Program-made: the position numbers and the translations under genes | The notes under the pieces: model-generated | What the model was told of the DNA's origin: nothing | Database searches by the model: none | Seen by the model: only the letters and a program-made list of their open reading frames with translations | Shown here: positions 1 through 36,601 of the stretch, piece after piece | Position numbering within the stretch: the first letter of the stretch is position 1 | Layout: the number at the start of each line of letters is the position of its first letter | Assembly: GCA_037442745.1 (NCBI GenBank) | Contig: JBBIPP010000012.1 | Coordinates: forward strand, 1-36,601 | DNA: 36,601 nucleotides | Direction of reading: 5' to 3' | Source of the DNA: an archaeon | GTDB lineage: Archaea > SpSt-1190 > DYHY01

Positions 1-127
1 TTGCTTTCAACTTCGAGAAAGTTCGTATTGCGGATTTTTCGCTAATCTTTGTCAATGGTTTAAAAAGACCCGGTTCTGGTAAGGAATCCAAAATGTTTAT
101 AACCTGACCTGCCATTCTGAGTGAAAA

Positions 128-454
128 ATGGCAAACACGTCTTTAGGGTTGGATGAGAAGCTTGAAAGCGCATTGGCATATCTTTTCGGTTGGATAACTG
201 GGCTGATATTCCTCTTTGCTGAAAAGAAGAACAAGACTGTCAGGTTCCATGCCCTCCAGTCAATTGCGGCTTCTATTGCGGTAATTGTTGTCTATTTCGT
301 GCTGGCTCTTGTGCCAGTTTTGGGCTGGATTCTCCTTCCTGTTTGGGGACTTGTCGTCTTTATCGGATGGATTTTCTGCATGATAAAGGCTTACCAAGGA
401 AAAGAATTTTTGATTCCCGTTGTTGGACCTTTTGTCAAGAAGCAGAAATTCTAA
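128..454 (+). CDS. DUF4870-like small membrane protein (3 TM)
   Basis: ALAYLFGWITGLIF...VRFHALQS...KAYQGKEFLIPVVG pattern typical of DUF4870/Tic20-like proteins; TATA-like tttataa upstream. Confidence 0.8.
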   Translation: MANTSLGLDEKLESALAYLFGWITGLIFLFAEKKNKTVRFHALQSIAASIAVIVVYFVLALVPVLGWILLPVWGLVVFIGWIFCMIKAYQGKEFLIPVVGPFVKKQKF

Positions 455-525
455 GCCAAAGGGCAAAATGTCTGCCAAGTAAAAAAGGGCGGACTCTCTT
501 TTATTATATTCTCCCTCTTTTGGAT

Positions 526-708
526 TCAAAAAACGCTTGTTATAACTAGGAATATCCCGCCAATAATCAGGACAATTGGGAATACCGGCAAATCCTTTGG
601 AAGTATTCCATATTCCTGCATTAGGAAAAATATTCCCAAAAGTATTAGAAATAGCCCGAGACCAGAAGGCCTCTTGCGCTCCCTTGCGAATTTCCCCGGC
701 TTTTCCAT
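526..708 (-). CDS. small 2-TM membrane protein (LiaI-LiaF/DUF5668-like)
   Basis: GLFLILLGIFFLMQEYGIL...FPIVLIIGGIFLV two-helix pattern. Confidence 0.65.
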   Translation of the reverse strand: MEKPGKFARERKRPSGLGLFLILLGIFFLMQEYGILPKDLPVFPIVLIIGGIFLVITSVF

Positions 709-728
709 TCTTTCTTCTTCTTCTCTCC

Positions 729-1250
729 CTAAAATGCCCTGAGTTCCAGCCCGAAGAGCGCGCTTTTCGCATCCTGCACGAACAGCATAGTCTCAAGTTT
801 CGAGAAATCTCCTAGCCTAGTAAGGGTGAATTTCTCAATATTCCCCTCGAAGAAGAGCCCTTTCGAATTCGCCTTGGAAACGATGTCTGCCTTCATTTTG
901 GCAAGTTCGGCCTCCTTCTGCGTTCCGGTGAGACAGGATAGCCTGTATGAGCGGGTTGTGTGGAAAATAAGCCTGTCTTTCAATATAACTAGGGTTCCCG
1001 GACACTCCCCTTTCTTTTTCACGAACGAGAAATTCTCAATGTGCGGAGCGCCGTAGAATAGGTCATCCGGACAATCTATTTTTGCCTTGCTTCCGATTAG
1101 GTCCATTTTCGCGAACCCTTTCCTTGTCGAATAGCCATCGTTGAAATTTTCCATTTCAACAAGGAACCTGATTGTCCCGATTAGTTCGGAGAATTCATAT
1201 TCCCTGAATTCAGCCGGCTCGAAAACGCTTGCAGGAGTTAGCTTTGCCAT
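729..1250 (-). CDS. hypothetical protein (173 aa)
   Basis: ATG-started ORF filling the gap in a run of minus-strand genes; no motif recognised. Confidence 0.65.
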   Translation of the reverse strand: MAKLTPASVFEPAEFREYEFSELIGTIRFLVEMENFNDGYSTRKGFAKMDLIGSKAKIDCPDDLFYGAPHIENFSFVKKKGECPGTLVILKDRLIFHTTRSYRLSCLTGTQKEAELAKMKADIVSKANSKGLFFEGNIEKFTLTRLGDFSKLETMLFVQDAKSALFGLELRAF

Positions 1251-1340
1251 TTTCGAACATCAGGTAAATGTCTTTTCCTTTTAACCTTTCGCCAATCTCG
1301 CCAAGCTCAAGATTTTGCGCCTTGTAGGATAGTAATCTTC

Positions 1341-2363
1341 TCAAAACTCCCTCTCAACAAGGAAATTGGCGAGCTTATCCAATTCTCCCTTTTCCATGCA
1401 GTCAGGAAGGTGCCTCTCTGCCACCTTCCAAGAATCCCTGACTAGCGTCAACGCCCTCTCTTTGCAGCGCTCAATTGCCCCGCTCTTTTTTATCAGAGAT
1501 ATTGCCCGCCCTATTTTCCTCGGATCCCTTGTGTGAATTGACAGTATTCTTTTCAGTTCAGCGCCCTCCCCCTTCCCGAGGGCTTTCAGGGCGTATATTA
1601 CTGCCAATGTCTTTTTTCCTTCGGTAATGTCCCCCCCTATTTTTTTCCCGAACTTTTTGAAATCGCCCGCCAGATCAAGGAGATCGTCTTTTATCTGGAA
1701 CGCTACCCCGAGGCTCTCCGCGAATGAATTTATCTCCTCCCTCCTTTTTCCGGGAATCCCAGCGACAATTCCCGCAAAATCAGACGCCATTCTTGCAAGA
1801 GTCCCTGTCTTGTATGCGCACATCTGGAGATACTGCCTTTCTGTTGGGTATATTGAATTCCTGTGCCACCAGATGTCCAGGCCCTGGCCGTGGGAGATCC
1901 GTATCATTCCAATCGAATAACTTTCAAGAAGGGCGAGCTTGCTTTTCTCGGGGATTTTCCCGTCAATTATCCCTTTCAAGGGAAGATAGTAGAGAGCGTT
2001 TCCGAGGTTTATTGAAACATCCGTTCCGTATATTCTGTGCAGTGTTGGCTTCCCCCGCCTCATTTTCGAGGAATCCTCGATATCGTCAATTACAAGCGTC
2101 CCGTTATGGACAATCTCAACAACTGCCCCAAGGTTGCACGGATCTTTCTTCCCGAAAGCTCCGAGAATTAGGGAAAAAATCTTCGGCCTCCACCTTTTCC
2201 CCCCCCGGTCGAAGAGCTCCCATGCAGGGGAATTTATGCATGCGTTTATTGAATTTAGGTCATATTCGAACTTGGGCTTTCCGAGAAGAGCCTCAACGCT
2301 TTTCCGAGTGTGCTTCCTAGGAACCGCTCTCTCGAGAAAATAGTCTGTTTCCCCTCTGGCCAT
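1341..2363 (-). CDS. polyprenyl (geranylgeranyl-type) diphosphate synthase
   Basis: GGKRWRP, FARM LVIDDIED..RRG, GQGLD, KTG, SARM FQIKDDLLD, DITEGKKT; start moved to ATG 2363 (MARGET). Confidence 0.93.
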   Translation of the reverse strand: MARGETDYFLERAVPRKHTRKSVEALLGKPKFEYDLNSINACINSPAWELFDRGGKRWRPKIFSLILGAFGKKDPCNLGAVVEIVHNGTLVIDDIEDSSKMRRGKPTLHRIYGTDVSINLGNALYYLPLKGIIDGKIPEKSKLALLESYSIGMIRISHGQGLDIWWHRNSIYPTERQYLQMCAYKTGTLARMASDFAGIVAGIPGKRREEINSFAESLGVAFQIKDDLLDLAGDFKKFGKKIGGDITEGKKTLAVIYALKALGKGEGAELKRILSIHTRDPRKIGRAISLIKKSGAIERCKERALTLVRDSWKVAERHLPDCMEKGELDKLANFLVEREF

Positions 2364-2407
2364 TCTTGAGAAAAGATTTAACAAGGTGGTTAAATAAATT
2401 CCCAAGA

Positions 2408-2722
2408 ATGGCTGAGGATTCGTTTTCGGAAAAAGTCTATTCCTTGCTGAAGAAGGTTCCTCGTGGAAAAGTCACTACATATTCAGCCCTTGCTCGAGCC
2501 GCCGGAAGGCCCGGAGCCGCAAGGGCTGTCGGAACCCTTATGCGGAAGAACGCCCGTCCGGAAGAGCTTCCCTGCTATCGTGTTGTCCGTTCAGACTGGT
2601 CTGTCGGGGAATATTCCGGCAAGGGAGGCTCTCCGGGAAAGGAGGCGCTGCTGAAAAAAGACGGGCTCCCGATAACTGGCAGGAAGATAAGCTCCCTTGA
2701 GAGTTTCCTTTTCGGATTTTGA
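2408..2722 (+). CDS. MGMT/Ogt-family alkylguanine DNA-binding/alkyltransferase protein (C-terminal domain only)
   Basis: VPRGKVTTYSALA, AARAVG, PCYRVV, YSG motifs; start ATG 2408. Confidence 0.88.
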   Translation: MAEDSFSEKVYSLLKKVPRGKVTTYSALARAAGRPGAARAVGTLMRKNARPEELPCYRVVRSDWSVGEYSGKGGSPGKEALLKKDGLPITGRKISSLESFLFGF

Positions 2723-3026
2723 AAGCGCCATTTATCGAATCTGCCTTCAGTTTTCCCGCAATTACCGCCGGTTTGGCAATCACGAAATATGTGACTGCGC
2801 ATAAGAGAGCGAGGATTCCGGACATTCCGTCAATAACCGCGTTCGGATGCTTCCCTGGGAGAGTTAGGAGAAAGTTGATTGTTTGAGAGTAAATCAGAAA
2901 ATATACTAGGACCGCAAACAAGGTGAACCTCGGAAGAAGCCCCTTGAAAACGTTGTTGAAGTTGGATGCGAACGCTAGTTTCCTGCGGTAACTTACTTCA
3001 GGACGAACAAAATTATCAGGTTACAT
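2538..3026 (-). pseudogene. putative 2-TM membrane protein gene with a stop at codon 2
   Basis: ATG 3026-3024 is followed at once by TAA 3023-3021, then the frame is open to 2538 with two hydrophobic segments; it starts 3 nt after the upstream wHTH stop. Confidence 0.5.
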
Positions 3027-3029
3027 TCC

Positions 3030-3485
3030 TTATTTTTCCCTTTCCTTTGCAAGCGCCTCTATTTCCGCGAGAGTCCGGAGTATTTCCGAGACCATGAGGC
3101 CGTCTATTTTGATGTCAGGCTCGTTCCAAGAATAATATATGTCGTTTCCCTCAATTATCTTGCTTATTAGCGAATGTTCCCCAGACTCTTCAATCAAGTT
3201 GTTCATGAAGCGCCATATATTGCTTCTGTCGTCATCCAGAGCTTGGGAAATCTGGATGTTCGTGAATTTTCTCCCCCTGTTTTTTGCGAGAAACAGAAGA
3301 ATCCTTCTCTGGTAGTTTGGGGTGATTTGCCTTATTGTGTTGACGAACGCCCGGGTTATTTTCTCGGCAAGAGCCCGTTTTTCTTCAGAAGGGGAACTGC
3401 CCGGTTTGTGGGAATTGTCACTTTCAGGAAGAGAATCCTCTCCAGTCCGCTGTCCCCTGTTTTGAACCACTGGATAATTGTACAA
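3030..3485 (-). CDS. winged helix-turn-helix transcriptional regulator
   Basis: QRRILLFLAKNRGRKFTNIQISQALDDDRSNIWRFMNNLIEE...LISKIIEGNDIYYSW, an HTH plus wing pattern. Confidence 0.75.
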   Translation of the reverse strand: MYNYPVVQNRGQRTGEDSLPESDNSHKPGSSPSEEKRALAEKITRAFVNTIRQITPNYQRRILLFLAKNRGRKFTNIQISQALDDDRSNIWRFMNNLIEESGEHSLISKIIEGNDIYYSWNEPDIKIDGLMVSEILRTLAEIEALAKEREK

Positions 3486-3507
3486 TTTTCCAATTTAAAT
3501 CTTTCTT

Positions 3508-3526
3508 GTTGTAAATTTAATACAAC
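3508..3526. promoter_or_regulatory. palindromic operator copy 1, GTTGTA-N7-TACAAC
   Basis: GTTGTA aatttaa TACAAC between a minus-strand TATA-like tataaaa and the wHTH start; two more copies at 4553 and 5402. Confidence 0.7.
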
Positions 3527-3745
3527 CGAAAGGCTTTTATACAAAATATTTGCAAATTACTGCCCGTAATATTCCCCCCTCCCAAGGGAATCCGGCTTTG
3601 TTGCTGAAAGGCAATTCGGCCGGAAGGGGCCTGTCGTCTTTTGGCAGGCCCTCACAAAAAATAACGCAAGAGTTCTATTCCGAAAACCCGAAAACCGCCC
3701 AGACAATTAAAGCTTATAATTGGGTTTGTGGAAAAGTCTTGCCGA

Positions 3746-4531
3746 ATGGTGAATCAACTTCAAGAGCAAGGCAATTCCGCTGGCAAAGGAAAGGAACGCC
3801 TTGAAACAATCAAAATATCCGACGCCCTCAAGCTCGAGCCATCCGAGGAAATTGTGAATGTCAAAGGAGTTGTTTCTTTCGCGGGAGGCCCTGACGAAAA
3901 AGATGGGTGGCTCTCAATCACAGACACTACGGACACAATCTATGCATGGGGCCCGCGGTTCGAGGGGAACGGGACTCTTTCGGGGAAAATAAACGTTTAT
4001 CAGGGGAGAAAATATCTCCAAGTCGAGCGGATAAGGAAACAGAAAAAAGAATCTCTCCTTCTGAAAATTCTCCCATTTGTCTTCCTTGTGGCAATACCCC
4101 TAGTCCTCTATTTCGGTATTTCAATGACATTCCCCGACTTTCACATTGCCGACATTATCGGGCCGAAAGAGCCCTATCCGGGGCTATCGGATCTGAAGAG
4201 AGACAAACTGACCTCATACAAGCTTGAGGCAATCTGGCACGAGGGAAATATTCTCTGCGCGGAGCTCCGAAACACCGGAAAAATGGTAATTCCAAAGGAA
4301 GACTTGGACAGAATAACCTTCTCTGTTGACAATTCCTCAATCTATTGGAACCGCTCAACTCTCCCGGAAAATCTAATGATCTGGAAGAGGTTTCCTCTTT
4401 GCCTCTGCGTTGAAAGCGGGGACGGGTGCCCGGATGGCCAAGTATTCTTCAAGTTCGAAAAAGTCGGCGGGAACTATCCGTCTGTCGAAATAGAAATCCG
4501 CCCCTGGTTCGGGGAAGTGAAGACAGGCTAG
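3746..4531 (+). CDS. membrane protein: N-terminal OB-fold-like domain, single TM, Cys-containing C-terminal domain
   Basis: VNVKGVVS...LSITDTTDTI...SGKINVYQGRKYLQVERI (OB-like); TM ILPFVFLVAIPLVLYFGI; ATG 3746. Confidence 0.7.
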   Translation: MVNQLQEQGNSAGKGKERLETIKISDALKLEPSEEIVNVKGVVSFAGGPDEKDGWLSITDTTDTIYAWGPRFEGNGTLSGKINVYQGRKYLQVERIRKQKKESLLLKILPFVFLVAIPLVLYFGISMTFPDFHIADIIGPKEPYPGLSDLKRDKLTSYKLEAIWHEGNILCAELRNTGKMVIPKEDLDRITFSVDNSSIYWNRSTLPENLMIWKRFPLCLCVESGDGCPDGQVFFKFEKVGGNYPSVEIEIRPWFGEVKTG

Positions 4532-4552
4532 TTTTCTCAAATATGTTAAATA

Positions 4553-4571
4553 GTTGTAGCCTAATTACAAC
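4553..4571. promoter_or_regulatory. palindromic operator copy 2, GTTGTA-N7-TACAAC
   Basis: GTTGTA gcctaat TACAAC directly after TATA-like gttaaata and 5 nt before ATG 4577. Confidence 0.7.
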
Positions 4572-4576
4572 AGCCA

Positions 4577-4915
4577 ATGGAACTCTCCCTCGCCCCGGGG
4601 CTTGTAGTGTCGGTATTTTACCTCCTCATCTATGCAATAGCCCTTCGGACAATAACTCTTCTTGTGTTCAAAAAAGTGACAATTTCCCACACATATGTCA
4701 CAATGACCAAAAAGGACCTTGTGTTCATTCTCCTTTTCTTCGGCCTCTTCTTCAACGGGTTCGTTCTTTTCATTTCTTCCGGAATTCTTCAGGGGCATAA
4801 TGAACTTCCTGTTGTAATAATTATTGACTTTATTCTTCGGATTCTGACAGCATTCTCAATTTTCGGGGCAGCAATTATTGCCAAAAAATCAGAGATTTTC
4901 GAGGAATTCGCATAA
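4577..4915 (+). CDS. hypothetical 3-TM membrane protein (112 aa)
   Basis: three hydrophobic segments; own TATA-like box and operator. Confidence 0.75.
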   Translation: MELSLAPGLVVSVFYLLIYAIALRTITLLVFKKVTISHTYVTMTKKDLVFILLFFGLFFNGFVLFISSGILQGHNELPVVIIIDFILRILTAFSIFGAAIIAKKSEIFEEFA

Positions 4916-5401
4916 ATAACCTTTATCAGATGGTAACGTTTTTTTCCAAAACAATTCATCCCTTCCAAAAAAGCAGGGAAATAACTAGCTACGGGAAATT
5001 GGAAACAATTTACCCGGGAGGAGCTGAAGGGGTTTCTAGACTGGGAACTTTCTCTTCTCCCTACCCCAGAAGGGGCTTTCAAATATGTGCACTGCACACA
5101 AGATTGCCGAATATTCAGCTAGCCATCAGATACCTGTTTTGTTTTTGCAGGAATAGGGTTCGAATCAGAAGGGGACAAACATATCCCTGTAAATAGGCTG
5201 GTAGCTAATTTTGAAACCGCTCTGATTCCAAAGGAAATAACTTGTTTTCTTGCTGATAGTCTGGAATTTGCAATCTTGCCTCTCTTTATGTAGTTGATTT
5301 AGGCAAATACTCAATAGGCATAACGAGTCAACCTCCCTGCCAATTGACCTTTGAAGCAGCTGAACCTTCGTCCCCATTCAGTCACTTTACAGAATAGCAC
5401 T

Positions 5402-5420
5402 GTTGTAAGGTATTTACAAT
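5402..5420. promoter_or_regulatory. palindromic operator copy 3, GTTGTA-N7-TACAAT
   Basis: GTTGTA aggtatt TACAAT with the same 7-bp spacer; adjacent tttaaa TATA-like box. Confidence 0.65.
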
Positions 5421-5453
5421 AACCTCTTTAAACAAAAAGTCGACATATATGTA

Positions 5454-5561
5454 TTGGAGGGGGGTAAAATAGTAGTGACTGGAGCACTGCTAGGAGCAAT
5501 AGTCGCACTTGCAGTTGCTAATGCAATATTGCTTCAGAAGATACTGGTTCTTCTGGAGTGA
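5454..5561 (+). CDS. possible small single-TM peptide (~35 aa) or gene remnant
   Basis: TTG-EGGKIVVTGALLGAIVALAVANAILLQKILVLLE-TGA; below the ORF-track length cutoff. Confidence 0.3.
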   Translation: MEGGKIVVTGALLGAIVALAVANAILLQKILVLLE

Positions 5562-5683
5562 GAACTGACCAACGAACGAACCCTAGGAAGAAAAATGGAC
5601 CAGAACACAACTACAAGACAGTATAATCGCTCTAATAACAACCTTTTTCAATTGGAAAAAACTTTTAATTGTCATTTTTAATT

Positions 5684-6730
5684 TTAAAACCATGAATCAA
5701 GACCCTTTTGTTTTTCCGCTTCATTTATCTCTTTTAAAACTTTATCAAGCGAATTTCGTATTCTTTCTTCTGCGAAATCGTGTCTAGAACACATTATTTC
5801 GACAATTTTGTCGGAATCAATTTTTTTCTTATCCAAATTACTTATAGTGTCATCAATAGCAGGTTTTTCAAATAATGAAGCCAAATTTTTCGGTTCTATT
5901 CCAAATGTCCAGGAACCTTTGAATGTTTCAAACAATTTGTCAAATTCTTTTCCAGTTTTTATTAATTTGAGAGCTTTTTTTGGTCCAATTCCCCTGATTC
6001 CGCCAGGATTATAATCAGTTCCAACAAGAATCCCAAGAATTATTAATTGTTCCCGGCTAATCCCAAGACCTTTCAGAACGCTCTCAAGCTCAATTATTTC
6101 AATTGGGACATCAACATATCTCGAGGTTCCGGGCATTTTCCGCTTGTTAGTTACGCTCAGGTTCCGTACAAGGCTCGGAGCCCCGAAAAGAAGGCAGTCA
6201 TAATCCTGACTTGCAACGAAATCAACAACCCCTTTCCTTGCGAGGAAACTTGCTTGCGCCTCCCCTTCGGTCGGAGCCTGGATAACAGGTATTCCAAGAG
6301 CTTCCAAAAGCTCCTTTGCCTCCTTTATCATTCCCTCATCAAGCCTGCTTGTTCTCTGGGAGAATTTCCTAGCGCTCTCAAAATCCCCCTCTTTCAGAGC
6401 CTCTTCGTATTTTTCCTCCGCTTCCTGCTTTGCCTTTTCCCTTGTTTTCAGGGTTTCGAGTTTCTCCGCCCTTGCTTTCCCATCGAAAACATAGGAAATT
6501 GATATCCCTGCCTCAATTAGCCGGAGGTTCCGGTAGAAAATTCCTGAGAGATGGCTTGTCACTCTCCCTTGGGAGTCCATAAGAGGTGTTCCGTCCTGCT
6601 GTCTTATTGTTGAGAGGAACTGGTAAATTGCGTTGAAAGCATCGACAGAGACCTTCTTTCCTCTGAAAAATCCGGGCTCTACGTTCCTTATTGCCTCTTC
6701 AGGTATTATTTCCCGGAGTTGAATGCCCAT
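5684..6730 (-). CDS. fen: flap endonuclease-1
   Basis: MGI..., VDAFNAIYQFLSTIRQQDGTPLMD, YVFDG, EGEAQA, SQDYD, GTDYNPGGIRGIGPKKAL, C-terminal PIP box QKGLDSWF; start ATG 6730. Confidence 0.97.
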   Translation of the reverse strand: MGIQLREIIPEEAIRNVEPGFFRGKKVSVDAFNAIYQFLSTIRQQDGTPLMDSQGRVTSHLSGIFYRNLRLIEAGISISYVFDGKARAEKLETLKTREKAKQEAEEKYEEALKEGDFESARKFSQRTSRLDEGMIKEAKELLEALGIPVIQAPTEGEAQASFLARKGVVDFVASQDYDCLLFGAPSLVRNLSVTNKRKMPGTSRYVDVPIEIIELESVLKGLGISREQLIILGILVGTDYNPGGIRGIGPKKALKLIKTGKEFDKLFETFKGSWTFGIEPKNLASLFEKPAIDDTISNLDKKKIDSDKIVEIMCSRHDFAEERIRNSLDKVLKEINEAEKQKGLDSWF

Positions 6731-6782
6731 TACCGGAAGGAAAACAACAACCATTTTATATCCTTTCCCGGAGGGGGCTTTC

Positions 6783-6989
6783 GTGGAAAGAAAAGAGCGC
6801 GTTCTCCTAATTGTCCTAGGGGTAATTGTTGCAATCTGGATTGTTGTCGGAGTCTTCAACTTCGGCTATGCATATTGGCCGGCGGTTGCCGGCGCTCTGA
6901 CAATACCCTTCCTTCTAATAGCCCTTTTCGTTGACAACCTTCCTTTCCTTCAAAAGGAAAGCGCGCCAAACAACCAAAAAAAGAACTGA
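6783..6989 (+). CDS. small 2-TM membrane protein
   Basis: GGAGGGGG SD-like sequence before GTG 6783; two hydrophobic segments; ends 3 nt before the next gene. Confidence 0.6.
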   Translation: MERKERVLLIVLGVIVAIWIVVGVFNFGYAYWPAVAGALTIPFLLIALFVDNLPFLQKESAPNNQKKN

Positions 6990-6992
6990 AAA

Positions 6993-7979
6993 ATGGCAAG
7001 AATTTCCGCCATTTCTGGAGGGGGCTTTCTTTTGGAAGACGGGGCGTTTTCCCTTGAACTCGATCCGAAAAGCCCGAGAGGCGATTTTGTGACAACGCAT
7101 GCCCATACGGACCATCTCCCGAGAAAAATTTCTTCGGATTCAAGGGCAATTGCCTCCACTGAAACAATTGACTTTGCCCGGGAACGCTATGGGATTTCCC
7201 TCCCTAACGGGCTCTCCTTGGAAAATGTCTCCCTTTCTGATGCTGGCCATATGGTCGGCTCGAAAATGGTGTCAATAGGAACATCCAAAGGAAAGGTCCT
7301 CTATACAGGGGATTTCTCAACAATTGACAGGTTCTTCCTCAAGGGAGCAAAGCCTGAGAAATGCAATGTCCTGATTGTTGACTCGACCTTCGCCCTTCCA
7401 GAATTCTCCTTTCCAAAAATCGAGGAAATAATAGAGTCTTCCCGGGCTTTCCTCGAATCATCGAAAAGCAAGAGGGCTGTTTTCTACGGCTATTCCTATG
7501 GCAAGGCTCAGGTCCTGACCCGCCTCGCAAAGGAGCTTGGAATTGTTCCGGTTGTCCAGGCAAATGTCTATTCAGCGAACAAAATCTCCGAGAGGCATGG
7601 AGCGGAAATAGGCAACTCCCTTCTCTTCGGGACAAAAGAGGCGGACAAACAGGTCTATTCTGGCGAGCCTTCAATTGTAATAGCCCCATTGACTGCGAAA
7701 AGCACAATATTCTCAAAAAAGCTCGAGTCCCTTGGCTTCCGCTCCGCAGTTTTCACTGGATGGGCGAAATCCCGGGGAAGGTTCCTTTCCGGATATGATT
7801 CCGCAATCCCCCTATCAGACCATGCCGGATTTTCCGAAATACTCTCATTTGTCGAGAAATGCTCCCCTGAAAAAGTTGTTGTTGCGCACGCGAAAAAAGG
7901 CTCGCCAATTGTATCGGCTCTCCAAGTCCTTGGCTTTGAAACCAATTTGGCTGAAAAGGGGTTTTCCCTAGAGTTCTGA
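6993..7979 (+). CDS. MBL-fold beta-CASP nuclease (SNM1/ligase-associated exonuclease-like)
   Basis: THAHTDH, AGHMVGS, LYTGDF, DSTF, GKAQ, TGW and LSDHA motifs. Confidence 0.9.
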   Translation: MARISAISGGGFLLEDGAFSLELDPKSPRGDFVTTHAHTDHLPRKISSDSRAIASTETIDFARERYGISLPNGLSLENVSLSDAGHMVGSKMVSIGTSKGKVLYTGDFSTIDRFFLKGAKPEKCNVLIVDSTFALPEFSFPKIEEIIESSRAFLESSKSKRAVFYGYSYGKAQVLTRLAKELGIVPVVQANVYSANKISERHGAEIGNSLLFGTKEADKQVYSGEPSIVIAPLTAKSTIFSKKLESLGFRSAVFTGWAKSRGRFLSGYDSAIPLSDHAGFSEILSFVEKCSPEKVVVAHAKKGSPIVSALQVLGFETNLAEKGFSLEF

Positions 7980-8074
7980 CTGCCTTCAGAACCACTCGAA
8001 AATAGTTTAAAATCTCTTGAAAATAGTGAATATTATAAACAGGTCTGTCCTGTTTTGTTCTTGGAAGGGGAAAA

Positions 8075-8977
8075 ATGCAACGAAATGCAGTTCTTTTTGC
8101 CGGACAGACTGGCGGGCCTTCCGTTCCTGCGGGACTGGAAAGCTATGCGAACCTTATTGGCTCTTTTAAGGGAGCTCAGAGGGGATATCCCGGGGCTGTC
8201 GAAGGGTTTGAGCGGGAAATTGCGTCAAGCCAGAACCCAGGAGTCCGCCCGGGAAGTTTCATTTACAGAATAAAGGACGGGAAAGCGATACACAGCGGAA
8301 CAGTAATTGGTGCAATAACATATGGCAAAGGCTCCGAACGGCAAGGTGTCATAATCGGGGGCGACCGCCAGACAAGCTTGGGAGAACAGTGGGCATATGT
8401 GAACAACACGAAAAAAGTCCATCCCTATGGAAAATTCGCAGTTGCTTCGACAGGCCTAGTTTCCGCAATTGACGTAGCCCATTTCATAATAGCTGATGCC
8501 GCAAGAAGATATGCGGACGAATTCAACAGCGAATCCAAGGGCAATAATGACCGGGTTTTGATGGATGTCACACGGGCGGCAGGGCTTCTCTATTGCCTAG
8601 GGAACACGGAAATCGGGGAGGACGCCGGGCATCTTGTCGCAGGAGTGAGTAACGAGGGAGTCCCTCTTGTGTATGACATTGACGGCCCCTACATGGAGGC
8701 GCACACAAGCCACTTTATGAAGGGCTCCGGTTCGGTTTTCGCAACAGCAGTCCTTGACAATTTCGCGGCAAAGAACAAAAAAAGGACTGAGGAAGACGCA
8801 ATAAGGGGCCTTGTGGAAGCGCTCTTCGCCGGAACGAACAGGGACAATTTCTGCTCGGCCAAAAATGACGATTTCCAGCTTCTGGCTCTTACTGCCGACG
8901 GCATAACCGAGGTTCCTGAAGACACTGTTGTTGCAATAGCTTCTGAGATTAGAAAGGCGCACAAGGAGGAAAACTAA
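8075..8977 (+). CDS. divergent proteasome beta-subunit-like Ntn hydrolase with ~75-aa propeptide
   Basis: HSG|TVIGA (Thr1 codon at 8300), GVIIGGDRQTS, KKV, GSGSVFA, VEALF...RD, C-terminal TADGITEVPEDTV. Confidence 0.85.
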   Translation: MQRNAVLFAGQTGGPSVPAGLESYANLIGSFKGAQRGYPGAVEGFEREIASSQNPGVRPGSFIYRIKDGKAIHSGTVIGAITYGKGSERQGVIIGGDRQTSLGEQWAYVNNTKKVHPYGKFAVASTGLVSAIDVAHFIIADAARRYADEFNSESKGNNDRVLMDVTRAAGLLYCLGNTEIGEDAGHLVAGVSNEGVPLVYDIDGPYMEAHTSHFMKGSGSVFATAVLDNFAAKNKKRTEEDAIRGLVEALFAGTNRDNFCSAKNDDFQLLALTADGITEVPEDTVVAIASEIRKAHKEEN

Positions 8978-8978
8978 G

Positions 8979-9941
8979 ATGGATGCAGGAAAAGGGGGTC
9001 TGATAACCAAGGAAGATTTGGGAATAGACGAGATTAGAGACTCGAGCTTCTGGGTCTTGGGAGGGGCTCTGAGAACCTCGGGAAGAGGGGTTCTCGTATT
9101 TTCATATACCCACGACAACCACAACCCGGACCTTGAGAAGGTAAGAGGGGAGTTCATTAACAAAAGAGCTAGGACGAACAGCCAGATAGGGGAAGACGTG
9201 GAAGGAACGCCTTCCTGATATCTCCCCGCCGAAATAGACAAGATAAAAACCGCTCTTAACCGGGAGGAGGGAAGACTAGACAGCCTTGACCTGCCCGCGC
9301 AGTTTCCCGGAAGGCCTCCTTCCTACATAAATGTGAACACAGTTTATGACAGGTATTATCCTGGTCTGGGAAGAGTTGTGCTGAATCTTGCAACAGTTTT
9401 CGTTCCGAAAACGTACATTGACGAGAAAAGAGCGGTTGAAGCCCTTTTTGAAACAATAACTGCCCTCTCGTGGAAAAATCAGGACGCAATTCCCCTAACA
9501 AGGGAGCTCGCCCAAGCATACGAGGCAATGACAAACGATGTAGACCCTTATGAAAGGGGCTTAGGCTACGCCCTGGAGAAGGTGACTCCTTCAGCGGACG
9601 CCCTTTTCGTCGGGCAAGACGGGGAAATCTGCACAGTAAAGCACAACCAACCTTTCCATCAACATACTGCTCCGGTTGTATTGGTTGGCAGGAAGTTCGA
9701 GGTGAAAAAGCTCGCACCTAAACTGAAAGCCCGATATTGCAAGGGGTCAGTAAACGAGCTCTCCGAGAAGGACGCAGCATATGCGACAATAGACGCCCTG
9801 AAGGAGCTTTTCAGGAAGGATTTCAACTACACGGCGCTCAGAATGGCCTTTGTCCGGCCGGATGGAATTGAACGGGTGGAGCGCGTCCAGAAATACGCTT
9901 CCGCTCCAAAGGCAGGAGCAATCCTCGACGCACCTCAGTAA
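8979..9941 (+). pseudogene. divergent proteasome alpha-subunit-like gene interrupted by one in-frame TGA (9216-9218); pseudogene, split gene or readthrough
   Basis: ORFs 8979-9218 and 9333-9941 share a frame with no other stop; alpha-like segments PYE, QDGEI, VVLVG, LKARY, SEKDAAYATIDALKE, LRMAFV; starts 1 nt after the beta-like gene. Confidence 0.6.
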
Positions 9942-10919
9942 TTTCCGAGGAAAAATGAGGAGATATAACCTCTCCTCGAGTAAGACTCTTCCGAAATGCC
10001 CTTAATAGTCACTTCCAACATCTCCCCAGATATTGACCGGACAGCCTGCATTTTCACATATTCCGAATTCCCCTCGAAGAAAGTGGTTGAAAATAGGATT
10101 CGTTTTTCAGAGCCAAGATGCCCTTTCCAATTTTTCCCTCTCTTTCCTGGGTTTGCGTTCCAAGAGCTCCCGGATTTCTCCAAAATACTCAATTGCCATT
10201 GTTGACGCAAGCCAGAGGGAGGCCTCCAAAACAAGTCCTGCCAGAAAGGGCGTCCGAGATAATTGACCACAGGCTTTCAAATGACCTTGCCAATTTTCCC
10301 AAAGACAAAATCCGGACCGAACTTGTGGGATCGGCGGCAACCCCCATTGCAGAGAAATTCTTCCGGAAAAAATTCCAGTCTCAAGGGAATCCGCGGCGCT
10401 TATGTACTCTGCATTTGTCGCAAACACAGTCAATTTCATGGCGAAAGCGACAACTGCGCGCGACAGGCTGGCTTCAATGCGTCTTCTGAAAATCGTCCGC
10501 CCCACGGAAAATTACTTGAAACGTCTTTTCAGGGCTCCGAGAAGTTTCCTATTTCCATGAAAAAGACAATTGAAGAAGAGCTCACCTGCCCGGACTTTTC
10601 TGGAGGAAAACTCGGAACAGTTACTCTTGAGACTGCTGATTGAGAAGAATTTATACGGAAAAACCTTCTTTTGCTTTCAAAAGAGCTTCCGAAACTTTTC
10701 AAGAAAGAGGTATCAATAGGCTTTCTTTCCTGCCTCGACCTTGAAAAATGGAGGAATGTCTTTTTCGCCCAATCCGAAACAGCCAGAAAATTCATTTCAG
10801 AGAAAATTGGAAAACCCGTTTTCCCGGAAAATCGGGACAATGCGCCATCAAATAATGCGAAAGGAAATTTGGCACCTTCTCCCAAATTCCCCCCTCTCCC
10901 CACGTCTGCCAAAAGTTAA
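9935..10919. pseudogene. ~1 kb of fragmented reading frames, probably a decayed gene (strand uncertain)
   Basis: no full-length ORF; protein-like patches in several frames; minus frame ends at 9935 abutting the convergent gene; plus frame 10263-10919 is broken by a single TGA at 10641. Confidence 0.3.
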
Positions 10920-10946
10920 AAGCCGGGTTCGCATTCCTCTTTCCCA

Positions 10947-12152
10947 ATGCCACTGACCGAAAAGCTCTATTTGACTGACCCTTTCCTGAAAGAGTTCTCA
11001 GCGGACGCAATTGGGATGAAAATTCTTTCCGGAAAAAACTTTGCAATCCTTGACCGGACCGCTTTCCACCCGCGGGGAGGGGGCCAGCCCGGAGACCGGG
11101 GGAAAATAGGCGATTCGGCAGTCTTGGACACAATTGAGAATGATGGGGAAATACTCCACGAGGTGGATTCTCCAGTCTCCCTCGGGAAAGTCTCCTGCTC
11201 AATCGATTGGTCTTTCCGATTCCCCCTGATGCAGCTCCACACTGGAGAACACCTATTTGTCTCCCGCCTGAAACTGATAGAGCCAGAAATTTCAGTTGAA
11301 AAGGCGGACTTTTACCCGGAAAAAGGCAAGCTCTTCCTCTCTGGAGAACTCGACCTGAAAAAAGTCCTAGAGGCAGAATCCCTTGTCAATTCGGCAATCC
11401 GTTCAGCCCTTCCGGTGAAAAGCCACATTTTCCCGACCCTGCGGGAAGCAAAGGAGGCTCTGCCAGAATCAAGGATGCGAGACGAGCGCCTTCCTGAGAA
11501 AAACATAAGGATAGTTGAAATTGCTGGCGAGGATTATTCGGCCTGTTCAGGAACCCACCTGACCTCTGCAAAAGAAATCGGCTTTTTCAAAATACTCTCG
11601 TTTTCCAGACCATCTTCACAGGCAATTGTGGAATTCTCTGCCGGAGAAAACGCTCTGGAGGTCGCCCGGATTCTTGCTAACAATTCCCTTCTTCTCTCGG
11701 ACGCTCTGAAAGTGGAGCCGGAAAAGATCCTTCCGACTGCCGGAAATCAAAAACAGGAGCTTATCCACCTTCGGGAAGTCTCGAGGAAAATCTCCTCCAA
11801 ATTGGCTGAAAAGACGGAAATTGTCCCCGAAAAGATCGGAAGATTTTCTTTCTATTCCGGGGACTTTTCCGGAGTGCTTGACAAGCGGGATTTGACGGCA
11901 ATTTCCGAAAAGCTTTCCAAAAACGAGCAGGCAATTGTCCTATTGTTCGGCGGGATTGAGAGGGAATTCTTCTCAATAGTAATTGCGAAAAACCCGAACA
12001 TTCACTTCGACCTGCGGAAGTTGTCTGAGGAAGTTTTTCAGCTTGCCGGGGGAAGGGGCGGGGGAAATCCCGACTTTATTACTGGTGCGGGAAAGGACTT
12101 GGCAGGAATTTCCCCCTCGCTTTCCCGCGCAAGGGAGCTCCTTTCCAGCTAG
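10947..12152 (+). CDS. alaX: alanyl-tRNA editing protein AlaX (long form with DHHA1 domain)
   Basis: TEKLY, FHPRGGGQPGDRG, HTGEH (HxxxH), CSGTH (CxxxH), GGRGGG. Confidence 0.92.
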   Translation: MPLTEKLYLTDPFLKEFSADAIGMKILSGKNFAILDRTAFHPRGGGQPGDRGKIGDSAVLDTIENDGEILHEVDSPVSLGKVSCSIDWSFRFPLMQLHTGEHLFVSRLKLIEPEISVEKADFYPEKGKLFLSGELDLKKVLEAESLVNSAIRSALPVKSHIFPTLREAKEALPESRMRDERLPEKNIRIVEIAGEDYSACSGTHLTSAKEIGFFKILSFSRPSSQAIVEFSAGENALEVARILANNSLLLSDALKVEPEKILPTAGNQKQELIHLREVSRKISSKLAEKTEIVPEKIGRFSFYSGDFSGVLDKRDLTAISEKLSKNEQAIVLLFGGIEREFFSIVIAKNPNIHFDLRKLSEEVFQLAGGRGGGNPDFITGAGKDLAGISPSLSRARELLSS

Positions 12153-12156
12153 CCCT

Positions 12157-14745
12157 TTATTGGACTTTGGAGGAAAGGAACACCCAGAAAGGCCTCTCTT
12201 CATTGTAGAAAGTACCGTTCTCGGCATTCATTCTCTGGACAACCTCGGACGTCACCGGGATTATGAAGAAGAGCCTCCTTTTCTCAGTAGCCTTTGCGAC
12301 ATATTGGGGCTCTCCGTTTTCCCCCTCGCCCAATTCAACCTTTTCCGGAGCGAACCTCAAGGCTGCCGAGAACTCTCCCGGGCTTGCCGACACGTTCCTG
12401 CCATTTATTTTCAGCCTTCCGTTCTCAACAGTCACCGGAGAATTTGCAGTTGTCTCAAAGTCCGACCCGTCGTCAATTGAGACTGTCCCGTTCGCCGAAA
12501 CTATCGAAGCCTCCGAAATTCCGATAGTGGCAATTACCTCGCCTCCTTCAGTTGAATCCGAGACATTCTCCCCATTGACAGACACTCCCGAATCCGAGAC
12601 TTCAATTTTTGCAACTCCTGAAAGCTCCCTTGCATCAATTGCAGTCCTTTTCTCGACAAGCGCCCTTATTCTCCTGCTTATCTCTTCTCGGAGAGCAGTC
12701 ATCCGGGCAATTTCATCGGCAAGCCCGTCTCCAGTTTCTTTTCCCGGGAATTTTACGAGCTGGGCCAGATAGTAGTCCGAAATGCTTCTCGCAGCAGACG
12801 AATGGGTTTCCGAAGCCAATTCCCGGCCTGCCACGCAATTGTTGTAGGAAGAAATTTCTTTCTTGAGATCAACCAAAGATTTCTCAAGCTCCTTGAAAAG
12901 AGACTCTTCTCCAGACTTACGCGCATCGTTCATTTTCTGGACGCTTATAGAGTATTTCTCAAGAAGTTCTGCCGGGGACTTTCCGCACGGGTTGTTTGCG
13001 ATTTTCTCTCCTTGCGCTTCTCTGCATTTTGAGACAAGCTCAGAGTATTTTCCAGACAGGCCGGAGAGCTCGCCATCAAAGGAAGTTCTGTTCTTCCCCG
13101 CGAATTTTTCGGAAAACTCGCTTTCCGTAAGACCTAGAATTTTTTTAATATAGAGTATTCTCTGCTCGAGTTCCTTTGCCTCCCAGCAAGGACCATTCAC
13201 AGAAACAGGCGACAATGTGGTGTTCCTTTTCTCAACGCAATTATACATTGCCTTGTTATATGCCTTGTCCGCATCCTCGAACTTTTCCCTGACATCTTCC
13301 CTTGCCAGTCCTTTTTGGGAGAGCTCGTCGTCAGAGAGGAGGAGAAGCCCTTTCAGGTAGATCACTCTCTCGCCAAGACCTTTAGCCTCACCGCAGGGTG
13401 CTTCTGTCGCCGTAGCTATCTTCGTTACGTTCCCTCTCATAATCATAGGAATAGGCTTGTTCGGAACCCCTTTTGGATCTTCCGTCAGGGAACAGTATCT
13501 CTTTGCGACCTTCAGCTTGTATTCAACCGACTCGAATCTTTTCACTGCCTCGTTTCTGTCAAGACCGAGCGCTTTCAAATCCTCGTCCTTTGAGGAGAGC
13601 AGGCTTCTTGCCTTTGAATACTCCTCGTTTATTCTTGAAAGTTCTTCGCATGAAGTTTCGCGCTTTTCAGAAAGCCCGCCAAGTTTTTCCTTGACGCACG
13701 ATAGGTAGCTTTCAACCCCCTCAGAAATCCGGTCAGCGATAGCGCCAGCCCTTTCTGTATCGTTCGCCTTGAAAGCTTCCAAATAATCCTTTTTCAGCAC
13801 CGCGTTTGTCTTCAAGAAATCCCTGCACTGGAAAACCTTGCCTGCAATTGTCTCCTCATATAGATAAATTCCCATGCAGGCCAAGAAATAGTTCTTCTCC
13901 TCTGAAAGAAGGGATGAATTCATCCGATCCGCCATTGAGAAATTCCCCTCAAGTACGTATTTCCAGTATTGGCTGTGCGTCTCTGTTAGTGCGCTTTTCA
14001 GGTCGTTGCACACGCCCGCGCTCTCTATTGGCTTCACCTGCGCCGGAGCAGTCCGGCTTGGAGACGGTCGTGTCTCTCCCCCAAGGCACGCTTCAAGGCT
14101 CTGCTCAAGTTTGGCAATCGCCCCCTTGATGCTTGCCATTTTTTCGGTGTTTTTCAGGCGATATGCGTTCTGGTAGTCGCCGTATGCGGAAGTAATTTCT
14201 CTCATTATTGTTTCGCAGTTGTTTATGAGTTGGGGCTGTTTGCTCGTTGTAGTGCCCTCTGTTGGACATTGCGCGAACTCGCAATTGGGGCCGACCCTTC
14301 CAACAGCTGAGCCGTCCGGGCAAATCTTGACATCCATTGTGCATGCCACCTGTCTTACTGCTGTTTCCGAGAAATCCGCGTTAGCGACAGGCTCAATTGG
14401 TACCGGAAACCCAATGCATCTGTTGTATTTCCACAAGTTGTCTGAGAGATATTTCTTGATGCTCTTTACTGCTTGGAGGTTGTTTTCGATCTGCGCCAGG
14501 GAAAATCTGGACTTTGCCGAATTGTAATAGGAGATTATTGTCGTGCAGTTGACGCCGTCGATCTGGATTGGCCGGTTAGTAGAAGGATGGATTGTCGTAA
14601 CTCCCCCAGATCTTGAATTTACAGACACCGAAGTCGTTCCCGAGGAACCGTCGTCCGCAATTGGCGAAAATGCTGGCATGAGAAAAATTACCGAAACAAT
14701 AACCAACAGAGTTGCTAGGTAAAACCCCCCCTTTTTGCACTTCAT
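12157..14745 (-). CDS. large secreted/surface protein with Cys-bounded helical repeats (862 aa)
   Basis: N-terminal signal peptide, CTMDVKICPDGSAVGRVGPNCEFAQCP module, seven C...C helical units, C-terminal RLFFIIPV...AENG...RPFW domain. Confidence 0.85.
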   Translation of the reverse strand: MKCKKGGFYLATLLVIVSVIFLMPAFSPIADDGSSGTTSVSVNSRSGGVTTIHPSTNRPIQIDGVNCTTIISYYNSAKSRFSLAQIENNLQAVKSIKKYLSDNLWKYNRCIGFPVPIEPVANADFSETAVRQVACTMDVKICPDGSAVGRVGPNCEFAQCPTEGTTTSKQPQLINNCETIMREITSAYGDYQNAYRLKNTEKMASIKGAIAKLEQSLEACLGGETRPSPSRTAPAQVKPIESAGVCNDLKSALTETHSQYWKYVLEGNFSMADRMNSSLLSEEKNYFLACMGIYLYEETIAGKVFQCRDFLKTNAVLKKDYLEAFKANDTERAGAIADRISEGVESYLSCVKEKLGGLSEKRETSCEELSRINEEYSKARSLLSSKDEDLKALGLDRNEAVKRFESVEYKLKVAKRYCSLTEDPKGVPNKPIPMIMRGNVTKIATATEAPCGEAKGLGERVIYLKGLLLLSDDELSQKGLAREDVREKFEDADKAYNKAMYNCVEKRNTTLSPVSVNGPCWEAKELEQRILYIKKILGLTESEFSEKFAGKNRTSFDGELSGLSGKYSELVSKCREAQGEKIANNPCGKSPAELLEKYSISVQKMNDARKSGEESLFKELEKSLVDLKKEISSYNNCVAGRELASETHSSAARSISDYYLAQLVKFPGKETGDGLADEIARMTALREEISRRIRALVEKRTAIDARELSGVAKIEVSDSGVSVNGENVSDSTEGGEVIATIGISEASIVSANGTVSIDDGSDFETTANSPVTVENGRLKINGRNVSASPGEFSAALRFAPEKVELGEGENGEPQYVAKATEKRRLFFIIPVTSEVVQRMNAENGTFYNEERPFWVFLSSKVQ

Positions 14746-14780
14746 AACTGGAAAATAGGCAATTTGCTAATAAAACTTTC

Positions 14781-14948
14781 TCAGGCGAGGGCTTCTACCT
14801 CAAGAAACCCGGAAGAATCCTCAATAACAATGAGAGTGTCCTTGCAATGAGGGCACTCTATTCTCTCGCCCTTTTTCCTCAAGGACAAATCAACAGCATC
14901 CCCGCAGACCGGGCAGTCCGCCCAGGCAGGCTTTTCCTTTGTCGCCAT
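14781..14948 (-). CDS. LysW-like zinc-ribbon protein (55 aa)
   Basis: CPVCG...GERIECPHCKDTLIV; TATA-like cttataaa upstream of ATG 14948; lacks the C-terminal EDWGE. Confidence 0.7.
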   Translation of the reverse strand: MATKEKPAWADCPVCGDAVDLSLRKKGERIECPHCKDTLIVIEDSSGFLEVEALA

Positions 14949-15084
14949 TTCCCGTTCCACTGGAGAAGTAGTTATCAGTGCTTCTTTATAAGCCTCAGGT
15001 AGGGCTTTGCAACCGCACATAAAATCTTCTCCTGTGGAAAAGAAAGTTCTTTTTATAAACAACAGACTAGATTCAAAATCCAAA

Positions 15085-15171
15085 GCCGAGATAGCGAAAT
15101 CCGGTCAACGCGCCAGCCTTGAGAGCTGGTTTCCCTCCGGGGATGTATGGGTTCAAATCCCATTCTCGGCG
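15085..15171 (+). tRNA. tRNA-Ser(TGA)
   Basis: acceptor GCCGAGA/TCTCGGC, anticodon arm CCAGC-CTTGAGA-GCTGG, long variable arm, T arm ATGGG-TTCAAAT-CCCAT, discriminator G; no encoded CCA. Confidence 0.95.
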
Positions 15172-15305
15172 CTCCCAAACCAATTTTCTTTCGCTAAAGA
15201 AAAAACCCTTGAGGGGAAAGGAAAGAAGACGCAAAAAGAAAAGGTTCCGGAGCCGAAGGCGACGCCCCGAGGTAGGAGGGGAAATCCCATTCTCGGCGCT
15301 CCCAA
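15155..15305 (+). repeat. 24-bp direct repeat of the tRNA-Ser 3' end (attL/attR-like)
   Basis: AAATCCCATTCTCGGCGCTCCCAA at 15155-15178 and 15282-15305. Confidence 0.9.
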
Positions 15306-15403
15306 GCCCCTTTTTTTCTCCTTATTTTTCCCTAGCCAAATGTATTAAAAACCATGCATTGCCCCCAACTCTCCGCGCAGGCAACCGGATTTCTGTGCAA
15401 TAC

Positions 15404-15475
15404 GGGCTGGTAGTTCAGTGGTAGAATGCGGCGTTCGCAACGCTGAGGTCACGGGTTCGACTCCCGTCCAGTCCA
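15404..15475 (+). tRNA. tRNA-Ala(CGC)
   Basis: GGGCTGG/CCAGTCC acceptor with G3:U70, anticodon loop TTCGCAA, T loop TTCGACT, discriminator A. Confidence 0.95.
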
Positions 15476-15773
15476 CAACAACCCCCGTTTCTTTTGAGAA
15501 AACCAAGGCTTTGTCCGATGCTCCGCGGAGCAAAAATCCGTTGATTGGCGTAAGAAAATCTGCGCGTCCTTTTCGGACGCACGAATAGTCACTTGTTACG
15601 AGAATCAGAGGAATGTTGAGCGAGCTAAAGCGAACGAAATCTGTGCCGGAGAACATGGACTCTTGTTAGGTCATTTGCAAGCCGTCAGCAAAATAAGTTG
15701 TTTTTCCCGGGACAAAATTCGCCATTATCCACCGAACCCTTAAAAACCTCTTTTCAGGGAGTTCTCCAATCGC

Positions 15774-18581
15774 ATGGAAGAAGACTCTCAAATAATGAAC
15801 TCTTGGAAGGGTGAGCGAATTTTCGAATCAGAGCCGGATTCAAGGGAGAAATTCATGATAACTTTCCCCTTTCCGTATGTGAACGGCGCAATGCACATTG
15901 GCCACGGCTACACATTCACCCGCCTTGATGCTGTTGCAAGATACTGGAGGCTCAAAGGAAAAAATGTTCTCTTCCCGTTCGGGTTCCATGCGACAGGAGA
16001 GCCGATTGCCGGGGTTGCGGCGCGCCTAAAGGCAGGGGATGCAAGGCAGAGGAAAATACTGGTTGATTCAGGAGTTCCGGAGGAGGAAATAGGCAACTTT
16101 ACCGAGCCGGTTTTCATTGTAAATTATTGGAAAGGCATTTTCAGGGAGACTCTTGACAATCTCGGGGGCTCAATTGACTGGAGGAGGGCGTTCGTTACGA
16201 CAAAACTGACTCCGACATTTTCCAGATTCGTCGAGTGGCAGTACACGACCCTCAAGCGCCTGGGATATGTTGTCCAGGGGACGCACCCAGTAATCTATTG
16301 CCTGAGATGCCAAAGCCCGACAGGGGACCACGACCGCCTTGACGGGGAGGGCGCAAGCCCGCAGGAGTTCTCAATACTGAAGTTCGCTTTGCCTGATGGG
16401 CGAATCCTCGCTCCAGCAACCCTTCGGCCAGAAACAATTTTCGGGGCAACTTCAATGTTTCTCAATCCTGATGCTGAGTATGTAAATGTCAGCGTCGGAA
16501 AGGAGATCTGGGTTGTTTCAAAGATGGCGGCGGAAAAGCTCTCAAACCAAAGAAAGGATGTCGGGGAAATTTCCGAGACGTTCTTGCCGGTTGGCCTATT
16601 CGGAAAGATGTGCAAATCCCTTGCAACGGGAAAGCAAGTCACAATTCTCCCGGCGAAATTCGTAAGGGGCAACCACGCTACGGGGGTTGTAATGAGCGTC
16701 CCATCCCACGCGCCCTTCGACTGGGTTGTGGAAAAAGACATTCTTTCAAATCCAGACAATCTGGAAAAATACGGAATAACGAAAGAGCTCCTTGAAAAGA
16801 GCCTAGTTCCTGTCGCAGTGATAGCAGTCGGGGGCTATCCGGAGCACCCGTCAGAATTTCTTGTCGGAAAATACAAAATAGCCAGCCAGGCAGACGAGGA
16901 TCTTCTCCAAAAGGCAACGGAGGAGATTTACAAAAAAGAGCACCATTCCGGGAAAATGCTTCCCGTTTCAGGAAAATACTCAGGAATGCCCGTTGAAAAG
17001 GCGAAGGCTTCCCTCAAGGCAGATTTCTCAAGGGAAGGGGTGTTGGAATCAATCTGGGAATCGGACGAGCCGGTCGTCTGCAGGTGCGGAAACCCCTGTA
17101 TTGTCAAGATTCTTGAGAACCAGTGGTTCCTGAAATTCTCAGACGAAAAGTGGAAGGCCGACGTGAAGAAGGCCATTTCAAAAATGAAATTCTATCCGGA
17201 ATCTTATAGGACCCAGTTCGAAAACACTGTCGACTGGCTGAAAGACAAGGCTTGCGCAAGGAGATCTGGCCTTGGAACACCCCTTCCATGGGACACTGCT
17301 TGGATTGTGGAGACGCTCTCTGATTCAGTCATTTACATGGCATATTACACAATTTCCCACATAATAAAGGAGGAGAAAATTTCCCCGGAAGATTTGACGG
17401 ACGGGATTCTAGACTATGTTTTCAGGGGAGTCGAGCGACCGGCATCCGCTCCCGATTGGGCTGACAGGATGAAAGCGAGCTTTGAATACTGGTATCCGGT
17501 TGACCTAAGAGGGAGCGGAAAGGATCTTGTCCAGAACCACCTGACTTTCTACATCTTCCATCACGTAGCGCTTTTTCCCGAAAAGGCCTGGCCCATTGCA
17601 ATAACCACCAACGGCTATGTGAATGTTGAGGGGGAGAAGATGTCCAAATCCAAGGGGAATTTCGTGACCCTCCGCGACGCTCTTGAAAAATACGGGGCAG
17701 ATGCCGTGCGGTTCTCCCTTGTCTATGCAGCGGAAGAGGCGAACGACCCTGACTGGAGACGTTCGGACGCCGAGAGCTTCAGGCAGAAAATAGATTCCTT
17801 GGTAGCTTCCTCAGGGGAACATTTTCCGGAAGGGAAAAAGGACGCGCATCTTGACTCTTGGCTTGAGGGCAGGCTTGCCCTTAACCTGAAGAAAGCAGAG
17901 GCCGCATATTCGGAGGTAAAGACAAGGACAGCAATACAGGCGGCGTTCTTCGATTCCCTCTCCGACATGAAATGGTACCAAAAGAGAGGGGGGAGGAACC
18001 CGGACACTTTCAGGAAATTCTACCGGACAATCGCGCTCTCAATGTCTCCAGTAATACCGTTCGCATCCGAGAAAATCTGGAAGAACCTCGGGGAATCCGG
18101 TTTTGCCGCAACATCCGTTTGGCCTTCCCTCAAAGAAACGGAAGGAAAAGTACTCTTTGGGGAGACTCTCATAGCGCGGACACTTTCCGACTGCAGGGAA
18201 ATTGCGAAAATCTACAAGAAGGATTTCAGGAGAATAATTCTCTTCGTCGCCCCGGACTGGAAGGCAACCATCGGAAACCTTGTGAGAGGCAACCCTTCAA
18301 TGAGGTTGGATGAATTAATGAAGCTTTCCTTGGAAACTCTTGGGAAAGAGAATGCTCAGGAGATTTCGGCATTTGTCCAAAAGATCGTGCAGGACCCATC
18401 AAAAATTCCGGAAGACTCCGGGCTCTCCTCAGCTGACGAATTGGAAATACTCTCAAAAGCGTCAGCATTCCTTTCATCCGAACTGTCCGGAAAGGAGGTT
18501 TCAGTCGAGCTCGCGGAGGTCTCGAACAATCCAAAGGCGAAGCAGGCTCTTTCGGGCAAACCGGCAATACTCTTCGAGTAA
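15774..18581 (+). CDS. leuS: leucine--tRNA ligase (archaeal/eukaryal type)
   Basis: FPFPYVNGAMHIGH, TLRPETIFG, GKDLVQNHL, KMSKSKGN, C-terminal GKPAILFE. Confidence 0.98.
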   Translation: MEEDSQIMNSWKGERIFESEPDSREKFMITFPFPYVNGAMHIGHGYTFTRLDAVARYWRLKGKNVLFPFGFHATGEPIAGVAARLKAGDARQRKILVDSGVPEEEIGNFTEPVFIVNYWKGIFRETLDNLGGSIDWRRAFVTTKLTPTFSRFVEWQYTTLKRLGYVVQGTHPVIYCLRCQSPTGDHDRLDGEGASPQEFSILKFALPDGRILAPATLRPETIFGATSMFLNPDAEYVNVSVGKEIWVVSKMAAEKLSNQRKDVGEISETFLPVGLFGKMCKSLATGKQVTILPAKFVRGNHATGVVMSVPSHAPFDWVVEKDILSNPDNLEKYGITKELLEKSLVPVAVIAVGGYPEHPSEFLVGKYKIASQADEDLLQKATEEIYKKEHHSGKMLPVSGKYSGMPVEKAKASLKADFSREGVLESIWESDEPVVCRCGNPCIVKILENQWFLKFSDEKWKADVKKAISKMKFYPESYRTQFENTVDWLKDKACARRSGLGTPLPWDTAWIVETLSDSVIYMAYYTISHIIKEEKISPEDLTDGILDYVFRGVERPASAPDWADRMKASFEYWYPVDLRGSGKDLVQNHLTFYIFHHVALFPEKAWPIAITTNGYVNVEGEKMSKSKGNFVTLRDALEKYGADAVRFSLVYAAEEANDPDWRRSDAESFRQKIDSLVASSGEHFPEGKKDAHLDSWLEGRLALNLKKAEAAYSEVKTRTAIQAAFFDSLSDMKWYQKRGGRNPDTFRKFYRTIALSMSPVIPFASEKIWKNLGESGFAATSVWPSLKETEGKVLFGETLIARTLSDCREIAKIYKKDFRRIILFVAPDWKATIGNLVRGNPSMRLDELMKLSLETLGKENAQEISAFVQKIVQDPSKIPEDSGLSSADELEILSKASAFLSSELSGKEVSVELAEVSNNPKAKQALSGKPAILFE

Positions 18582-18693
18582 CTGAAACCCGGACGCGGTC
18601 TTGGAAGAAAGGGCGAGAAACAATTGCCAAAGAAAGAATCCCATTTCCAGATTCTAGGAAACCCTTTTATAGAGGCATTCAACTATTTCGGGA

Positions 18694-19047
18694 ATGGTCA
18701 ATACCCAAAGTCCGTCCGAAGGAAAATTCAAACTACAGCCATTGAAGGAGAAGGCGAACGATGTGATAGAAGCCGGGCTTTCAAGGTATTCCGAGGAAAA
18801 AATGGCCTTTTTTCAGACAACTGTTCTAGACAAGAGCCAGTCAATTGACTGGATTCTAGAATCCTTCCGCGAGGGAAACAGAATTGTTCTGGTAGATATC
18901 CGGCCTCTTCGGTCCAAGAAGAACGACGAATTGAAGCGCGCAGTAGACCGCCTCAAGCTTCAGGTGGAAAAGACCGGTTCAATAATGCAATTGGACGACA
19001 ACTGGGTAATGCTTCTCCCGAATTCAATAAAAATCTCAAGGGCGTAG
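18694..19047 (+). CDS. sepF: cell division protein SepF (archaeal)
   Basis: FREGNRIVLVDIRPLRSKKNDELKRAVDRLK...LLPNSIKISR. Confidence 0.8.
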   Translation: MVNTQSPSEGKFKLQPLKEKANDVIEAGLSRYSEEKMAFFQTTVLDKSQSIDWILESFREGNRIVLVDIRPLRSKKNDELKRAVDRLKLQVEKTGSIMQLDDNWVMLLPNSIKISRA

Positions 19048-19087
19048 ATGCCCAAGAAAATGTCTGCAGGTTTTCCCGCCGAACAAC

Positions 19088-19957
19088 TCAGCGCCTTTTC
19101 TTGTGCGCATTGTTTATTTCATCGTCGTATCCAGATTTTCCCCTGAAGAAAAGGAAATAAACACTTGCTCCGAGTATGACAAGGCCAAGGAGTATTCCGA
19201 GAACGAGCGCGTTTGAGATTCCAGAACCGCTATTAACCGATATTTCGGGCCGGCCGGAGACATTCGTTGCCGAACTCCCCTGCCGGGGTTTCTCTTCCGG
19301 GATTGTTTCGCACAATTTGCTCTGGGCGCAGTAGAGGCCCACGCAGCAGACCGACCCTTCGCAGCTTGCCCCTTCCGCAGAGCAGGCTCTCGGGGCTCCG
19401 AACGAATAGCTGAAAGTGAATCTCTTCTCGCCAACTTTTGTCTCGCTCCCTTGGGCGGTTATTGCGCATTTGGGGTATTCCGGAAGAACGAGCCAGTTGA
19501 TGTTATCGGCCGATACAACAATTTCTCTACCCTCCTGGCTCGGCTTGAAATATGCCACAGTAGTGAAAGTCGCCGACTCTCCAGGAGCCAAAGGATATGA
19601 ATTGCAAGAACCAAATTTGACGCTTGAGCTAGCTGGCTCAAGTGAATAGTCGCCCAACTGGACCTTGGAACCGTCCGAATAGGAGAAAAACGGAACAACA
19701 TAATTTGTCCTGGAAGAAATACCTATTGTAGAACTGCTTGCAATATTGAGTATGTCAATTCTTATTTCAATTTTCCCATCACCAACGTTCCTTGTGTTGA
19801 CCTGCACCGAATAGGGCTTTCCCGCTTTGCAGTTAGCGTCTGTCGGGTCTGGATAATACCCTGAGGGGCATGCGGAAAAGCCTATTCCGGAAAGCAGTAC
19901 GGCTGCTAGGAGAACTGACAGAATTACACAGGAAAAATGCTCTTTTTTGGCACCCAT
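19088..19957 (-). CDS. membrane-anchored surface protein with Ig-like region and cystine-knot-like motif
   Basis: signal peptide, beta-rich body, C-x6-C-x4-CC-x4-C-x5-C, C-terminal TM with basic tail. Confidence 0.8.
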   Translation of the reverse strand: MGAKKEHFSCVILSVLLAAVLLSGIGFSACPSGYYPDPTDANCKAGKPYSVQVNTRNVGDGKIEIRIDILNIASSSTIGISSRTNYVVPFFSYSDGSKVQLGDYSLEPASSSVKFGSCNSYPLAPGESATFTTVAYFKPSQEGREIVVSADNINWLVLPEYPKCAITAQGSETKVGEKRFTFSYSFGAPRACSAEGASCEGSVCCVGLYCAQSKLCETIPEEKPRQGSSATNVSGRPEISVNSGSGISNALVLGILLGLVILGASVYFLFFRGKSGYDDEINNAHKKRR

Positions 19958-20058
19958 TTCTGAGGGAAATGCGGCTGCGCCCGTTTATTTACTTTTTGCA
20001 AGGGCATGTATTATATTGAACTCCCTTCCTCCCAAGGAAAATGAGGTGATTGACTGAA

Positions 20059-20154
20059 ATGAGAGGATGCTGTGAATGCGAACCGGAAGAGATGGCAAAG
20101 CCGAAGGCAAAGCCGAAGGCAAAGCCGAAGGCAAAGCCGAAGAAGAAAAAATGA
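20059..20154 (+). CDS. 31-aa peptide MRGCCECEPEEM(AKPK)4KKK
   Basis: SD GAGGTGA at 20043-20049, ATG 20059, TGA 20152-20154; the repeat unit is in frame. Confidence 0.65.
   Translation: MRGCCECEPEEMAKPKAKPKAKPKAKPKKKK
20095..20142 (+). repeat. perfect 12-bp tandem repeat x4 (GCAAAGCCGAAG)
   Basis: read directly from the sequence; encodes AKPK x4. Confidence 0.95.
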
Positions 20155-20201
20155 TTTCTTCCGTCTGGATATTTCCCCCCGGTTCCATGCCGGCCGAAAC
20201 C

Positions 20202-20244
20202 TATATAAACACTAGTGTTTATTTTTTTCACTAGTGAATAAAAT
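20202..20244 (+). promoter_or_regulatory. trxA promoter with tandem CACTAGTG-core palindromes
   Basis: TATATAAA 20202-20209; perfect palindrome ATAAACACTAGTGTTTAT 20205-20222; second palindrome 20221-20244 (TTCACTAGTGAA core, one mismatch). Confidence 0.75.
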
Positions 20245-20271
20245 ATTCACAACCAAAGGAGAGAAAGAAAA

Positions 20272-20601
20272 ATGGCTGTAAAACACGTTACGGATGAGGA
20301 TTTCGAGAAGGAAGTTTTGAAGAGCGAAGTCCCAGTTATTGTGGATTTCTGGGCTGAGTGGTGCGGGCCCTGCAAGATGATGGGGCCTGTGTTTGAAAAG
20401 CTCTCAGGGGACTTTCCGGGAAAGCTCAAATTTGCCAAATTGGACACTGACGAGAATCAGGCGACCGCCGCAAAATACGGGATAATGAGCATACCGACAC
20501 TCCTTGTATTCAAGGACGGAAGGCCCCATTCTAAGCTGGTCGGCTTCCGGCCAGAGGCTGCGTTCAAAAAGGACTTGGAAGCCTTGGTATCCGAGCTCTA
20601 G
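20272..20601 (+). CDS. trxA: thioredoxin
   Basis: VDFWAEWCGPCK, GIMSIPT. Confidence 0.97.
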   Translation: MAVKHVTDEDFEKEVLKSEVPVIVDFWAEWCGPCKMMGPVFEKLSGDFPGKLKFAKLDTDENQATAAKYGIMSIPTLLVFKDGRPHSKLVGFRPEAAFKKDLEALVSEL

Positions 20602-20613
20602 GGCCTGATAAAA

Positions 20614-22101
20614 ATGGCATCAGAATTCTTTTCCAAAATTTCAGACGGAACCGGAGAATTCTTCGTCCTCGGCGGGAACGGCATCTGGAGGAAATCCTCC
20701 TCCGGGCGGACTGTCGAGATATTCTCCCCCTCAACAGGCGAGCCTCTTGGAAAAATACAGTCAATGGCTCCTGAGGAAATAACCCAAACTCTGCTTGAAG
20801 CGAGAAATGCGCAAAAGGCTTGGGGCGCCCTTCCGGCATACGAGCGTTCCGAGATTATCAGCAAAGCCGCCTCCCTGATAAGGGAGAACGAACCTCTGCT
20901 CTCGGAAATCCTCGTGAAAGAGATTGCCAAGCCAGTCTCCCTTGCAAAAGATGAGGTTCTCAGGACAGCCGAGTTTTTGGAATATACTGCTGAGGAAGGG
21001 AAACGGATTCAGGGAAAGATTTCATATGGAGATTCCCTTCCCGGAGGAAAGAAGGAGAAGATGTCCCTAGTCGAGAGAGTCCCCTTGGGGGTTGTTGTAG
21101 CAATATCCCCGTTCAACTATCCAATAAACCTTGCAGCATCAAAGATAGGCCCAGCCCTTGTTTCCGGAAATTCAGTTGTCTTCAAGCCAGCGACTCAAGG
21201 GGCGATTTCAGGAATCCATCTTGCAGAAATTTTCAGGCAGGCCGGGGTTCCCAAAGGGGTTTTCTCGGCAGTAACAGGGCGCGGATCTGAAATAGGAGAC
21301 CTTCTTGTGACAGACAGAAACGTCTCCGCAGTCTATTTCACTGGAGGGACGAAGACCGGCCTTGCGCTCGCCAAGACAGTTGGAATGGTTCCCTTGCTCC
21401 TTGAGCTGGGGGGGAAGGATGCCGCAATTGTTCTTCCCGACGCGAAAATAGAGGAGACTGCAAAGGCAATAGTTTCAGGAGCGTTTTCGTATTCCGGCCA
21501 GAGGTGCACTGCCGTAAAGAGGGTGCTTATTTTGGAAGGAGATGAAACAGGAGAGAAAATAGTCCGGCGCGTCCTCGAACTTGTCTCGAAGCTTAAAATC
21601 GGCTCTCCTGAAGGGGATTCCGACATCACTCCACTGATAGACGGAGTTTCAGCCAATTATGTCTGGGAACTGATTGAGGAGGCCCGGTCAATGGGGGCTG
21701 TTCCATTGACTGAATTGAAAAGGGACGGCTCCCTAATTCATCCGGCAGTATTCGACAGGGTTCCTCTGTCTTCCCGGCTTGCCTGGGAGGAGCCATTCGG
21801 TCCGGTCCTTCCGATAATACGGGTAAAATCAGTGAAAGATGCGGTTGAAATCTCGAACAAGTCGGAGTACGGCCTCCAGGCATCTGTATTTACGGAGAAT
21901 ATTGATCTGGCTCTTGAAATAGCAAAGTCCCTCGATGTCGGAACTGTCCAAATAAACGGCAAACCTTCGCGGGGGCCGGACAATTTCCCGTTCGTAGGAG
22001 CCAAGTCGTCCGGAATCGGCACCCAAGGGATACGCTACAGCATCGAGAACCTGACGCGCGCTAAATCAACAGTTCTCAATCTCTCGAGGGGGAATTTTTA
22101 G
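20614..22101 (+). CDS. gapN: NADP-dependent non-phosphorylating glyceraldehyde-3-phosphate dehydrogenase (ALDH family)
   Basis: SPFNYPINLAASKIGPAL, FKPATQG, LELGGKDAAIV, GAFSYSGQRCTAVKR, EEPFGPVLP, RGPDNFPF. Confidence 0.9.
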   Translation: MASEFFSKISDGTGEFFVLGGNGIWRKSSSGRTVEIFSPSTGEPLGKIQSMAPEEITQTLLEARNAQKAWGALPAYERSEIISKAASLIRENEPLLSEILVKEIAKPVSLAKDEVLRTAEFLEYTAEEGKRIQGKISYGDSLPGGKKEKMSLVERVPLGVVVAISPFNYPINLAASKIGPALVSGNSVVFKPATQGAISGIHLAEIFRQAGVPKGVFSAVTGRGSEIGDLLVTDRNVSAVYFTGGTKTGLALAKTVGMVPLLLELGGKDAAIVLPDAKIEETAKAIVSGAFSYSGQRCTAVKRVLILEGDETGEKIVRRVLELVSKLKIGSPEGDSDITPLIDGVSANYVWELIEEARSMGAVPLTELKRDGSLIHPAVFDRVPLSSRLAWEEPFGPVLPIIRVKSVKDAVEISNKSEYGLQASVFTENIDLALEIAKSLDVGTVQINGKPSRGPDNFPFVGAKSSGIGTQGIRYSIENLTRAKSTVLNLSRGNF

Positions 22102-22449
22102 GTGATTGACTTTTCCTGCAGGGAGAGGAACGTCGAGGAGATAATAAGGTGCAGTTTCGCCCTCTCAAAGACTGAATACAAAATACTCTCAATTCTCGCC
22201 TCCAATCCGAAAAAGAGTTTCGTTGCGTCAGAGCTCGCCCTCAAAATGTCCCTCGAAAGAACCGGGGCGCAAAAGGCTTTAAAAAGCCTCCTTGGAAAGG
22301 GGCTATGCCTCCGGAAAAAATGCAATCTTCCGGATGGAGGATACACTTTCTGCTATTCCGTTTCCAATCCGGAAAAAATCCGTGCAATGGCGAAAAAATC
22401 CGTTTCTGATTGGTCCAGAAAGGCTTTCAGGGAAATCTCTTCCTGGTAA
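22102..22449 (+). CDS. TrmB-like HTH transcriptional regulator with N-terminal cysteines
   Basis: MIDFSC...IIRCSFALSKTEYKIL...ASELA...ERTGAQKALKSLLGKGL...GGYTFCY; abuts the gapN stop. Confidence 0.8.
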   Translation: MIDFSCRERNVEEIIRCSFALSKTEYKILSILASNPKKSFVASELALKMSLERTGAQKALKSLLGKGLCLRKKCNLPDGGYTFCYSVSNPEKIRAMAKKSVSDWSRKAFREISSW

Positions 22450-23407
22450 TTGCTTGTTTTCCCGGGAGATTGTAGCCAACCTCTTTCTTGTCGCAAAGGG
22501 CCATGGTTGCCTTGACATCCAGTTCCCTCTCCTCTCTTATGTAGACGCCATCAGAAAGTGGGTTGAATGCATATATTCTTTCAATTAGCCGTCCTTCCTC
22601 ATCGAAGAAAATCCTCTTCTCAACACCGTTCGGGCCATATTTTGCGAACCTCCCTCCCCTTCCTCCTTGAGCGGTTGTTTGGGAGAGCATCATTACCGGA
22701 CACTCGGAATCAATAGCGTTCCTGACTGATTGAGGGTATGCTCTCTTGCCTTCTCTTTCCCATTTCTCCGGATTGAGCGCCCTCTCAATTAGCGCCCTGT
22801 CATACCTGTGCCTCTCATCCAATGGAATTGTTGCAGTCAACGCATAGGAAAGCGCCCCGTCCGTTCTCATTCCCCCGTCAACCCTGACTATTTTCTTCTC
22901 AATTTCGCCGTTCCCGCCAATGAGCTCGACAATTGAGACGCCAGTTGTCTCTCCCGAACCGTTCAGATAGAAATCGTATAGGCTGGGTCTTGAGTCAACT
23001 CCCGGGTAGCTTCTGTTAGTTTCATTCACAAGGGAGCCGATTGTGTTGTTTAGCCTTACCTGGAAAGCAACAATTTCATTGCCCTTTACTGCGACCGCCC
23101 CATCGAGCTTTGTGCTTATTTCCTGCAAATTTCTGGCAAGCGTTCCTACTGAGCCGAACGGGACAGTGCACTCAACTTCTGAATAGACTCCCCGCAGACC
23201 CAAAGAATCGTCCTTGGTTGTATCCCCTATTGCAGGTATTACAATTACCCCGTGAAGTTTGTGGTTCTCCTGCCCCCCCTCGCTATTTCGGGCGGACAAA
23301 TAGTCTTCAATAAGCGTGCTGACAAGGGCTACCTCAACCAGTCGGAAGTCAGTCGAGTTTATAACATTCTTTTCATGGAAGCCCCAGTAAGAACGCGGCC
23401 TTGCCAT
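22427..23407 (-). CDS. divergent diadenylate cyclase (DisA_N/DAC)-like protein
   Basis: LQEISTKLDGAVAVKGNEIVAFQVRL (DGA motif), GGMRTDGALSYA (in place of GxRHRAA), VMMLSQT...GRFAKYGPNG. Confidence 0.6.
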   Translation of the reverse strand: MARPRSYWGFHEKNVINSTDFRLVEVALVSTLIEDYLSARNSEGGQENHKLHGVIVIPAIGDTTKDDSLGLRGVYSEVECTVPFGSVGTLARNLQEISTKLDGAVAVKGNEIVAFQVRLNNTIGSLVNETNRSYPGVDSRPSLYDFYLNGSGETTGVSIVELIGGNGEIEKKIVRVDGGMRTDGALSYALTATIPLDERHRYDRALIERALNPEKWEREGKRAYPQSVRNAIDSECPVMMLSQTTAQGGRGGRFAKYGPNGVEKRIFFDEEGRLIERIYAFNPLSDGVYIREERELDVKATMALCDKKEVGYNLPGKQAITRKRFP

Positions 23408-23517
23408 TATCCGATTTTCTTGTTTTTACCATTTTAAAATGCTTTTCTTTTTCCCGAAAAATAGGTACACTATTGAGACCGGAAAACTATTTAAGCGAAC
23501 TTTCGCTCACCAACTTT

Positions 23518-23742
23518 ATGGGAACAAAGGCCGAACTGATTCTGGCAGTCTTGATCGGGACTCTGATATTGGTATCTGTCGCGCAAACAGTCCAATTGGT
23601 TGACCTGTCAATAAGGGCAACTTCCGGCTCAATAACAATAAAGCCAACAGGATACCTTGCCGAGAGAAAATCCTCCTCAAGCTATTCCGCTCCCTCCCCT
23701 TCCCTGGCAGGCGGGGCAGTTGCAGGTCCGGGGTGTGGATAA
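23518..23742 (+). CDS. small membrane-anchored protein with Ser-rich linker and C-terminal GPGCG
   Basis: BRE/TATA-like ggaaaactatttaa upstream; N-terminal TM; ends 1 nt before the next ATG. Confidence 0.7.
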   Translation: MGTKAELILAVLIGTLILVSVAQTVQLVDLSIRATSGSITIKPTGYLAERKSSSSYSAPSPSLAGGAVAGPGCG

Positions 23743-23743
23743 A

Positions 23744-24853
23744 ATGTCAAAGAAAGCAATTTTTTTCCTCCTAGGAGTTCTTGCGGCAGTTGTTCTTGTG
23801 AACTCCGCCCTCTCCGTCTATTCCCTGTCTACAATTGATTCTAGGATTGCGGTAGCAGTTGAGGAGAAGATGCCTGCATCAGTCGAGCTGACTCTTTTCC
23901 TTCCCCAAAACTGCCCTGAATGCGCAGGCCTTGAAGGCTTCCTGACAGCCATAAGTTCGGACAAATCGCTAATAAATGTCACGAAAACCAGCAAAGTATA
24001 TCTTGGATCAGCCCAGGCGGCGGGCCTCCCGAGCGTTACGAGGCTTCCGGCAATTGTGGCATCCGGGCAAGTTGCCAAATCCCAAAAAGTTTCCGCCTTC
24101 TTCTCAAGCCTTGGATTCTCGACTGGCGAGAGCCAAATTGTCCTTGAGACGCCCCTTGCGCCCTTCTTCGACACTGCTTCCGGAAAAGCCCTCGGACTCG
24201 TTGACGCAACGGCAATACTCGCCCCTACTGACTGCACAACCTGCGTTTCTGGACAAAAAATGATCTCAGACCTTGAATTAGCCGGAATGTATTTTTCCTC
24301 GAAATCCTCCCTCACCTATGAGAGCGCGGAAGGTCAGGAGCTGATTGCAAGGAACGAGATAAAAGTCCTCCCTGCAGTCGTTCTCTCGGAAGACGCAGGA
24401 TACTATTCAAAGACACTCTCGGATATCCTCTCCCAGAAGAATTCCGAGGGCAAATATGTGATTGAGGCAACCCAGCCAATCTATTATGACATTGCGCTGA
24501 AAAGGAGAAGAGGAGAGGTTTCAATAACGTTCCTCAACGACTCGTCCTGCTCTAATTGTTCGGACGTCACGTACAACTTGGCAATTCTTGCCGGATACGG
24601 GCTTGTCCCGCAGAACCAGACAGTTCTTGACATATCTTCTGACGGAGGCAAAGCGCTTGTCGCGAAATACAACATAACCAAGGTGCCGACCTTCGTCCTT
24701 GAAGGGGACGGAACATTGTATGTCAGCCTAATCAGTGTTTGGCCATCTGTAGGAACTTTTGAGACTGACGGAAAAATGGTTTTCAGGAGCCCTGATATTA
24801 TGGGTCCTTATGTTGACCTTGCAACCGGAAGCGTTGTTTTCCCGGAAGCCTGA
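23744..24853 (+). CDS. exported protein with three CxxC thioredoxin-like repeats
   Basis: N-terminal anchor; CPEC/VTRLP, CTTC/IKVLP and CSNC/ITKVP pairs (CxxC plus cis-Pro-like loop); start ATG 23744. Confidence 0.8.
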   Translation: MSKKAIFFLLGVLAAVVLVNSALSVYSLSTIDSRIAVAVEEKMPASVELTLFLPQNCPECAGLEGFLTAISSDKSLINVTKTSKVYLGSAQAAGLPSVTRLPAIVASGQVAKSQKVSAFFSSLGFSTGESQIVLETPLAPFFDTASGKALGLVDATAILAPTDCTTCVSGQKMISDLELAGMYFSSKSSLTYESAEGQELIARNEIKVLPAVVLSEDAGYYSKTLSDILSQKNSEGKYVIEATQPIYYDIALKRRRGEVSITFLNDSSCSNCSDVTYNLAILAGYGLVPQNQTVLDISSDGGKALVAKYNITKVPTFVLEGDGTLYVSLISVWPSVGTFETDGKMVFRSPDIMGPYVDLATGSVVFPEA

Positions 24854-24868
24854 TTCGAGAATAGTAAA

Positions 24869-25261
24869 ATGGTCGCATGCTTTGTTGCGCTAGGGGTGTT
24901 TTCAATCCTTGGTATATTCTCCCTGAAATACCGCCGGCTTGCTTGGGAGGCATTCGATTGTGTTTTCCGTCGCCTGACGTTTCGCCCCTGCGTCTCGAGG
25001 CTTGACGATAGAATAAAGGCGAAAATTGTCTCAAAAATCCTCCCGAAAAGTCCCAGAATTGCCCGGTTCGTCTCTAGGAATTTCGAAATGCTTTCCTGGA
25101 TTTTCGTTATAATGTCAGCAATAAGCCTTTTTTTCATTCTGCAGGGCTTTTGGAATTTTTACATGTTCGGGAACTGCAACGGCCCGGCGGGCGGTTTCTG
25201 CATTTACGAGGGGGTTGCCGATTCAATTGCCTGCGCGAACAACACGACAGTTGCCAATTAA
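24869..25261 (+). CDS. 2-TM membrane protein with six cysteines
   Basis: C4, C31-x9-C41 in a basic loop, C103-x7-C111 and C122 after TM2. Confidence 0.8.
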   Translation: MVACFVALGVFSILGIFSLKYRRLAWEAFDCVFRRLTFRPCVSRLDDRIKAKIVSKILPKSPRIARFVSRNFEMLSWIFVIMSAISLFFILQGFWNFYMFGNCNGPAGGFCIYEGVADSIACANNTTVAN

Positions 25262-25284
25262 GGGGGCTTTCTTGCAACTTACGT

Positions 25285-25590
25285 TCATTCGCTGCGGCTT
25301 GCGGGAGGCTCTTTTGCTTCTTTCCTCTTTCCAAATCCAAGGACAAGCCTCTCCTTTCCGGCCTTCCCGAGAGCCTTTATTGCCCTCTCCCTTTTCATTG
25401 CAAGTGGCCTAGTCTCAAAAGTTTCAAGATGGACTAGAGCAACAGGCCCCCTTCCCCTTGTGTACTTCGCACCCTTGCCAATCTGATGCTCAACAACCCT
25501 TCTCTCAATGTTGTCGGTAGAGCCGACATAGAGCGTTCCGTCTGAGCACCTGAGGACATATACGTAAAACACCTTTCCGGAATTGTCCAT
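25285..25590 (-). CDS. GIY-YIG nuclease family protein (UPF0213-like)
   Basis: FYVYVLRCSDGTLYVGST..IERRVVEHQIGKGAKYTRGRGPV...AMKRERAIK. Confidence 0.92.
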   Translation of the reverse strand: MDNSGKVFYVYVLRCSDGTLYVGSTDNIERRVVEHQIGKGAKYTRGRGPVALVHLETFETRPLAMKRERAIKALGKAGKERLVLGFGKRKEAKEPPASRSE

Positions 25591-25643
25591 TGCCCCTGCC
25601 CCGACGGGCAGGTTTTTTAAAGAGCGCATACAATACCTCCGCC

Positions 25644-26345
25644 ATGCCCGATGAAAAATTCACGGTCAAGCCAGTCGCGAATCGGATGAGAGCGTCCTCA
25701 GTTAGTTCTGACCAGATAGCCGATCTCTTCCACGCTGTCTCTGAACAGAATTCGCTTGTGGAGGATTTCCTCCGTGATTCTGAGGAGAAATTCGCTGAGC
25801 TCACCCGCAGGATATCTTCGGTTGAAGAGAACACGAAAAATCCGGGGGCAGTTCTTGCGCAATACTCGTCTAGGGACACTTCAGTCGCAAACTCAATCTC
25901 TGAACTCAGAAACTCCCAAAAAGAGGACAGGGACAGCATATCCGCCCTTAGAAACGAGCTGAACAAGTGGGAGCACGAGATAAACGAGCGGTTCATAACT
26001 CTTGAAAAGCAGAGGGTTTCCGGGGGAGCTTTCTCTCCGGGAATAATAGAGGGCCTGACTGAAAGACTCTCCGAGATTGAGAGGAAGCTCCGGCTCCTTG
26101 ATTCCGCGACAAGCTCGCTTGAGAAGCTCTCGTCAGAAATATCCGCCAAGGCGGAAGCGGCATATTCCGGAGGGGCGTATTCGAAGAAGATTTCCGAACT
26201 TGAAATCAAGGTCGGGTCGTTTCCCGACGCAAATGAGCTAATGAGGCGCCTCCAAGCAATTGAGATGAGGGCGGCAGGCCTCGAGATATCTGTCAAGAAG
26301 ATAAATAAGCAGATAATCCTCCTCGGGCCTCACGTGATAGAGTGA
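25644..26345 (+). CDS. coiled-coil hypothetical protein
   Basis: heptad-like E/K/L/S-rich sequence; ATG 25644 downstream of ttttttaaa. Confidence 0.75.
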   Translation: MPDEKFTVKPVANRMRASSVSSDQIADLFHAVSEQNSLVEDFLRDSEEKFAELTRRISSVEENTKNPGAVLAQYSSRDTSVANSISELRNSQKEDRDSISALRNELNKWEHEINERFITLEKQRVSGGAFSPGIIEGLTERLSEIERKLRLLDSATSSLEKLSSEISAKAEAAYSGGAYSKKISELEIKVGSFPDANELMRRLQAIEMRAAGLEISVKKINKQIILLGPHVIE

Positions 26346-26614
26346 AGAAAATGGCAATAAAAGACGAAAGGTTCAAAAGAAAGCTCGATGTGTCTTTCTT
26401 CGTTCTAAGCAAGAAGTTCAAGGGATTGGACAGGGCCCGACTTGAGGAGGAGACCGAAAAAGCGCTTGCGCTCTCAATAGGCCCCGACACTGATTCCAAA
26501 GTTTCTTCAATGGATGACGAGGAAATAATCCCTGTCCTAAACGACGCTGTTGAGATTGCGCGGAAGAACTATGTAATGACTCTTCCGAGAAAGAGGGGAA
26601 AAGCTCCCTCCTGA
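26342..26614 (+). CDS. hypothetical protein (~87-90 aa)
   Basis: overlaps the previous stop (GTGA); alternative ATG at 26351. Confidence 0.65.
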   Translation: MKKMAIKDERFKRKLDVSFFVLSKKFKGLDRARLEEETEKALALSIGPDTDSKVSSMDDEEIIPVLNDAVEIARKNYVMTLPRKRGKAPS

Positions 26615-26681
26615 ACCGGTGGTTTTCTTCCGATTCGGCACTAATAAAAAGAGCATTTTTGTTCTCTTTCCGACATACAAA

Positions 26682-28049
26682 ATGAATTCGCAGGAAAACT
26701 TTGAAATAGAGCTCCCTCTGATGCCCGGGGAGATAGATCCAAAAGCCAGAAAAAGGCATTCCAACGAAAAAACGCATAAAACGCACCCAAAAGGGCATGC
26801 GGAAATTGCCTCATTTTCAGAGCTCAATGTTAGGCCGGAGATTTCGAACGCGCTCCTGAGACTAGGCTTCGACAAGCCGTTTCCGATACAAGCCAAGGGG
26901 AGTCTTCCGGCAATTGAGGGAAACGATCTGATTGCCCAGGCCCAAACGGGGACTGGAAAGACGCTCGTCTTTGGAATAGCAATTCTCGAGCAATTCTCAG
27001 GCGAGGACGGAATTTTCGCTCTCGTTATTGTTCCGACAAGGGAGCTCGCAGTCCAGGTATCTGAGGAGATAGTGAAATTCTCTACAAATCCCCCGAGAGT
27101 CGTCCCGGTATATGGCGGGGTGTCAATTGAGAACCAGATAGACCGGCTTAGGAGGGCGACAGTTGTTGTCGGAACTCCGGGGAGGATACTCGACCACATT
27201 TCCCGCGGGACAATAGATTTCTCAAGAGTCAAGATCCTTGTCCTAGACGAGGTTGACCGTATGCTTGACATGGGTTTCATTGAGGATATTGAGCAGATTG
27301 TCTCAAGGCTCCCGAGGGAGAGGCAGACAATGTTCTTCTCAGCAACAATCCCTGACAGGATAAAGAGGCTCTCTGAGAGGTTCCTCAAAAGGGAAAAAGT
27401 CGAGGTCTCTGCTGGCGGGCCTCCTGCCGCGGAAAAAGTCGCCCAGTTCTATTCGGACACTGAGGAATATAACAAGCCGGCCAAGCTACTGAAAATCCTC
27501 ACTACCAGAAGGACTCCGGGGCTAACAATAATATTCACCCGGACGAAAATAAAGGCGCACCTCGTCGGAAGCTTCCTGAAGAAGAACGGGATAATTTCCG
27601 AGAGCACGCACGGGGATCTCTCCCAGTCGAAGAGGGAGCGCGTGATGTCCTCTTTCAAGGAAGGGGAGCTTGCAGTCCTCGTTGCAACTGACGTTGCCGC
27701 AAGGGGCCTAGATATTGAGGGCGTCTCAAGAGTGATTAACTACGACTTCCCGGACGACCTTGACACATATATCCACAGGATTGGGAGAACTGCCAGGGCG
27801 GGAGCGGAAGGCGAGGCAATAACCTTCATTGTAAAAGACAACCACCTTGCCTTTAGGAAACTGATGAGCGTTCTCGACGGAAAAATTGCAAAGCTCGAGA
27901 TTCCGGTTCTTCTAGGAGAGGAAAAAAGGCTGGGGCGTTTTGAAGGGAGTAGGCCAAGGGGAAGGTTCAGATATTCTCAAGGAGGCTCGGGAAGAAGGGG
28001 CCCGCCAATTGGAAGAGGCGGAGGAAAATCAAGGAACAGACGTCAATGA
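26682..28049 (+). CDS. DEAD-box ATP-dependent RNA helicase
   Basis: Q motif GFDKPFPIQ, AQTGTGKT, PTRELA, TPGR, DEVD, SAT, ARGLD, HRIGRTAR, RG-rich tail. Confidence 0.96.
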   Translation: MNSQENFEIELPLMPGEIDPKARKRHSNEKTHKTHPKGHAEIASFSELNVRPEISNALLRLGFDKPFPIQAKGSLPAIEGNDLIAQAQTGTGKTLVFGIAILEQFSGEDGIFALVIVPTRELAVQVSEEIVKFSTNPPRVVPVYGGVSIENQIDRLRRATVVVGTPGRILDHISRGTIDFSRVKILVLDEVDRMLDMGFIEDIEQIVSRLPRERQTMFFSATIPDRIKRLSERFLKREKVEVSAGGPPAAEKVAQFYSDTEEYNKPAKLLKILTTRRTPGLTIIFTRTKIKAHLVGSFLKKNGIISESTHGDLSQSKRERVMSSFKEGELAVLVATDVAARGLDIEGVSRVINYDFPDDLDTYIHRIGRTARAGAEGEAITFIVKDNHLAFRKLMSVLDGKIAKLEIPVLLGEEKRLGRFEGSRPRGRFRYSQGGSGRRGPPIGRGGGKSRNRRQ

Positions 28050-29026
28050 CAAGTGGAAAGGAAAACGGAAGGGCTGAGATGAAGGCGCTTTCCAAGAAAA
28101 GAGATTATGCAATAGAGGTGCGTGGCCTCTCGAAGAGATTCAAGGGGCGCACTGTTCTAGATTCAGTGAGCCTTGCAGTCGAGAAAGGGGAGATTTTCGG
28201 GATTCTCGGGCCTAACGGAGCCGGAAAGACGACAATTGTCAACTGCATTTGCGGTCTTGTCTCTCCTGATTCCGGGGATTGCCTGGTTTTCGGCAAGAAT
28301 ACGCGCTCCATGGGAAAGCGGATTTTTGAGGAGATAAATTTCGTTTCCGGGAATTCCGCGTTCCACCGTAAGGAGACTCCAATAGACATATTGTCGTTCT
28401 ATTCTGGAGTCTATGAGAACCCGGAAAATACCGGCAAGTTGGTTGAACTCTTCGGAATAGCCCCCTTCCTTGACAGGGAATTCGGAAGCCTCTCAACCGG
28501 CCAGAAATCAAGGGTTCTCCTTGCAAAAGCCCTGATTAACCGGCCGAAGATTCTAATTCTCGACGAGCCGACCCTCGGGCTTGATCCAGACATTTCAAAG
28601 ACTGTGCGGGAAATGATATGGAAGGTTTCAGCAGAGGGGACAACAGTTCTTCTGACAAGCCACTACATGAACGAGATAGAGGAGCTCTGCCGGAGAATTG
28701 CTTTCGTGTCGAAAGGGAGGATTCTTGACATCGGGTCAGTCTCGCGCCTGAAGAAATCCAGGCTAGGGCGGAAAGCGACGTTCAGGTTCGTACTCTCAAA
28801 GTGTCCGGTTTCCAGACGGGAGGCTGGCCTGAAAAATCTCATGAAGCAAGGGTTTTCATTTTCAAACGGAGTTGTCTCAAAGACGGGCTTTCCGGGAGAC
28901 GTGCTTGAAATAATCTCCCAAATAAGAAAGTCAGGACTCTCGTTTGACGAGTTCGACCTCTCCAAGCCCAACCTCGAGGACTATTTCCTTGAAATGACGC
29001 GCATTAGCGATGAGGAGGCTCCCTGA
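28046..29026 (+). CDS. ABC transporter ATP-binding protein
   Basis: GPNGAGKT, LSTGQ, ILDEPT, TSH. Confidence 0.95.
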   Translation: MTSGKENGRAEMKALSKKRDYAIEVRGLSKRFKGRTVLDSVSLAVEKGEIFGILGPNGAGKTTIVNCICGLVSPDSGDCLVFGKNTRSMGKRIFEEINFVSGNSAFHRKETPIDILSFYSGVYENPENTGKLVELFGIAPFLDREFGSLSTGQKSRVLLAKALINRPKILILDEPTLGLDPDISKTVREMIWKVSAEGTTVLLTSHYMNEIEELCRRIAFVSKGRILDIGSVSRLKKSRLGRKATFRFVLSKCPVSRREAGLKNLMKQGFSFSNGVVSKTGFPGDVLEIISQIRKSGLSFDEFDLSKPNLEDYFLEMTRISDEEAP

Positions 29027-29028
29027 AA

Positions 29029-29799
29029 ATGGGCTCCCTCAAAAGAATCTTCTCGACAGTCAAAAGGTTCTTCAGAATACTCTTCAGGTCGAACTCAAGG
29101 AAAGTCGAATTAATCTATGACCCAATAGTCCTCCTAATAACATGGGGCTTTTTCTTCATAACATTCAAGGACTCTCCAATTGCGGCCGTGTTCTTCTCCT
29201 CAAGCATTCTTTGGCACCTCTCATACTCATTCCAGAGCACTTTCAACCTGATGACTTTGGAGGATGTCTGGAACGACTGCTTCAAGGAGTCAATAATAAT
29301 CCCCCTGACTTTTCTCGAATACTTGGCCTCAAAGGCAATAGCTTCGCTCATCAGGAACCTGATAAAGGTTGTTGCAATGATTTCACTTGCGACATTCTTT
29401 TTCGGATATTCGGTTTTCCTGAAGAATCCGGTCGAATATTCCCTGATATTGGCCGAACTTTTCCTCCTTGCGACGGCGGTCGCGCTCTCAATTGACTCGA
29501 TAATACTCGTCGCCGGAAGGGAGGCCCAGACCCTTGCCTGGTCAGCGAACAGCCTGATAATACTCTTCGCATGCCCCTATTATCCACTTGAAATACTTCC
29601 CGGATTCCTACAGCCAATTGCTGAATTCTCCCCCTATTTCGCCCCGTTCCAGCAAATGAAAGGCCTCGTTCTTGGGGCTGGCGCCGGATTTTCCTTTTGG
29701 AACCTTGTCCCAATAGCAGTCTATCTTGGAATATCGGCAATCCTATTCTCCCTTGCAATATCGAAATCCAGGAAAGACGGGAATCTTGCAAGGTTTTGA
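29029..29799 (+). CDS. ABC-2 type transporter permease
   Basis: about 6 TM segments, YYPLEILPGFLQPIAEFSP; follows the ATPase gene. Confidence 0.9.
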   Translation: MGSLKRIFSTVKRFFRILFRSNSRKVELIYDPIVLLITWGFFFITFKDSPIAAVFFSSSILWHLSYSFQSTFNLMTLEDVWNDCFKESIIIPLTFLEYLASKAIASLIRNLIKVVAMISLATFFFGYSVFLKNPVEYSLILAELFLLATAVALSIDSIILVAGREAQTLAWSANSLIILFACPYYPLEILPGFLQPIAEFSPYFAPFQQMKGLVLGAGAGFSFWNLVPIAVYLGISAILFSLAISKSRKDGNLARF

Positions 29800-29834
29800 A
29801 CTGCCAAATATCTGCAAGTTGCCCGCGGTATTTA

Positions 29835-30644
29835 TCAGAGCTTCATTCCGTCTGAGAGAAGGAGGTCGTTGCTTTCCCCGATTGTATCTACAAGCTCTTC
29901 TCCCGAGAAAGCGCGTATTTTCCCTTCGGAGGCTTTTTCCAGGAACTCCCTAGCTTCCTTTGTGAGCCCCAGCCAATAGACAATTGCCCCGGCGCCGAAT
30001 AGGCCGGTATAGAAAGCCAGTTGGCTCCTGAAATCCTCCTTTGCTTCGGAGAGAGTTCCAAAAGTCGCCTTGCTCTCGAGCCATTTGCACTCGTTTTCCG
30101 CTCCCGGAATCTTTTCAAGGCCCTCGAACAAAAAGTCTGGAGTCTTTCCCCCTTTATCCTGTTCTTTTTCGGTCCTGAACTTGCTTATTCCTATTTTTGC
30201 AAGGAATTTGGCGGAGAATTCCTCCCCTAGTTCCCCCTTCCTTTTCATATATGAGAGCGCCCGCGGGGAATGGAGCCAGTCAGTCCTTGTCGCTTCACAC
30301 ATTTCCCTATAGACTCTCGCTTCCCTTGATTCTTTTCTCGCTTTCTCGGGCGCCCTTTCGCTCGAGGCGGCGGAAGAGAGTATTCTCTGGAAATCCTTTC
30401 TCGTAAAGCCAATGTCCTGCCTCAGATGATATGCGACGGCAATCGGGAACACCCCGTATTCGGAGGCGAGCTCCGAGAAGCTTTTCCCCCCTAGCCAGTC
30501 TTTCTTTATCCGGAGATAGTTGTTCCGTATCCTGAACGAGTATTTTTTCGCCTTTTTTATCCCTTTTTGAATCAGGAGGGCGGAGAGTGCTGAATTGGAA
30601 AATCCCCTTCCGGAAAGCTTTTCAAAGTCTTCAGGGGAATTCAA
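29835..30644 (-). CDS. C15orf41/CDIN1-family (TPD domain) PD-(D/E)xK nuclease-like protein
   Basis: N-terminal HTH, KGELGE, KTPDFLF...WLESKATFG, QLAFYTGLFGAGAIVYWLG. Confidence 0.8.
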   Translation of the reverse strand: MNSPEDFEKLSGRGFSNSALSALLIQKGIKKAKKYSFRIRNNYLRIKKDWLGGKSFSELASEYGVFPIAVAYHLRQDIGFTRKDFQRILSSAASSERAPEKARKESREARVYREMCEATRTDWLHSPRALSYMKRKGELGEEFSAKFLAKIGISKFRTEKEQDKGGKTPDFLFEGLEKIPGAENECKWLESKATFGTLSEAKEDFRSQLAFYTGLFGAGAIVYWLGLTKEAREFLEKASEGKIRAFSGEELVDTIGESNDLLLSDGMKL

Positions 30645-30705
30645 GAGTTCCTCGACTGCCCTTATTTCCCCCTCTGATTGCCCCCTTGCGGGAGTCGAAT
30701 CTTTC

Positions 30706-31377
30706 CTAGACTCTGATAAGCTCGTGCTTTACCTCACCGTTTTCCATCAATTCAATAATTGCGGCATACCCGTCGCAGAGAGCGCCCGGGTTGACAATTG
30801 TCGTTTTTCCTATTTTGTCGACTCCCCTTGCCTCGTGTATGTGGCCGCAGATTACGAGGTTCGGCTGTTCGGTTTCAATTACGTCCCTGAGGAACTCGCT
30901 TCCGACATGGCTTCCCGAGAATATTACGTCAACCTTGGTGTTTGCCGGCGGGACGTGGGAGACCAAGACCCTTTTTTCGCAATTCTTCATTTCAGAGAGG
31001 GTGTAATTGACTGCCTCGTAATTGAAAACTGGAACTCCGCCAATACTCACAGCCGAAGGGCCAGAGAAACCGACGAATCCGACGTTCTTGTGGACAACTC
31101 CCTTGTTATGTATGTCCAAATCCTTCGATCTCAGGAATTTCCCGACTTCTTTTATGTCCTCGTTTCCAGAAATTGCGAGAACTGGTCTCTTTGCCTTTTC
31201 AAGAGTCTCGAAAATGTCGTGGGCAGCCTTTAGGGGGCCGAAACTTGTAATGTCCCCTGCGACAATTATCATGTCAGGGTTCCGCTCGTCGACAATGTCA
31301 AGGAGAGCTTTCGCTTTGTAGAGTTCGTTATGTATGTCAGATACTGCAAGTATTCTCATTTCTGTTTTTTGGGGCAT
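30706..31377 (-). CDS. calcineurin-like metallophosphoesterase
   Basis: SDIH, AGDI, GNED, SHVPP, HVGS, CGHIHE, NPG. Confidence 0.93.
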   Translation of the reverse strand: MPQKTEMRILAVSDIHNELYKAKALLDIVDERNPDMIIVAGDITSFGPLKAAHDIFETLEKAKRPVLAISGNEDIKEVGKFLRSKDLDIHNKGVVHKNVGFVGFSGPSAVSIGGVPVFNYEAVNYTLSEMKNCEKRVLVSHVPPANTKVDVIFSGSHVGSEFLRDVIETEQPNLVICGHIHEARGVDKIGKTTIVNPGALCDGYAAIIELMENGEVKHELIRV

Positions 31378-31577
31378 TTTCGTTTCCTTTTATACTTGTG
31401 CCTTTGCCTATAAATACTCTTTACCATTTAAAAGTGAAGTATTTCAAACAAACAAGACAAATATTCTCAATGTCAAGAAAAAAGCCGCCCGCACCAATTT
31501 TCCGATGGAAAAGAACCCCAAATTGACATAATCCCCGGAGACGGAAAAATGGGCGGACAGTCAGGCTTTACCAGAAA

Positions 31578-31811
31578 ATGAAGAATGACCAAATTCTTCT
31601 CGGAACCAAGAGCTGTTCCGGGGAAGCGGTCATCTATTCAGGCAGAGTGGCGTCAGCAGTTTTCGGCTGGTTCCTCAATTTGGCAAAGAACGCCCTCTAC
31701 AAGGGAAGGAAGAATTCGGCAGAGCCAAAATGGCTAGACGCCAGCCTGAACAACAGGGGCAGTTCTGTTGAGCCTCTCAGGCGCGGAGAAACTTCATTTC
31801 CCGGGGAATAG
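31578..31811 (+). CDS. hypothetical protein (77 aa)
   Basis: ATG ORF filling the gap, convergent with the AN1 gene; no motif. Confidence 0.4.
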   Translation: MKNDQILLGTKSCSGEAVIYSGRVASAVFGWFLNLAKNALYKGRKNSAEPKWLDASLNNRGSSVEPLRRGETSFPGE

Positions 31812-31814
31812 TGC

Positions 31815-32099
31815 CTAAATCCCTCTTCTGAATTTGCCCAGTCCCGGGCAGTTGTGGCTCTCGGGAAGCCGGTGGGTAGAGCAATGTAATTGGCCACAGA
31901 ACTTGCATCTGAAAGGAAGCGGTTCCGCTTTACAGCAGAAATAGCAAAACCCAGAGAATTTCGTGTTTCTCGATTTCTCCTTGAAATTTCTTTTACCGGA
32001 AGCCCAATTTTCAGGGAACAATTTTTCAGCTTGCCTGCCACCTTTCCCGAGGAAGGCGAAACAGAAAAAGAGGAAAAGCGCAAAAGCCCCCGTCCCCAA
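31815..32099 (-). CDS. membrane-anchored AN1-type zinc finger protein
   Basis: CYFC...LPFRCKFCGQLHCSTHRLPESHNC; hydrophobic N-terminus; start uncertain. Confidence 0.8.
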   Translation of the reverse strand: MGTGAFALFLFFCFAFLGKGGRQAEKLFPENWASGKRNFKEKSRNTKFSGFCYFCCKAEPLPFRCKFCGQLHCSTHRLPESHNCPGLGKFRRGI

Positions 32100-32180
32100 A
32101 ACAAGGAAATAGCCAGCATCAATTCAACCAGCGAAAATAGTCAAGCTTTAAAATATGTTCAGGCTAAAGCACCGAATCAA

Positions 32181-32693
32181 ATGGAAAAAAAGGAAAATTC
32201 GCCAGCCGGTTTCTTCAAGGACTTTATTCCCTATTCGCTCGGGATTTTCGCAATTGCAGTCGCCCTCCTCTTCATTCTCCCGAAATGGCAGCCAGCCCCA
32301 TCATCAATTGATTTCGTCGACGCAAAAGTCATCCAGGCAGCCCAAGGACAGACAATTGTCGAAATGACCATTTCGTGGAGCGCCCCGCATACAGGCAACT
32401 GCTATCTCGCAAACGATGTGAGGCCTGCCGGAGCTCCTAAAGGGGAGCCAGAGACTGAAGAATGGAGCGCGAACCACCTGATAAGATACAACCTCAGGAA
32501 CGGCCAGACTCTTGTCGAATACTGGATAAATGTGGAAGTTCTCGAAGCCCGAAAAAGCACAAGAACTTTCAACTACATTATCGAGAATCCGCCCAATGGA
32601 GCAACAGCCCTAGACCTCTATTCTGAACTGAAATGCGACGACACTTCCCTCGGGATTGCAAAGAAGACAATAGAGTATTCAGCTCCGAACTGA
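32181..32693 (+). CDS. membrane-anchored hypothetical protein with beta-rich external domain
   Basis: ATG 32181; TM YSLGIFAIAVALLFIL; the upstream part of the ORF-track frame overlaps the AN1 gene. Confidence 0.7.
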   Translation: MEKKENSPAGFFKDFIPYSLGIFAIAVALLFILPKWQPAPSSIDFVDAKVIQAAQGQTIVEMTISWSAPHTGNCYLANDVRPAGAPKGEPETEEWSANHLIRYNLRNGQTLVEYWINVEVLEARKSTRTFNYIIENPPNGATALDLYSELKCDDTSLGIAKKTIEYSAPN

Positions 32694-32695
32694 CA

Positions 32696-33526
32696 ATGGA
32701 ACTGAACGGAAAGCTCGTCTACTTTGCTTCTCTGGCAGTTTTCTTTCTGATAGCTTTCCCCTCGTTCTCAGTCCCAGAAGCCCCCCCATTGATTTCATCC
32801 AATCTGGTCGACCGGGCGGGAATATTCGACTCTGAGGCTTCGAGAAACTTTGAGACTGCCCTTCAGGCACTTGAAAAGGAGACTGCCGGAGTCCAGTTAG
32901 TTGTTTTCATTGACAGGAAAATGCCGGAGGGGGTGAGCGTTGAGGAATATTCCATCTCAATTGCGGAGAAGAACAAGATTGGAAAAGCTGGAAAGGACAA
33001 CGGGATTCTCCTCTATGTTGCAATAGAGGACAAGGCGTATCGCTGGGAAGTCGGATATGGCGTTGAGTCAACCCTTTCCGCGCCCCTTCTCGGGAAGATC
33101 TCCAGAGACTATCTTCTTCCTGATTTCAGGGAGGGAAACTATGCCCTCGGAATACTCAAGGCAACTGACGCTGTTGGAAAAATTCTCCTGAATTCCACAG
33201 ACCCGGATATTGTCCGGATGAAGGAGGATGCAAAAGCGGACCTTTCCCGGGATCCTGTTGACATCGCAATAATTGCTATTTTCCTCATTGTCATCGGATG
33301 GATGTTTTTTTCATTCGTTTTTTCGGCAATTGCCCTTGCGAGGGATGCGAAAAACGAAAAAGGCCGGAAAGGCAAGAGGAAATATTTCGACGCAGCATCC
33401 CTGATTTTCCTCCCTTCCTATGGCTCTTGGGGAGGAAATGGCGGTTTTGGAGGAGGAGGGGGTCTCGGAGGGTTCTCCGGTGGCGGAGGGTCTTTTGGGG
33501 GCGGAGGTTTTTCAGGGAAATGGTAG
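32696..33526 (+). CDS. TPM domain protein (YgcG-like)
   Basis: LVDRAGIF, IGKAGKDNGILLYVA, WEVGYGVE, C-terminal GGFSGGGGSFGGGGFSGKW. Confidence 0.92.
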   Translation: MELNGKLVYFASLAVFFLIAFPSFSVPEAPPLISSNLVDRAGIFDSEASRNFETALQALEKETAGVQLVVFIDRKMPEGVSVEEYSISIAEKNKIGKAGKDNGILLYVAIEDKAYRWEVGYGVESTLSAPLLGKISRDYLLPDFREGNYALGILKATDAVGKILLNSTDPDIVRMKEDAKADLSRDPVDIAIIAIFLIVIGWMFFSFVFSAIALARDAKNEKGRKGKRKYFDAASLIFLPSYGSWGGNGGFGGGGGLGGFSGGGGSFGGGGFSGKW

Positions 33527-33727
33527 GAAGAAAAGCCGGCAGAGGAGGCAGAGCCAAGAGGATAGGTCCAGATCAGGGATTTTTCGGCAATGGAGTTTTC
33601 TGGAAATTGTGAGCTCCTAAGAACAAAGCATCCGGAATTCAAGGGACCCGGAATCTGGAGGATTCTCCATTAAAACGCCACCATTTCCCTGCGAAAACTT
33701 AAAAGCACTTGGTGAAGTTAATGCCCC

Positions 33728-33967
33728 ATGAAAATGAACCAGTTCGAACCGCTCGGTTGCCCTAGATGTTCCGGCCTCTTCAAGGCAGTTATGAGGAAAA
33801 TGAGGCATCCGTCAGGAGCAATCATTGACATCTGCGACAAGTGCGGGGGAATGTGGCTTGACGGGCCAGAAGTGAAACAGCTATACAAGTTCTCTGTGAG
33901 GGAAGAGATAAGGAATTCCCTTGTCCTAAAAACAGTCTCAAAGGCTACGAAGAAAAATAAAAAATGA
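33728..33967 (+). CDS. zf-TFIIB-like zinc ribbon protein
   Basis: CPRC...IDICDKCGGMWLDGPE. Confidence 0.85.
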   Translation: MKMNQFEPLGCPRCSGLFKAVMRKMRHPSGAIIDICDKCGGMWLDGPEVKQLYKFSVREEIRNSLVLKTVSKATKKNKK

Positions 33968-33981
33968 GTTGAATAAGGAAA

Positions 33982-34581
33982 ATGGCGAAGAAAACAGAAA
34001 CCAAAAAGGCGGGGCTCTCGACCGGAAAAATCGCGCTGTTCTCAATTCTCGGGCTTGTCCTGTTGACTGCCCTATTTATAGGGGGAACCTACAACTCCCT
34101 AGTTTCCCTCGAGGAAGGGGTGTCTAACAAATGGGCGCAGGTGGAGACCCAGTACCAGCGAAGGGTTGATCTCATTCCGAACCTTGTAGCAACTGTCAAG
34201 GGCGCGGCAGCATTCGAATCCGGAACCCTTGAGGAGTTGACAAGGCTAAGGAGCCAGTGGCAGACGGCAGGCTCAGTTGACGCAAAAGTTGCGACTGCAA
34301 ACCAGATTGAATCGGCAATATCAAAGCTCCTCGTAATTTCCGAGAATTATCCCAAATTGACAGCTACCCAGAATTTCCAGGCTCTCCAAGACGAGCTTGC
34401 GAACACTGAGAACAAGGTAGCAGTCGAAAGGGGAAGGTTCAACGATGCTGTTCGTGGATATAACACAAAAGTTAGGATGTTTCCGACAAATTTCGTTGCT
34501 GGAATGTTCGGGTTCTCCCAGAAGACATATTTCGAGTCAGTGGAAGGTTCTGAGAAAGCTCCGACAGTCAATTTCGGCTAG
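33982..34581 (+). CDS. lemA: LemA family protein
   Basis: YNSLV..E..V..WAQVETQYQRRVDLIPNLV, ENYPKL, FPTNFVAGMFGF. Confidence 0.96.
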   Translation: MAKKTETKKAGLSTGKIALFSILGLVLLTALFIGGTYNSLVSLEEGVSNKWAQVETQYQRRVDLIPNLVATVKGAAAFESGTLEELTRLRSQWQTAGSVDAKVATANQIESAISKLLVISENYPKLTATQNFQALQDELANTENKVAVERGRFNDAVRGYNTKVRMFPTNFVAGMFGFSQKTYFESVEGSEKAPTVNFG

Positions 34582-35178
34582 AACGGGATTATTGGAAGCC
34601 CGATAATTGTCCCGAGTTTCCATTAGCCAACTGAGAAAAACGTATTTTCAATTGGAAGGCGGAACGATTGGGGCTGTCTCGCCCGCCTTTCAGAAGAATA
34701 TTTCGGGGAAATTTCTCGTTATCTGGCTTAAATCTGGCCGATTTCAAAGGTTTATTGCGATTCTTATCTTGACTTTTCCGAACTGGGAGAATCCGCCCGG
34801 AGAAGGGAGAGGGCGTCCTTTTTCATGGAAAGCGAGGGGGCTCCGGCAAACTACCTGATACTTTCCCTTGAAAGTTCAGGAGCTGTTCTAGTTCCGACAG
34901 AGGAAATTTCCGCGTTTTTCGATTATTTCGAGCTCGCCCGTCCGGGAAATCCGGATAAGCTCTCCCTCTCGGAAGCTATTCTCTACCGGGATTTTGGAAT
35001 TGTCAACATTGTTGGAAATTCCCTCGAAAAAGACGAAAAATGAGTCCTGCTAATAGGCGCTTTCAATCAAATCACATTTTCGGAGAACTTCCCGGGAATT
35101 TCCTTTGAAGAGCCCGCCTTTTCGAGGGAATATGTCAGGAAATCTTCCGAATACACTGGTTTCCTTCCGGAAGGCTAA
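34582..35178 (+). pseudogene. pseudogene with three in-frame stops (possible TraB/GumN/ChaN-like fold)
   Basis: one frame reads IIVPSFH*PTEK...SRYLA*IWPISKVYCDSY...GAVLVPTE...YRDFGIVNIVGNSLEKDEK*VLLIGAFNQI...; stops TAG 34624, TAA 34729, TGA 35041; ends at TAA 35176-35178. Confidence 0.6.
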
Positions 35179-35924
35179 TGATTGAAGAACGCTTGTTCAT
35201 TCTTTTCAATTGCCCTAACAAAAGCCTCTCTTGAAATCCCCCGAATTTCGGAGATTTTTCCAATTGTCAGGGAAATGTTCGCTGGCTCGTTATCCTCCTT
35301 TTGGACTGGCCCAAGGGAAGGGGCGTCAGATTCCAAAAGAAGCCTCTCTATAGGAAGCGCTTTAGCCAATTCCTGTTTTTGCGGGCTCCGGAAAATTGAC
35401 GGCGGTATTGAGAAGAAAATATTATTGTTCCTTTTGATTGCTTCAAGGGCATAGAATGCTCGCCCGTCAAATGCATGCATCAGTATTTTTCCGGAAAACC
35501 CGGACTTTTCAAGCTCGGCCAACGCATATTTTCCCGCGCTCCTCGAGTGTATTGTCAGGGGGAGCTTCAGCTCCTCGGCAAGGGAAATTCCTGCCAGGAA
35601 AGCTTTTCTTTGTAGCTCCTTTTCGGCGTCAGTTGCCTTTAGAAAGTCAAGGCCGATTTCCCCGATTCCGGCAAGCCTTCCCTTGTTTCTCCTTATTAGC
35701 TCAATGCGTTCTTCAAATTTCCCGACCTCCTTTTGGTCGTTAGAGGCAATCCCTATTGTCACAAGAACCTCTGCATGCATTCCGGCAATCTCAATGCTTT
35801 TGGCAACCGACTCTTCCGAGAGAGCGGAAGTAATGAATTTCCCAATTCCAGCTTCCTTCGCCCTTTCAAGCCTTCTTCCAAGGTCGGAAAGAAGGTCAAG
35901 GTGGCAATGGAAATCGGTCAGCAC
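35175..35924 (-). CDS. tatD: TatD family DNase
   Basis: DFHCHLD, GEIGLDF, IHSR, MHAF, LLESDAP. Confidence 0.95.
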   Translation of the reverse strand: MLTDFHCHLDLLSDLGRRLERAKEAGIGKFITSALSEESVAKSIEIAGMHAEVLVTIGIASNDQKEVGKFEERIELIRRNKGRLAGIGEIGLDFLKATDAEKELQRKAFLAGISLAEELKLPLTIHSRSAGKYALAELEKSGFSGKILMHAFDGRAFYALEAIKRNNNIFFSIPPSIFRSPQKQELAKALPIERLLLESDAPSLGPVQKEDNEPANISLTIGKISEIRGISREAFVRAIEKNEQAFFNH

Positions 35925-35978
35925 GCAGGGAGGTTTTCCGGCAAGAATTATATACTTTTACCAATCTTTCTGAAGCCA

Positions 35979-36227
35979 ATGCCTGACGAGGAAAGGGAAG
36001 CGACAGTATATAACCTGATTTCAAAGCTCAAAAGTGCGCCCGTTCCAAAAACTGAGATTGAGAAAACCGGTTTCGAGGATTGGAGCCCTAACGAGACTGC
36101 CCAGCTTCTTTCCTCACTTCTTTCAGCCGAAATGGTTGTGGAAGACGAAAAAGGCAATCTTTCTCCCGGAAAAAAAGGGCTTTTTTTCTTCAAACGAGTC
36201 CGGAGAAAAAGGCAAGGATTTGTCTAG
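35979..36227 (+). CDS. small winged-helix-like hypothetical protein
   Basis: ATG 35979 after TATA-like ttatata; SPNETAQLLSSLLSAEMVVEDEKGNLSPGKKG. Confidence 0.6.
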   Translation: MPDEEREATVYNLISKLKSAPVPKTEIEKTGFEDWSPNETAQLLSSLLSAEMVVEDEKGNLSPGKKGLFFFKRVRRKRQGFV

Positions 36228-36287
36228 GAGGAGCCCCTTTCCCCGAAACAAAAAGTTTATAAAGAATTGACTACTATTAGGTAGTTT

Positions 36288-36548
36288 ATGAAAACAGGAA
36301 TAGGAATAGAAGCCAAGGACGGGGAGCTTTCAGTTTATTTAAAAGCCCAGGGAACTCCTGATGTTCCTGAGTCAAGAATCCCTCTTTCCCTCTCTCCTAT
36401 TGAGCCCTCAATGGTTCCATCTGGAATGAAGCCGGTAAGGGTTCTTCTCGGAGGTCAAGGAACTTCCGAAATTAGATATGCTTGTCTTGGGGGAAAATAT
36501 GCAATGTTTAACCCGAACACAGAAAATTATTGCCTTGTAAAACAATAG
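36288..36548 (+). CDS. hypothetical protein (86 aa)
   Basis: ATG ORF with TATA-like tttataa upstream. Confidence 0.6.
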   Translation: MKTGIGIEAKDGELSVYLKAQGTPDVPESRIPLSLSPIEPSMVPSGMKPVRVLLGGQGTSEIRYACLGGKYAMFNPNTENYCLVKQ

Positions 36549-36601
36549 TTAGTGTTTATTTCTGCCTTTATTACAGCAATTTATTTTAACACTAGGAAAA
36601 T

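Follow-up and report, generated by a model that had tools for sequence, protein, structure and literature searches.

To our knowledge, almost nothing is known about regulatory circuits in uncultivated archaea with small genomes, because neither genetics nor expression data exist for such archaea. The locus described here, at 3030-5561 of a 36,601-nt archaeal sequence (the window, meaning the whole stretch analysed), raises the question of whether the similar palindromes surrounding a winged helix-turn-helix (wHTH) gene are the operators of the wHTH protein. Comparison with related genomes indicates that the regulator and its candidate operators form a real and conserved set, ordinary in kind, which probably represents an autoregulated transcription factor controlling few promoters. 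The wHTH protein (146 aa) probably recognises GTTGTA-N7-TACAAC as a homodimer and controls four promoters via three operators. The locus thereby offers a complete and testable pair, consisting of a regulator whose winged-helix family is uncatalogued and a near-unique candidate operator of 19 bp.

Palindromes and their distribution in the genome

GTTGTA-N7-TACAAC is present at three positions, in agreement with a first-pass annotation of the window, including the deviating last base T of the third copy. Site 1 (3508-3526, GTTGTAAATTTAATACAAC; strandless) is an exact copy located between two divergent promoters, and site 2 (4553-4571, GTTGTAGCCTAATTACAAC; likewise strandless) is an exact copy covering positions -24 to -6 of a leaderless gene predicted to encode a protein with three transmembrane segments (3-TM gene). 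Site 3 (5402-5420, GTTGTAAGGTATTTACAAT; strandless) is a TACAAT variant and lies 6 nt 5' of a conserved CTTTAAAC box. The spacers, which had been described as identical, are so in length, i.e. 7 nt at all three sites, but not in sequence (AATTTAA, GCCTAAT, and AGGTATT in sites 1, 2, and 3, respectively); the distance from one half-site centre to the other is 13 bp.

In the window alone, three matches with two or fewer mismatches were found versus 0.33 expected, a weak test in which 1 of 100 shuffles also gave three. The decisive test of rarity is the genome-wide scan, which covered all 20 contigs (1,136,343 bases, 1.14 Mb) and had been suggested as a check. The 12-base palindrome has two exact copies, both at the locus, three copies with one mismatch (site 3, C6:913, and C9:47843), and 12 copies with two mismatches. 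All three copies of the 10-base core TTGTA-N7-TACAA in the genome are found inside 3508-5420 (1.9 kb), and the same core halves at 13 other spacer lengths within 0-13 have zero to two copies each (six in total). The core is confined to the locus, but the set of sites as a whole extends beyond the proposed 'local regulon': the one-mismatch sites at C6:913 and C9:47843 precede a pilin-like gene and an Lrp/AsnC gene, respectively, and the related genome G003 contains six further sites. One-mismatch or exact sites are located before pilin-like genes in both this genome (G000) and G003. A literature search with the half-site words and 'archaea' yielded, among the matches listed, unrelated papers, mostly of the primer type, which does not by itself show the motif to be absent from the literature.

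The winged-helix regulator

The regulator gene (3030-3470, minus strand) encodes 146 aa from GTG 3470, the same length as the database protein P0001, and a minus-strand TTTAAA begins 29 nt before this GTG, within the genome's TATA peak for leaderless genes. Initiation at TTG 3485, which would give 151 aa, is less likely, and this TTG is probably not the start codon. The spacerless palindrome AATTGTACAATT (3476-3487) does overlap TTG 3485, as the first-pass annotation had noted, but it probably does not cover the start of the wHTH gene. AATTGTACAATT was rejected as an extra operator: among the relatives, L013, the closest, retains it but G001, L014, and G003 lack it, and the 8-mer TTGTACAA has five copies in the genome.

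The AF2 model of the regulator (pLDDT 78) has the order helix/helix/helix/wing, with helices at residues 27-49, 52-63, 71-78, 82-99, and 127-145 and a wing at residues 102-115. Foldseek ranks ArsR/SmtB and MarR proteins highest (E 2.5e-4 to 5e-4), its matches including MepR, ZitR, and SlyA, and the layout of the model is of the MarR type, with an N-terminal and a C-terminal helix on either side of the winged-helix core and at the predicted dimer interface (residues 38-58, 88-101, and 118-130). Homodimer prediction gave a score of 0.46 versus 0.00 for the best of three controls, a mark reached by 20 of 30 one-chain-pair structures and 1 of 23 single-chain structures; the dimer runs share at least 10% of contacts, and the partner pLDDT is at least 76. 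Since wHTH dimers are common among solved structures, this score may reflect likeness to them. According to the model, the regulator is a real winged-helix protein with an ArsR/SmtB-MarR-like fold, predicted to dimerise.

No Pfam or NCBIfam family matched the regulator. The MarR models PF01047 and PF12802 gave no match even at E up to 1 or 0.1, the Pfam search detected no HTH_5 (ArsR/SmtB, PF01022) or HTH_20 match, and the RAM (AsnC_trans_reg) domain is absent in the same search, in contrast to the Lrp/AsnC protein on C9. The best sequence match in the PDB has an E-value of 0.42, only about six relatives were found among 1.84 billion representatives, and in the ESM-Atlas both the regulator and its membrane partner (see below) have unnamed clusters as neighbours. 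By these sequence searches, the family appears to be new, uncatalogued, and very narrow. The third helix starts with DRSNIW, a motif without variation in the family alignment. Neither Cys nor His is found among the 33 invariant columns, and an ArsR-type metal or thiol site is therefore absent; the regulator also has no sensor domain.

Promoter elements and positions of the palindromes

Promoter elements were calibrated from the genome itself: in 415 long ORFs, the starts of TATA-like hexamers peak at -34 to -28 from ATG, and 120 aligned promoters have 63-72% purine at -8 to -4 before the TATA hexamer, taken as the BRE. Four promoters at the locus agree with both measures. The regulator promoter, oriented by the genome's own promoters, comprises a BRE at 3503-3507 (AAGAA) and a TATA at 3494-3500 (minus strand). 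The divergent, rightward promoter has the BRE GAAAG (3528-3532), which fits the genomic BRE profile, and the TATA box TTTTATA (3535-3541; plus strand); AAA and TTTTATA are invariant in five loci. The TATA of the 3-TM gene, TTAAAT (4546-4551, plus strand), lies 31 nt before ATG 4577. The site-3 promoter (plus strand) has a TATA-like TTTAAA (5427-5432) and a second AT box (5445-5450), followed by a G-rich Shine-Dalgarno sequence, GGAGGGGGG (5456-5464, plus strand).

All three sites had been described as lying just downstream of a TATA-like box. This is correct for site 2, which separates the TATA box from the 3-TM gene start, but sites 1 and 3 are directly upstream of BRE/TATA elements: site 1 is flush between the two divergent elements with a gap of 0-1 nt to the BRE, site 3 overlaps its BRE by 2 nt, and both are centred ~46-49 nt upstream of the predicted starts. 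As had been proposed, sites are present in the promoters of the 3-TM gene and of a predicted transcript starting after 5420. In two papers (PMC4158304 on TrmBL1/Tgr; PMC5512572), archaeal activator sites are usually upstream of BRE/TATA and repressor sites downstream. By this measure only site 2 is in the classical repressor position, and the suggestion that the wHTH protein autorepresses finds no support in the site in its own promoter, which is directly upstream of the BRE, the usual activator place.

Conservation in related genomes

The regulator is at least 54% identical in five loci (the window, L013, G001, L014, and G003), and each of the five has a site within ~110 nt of the gene, so that a candidate operator in the factor's own promoter is conserved with the gene in all of them. 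This includes L014, in which the other flanking gene differs (a PPDK_N protein). GTTGTA, TACAAC, the AAA of the BRE, and TTTTATA are invariant in the five-way alignment, versus a mean column identity of 61%. Site 1 is kept at the orthologous position in the relatives, and site 3 recurs in L013, G001, and G003 with its position and arrangement unchanged; site 2 is shared with L013 alone, being absent in G001 and G003. At the G003 locus, the rightward promoter contains a second site, a GTTGTC variant, which falls between TATA and start. The synteny check that had been suggested gave a conserved gene order around the regulator (GGPP synthase/MGMT-like/regulator/OB-fold gene/3-TM gene/FEN1) in G001 and G003.

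Sites with one or no mismatch number 3 in G001 and 9 in G003, versus 0 and 1, respectively, for a reversed-pattern control. The corresponding counts are 2 versus 2 in G002, whose regulator is 41% identical, and 0 versus 1 in G004, a genome of the same order in which no regulator homologue was found. The invariant DRSNIW helix is present in G002, yet the motif is not enriched; either the specificity lies elsewhere or G002 may have lost its sites. The genome scan, the relatives, and the predicted fold together bear out the earlier observation of operator-like palindromes as genuine, locus-specific, conserved, and adjoining a real winged-helix gene.

Proposed regulation and alternative explanations

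We propose that the 146-aa wHTH homodimer would bind GTTGTA-N7-TACAAC at the three operators. From site 1 it would act on its own promoter and on the divergent promoter making a C-rich structured RNA or leader, from site 3 on the promoter of a gene for a 28-aa membrane peptide that is conserved in relatives, and from site 2, in this genome and its closest relative only, on the promoter of the 112-aa membrane-protein gene. We infer the sign of regulation purely from site position, which suggests both modes: binding at site 2, between TATA and the transcription start, would block polymerase recruitment and so repress, and sites 1 and 3, flush with the BRE, occupy the usual activator position, at which occlusion of the BRE (repression) would also be possible. 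In vitro, the locus would allow a clean test of whether a single archaeal factor can activate from a BRE-proximal site and repress from one downstream of TATA. The candidate targets (the 28-aa membrane peptide, the small membrane protein, possibly the pilin-like genes, and the C-rich RNA) point to cell-envelope functions.

The wHTH protein may instead bind as proposed but only repress: it would keep TFB off the BRE at all four promoters, a case of simple negative autoregulation that we consider conceivable though on the whole doubtful. The operators do touch the BRE at sites 1 and 3, the second site of G003 is in a downstream position, and MarR and ArsR regulators, to which Foldseek relates the regulator by fold likeness only, are mostly repressors. 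Against this, sites directly upstream of the BRE go with activators, namely TrmBL1/Tgr, Ptr2, TFB-RF1, and EarA, in PMC4158304 and PMC5512572.

It is quite unlikely that the palindromes are operators of another regulator, with the wHTH gene as one target. The best candidate would be the Lrp/AsnC-type protein encoded at C9:47390-47839 (Pfam HTH_24 and AsnC_trans_reg), whose gene has GTTGTCAAAAATATACAAC (GTTGTC-N7-TACAAC, one mismatch) downstream of its own TATA and before the ATG, a position typical of autoregulation; the GTTGTC variant is shared with the second site of the G003 wHTH locus, and some archaeal Lrp-like proteins bind palindromes of the TTGYA...TRCAA type. However, the region upstream of the Lrp orthologue has only a two-mismatch match with an 8-nt spacer in G001 and none in G003, and the motif tracks the wHTH gene in five of five loci, even where the neighbours have changed.

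That the repeats are RNA or DNA hairpins (terminators, or processing or recombination sites) is very improbable, for although the repeats could formally fold into a 6-bp stem and 7-nt loop and site 2 starts 22 nt past the stop codon of a 267-aa gene, the arms are identical letter for letter in at least 12 copies from four genomes and show no compensatory changes, whereas the loop sequence is free to vary, which argues for protein recognition; moreover, no T-run follows the sites, their positions track BRE/TATA elements, and chromosomal synteny is conserved with no mobile-element genes found among the flanking ORFs. A mobile-element origin was likewise rejected on the conserved gene order.

Comparison with known regulators

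The regulator shares its fold with MarR and ArsR/SmtB proteins (MepR 3eco, SqrR 6o8k, and SmtB 1smt, within the E-value range given above), as well as a predicted symmetric dimer formed via the N- and C-terminal helices, a palindromic target, and a gene adjoining its (candidate) operator. It differs in having no membership of these families at the sequence level and in its context, an archaeal BRE/TATA promoter. With TrmBL1/Tgr of Thermococcales (TGM, TATCAC-N5-GTGATA), the likeness is in the inverted repeat at several promoters, upstream of BRE/TATA at some and downstream at others; in TrmBL1/Tgr (PMC4158304), the upstream site leads to activation and the downstream site to repression. The regulator is of a different family (no TrmB Pfam match) with no sugar-binding domain, the motif and spacing differ, and the regulon here is tiny and not metabolic. 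The likeness to Lrp/AsnC proteins is in the TTGTA/TACAA-type half-sites of the Lrp consensus and in the autoregulated gene, but the regulator has no RAM/AsnC ligand domain and the spacer here is 7 nt.

EarA (PF07381), the euryarchaeal archaellum regulator, is also a small wHTH protein, and an EarA cluster appeared as an ESM-Atlas lead for the regulator (rank 23, score 0.82). D-x-SN-[IV] is found at the start of the recognition helix in both, and the sites before pilin-like genes in G000 and G003 were counted as a further likeness. PMC5512572 places EarA sites directly upstream of the BRE, a position common to both, for the regulator by the geometry of sites 1 and 3 only, and describes four 6-bp boxes, as opposed to the spaced palindrome here. 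PF07381 matched nothing in this genome at E up to 0.001 nor the regulator at E up to 1, and hhalign of the regulator alignment against four EarA domains gave a probability of 10% (E 0.0031, 70 columns).

The C-rich element downstream of site 1

The rightward site-1 promoter is predicted to feed a conserved non-coding, C-rich element instead of the OB-fold gene. This putative transcript or leader (3566-3661, plus strand) contains the C-rich motif TTCCCCCCTCCCAAGGGAA (3572-3590), conserved in the window, L013, G001, and L014 and altered in G003, followed by an insert hairpin (3591-3624) and a GC hairpin (3626-3652), all on the plus strand. A hairpin folds after the C-rich motif in all five loci, with differing stems (GGGCCUG/CAGGCCC, GGUCCGUGG/CCACGGACC, and GGUCC/GGACC; five sequences, with the two stem groups shifted by one column in the MAFFT alignment). 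The folding energy favours the sense strand in the window (-44.9 versus -36.2 for antisense) and in L013, is about equal in G001 and L014, and favours antisense in G003 (-9.7 versus -24.3), a mixed result overall. Rfam gave nothing in the region at gathering thresholds, and on 3400-5700 the matches with E up to 5 were all at chance level and fell well short of their cut-offs. With two or fewer mismatches, the C-rich motif occurs in 3 of 17 genomes of the class (this genome, G001, and G006); the single G006 match, with two mismatches and no obvious hairpin alongside by eye, is probably due to chance. A small-protein reading of 3550-3804 was rejected, because the window and L013 contain 32 nt more than G001 here, an insertion that leaves no common frame. 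The conserved C-rich structured element 3' of site 1 appears to be new, and possibly also represents a new small RNA.

A discrete C-rich small RNA of ~90-100 nt (3566-3661), whose exposed CCCCCCUCC pairs with the unusually G-rich GGAGGGGGG of the 28-aa peptide mRNA, itself proposed to be under an operator of the same type at a distance of 1.9 kb, is an unlikely reading. The complementarity of the C-run and G-run extends over 9 nt here, 10 nt in L013, 11 nt in G001, and ~6 nt in G003, and is suggestive only, because GGAGGGGGG has 16 copies in the genome, counting both strands. If true, this reading would amount to a feed-forward circuit of transcription factor, small RNA, and small protein in an uncultivated small-genome archaeon.

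Membrane genes of the locus

The OB-fold gene (3746-4531, plus strand) encodes a protein with an OB fold, a single transmembrane segment, and a Cys-rich C-terminal domain, and is conserved in L013, G001, and G003. The AF2 model contains an N-terminal beta-barrel (residues 36-98, pLDDT ~80; the remainder is poorly modelled) resembling the OB folds of RPA, Stn1, and YgiW in Foldseek (best E 4.5e-4). The first-pass assignment of an OB fold is therefore upheld, but its suggestion that this gene is under the control of the regulator is not, since the gene has its own TATA (TTATAA, 3714-3719; -32 from ATG 3746) and no operator. The 3-TM gene (4577-4915, plus strand) encodes a 112-aa membrane protein of no known family, with orthologues of 59% identity in G001 and 40% in G003. 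Behind site 3, a 28-aa hydrophobic small ORF, VTGALLGAIVALAVANAILLQKILVLLE (5475-5561, plus strand), was found also in G001 (E 3e-8) and G003 (E 0.008); the differences fall mostly in third codon positions (17 of 29 versus G001 and 21 of 37 versus G003), and this conserved membrane ORF is, on such comparisons, a new observation.

In the relatives, the regulator is predicted to be co-transcribed with a ~210-aa polytopic membrane protein, which makes a membrane link plausible; of the 'membrane-associated sensing or stress module' envisaged earlier, this link alone is retained, the regulator having neither a sensor domain nor conserved Cys or His. In this genome, the partner gene is truncated, also a new observation: what is left is a remnant (2538-3020, minus strand) that has lost the usual stop and matches only residues 120-206 of the L013 protein, with 76% identity over 87 aa.

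Occurrence of the palindrome in the window and the genome

The three GTTGTA-N7-TACAAC palindromes noted in the first-pass annotation are present at 3508-3526, 4553-4571 and 5402-5420 (sites 1, 2 and 3; the third ends in TACAAT). The 7-bp spacer described there as identical is common to all three in length, but the spacer sequences are not shared. In the window alone, allowing 2 mismatches gave 3 matches where 0.33 were expected, and 3 were reached in 1 of 100 shuffles; statistics confined to the window are weak. Counts were therefore read across the whole assembly of this uncultivated archaeon with a small genome (G000; 1,136,343 bases in 20 contigs), of which the window is contig C12, 1-36601. 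The exact 12-base pattern has 2 copies, both at the locus, where about 0.07 would be expected by chance (our own arithmetic from base composition). One-mismatch copies number 3 (5402 in the window, and C6:913 and C9:47843 on two other contigs), and two-mismatch copies 12. All 3 copies of the 10-base core TTGTA-N7-TACAA in the genome fall within 3509-5419, and the core with thirteen other spacer lengths (0 to 13) gives 6 copies summed over the genome. With both exact copies and 3/3 core copies at the locus, the motif is therefore not scattered across the genome, the pattern that the first-pass annotation had named as contrary to its regulon.

Conservation of the sites in related genomes

Strong homologues of the regulator, a winged-helix (wHTH) protein encoded at 3030-3470 on the minus strand, were found only in the other three genomes of the same taxonomic family (3/3); at E up to 0.01, homologues occur in 7 of 61 genomes, G000 and weak matches included. 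Site 1 adjoins the regulator gene in all five loci where the protein is at least 54% identical, i.e. the window, the metagenome contigs L013 (regulator 87% identical) and L014 (1,140 bases; 60% identical) and the genomes G001 and G003, the last of which has two copies of the site. In the five-way alignment at site 1, GTTGTA, TACAAC, the AAA right after the site and TTTTATA are invariant, and mean column identity is 61%. On the far side of site 1 in L014, the OB-fold gene is replaced by an N-terminal pyruvate-phosphate-dikinase fragment (Pfam PPDK_N), and thus the site follows the regulator rather than that neighbour. In L013, G001 and G003, site 3 has kept its relative position, each time 5-6 nt ahead of a CTTTAAAC or CTTTAAGC box. 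Site 2 is retained in L013 only: the TATA box of the 3-TM gene is still there in G001 but the palindrome is gone, and the palindrome is also absent from G003.

Genome-wide counts at up to 1 mismatch, with the reversed pattern as control, were 3 versus 0 in G001 (two of the three at the locus), 9 versus 1 in G003 (four exact, three at the locus), 2 versus 2 in G002 and 0 versus 1 in G004, a genome of the same order in which no regulator homologue was found. In G002, whose regulator is 41% identical, no N7 site lies within 13 kb at up to 2 mismatches. Judged from these sequence comparisons, the locus appears to be a genuine, conserved regulator-operator system with the wHTH protein as its putative binder, and the mechanism is that of an ordinary archaeal transcription-factor circuit.

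Promoter geometry and the sign of control

TATA-like hexamers before 415 long ORFs mostly start at -34 to -28 from the ATG, with a peak at -31/-30, indicating that most G000 genes are leaderless; a Shine-Dalgarno signal at -20 to -13 occurs in a minority of these genes. In 120 promoters aligned on the hexamer, the BRE (-8 to -4) stands out as A-rich, with purines making up 63-72% at these positions. The 3-TM gene (4577-4915, plus strand) has its TATA box (TTAAAT, 4546) at -31 from the ATG at 4577, and site 2 spans -24 to -6, a position from which, according to PMC4158304, archaeal repressors classically block polymerase recruitment. Site 1 is flush between two divergent BRE/TATA pairs, its centre 47 nt from one predicted start and 49 nt from the other. 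On the minus strand, the TATA box of the regulator gene (TTTAAA, starting at 3499) lies at -29 relative to GTG 3470 but at only -14 relative to TTG 3485, and its BRE (AAGAA) covers 3507-3503, site 1 beginning at 3508. The rightward promoter consists of a BRE (GAAAG, 3528-3532) and a TTTATA box starting at 3536, with a predicted start near 3566. The opposite orientation of these boxes was rejected, as the BREs would then be TTTTC and ATATT, which are mismatched to the genome profile. Site 3 ends at 5420, overlapping by 2 nt the BRE window of the small ORF, whose TATA box (TTTAAA, plus strand) lies at 5427.

All three sites had been placed just downstream of a TATA-like box in the first-pass annotation; this holds for site 2, whereas sites 1 and 3 lie upstream of their BRE/TATA elements. 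The suggested control of the OB-fold gene (3746-4531, plus strand) was not borne out, since this gene has its own TATA box (TTATAA, 3714; -32 from ATG 3746) without an operator. According to PMC4158304 and PMC5512572, the sites of archaeal activators typically adjoin the BRE on its upstream side, and those of repressors overlap the promoter or lie downstream of it. By this rule, the regulator would act in two modes, the sign being set by operator position relative to BRE/TATA. About as likely, it only represses, acting at sites 1 and 3 via BRE occlusion.

A second operator may be present between the TATA box and the start of the rightward promoter (regions concerned: window 3542-3565; L010 about 7663-7690, minus strand; L021 about 1480-1500). 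As separate observations, 15 bases right after this TATA box in G001 recur directly before the start codon of the Lrp/AsnC orthologue, and L013 carries a CCAATATTGG palindrome at the place corresponding to window 3542-3565.

The regulator protein

Gene callers elsewhere place the regulator start at GTG 3470, giving a protein of 146 aa (P0001). No Pfam family (E up to 1) or NCBIfam family was found for it, and the best match in a PDB sequence search had an E of only 0.42. The regulator belongs to an uncatalogued winged-helix family, which is tiny: a search of 5.8 billion gave 4 clusters, and out of 1.84 billion representatives 7 matched at E 0.001 or better, 6 of these at 1e-30 or better. In the AlphaFold2 model (six sequences; pLDDT 78), residues 1-25 are disordered and the winged helix (helices 52-63, 71-78 and 82-99; wing 102-115) has a long N-terminal helix (27-49) on one side and a C-terminal helix (127-145) on the other. 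The best Foldseek matches in the PDB were SqrR (E 2.5e-4) and SmtB on the ArsR/SmtB side and MepR (E 4.9e-4), ZitR and SlyA on the MarR side. All aligned sequences share the DRSNIW motif with which the third helix starts, and the alignment contains no conserved Cys or His columns.

The predicted homodimer is supported by a score of 0.46 (best of 3 controls, 0.00), with contact agreement between runs of at least 10% and a partner pLDDT of at least 76; among proteins of solved structure, 20 of 30 pairs of one chain and 1 of 23 single chains reached this mark. Because many wHTH dimers have already been solved, this pass may reflect likeness to solved structures. An Atlas neighbour search gave an EarA lead at rank 23 (score 0.82); PF07381 (EarA) was not found in the G000 genome, and hhalign of the regulator alignment against four EarA domains returned 10% probability. 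In a 1,102-aa repeat protein (P0010), 6 stretches match regulator profile positions 60-94, which cover the region of the recognition helix (E 2e-6).

Sites beyond the locus

The local regulon proposed initially agrees with the clustering of three sites at the locus but not with the one-mismatch sites on other contigs. The site at C6:913 (GTTGTCAAAAAAATACAAC; region C6:857-931) lies 56 nt upstream of a pilin-like gene with a class-III-signal-peptide-like N-terminus. In G003, an exact site precedes a gene sharing that N-terminus, present in tandem copies (L030 951-1519; Pfam Class_IIIsignal E 0.018, below the cut-off), and further sites are located ahead of two other genes, one with a MEDS domain and one with DUF5752. 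These sites indicate that the regulon is small, not strictly local and genus-dependent. The C9:47843 site (GTTGTCAAAAATATACAAC) lies between the TATA box and the ATG of an Lrp/AsnC gene (C9:47390-47839; C9:47390-47861 with the site), which may encode a second regulator whose operator is nearly identical, or be a target of the wHTH protein. That the Lrp/AsnC protein itself binds the sites is an unlikely alternative, favoured by this position at its own gene, but the motif is absent at the orthologues of the C9 gene.

A C-rich element behind the rightward promoter

A conserved non-coding element begins at about 3566, behind the rightward promoter. Its C-rich motif TTCCCCCCTCCCAAGGGAA (3572-3590, plus strand) is identical in L013, G001 and L014 and rearranged to a similar C-run in G003. 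The motif occurs once in G000; with 2 mismatches allowed, 3 of the 17 genomes belonging to the class have it, although one of these cases is doubtful. The GC-rich hairpin stems vary by locus yet always pair (GGGCCUG/CAGGCCC, GGGCCUGUC/GACAGGCCC, GGUCCGUGG/CCACGGACC and GGUCC/GGACC), a 34-nt insert hairpin is confined to the window and L013, and fold z-scores at the five loci were -3.6, -4.4, -2.7, -2.3 and -1.4. No Rfam match was found for the element. L014 retains it despite a different downstream gene, and it therefore belongs to the regulator unit, as either a putative separate small RNA or a putative leader. Between the C-run and the G-rich Shine-Dalgarno that precedes the small ORF, complementarity extends over 9 nt in the window, 10 in L013, 11 in G001 and about 6 in G003. 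At its 3' end, the 16S RNA has an ordinary CCUCC, and the GGAGGGGGG word has 16 occurrences in the genome; pairing between the element and the small-ORF transcript would be a novel but unlikely reading. Around one such word, 130 bases are identical on C1 (about 3216-3345) and C6 (about 77136-77265), which would make them a repeat or the duplicated end of a contig.

Other genes and setting of the locus

In relatives, the operon partner of the regulator is a polytopic membrane protein of about 210 aa and no known family, encoded directly after the regulator, within 3 nt or overlapping; it is present in L013, G001 and G002, as a fragment in L014, and twice in G003, where one copy is apparently split. 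In the window (2538-3020, minus strand), the partner is reduced to a part matching residues 120-206 (76% identity), its usual stop is lost and the frame continues into the MGMT-like gene. Regulator and membrane protein thus form the conserved unit, with a decayed partner copy in G000; the loss may reflect either a genuine deletion or an artefact of the assembly.

The small ORF (5475-5561, plus strand) encodes 28 hydrophobic residues with matches in G001 (E 3e-8) and G003 (E 0.008). Differences are biased to third codon positions (17/29 and 21/37, respectively), and conservation thus argues for a real gene; G003 also has a paralogue without an upstream operator. The 267-aa product of the OB-fold gene has an N-terminal OB-fold barrel (Foldseek matches to RPA, Stn1 and YgiW, best E 4.5e-4), and its model is poor outside the barrel (overall pLDDT 54).

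The surrounding genes are housekeeping genes: a polyprenyl (GGPP-type) synthase-like ORF, assigned from sequence only, and, by Pfam, a methylguanine-methyltransferase DNA-binding-domain (MGMT-like) gene and FEN1/XPG (5684-6859). Their order (synthase, MGMT-like gene, regulator, OB-fold gene, 3-TM gene and, further on, FEN1) is kept in G001 (inverted) and G003, which rules out a mobile element and points to a chromosomal context. The distance between sites 2 and 3 is 849 nt in the window and 500 nt in the close relative L013; region 4916-5400 holds about 349 extra non-coding bases relative to L013, with no conserved ORF or Rfam match, and the matching place in G001 spans about 2.4 kb.

Follow-up and report, generated by a model that had tools for sequence, protein, structure and literature searches.

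The window analysed here is a 36,601-nt stretch of archaeal DNA, and two adjacent genes in it (8,075 to 9,941, forward strand) raised the question of whether this archaeon encodes a second proteasome-like core beside its housekeeping 20S proteasome. The first-pass annotation had read them as a strongly diverged beta plus alpha-like pair, apart from the housekeeping proteasome. The present analysis led to a similar reading, to which we give a probability of about 0.5: the locus is a two-gene operon coding for a lineage-restricted, highly diverged proteasome core pair that is additional to the housekeeping 20S proteasome, and its alpha-like gene is interrupted in the window genome. The sequence features on which the annotation had been built were all found where it had placed them, and the features of the locus are listed in Table 1.

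Table 1. Features of the gene pair (positions in the window).
Feature	Position	Strand	Basis
Candidate promoter/RBS region of the pair	8030..8070	+	Read from sequence; putative function
Gene 1, diverged proteasome beta-type Ntn threonine-protease precursor, 300 aa	8075..8977	+	PF00227, hhalign, AF2
Gene 1 leader (propeptide), 75 residues, last residue Gly75	8075..8299	+	Alignment to canonical beta subunits
Predicted mature beta-type domain of gene 1	8300..8974	+	Conserved catalytic columns
Thr76 (ACA codon), preceded by Gly75	8300-8302	+	Predicted nucleophile
Asp97 of GDR, Asp17 equivalent	8363-8365	+	
Lys113/Lys114 of KKV, Lys33 equivalent	8411-8416	+	
Gly127, Gly47 equivalent	8453-8455	+	
Ser218 of GSG, Ser129 equivalent	8726-8728	+	
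Asp257 of RD, Asp166 equivalent	8843-8845	+	
AAGGAGG Shine-Dalgarno-like site for gene 2, within the 3' end of gene 1	8963..8969	+	Read from sequence
Gene 2, orphan, probably non-catalytic alpha-like proteasome-fold partner, 320 codons, one in-frame TGA	8979..9941	+	
Gene 2 predicted first beta-hairpin, residues 24-46	9048..9116	+	AF2 strands E24-33, E38-46
Gene 2 predicted two-helix hairpin insertion, about residues 48-110 (~60 aa)	9120..9308	+	AF2 helices H50-71, H83-104
In-frame TGA, gene 2 codon 80, predicted loop between the inserted helices	9216..9218	+	Frame reading
Gene 2 predicted C-terminal core: H1-H2, strands, H3-H4, final hairpin	9309..9938	+	AF2 model

Gene 1 started at the ATG at 8075 and ended with a TAA at 8975-8977. 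Pfam analysis showed that it matched PF00227 with 33.4 bits (E 4.6e-8), above the gathering score of 22.4. In hhalign, gene 1 matched 27 archaeal beta subunits with a probability of 97.5% (E 7.8e-12, residues 70-291), while the probability against 25 alpha subunits was only 22%. In the ESM Atlas, 30 of 30 matches were PF00227 clusters, with a best score of 0.95. The AF2 model (pLDDT 75.9, pTM 0.75) had the full strand set and helices H1-H5, including the first helix pair (H129-151/H165-176). At E<=0.001 this model had at least 500 Foldseek matches, those listed being 20S proteasome entries, and its target-normalised TM-score against archaeal beta chains reached 0.86; the model leans to archaeal beta subunits because these were included in its input alignment. 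Gene 1 is a genuine, though strongly divergent, proteasome protein of the beta type.

Alignment of gene 1 with canonical beta subunits placed Gly75/Thr76 on their G/TTT junction, which was invariant across 23 sequences. The residues D97, K113/K114, G127, S218, and D257 were aligned with their counterparts and conserved, and G75, T76, K113, G127, G217-S218-G219, R256, and D257 were invariant in an alignment of gene 1 with 22 canonical beta subunits. The Ser169 column was ambiguous, falling on either Cys260 or Ser261. The orthologue described below has all these catalytic residues unchanged, and its leader is conserved in part, P18, A19, Y24, F31, E46, I49, R58, P59, Y64, and other positions being invariant; the leaders of beta subunits from relatives were much shorter (alignment A5). 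The leader of about 75 residues, the G/T junction, and the apparently intact Ntn catalytic set that had been proposed for gene 1 thus held at every residue equivalent, and judged from these residues the protein is apparently an active protease subunit.

The housekeeping subunits were located elsewhere in the same small genome, with canonical psmA on contig C13 and psmB on contig C2, and the genome search for them that the first-pass annotation had put forward recovered both. The PF00227 scores in the window genome were 198 bits for psmA, 166 bits for psmB, and 34 bits for gene 1. Canonical genes were present in 31 of the 31 relatives searched, a third gene in only 2 of them. Since psmA and psmB occupy other contigs, genes 1 and 2 form an extra pair, and the claimed separation of a strongly diverged pair from the housekeeping proteasome stood. 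The likeness of this pair to archaeal PsmB/PsmA lies in the fold of gene 1, its Gly/Thr junction, and its Asp17, Lys33, Gly47, Ser129, and Asp166 equivalents, and probably also in the combination of one catalytic with one non-catalytic protein, the model of the latter being best matched by 20S chains. Gene 1 differs from archaeal PsmB in its leader of 75 residues, in five residues inserted into the first hairpin, and in an extended loop between H1 and H2; the two genes adjoin, whereas canonical psmA and psmB are on separate contigs.

The frame of gene 2 (8979-9941) was open except for one TGA. The segments PYE, QDGEI, VVLVG, LKARY, DAAYATIDALKE, and LRMAFV were confirmed in this frame in the order proposed earlier, and so was the lack of YDR...FSPDG; this gate/H0 motif was absent from gene 2 and its orthologue, whereas the canonical alpha subunit on contig C13 carries YDRVATVFSPDG. 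Gene 2 matched no family in Pfam (E up to 10) or NCBIfam (E up to 1). Its PDB profile search returned no proteasome chain, the lone weak match being an unrelated 63-aa chain (E 0.71), and HMMER and PDB searches gave no sequence match with PrcA. With a two-row alignment, hhalign gave 5% against alpha subunits and 0.7% against beta subunits, values that are too weak alone. With a three-row profile, the probability was 25.6% against alpha subunits (E 7.4e-4) and 6.4% against beta subunits; residues 203-300 were placed on alpha columns 133-227 with 90 columns in register, and the reversed controls had E-values of 0.3-0.5. The gene 2 core also shared homology with a truncated paralogue that lies in the genome carrying the orthologous pair (hhalign 91.9%, E 7e-7).

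The AF2 model of gene 2 was poor (pLDDT 46.5, two-row alignment). VIA-align analysis of this model, run over all 48,161 chains without Foldseek, showed that rows 1-17 were proteasome-family chains (Z 11.1-7.2) and that unrelated chains started at row 18 (Z 6.6 or less). Eight 20S chains, T. acidophilum 2ku1_A among them, had Z 10.1-11.1, followed by Rhodococcus chain A (Z 9.4), PrcB (8.9), and an Anbu design (8.3); connectase chains had Z 7.6 and 6.4. The alignments of the 20S chains began at model residues 24-26 and spanned 24-310. In Foldseek, 46 of the 46 listed rows were 20S entries, with TM-scores of only 0.25-0.33 and a single match at E<=0.001. The best ESM Atlas matches were PF00227 clusters (0.86), which were taken as a lead only.

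The secondary-structure order of the modelled core agreed with the proteasome fold, and VLVFSYTH of the predicted first beta-hairpin was invariant between gene 2 and its orthologue, whose alignment contained no conserved Gly-Thr before the first strand. The predicted two-helix insertion was without counterpart in canonical subunits and aligned in VIA-align only to unrelated helical hairpins. Because the low-confidence model matched 20S chains first, the search pointed to an Ntn/alpha-like fold for gene 2, and not to the lack of one that the first-pass annotation had named as evidence against its reading. At low confidence, gene 2 may thus have a proteasome fold without a nucleophile, that is, an alpha-like one. 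It differs from archaeal PsmA in having no sequence match to proteasome models, no YDR...FSPDG, and a predicted insertion of two helices (about 60 residues).

Upstream of the gene 1 ATG, the sequence contained an A/T-rich box, ATATTATAAA, at 8030-8039 and GGAAGGGG at 8063-8070. The stop of gene 1 and the ATG of gene 2 (8979) were separated by the single base 8978, and the orthologous locus (L005) had an identical one-base junction, with the end of gene 1 at 2361 and the ATG of gene 2 at 2363. The order MBL-fold gene, pair, AlaX was common to the window genome and the genome with the orthologous pair (G003), which are members of different genera. Such recurrence of the pair with the same junction and flanks in a second genome, taken with the PF00227 and hhalign matches of gene 1, is more than chance. 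The GC and GC3 of the pair resembled those of the neighbouring genes. Inspection of the neighbourhood bore out the earlier remark that no pup, pafA, dop, or ATPase gene is adjacent; no Pup, AAA ATPase, or related gene adjoined the pair. The 1-kb segment at 9942-10946 gave no match by tblastn with genes 0, 1, and 2, by blastn against the genome, by Pfam on its five ORFs, or by Rfam.

The pair was present in 2 of 41 related genomes and in a relative of about 93% identity in hot-spring runs. The sole orthologous pair was in G003, a MAG titled 'Candidatus Micrarchaeum sp.', where gene 2 is intact; this orthologue (P0002) has 316 aa and is 51.3% identical to gene 2 of the window. Gene 1 was 61.5% identical between the two genomes, the flanking genes 45.7% and 48.1%, and the canonical subunits 81-82%, compared with 51-61% for the pair. 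G003 also carried an extra alpha-like copy, the truncated paralogue, with an in-frame TAG. Neither G001, a genome of the same genus that is about 90% complete, nor G002 (about 84% complete) showed the pair, which fits a dispensable or decaying system, and the AlaX locus of G001 had a different gene upstream. Between gene 1 and the relative of about 93% identity, 24 of the 32 listed substitutions were at third codon positions, and the listed substitutions gave 19 synonymous and 10 non-synonymous codons, a count that may be incomplete.

HMMER analysis with gene 2 over 1.84 billion representatives revealed three matches, of which two were the pieces of gene 2 from the window itself and the third was the orthologue. 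Word-index searches with gene 1 returned only gene 1 itself, which is weak evidence because they also missed the G003 orthologue. Neither gene 1 nor the gene 2 alignment gave a match when scanned against metagenome contigs, and in the genome-contig scan the G003 record was the sole match.

At the column of the gene 2 TGA, the orthologue has Gly. TGA was the commonest stop in the window genome, where it closes 250 of the 614 long open frames, and no tRNA-Sec or suppressor tRNA with a tca anticodon was among the 41 tRNAs found in it; on these grounds, recoding of the TGA was rejected. Logan contigs of two subsurface runs, which may be the source of the window DNA, contained the TGA sequence with 0 differences. 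The first in-frame ATG/GTG/TTG past the TGA was at 9333. Gene 2 had this single stop and no frameshifts, and both sides of the stop were still conserved with the orthologue. The TGA being an ordinary stop here, the alpha-like gene is interrupted in the window genome; with a premature stop in the predicted hairpin loop, gene 2 would be inactivated, split, or made only via rare read-through.

The genes of the actinobacterial Pup-proteasome operon are adjacent in the order prcB then prcA. The window pair resembles it in having adjacent genes, beta then alpha-like, and a long beta propeptide, and in the PDB sequence search the Rhodococcus pro-beta chain 1q5r_H (294 aa) was aligned over residues 67-290 of gene 1. 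A horizontally acquired operon of the actinobacterial type would account for this order and propeptide, and M. tuberculosis pro-beta chains were the best Foldseek rows for gene 1 (3mka, E 3.9e-12); we nevertheless consider such a transfer extremely unlikely. The bacterial and archaeal beta models scored gene 1 equally and far under their cut-offs (TIGR03690, 35.5 bits, cut-off 191.9; TIGR03634, 35.7 bits, equivalog cut-off 224), its archaeal and bacterial PDB sequence matches were tied (E 0.0014 and 0.0017), and archaeal, bacterial, and eukaryotic beta chains had Foldseek E-values of 4e-12 to 3e-11, within one order of magnitude. With all three measures tied, the analysis gave no support to the earlier impression that PrcB/PrcA are nearer to the pair than archaeal subunits are. 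A search for Pup machinery, which the first-pass annotation had suggested, gave 0 matches to the Pup-ligase family PF03136 (PafA/Dop) in the 94.5%-complete window genome, with Corynebacterium glutamicum as a positive control. The pair further differs from the PrcB-PrcA system in having no adjacent AAA ATPase, and the GC and GC3 of the pair, as well as the lack of a PrcA sequence match for gene 2, also stand against a transfer.

Among the divergent relatives of the proteasome, 22 further homologue families (WPH, PHI, ACC, the PMI group, and others) were described in 2021 by Fuchs, Alva and Lupas (PMC8665760). In the accessible text of that source, these families are portrayed as single proteins, and the word 'operon' occurs 0 times; several bear helical or coiled-coil insertions, and propeptides are confined to proteasome beta subunits and HslV among proteasome-like homologues (PMC8665760). 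Gene 1, with its conserved 75-residue leader, differs in this respect from Anbu, BPH, connectase, and the 22 families, which are propeptide-free according to the text available of PMC8665760. As far as the descriptions in that text go, the probable non-catalytic fold partner encoded beside gene 1 is a further difference from the families of Fuchs, Alva and Lupas. Connectase (MJ0548 family) is described there as a monomeric proteasome homologue without the first helix pair and without a propeptide, its signature being two inserted helices that are mobile and cover the active site (PMC8665760). This signature, the predicted two-helix insertion of gene 2, and the connectase chains among its fold matches would suit a pair acting as a sequence-specific ligase or transpeptidase in which the insertion covers the substrate site. 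We regard that as very unlikely, as the insertion sits in gene 2, which has no nucleophile, and not in the catalytic protein, and gene 1 has both a long propeptide and the helices H1 and H2 that connectase lacks.

Two further explanations start from the broken gene 2. In one, gene 1 acts alone as a homo-oligomeric proteasome-like protease, much as HslV, BPH, or Anbu do, and the product of gene 2, with an accessory or regulatory role, can be lost because the enzyme does not need it. Gene 1 is intact with all its catalytic residues, stops interrupt both gene 2 of the window and the extra alpha-like copy of G003, and many proteasome homologues are single-subunit in the accessible text of PMC8665760. 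This explanation is nonetheless unlikely, since the one-base junction and gene order were kept across two genera, the conservation of gene 2 equals or exceeds that of its housekeeping neighbours, and its model appears to share the fold of the natural partner of beta subunits. In the other, the cassette is a decaying relic that is functionless in the window genome, with gene 2 as a pseudogene; the ordinary stop found identically in contigs of two runs, the TAG in the G003 paralogue, the failure to find the pair in same-genus G001 with its altered AlaX locus, and the tiny size of the family (3 matches, 2 of them the window's own pieces) would all agree with decay. Against it, gene 1 is open with intact catalytic residues, most of the listed differences from the relative of about 93% identity were synonymous, and gene 2 has a lone stop with conservation on both sides and no frameshifts, and we therefore rate it as quite unlikely.

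For the preferred reading, a diverged core pair additional to the housekeeping proteasome, the following course is proposed. The 75-residue propeptide of gene 1 is predicted to be self-cleaved between Gly75 and Thr76. Thr76 would then be free to act as nucleophile, with Asp97, Lys113/114, Gly127, Ser218, and Asp257 in support. Gene 2, whose start codon lies one base past gene 1, would supply a partner that shares this fold but is not catalytic, with an extra two-helix hairpin after the first beta-hairpin. Both proteins would most likely co-assemble into a second, specialised proteasome-like particle, and the hairpins of gene 2 may decorate or gate its non-catalytic layer.

A more far-reaching and doubtful possibility, put forward tentatively, is that a small DPANN-type lineage keeps a second, self-contained 20S-style particle made from an anciently diverged beta/alpha pair, in which a non-catalytic ring with coiled-coil hairpins replaces the canonical gate. 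If so, the particle would be a specialised compartmental protease with its own substrate admission, possibly independent of AAA unfoldases, and the stop in the hairpin loop would point either to a gene lost very recently or to an alpha-like subunit made in two pieces. Proteasome-like proteins span barrel proteases to a monomeric ligase, and the divergent homologues known so far are, in the descriptions available, single subunits; a diverged catalytic subunit with a long propeptide and a dedicated non-catalytic fold partner would, if real, represent a second, independent alpha/beta division of labour, which would bear on the origin of the two-ring-type architecture. The importance of the pair is limited by the extreme rarity of the family (two genomes and one near relative) and by the broken partner gene of the window, and the binding and activity of the two proteins are putative. 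The intact pair of G003 is small and amenable to direct co-expression.

Gene 1 and gene 2 of the window form a tandem pair separated by a single base (table below). Every motif that the first-pass annotation had named in them was found at its place in the sequence, and its observation as a whole was confirmed.

Coordinates of the gene pair, neighbouring features and related loci
Feature	Coordinates	Remarks
Gene 1 (+)	8075-8977	ATG 8075 to TAA 8975-8977, 300 aa; read from sequence
Thr76 of gene 1	8300-8302	directly after Gly75
AAGGAGG	8963-8969	ahead of the gene 2 ATG; read from sequence
Gene 2 start	8979	ATG, 1 base past the gene 1 stop; read from sequence
Gene 2 frame (+)	8979-9941	
TGA in gene 2	9216-9218	sole interruption of the frame
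Next in-frame ATG, GTG or TTG past the TGA	9333	
Unrecognised stretch	9942-10946	~1 kb, gene 2 to AlaX
Coiled-coil protein (-)	12157-14745	862 aa
tRNA-Ser(tga)	15085-15172	upstream of the leucyl-tRNA synthetase gene
tRNA-Ala(cgc)	15404-15476	upstream of the leucyl-tRNA synthetase gene
Extra ORF, locus L005 of G003	578-1261	flanked by the MBL-fold gene and gene 1; in-frame TAG
Divergently transcribed gene, locus L062 of G001	2690-4186	at least 499 aa; upstream of AlaX, at the position taken by the pair in the window
PAN-model matches, contig C14	5908-7569	in a single 854-aa open frame

Gene 1 encodes a diverged protein of the proteasome beta type. Its residues 90-259 matched Pfam family PF00227 [E 4.6e-8; 33.4 bits (gathering score 22.4)]. 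In hhalign comparisons with canonical subunits from related genomes, residues 70-291 matched the 27 beta subunits with 97.5% probability (E 7.8e-12), against 22% for the 25 alpha subunits. MAFFT alignment with 22 canonical beta subunits showed that G75, T76, K113, G127, G217-S218-G219, R256 and D257 were invariant and that Asp97 occupied the Asp/Glu17 column; the orthologue in genome G003 keeps every one of these residues. Gene 1 departed from the canonical beta subunits in its leader of 75 residues, in 5 extra residues inserted into the first hairpin, in a longer H1-H2 loop and in reading TVI where they read TTT. The AF2 model built from the alignment with canonical beta subunits (pLDDT 75.9) contained all strands and helices, and the Foldseek matches listed for it were 20S chains from all three domains (bacteria, archaea, eukaryotes), every E-value lying between 4e-12 and 3e-11. 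In the ESM Atlas, all 30 matches were PF00227 clusters (top score 0.95).

The archaeal and bacterial beta equivalogs of NCBIfam scored 35.7 bits (cut-off 224) and 35.5 bits (cut-off 191.9), respectively; therefore, gene 1 was considered neither a housekeeping PsmB nor a PrcB, nor nearer to either. The PDB sequence matches (Sulfolobus beta, E 0.0014; Rhodococcus beta, E 0.0017) agreed with this placement. In the parts of the survey of proteasome homologues used here (Fuchs, Alva and Lupas, 2021; PMC8665760), 22 new families are described, beside which gene 1 was set by description alone; propeptides are stated to occur in proteasome beta subunits and HslV only, helical insertions are assigned to connectase, PHI and the PMI group, and coiled coils to WPH, ACC and Anbu. 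The words 'Operon', 'DPANN' and 'Micrarchaeota' have 0 occurrences each in its main text.

Gene 2 had no relevant match in the Pfam, NCBIfam or PDB sequence libraries, and HMMER against 1.84 billion representatives returned three proteins: the orthologue plus the two pieces into which the TGA divides the window's own gene. The AF2 model from a two-row alignment was poor (pLDDT 46.5); its elements followed the order of the proteasome fold, with a beta-hairpin, two long extra helices (residues 50-71 and 83-104), H1-H2, strands, H3-H4 and a last hairpin. VIA-align, run independently of Foldseek against 48,161 chains, gave proteasome-family chains in all of rows 1-17, aligned over model residues 24-310 [rows 1-8: 20S chains including T. 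acidophilum 2ku1_A, Z 11.1-10.1; row 9: Rhodococcus 20S chain A, Z 9.4; row 10: PrcB, Z 8.9; row 12: Anbu design, Z 8.3; row 15: Sulfolobus beta, Z 7.6; row 16: connectase, Z 7.6]. From row 18 onward, unrelated helical hairpins covered residues ~48-110 only (Z ≤ 6.6); by VIA-align's own guidance, models without a clear match usually top out at Z 7-8. Foldseek listed 46 rows, all 20S entries (best E 7.3e-4; TM-scores 0.25-0.33), and the PF00227 clusters of the ESM Atlas (0.86) served as a lead only.

The top structural chains are presumably of alpha type, an assignment for which we partly assume chain-letter conventions. The title of 2ku1 (an archaeal gate-opening study) and chain A of 1q5q point to alpha, and the PDB sequence search named 1q5q chain H as beta. 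With a three-row profile including the extra G003 ORF, gene 2 residues 203-300 aligned to alpha columns 133-227 (hhalign E 7.4e-4, probability 25.6%), against E 5.7e-3 for beta and E 0.3-0.5 for reversed controls. Alignment with the orthologue showed no conserved Gly-Thr ahead of the first strand. Gene 2 is read, with a probability of about 65%, as an alpha-like, non-catalytic protein of the proteasome fold that carries a two-helix insertion. The extra G003 ORF showed homology to residues 106-297 of gene 2 (hhalign 91.9%, E 7e-7). It lacked the first hairpin and has the in-frame TAG, and is therefore probably a truncated duplicate; nothing equivalent was seen in the window's genome.

The alpha-like gene is interrupted in the window's genome. 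The sole orthologue, P0002 of G003, was one open gene (316 aa, 51% identical) with Gly at the column of the TGA. The TGA was considered an ordinary stop rather than a recoded codon, because TGA was the commonest stop in the genome (closing 250 of 614 long open frames) and ARAGORN found no tRNA-Sec or tca-anticodon tRNA among its 41 tRNAs. Logan contigs from two runs were identical to the window and gave no independent support for the TGA, since they are possibly the source of the window DNA. The stop fell in a poorly conserved loop joining two predicted helices; the next in-frame start had no obvious ribosome-binding site, and therefore a tidy two-piece gene was not evident.

The pair is an extra copy, additional to the housekeeping proteasome. 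The window's genome (1.14 Mb, 20 contigs, 94.5% complete) carried canonical alpha (C13, 197.9 bits; beginning ...YDRVATVFSPDG...) and canonical beta (C2, 166.2 bits) on separate contigs. Canonical matches were found in 31 of 31 relatives searched, and a third, low-scoring match in two of them only, the window's genome and G003. The proposal that a second, strongly diverged pair of beta/alpha-like genes exists alongside the housekeeping proteasome was supported; its suggested closeness to actinobacterial PrcB/PrcA was not, no particular affinity being seen. We infer that the pair may co-assemble, self-cleave and act as a protease. No published account of it was found in the literature searched, and the papers listed for 'Micrarchaeota' and 'proteasome' held nothing relevant by title or abstract.

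Gene 1 matched 4 of 41 genomes (E ≤ 0.001), with an orthologue only in the window's genome and G003; the other matches, also in G022 and G037, were canonical beta genes (E 2.6e-6 to 4e-4). Gene 2 matched 2 of the 41, and gene 1 2 of 17 genomes of the phylum. The pair was not seen in G001 (same genus, ~90% complete), whose divergently transcribed gene at L062 matched Lon_C weakly (21.6 bits against a cut-off of 21.1). A word-index protein search with gene 1 (8075-8974) returned the window's gene 1 alone. The orthologue in G003, 61% identical, was missed, even though the collection searched contains the gene 2 protein encoded on that G003 contig.

Identity between the window's genome and G003 was 61.5% for gene 1 and 51.3% for gene 2 [MBL-fold gene: 45.7%; AlaX: 48.1%; canonical alpha: 80.9%; canonical beta: 81.7%]. 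The GC and GC3 of the pair were like those of its neighbours. Two hot-spring runs yielded contig pieces ~93% identical to the window. Among the differences listed for gene 1 (8425-8977), third codon positions took 24 of 32 substitutions, at least 19 codons were synonymous and at least 10 non-synonymous, and the catalytic residues were untouched. Short contigs of higher depth (33-57) from these runs covered only the opening ~130 bases of gene 1 (8079-8208) before passing into unlike sequence, which hints at a different upstream junction in this relative.

FEN1 and an MBL-fold protein lie upstream of the pair; the unrecognised stretch, AlaX, the coiled-coil protein, the two tRNAs and LeuRS follow downstream. 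The order of MBL-fold gene, pair and AlaX and the one-base junction were repeated in G003, of another genus of the same family (public title 'Candidatus Micrarchaeum sp.'). No AAA ATPase or Pup-related gene adjoined the pair. The Pup ligase PF03136 had no match in the window's 94.5%-complete genome (Corynebacterium control positive), nor did PAN (TIGR01242) above its cut-off; the two sub-threshold PAN matches on C14 fell as would those of a double-AAA Cdc48-type ATPase. In the unrecognised stretch none of the ORFs matched Pfam, nothing matched Rfam, and neither resemblance to the pair nor a repeat copy elsewhere in the genome was seen; G003 has only ~70 bases at this place. For the coiled-coil protein the sole match was a weak one to the coiled-coil family APG6_N, under its cut-off, and a similar coiled-coil ORF adjoins AlaX in G001.
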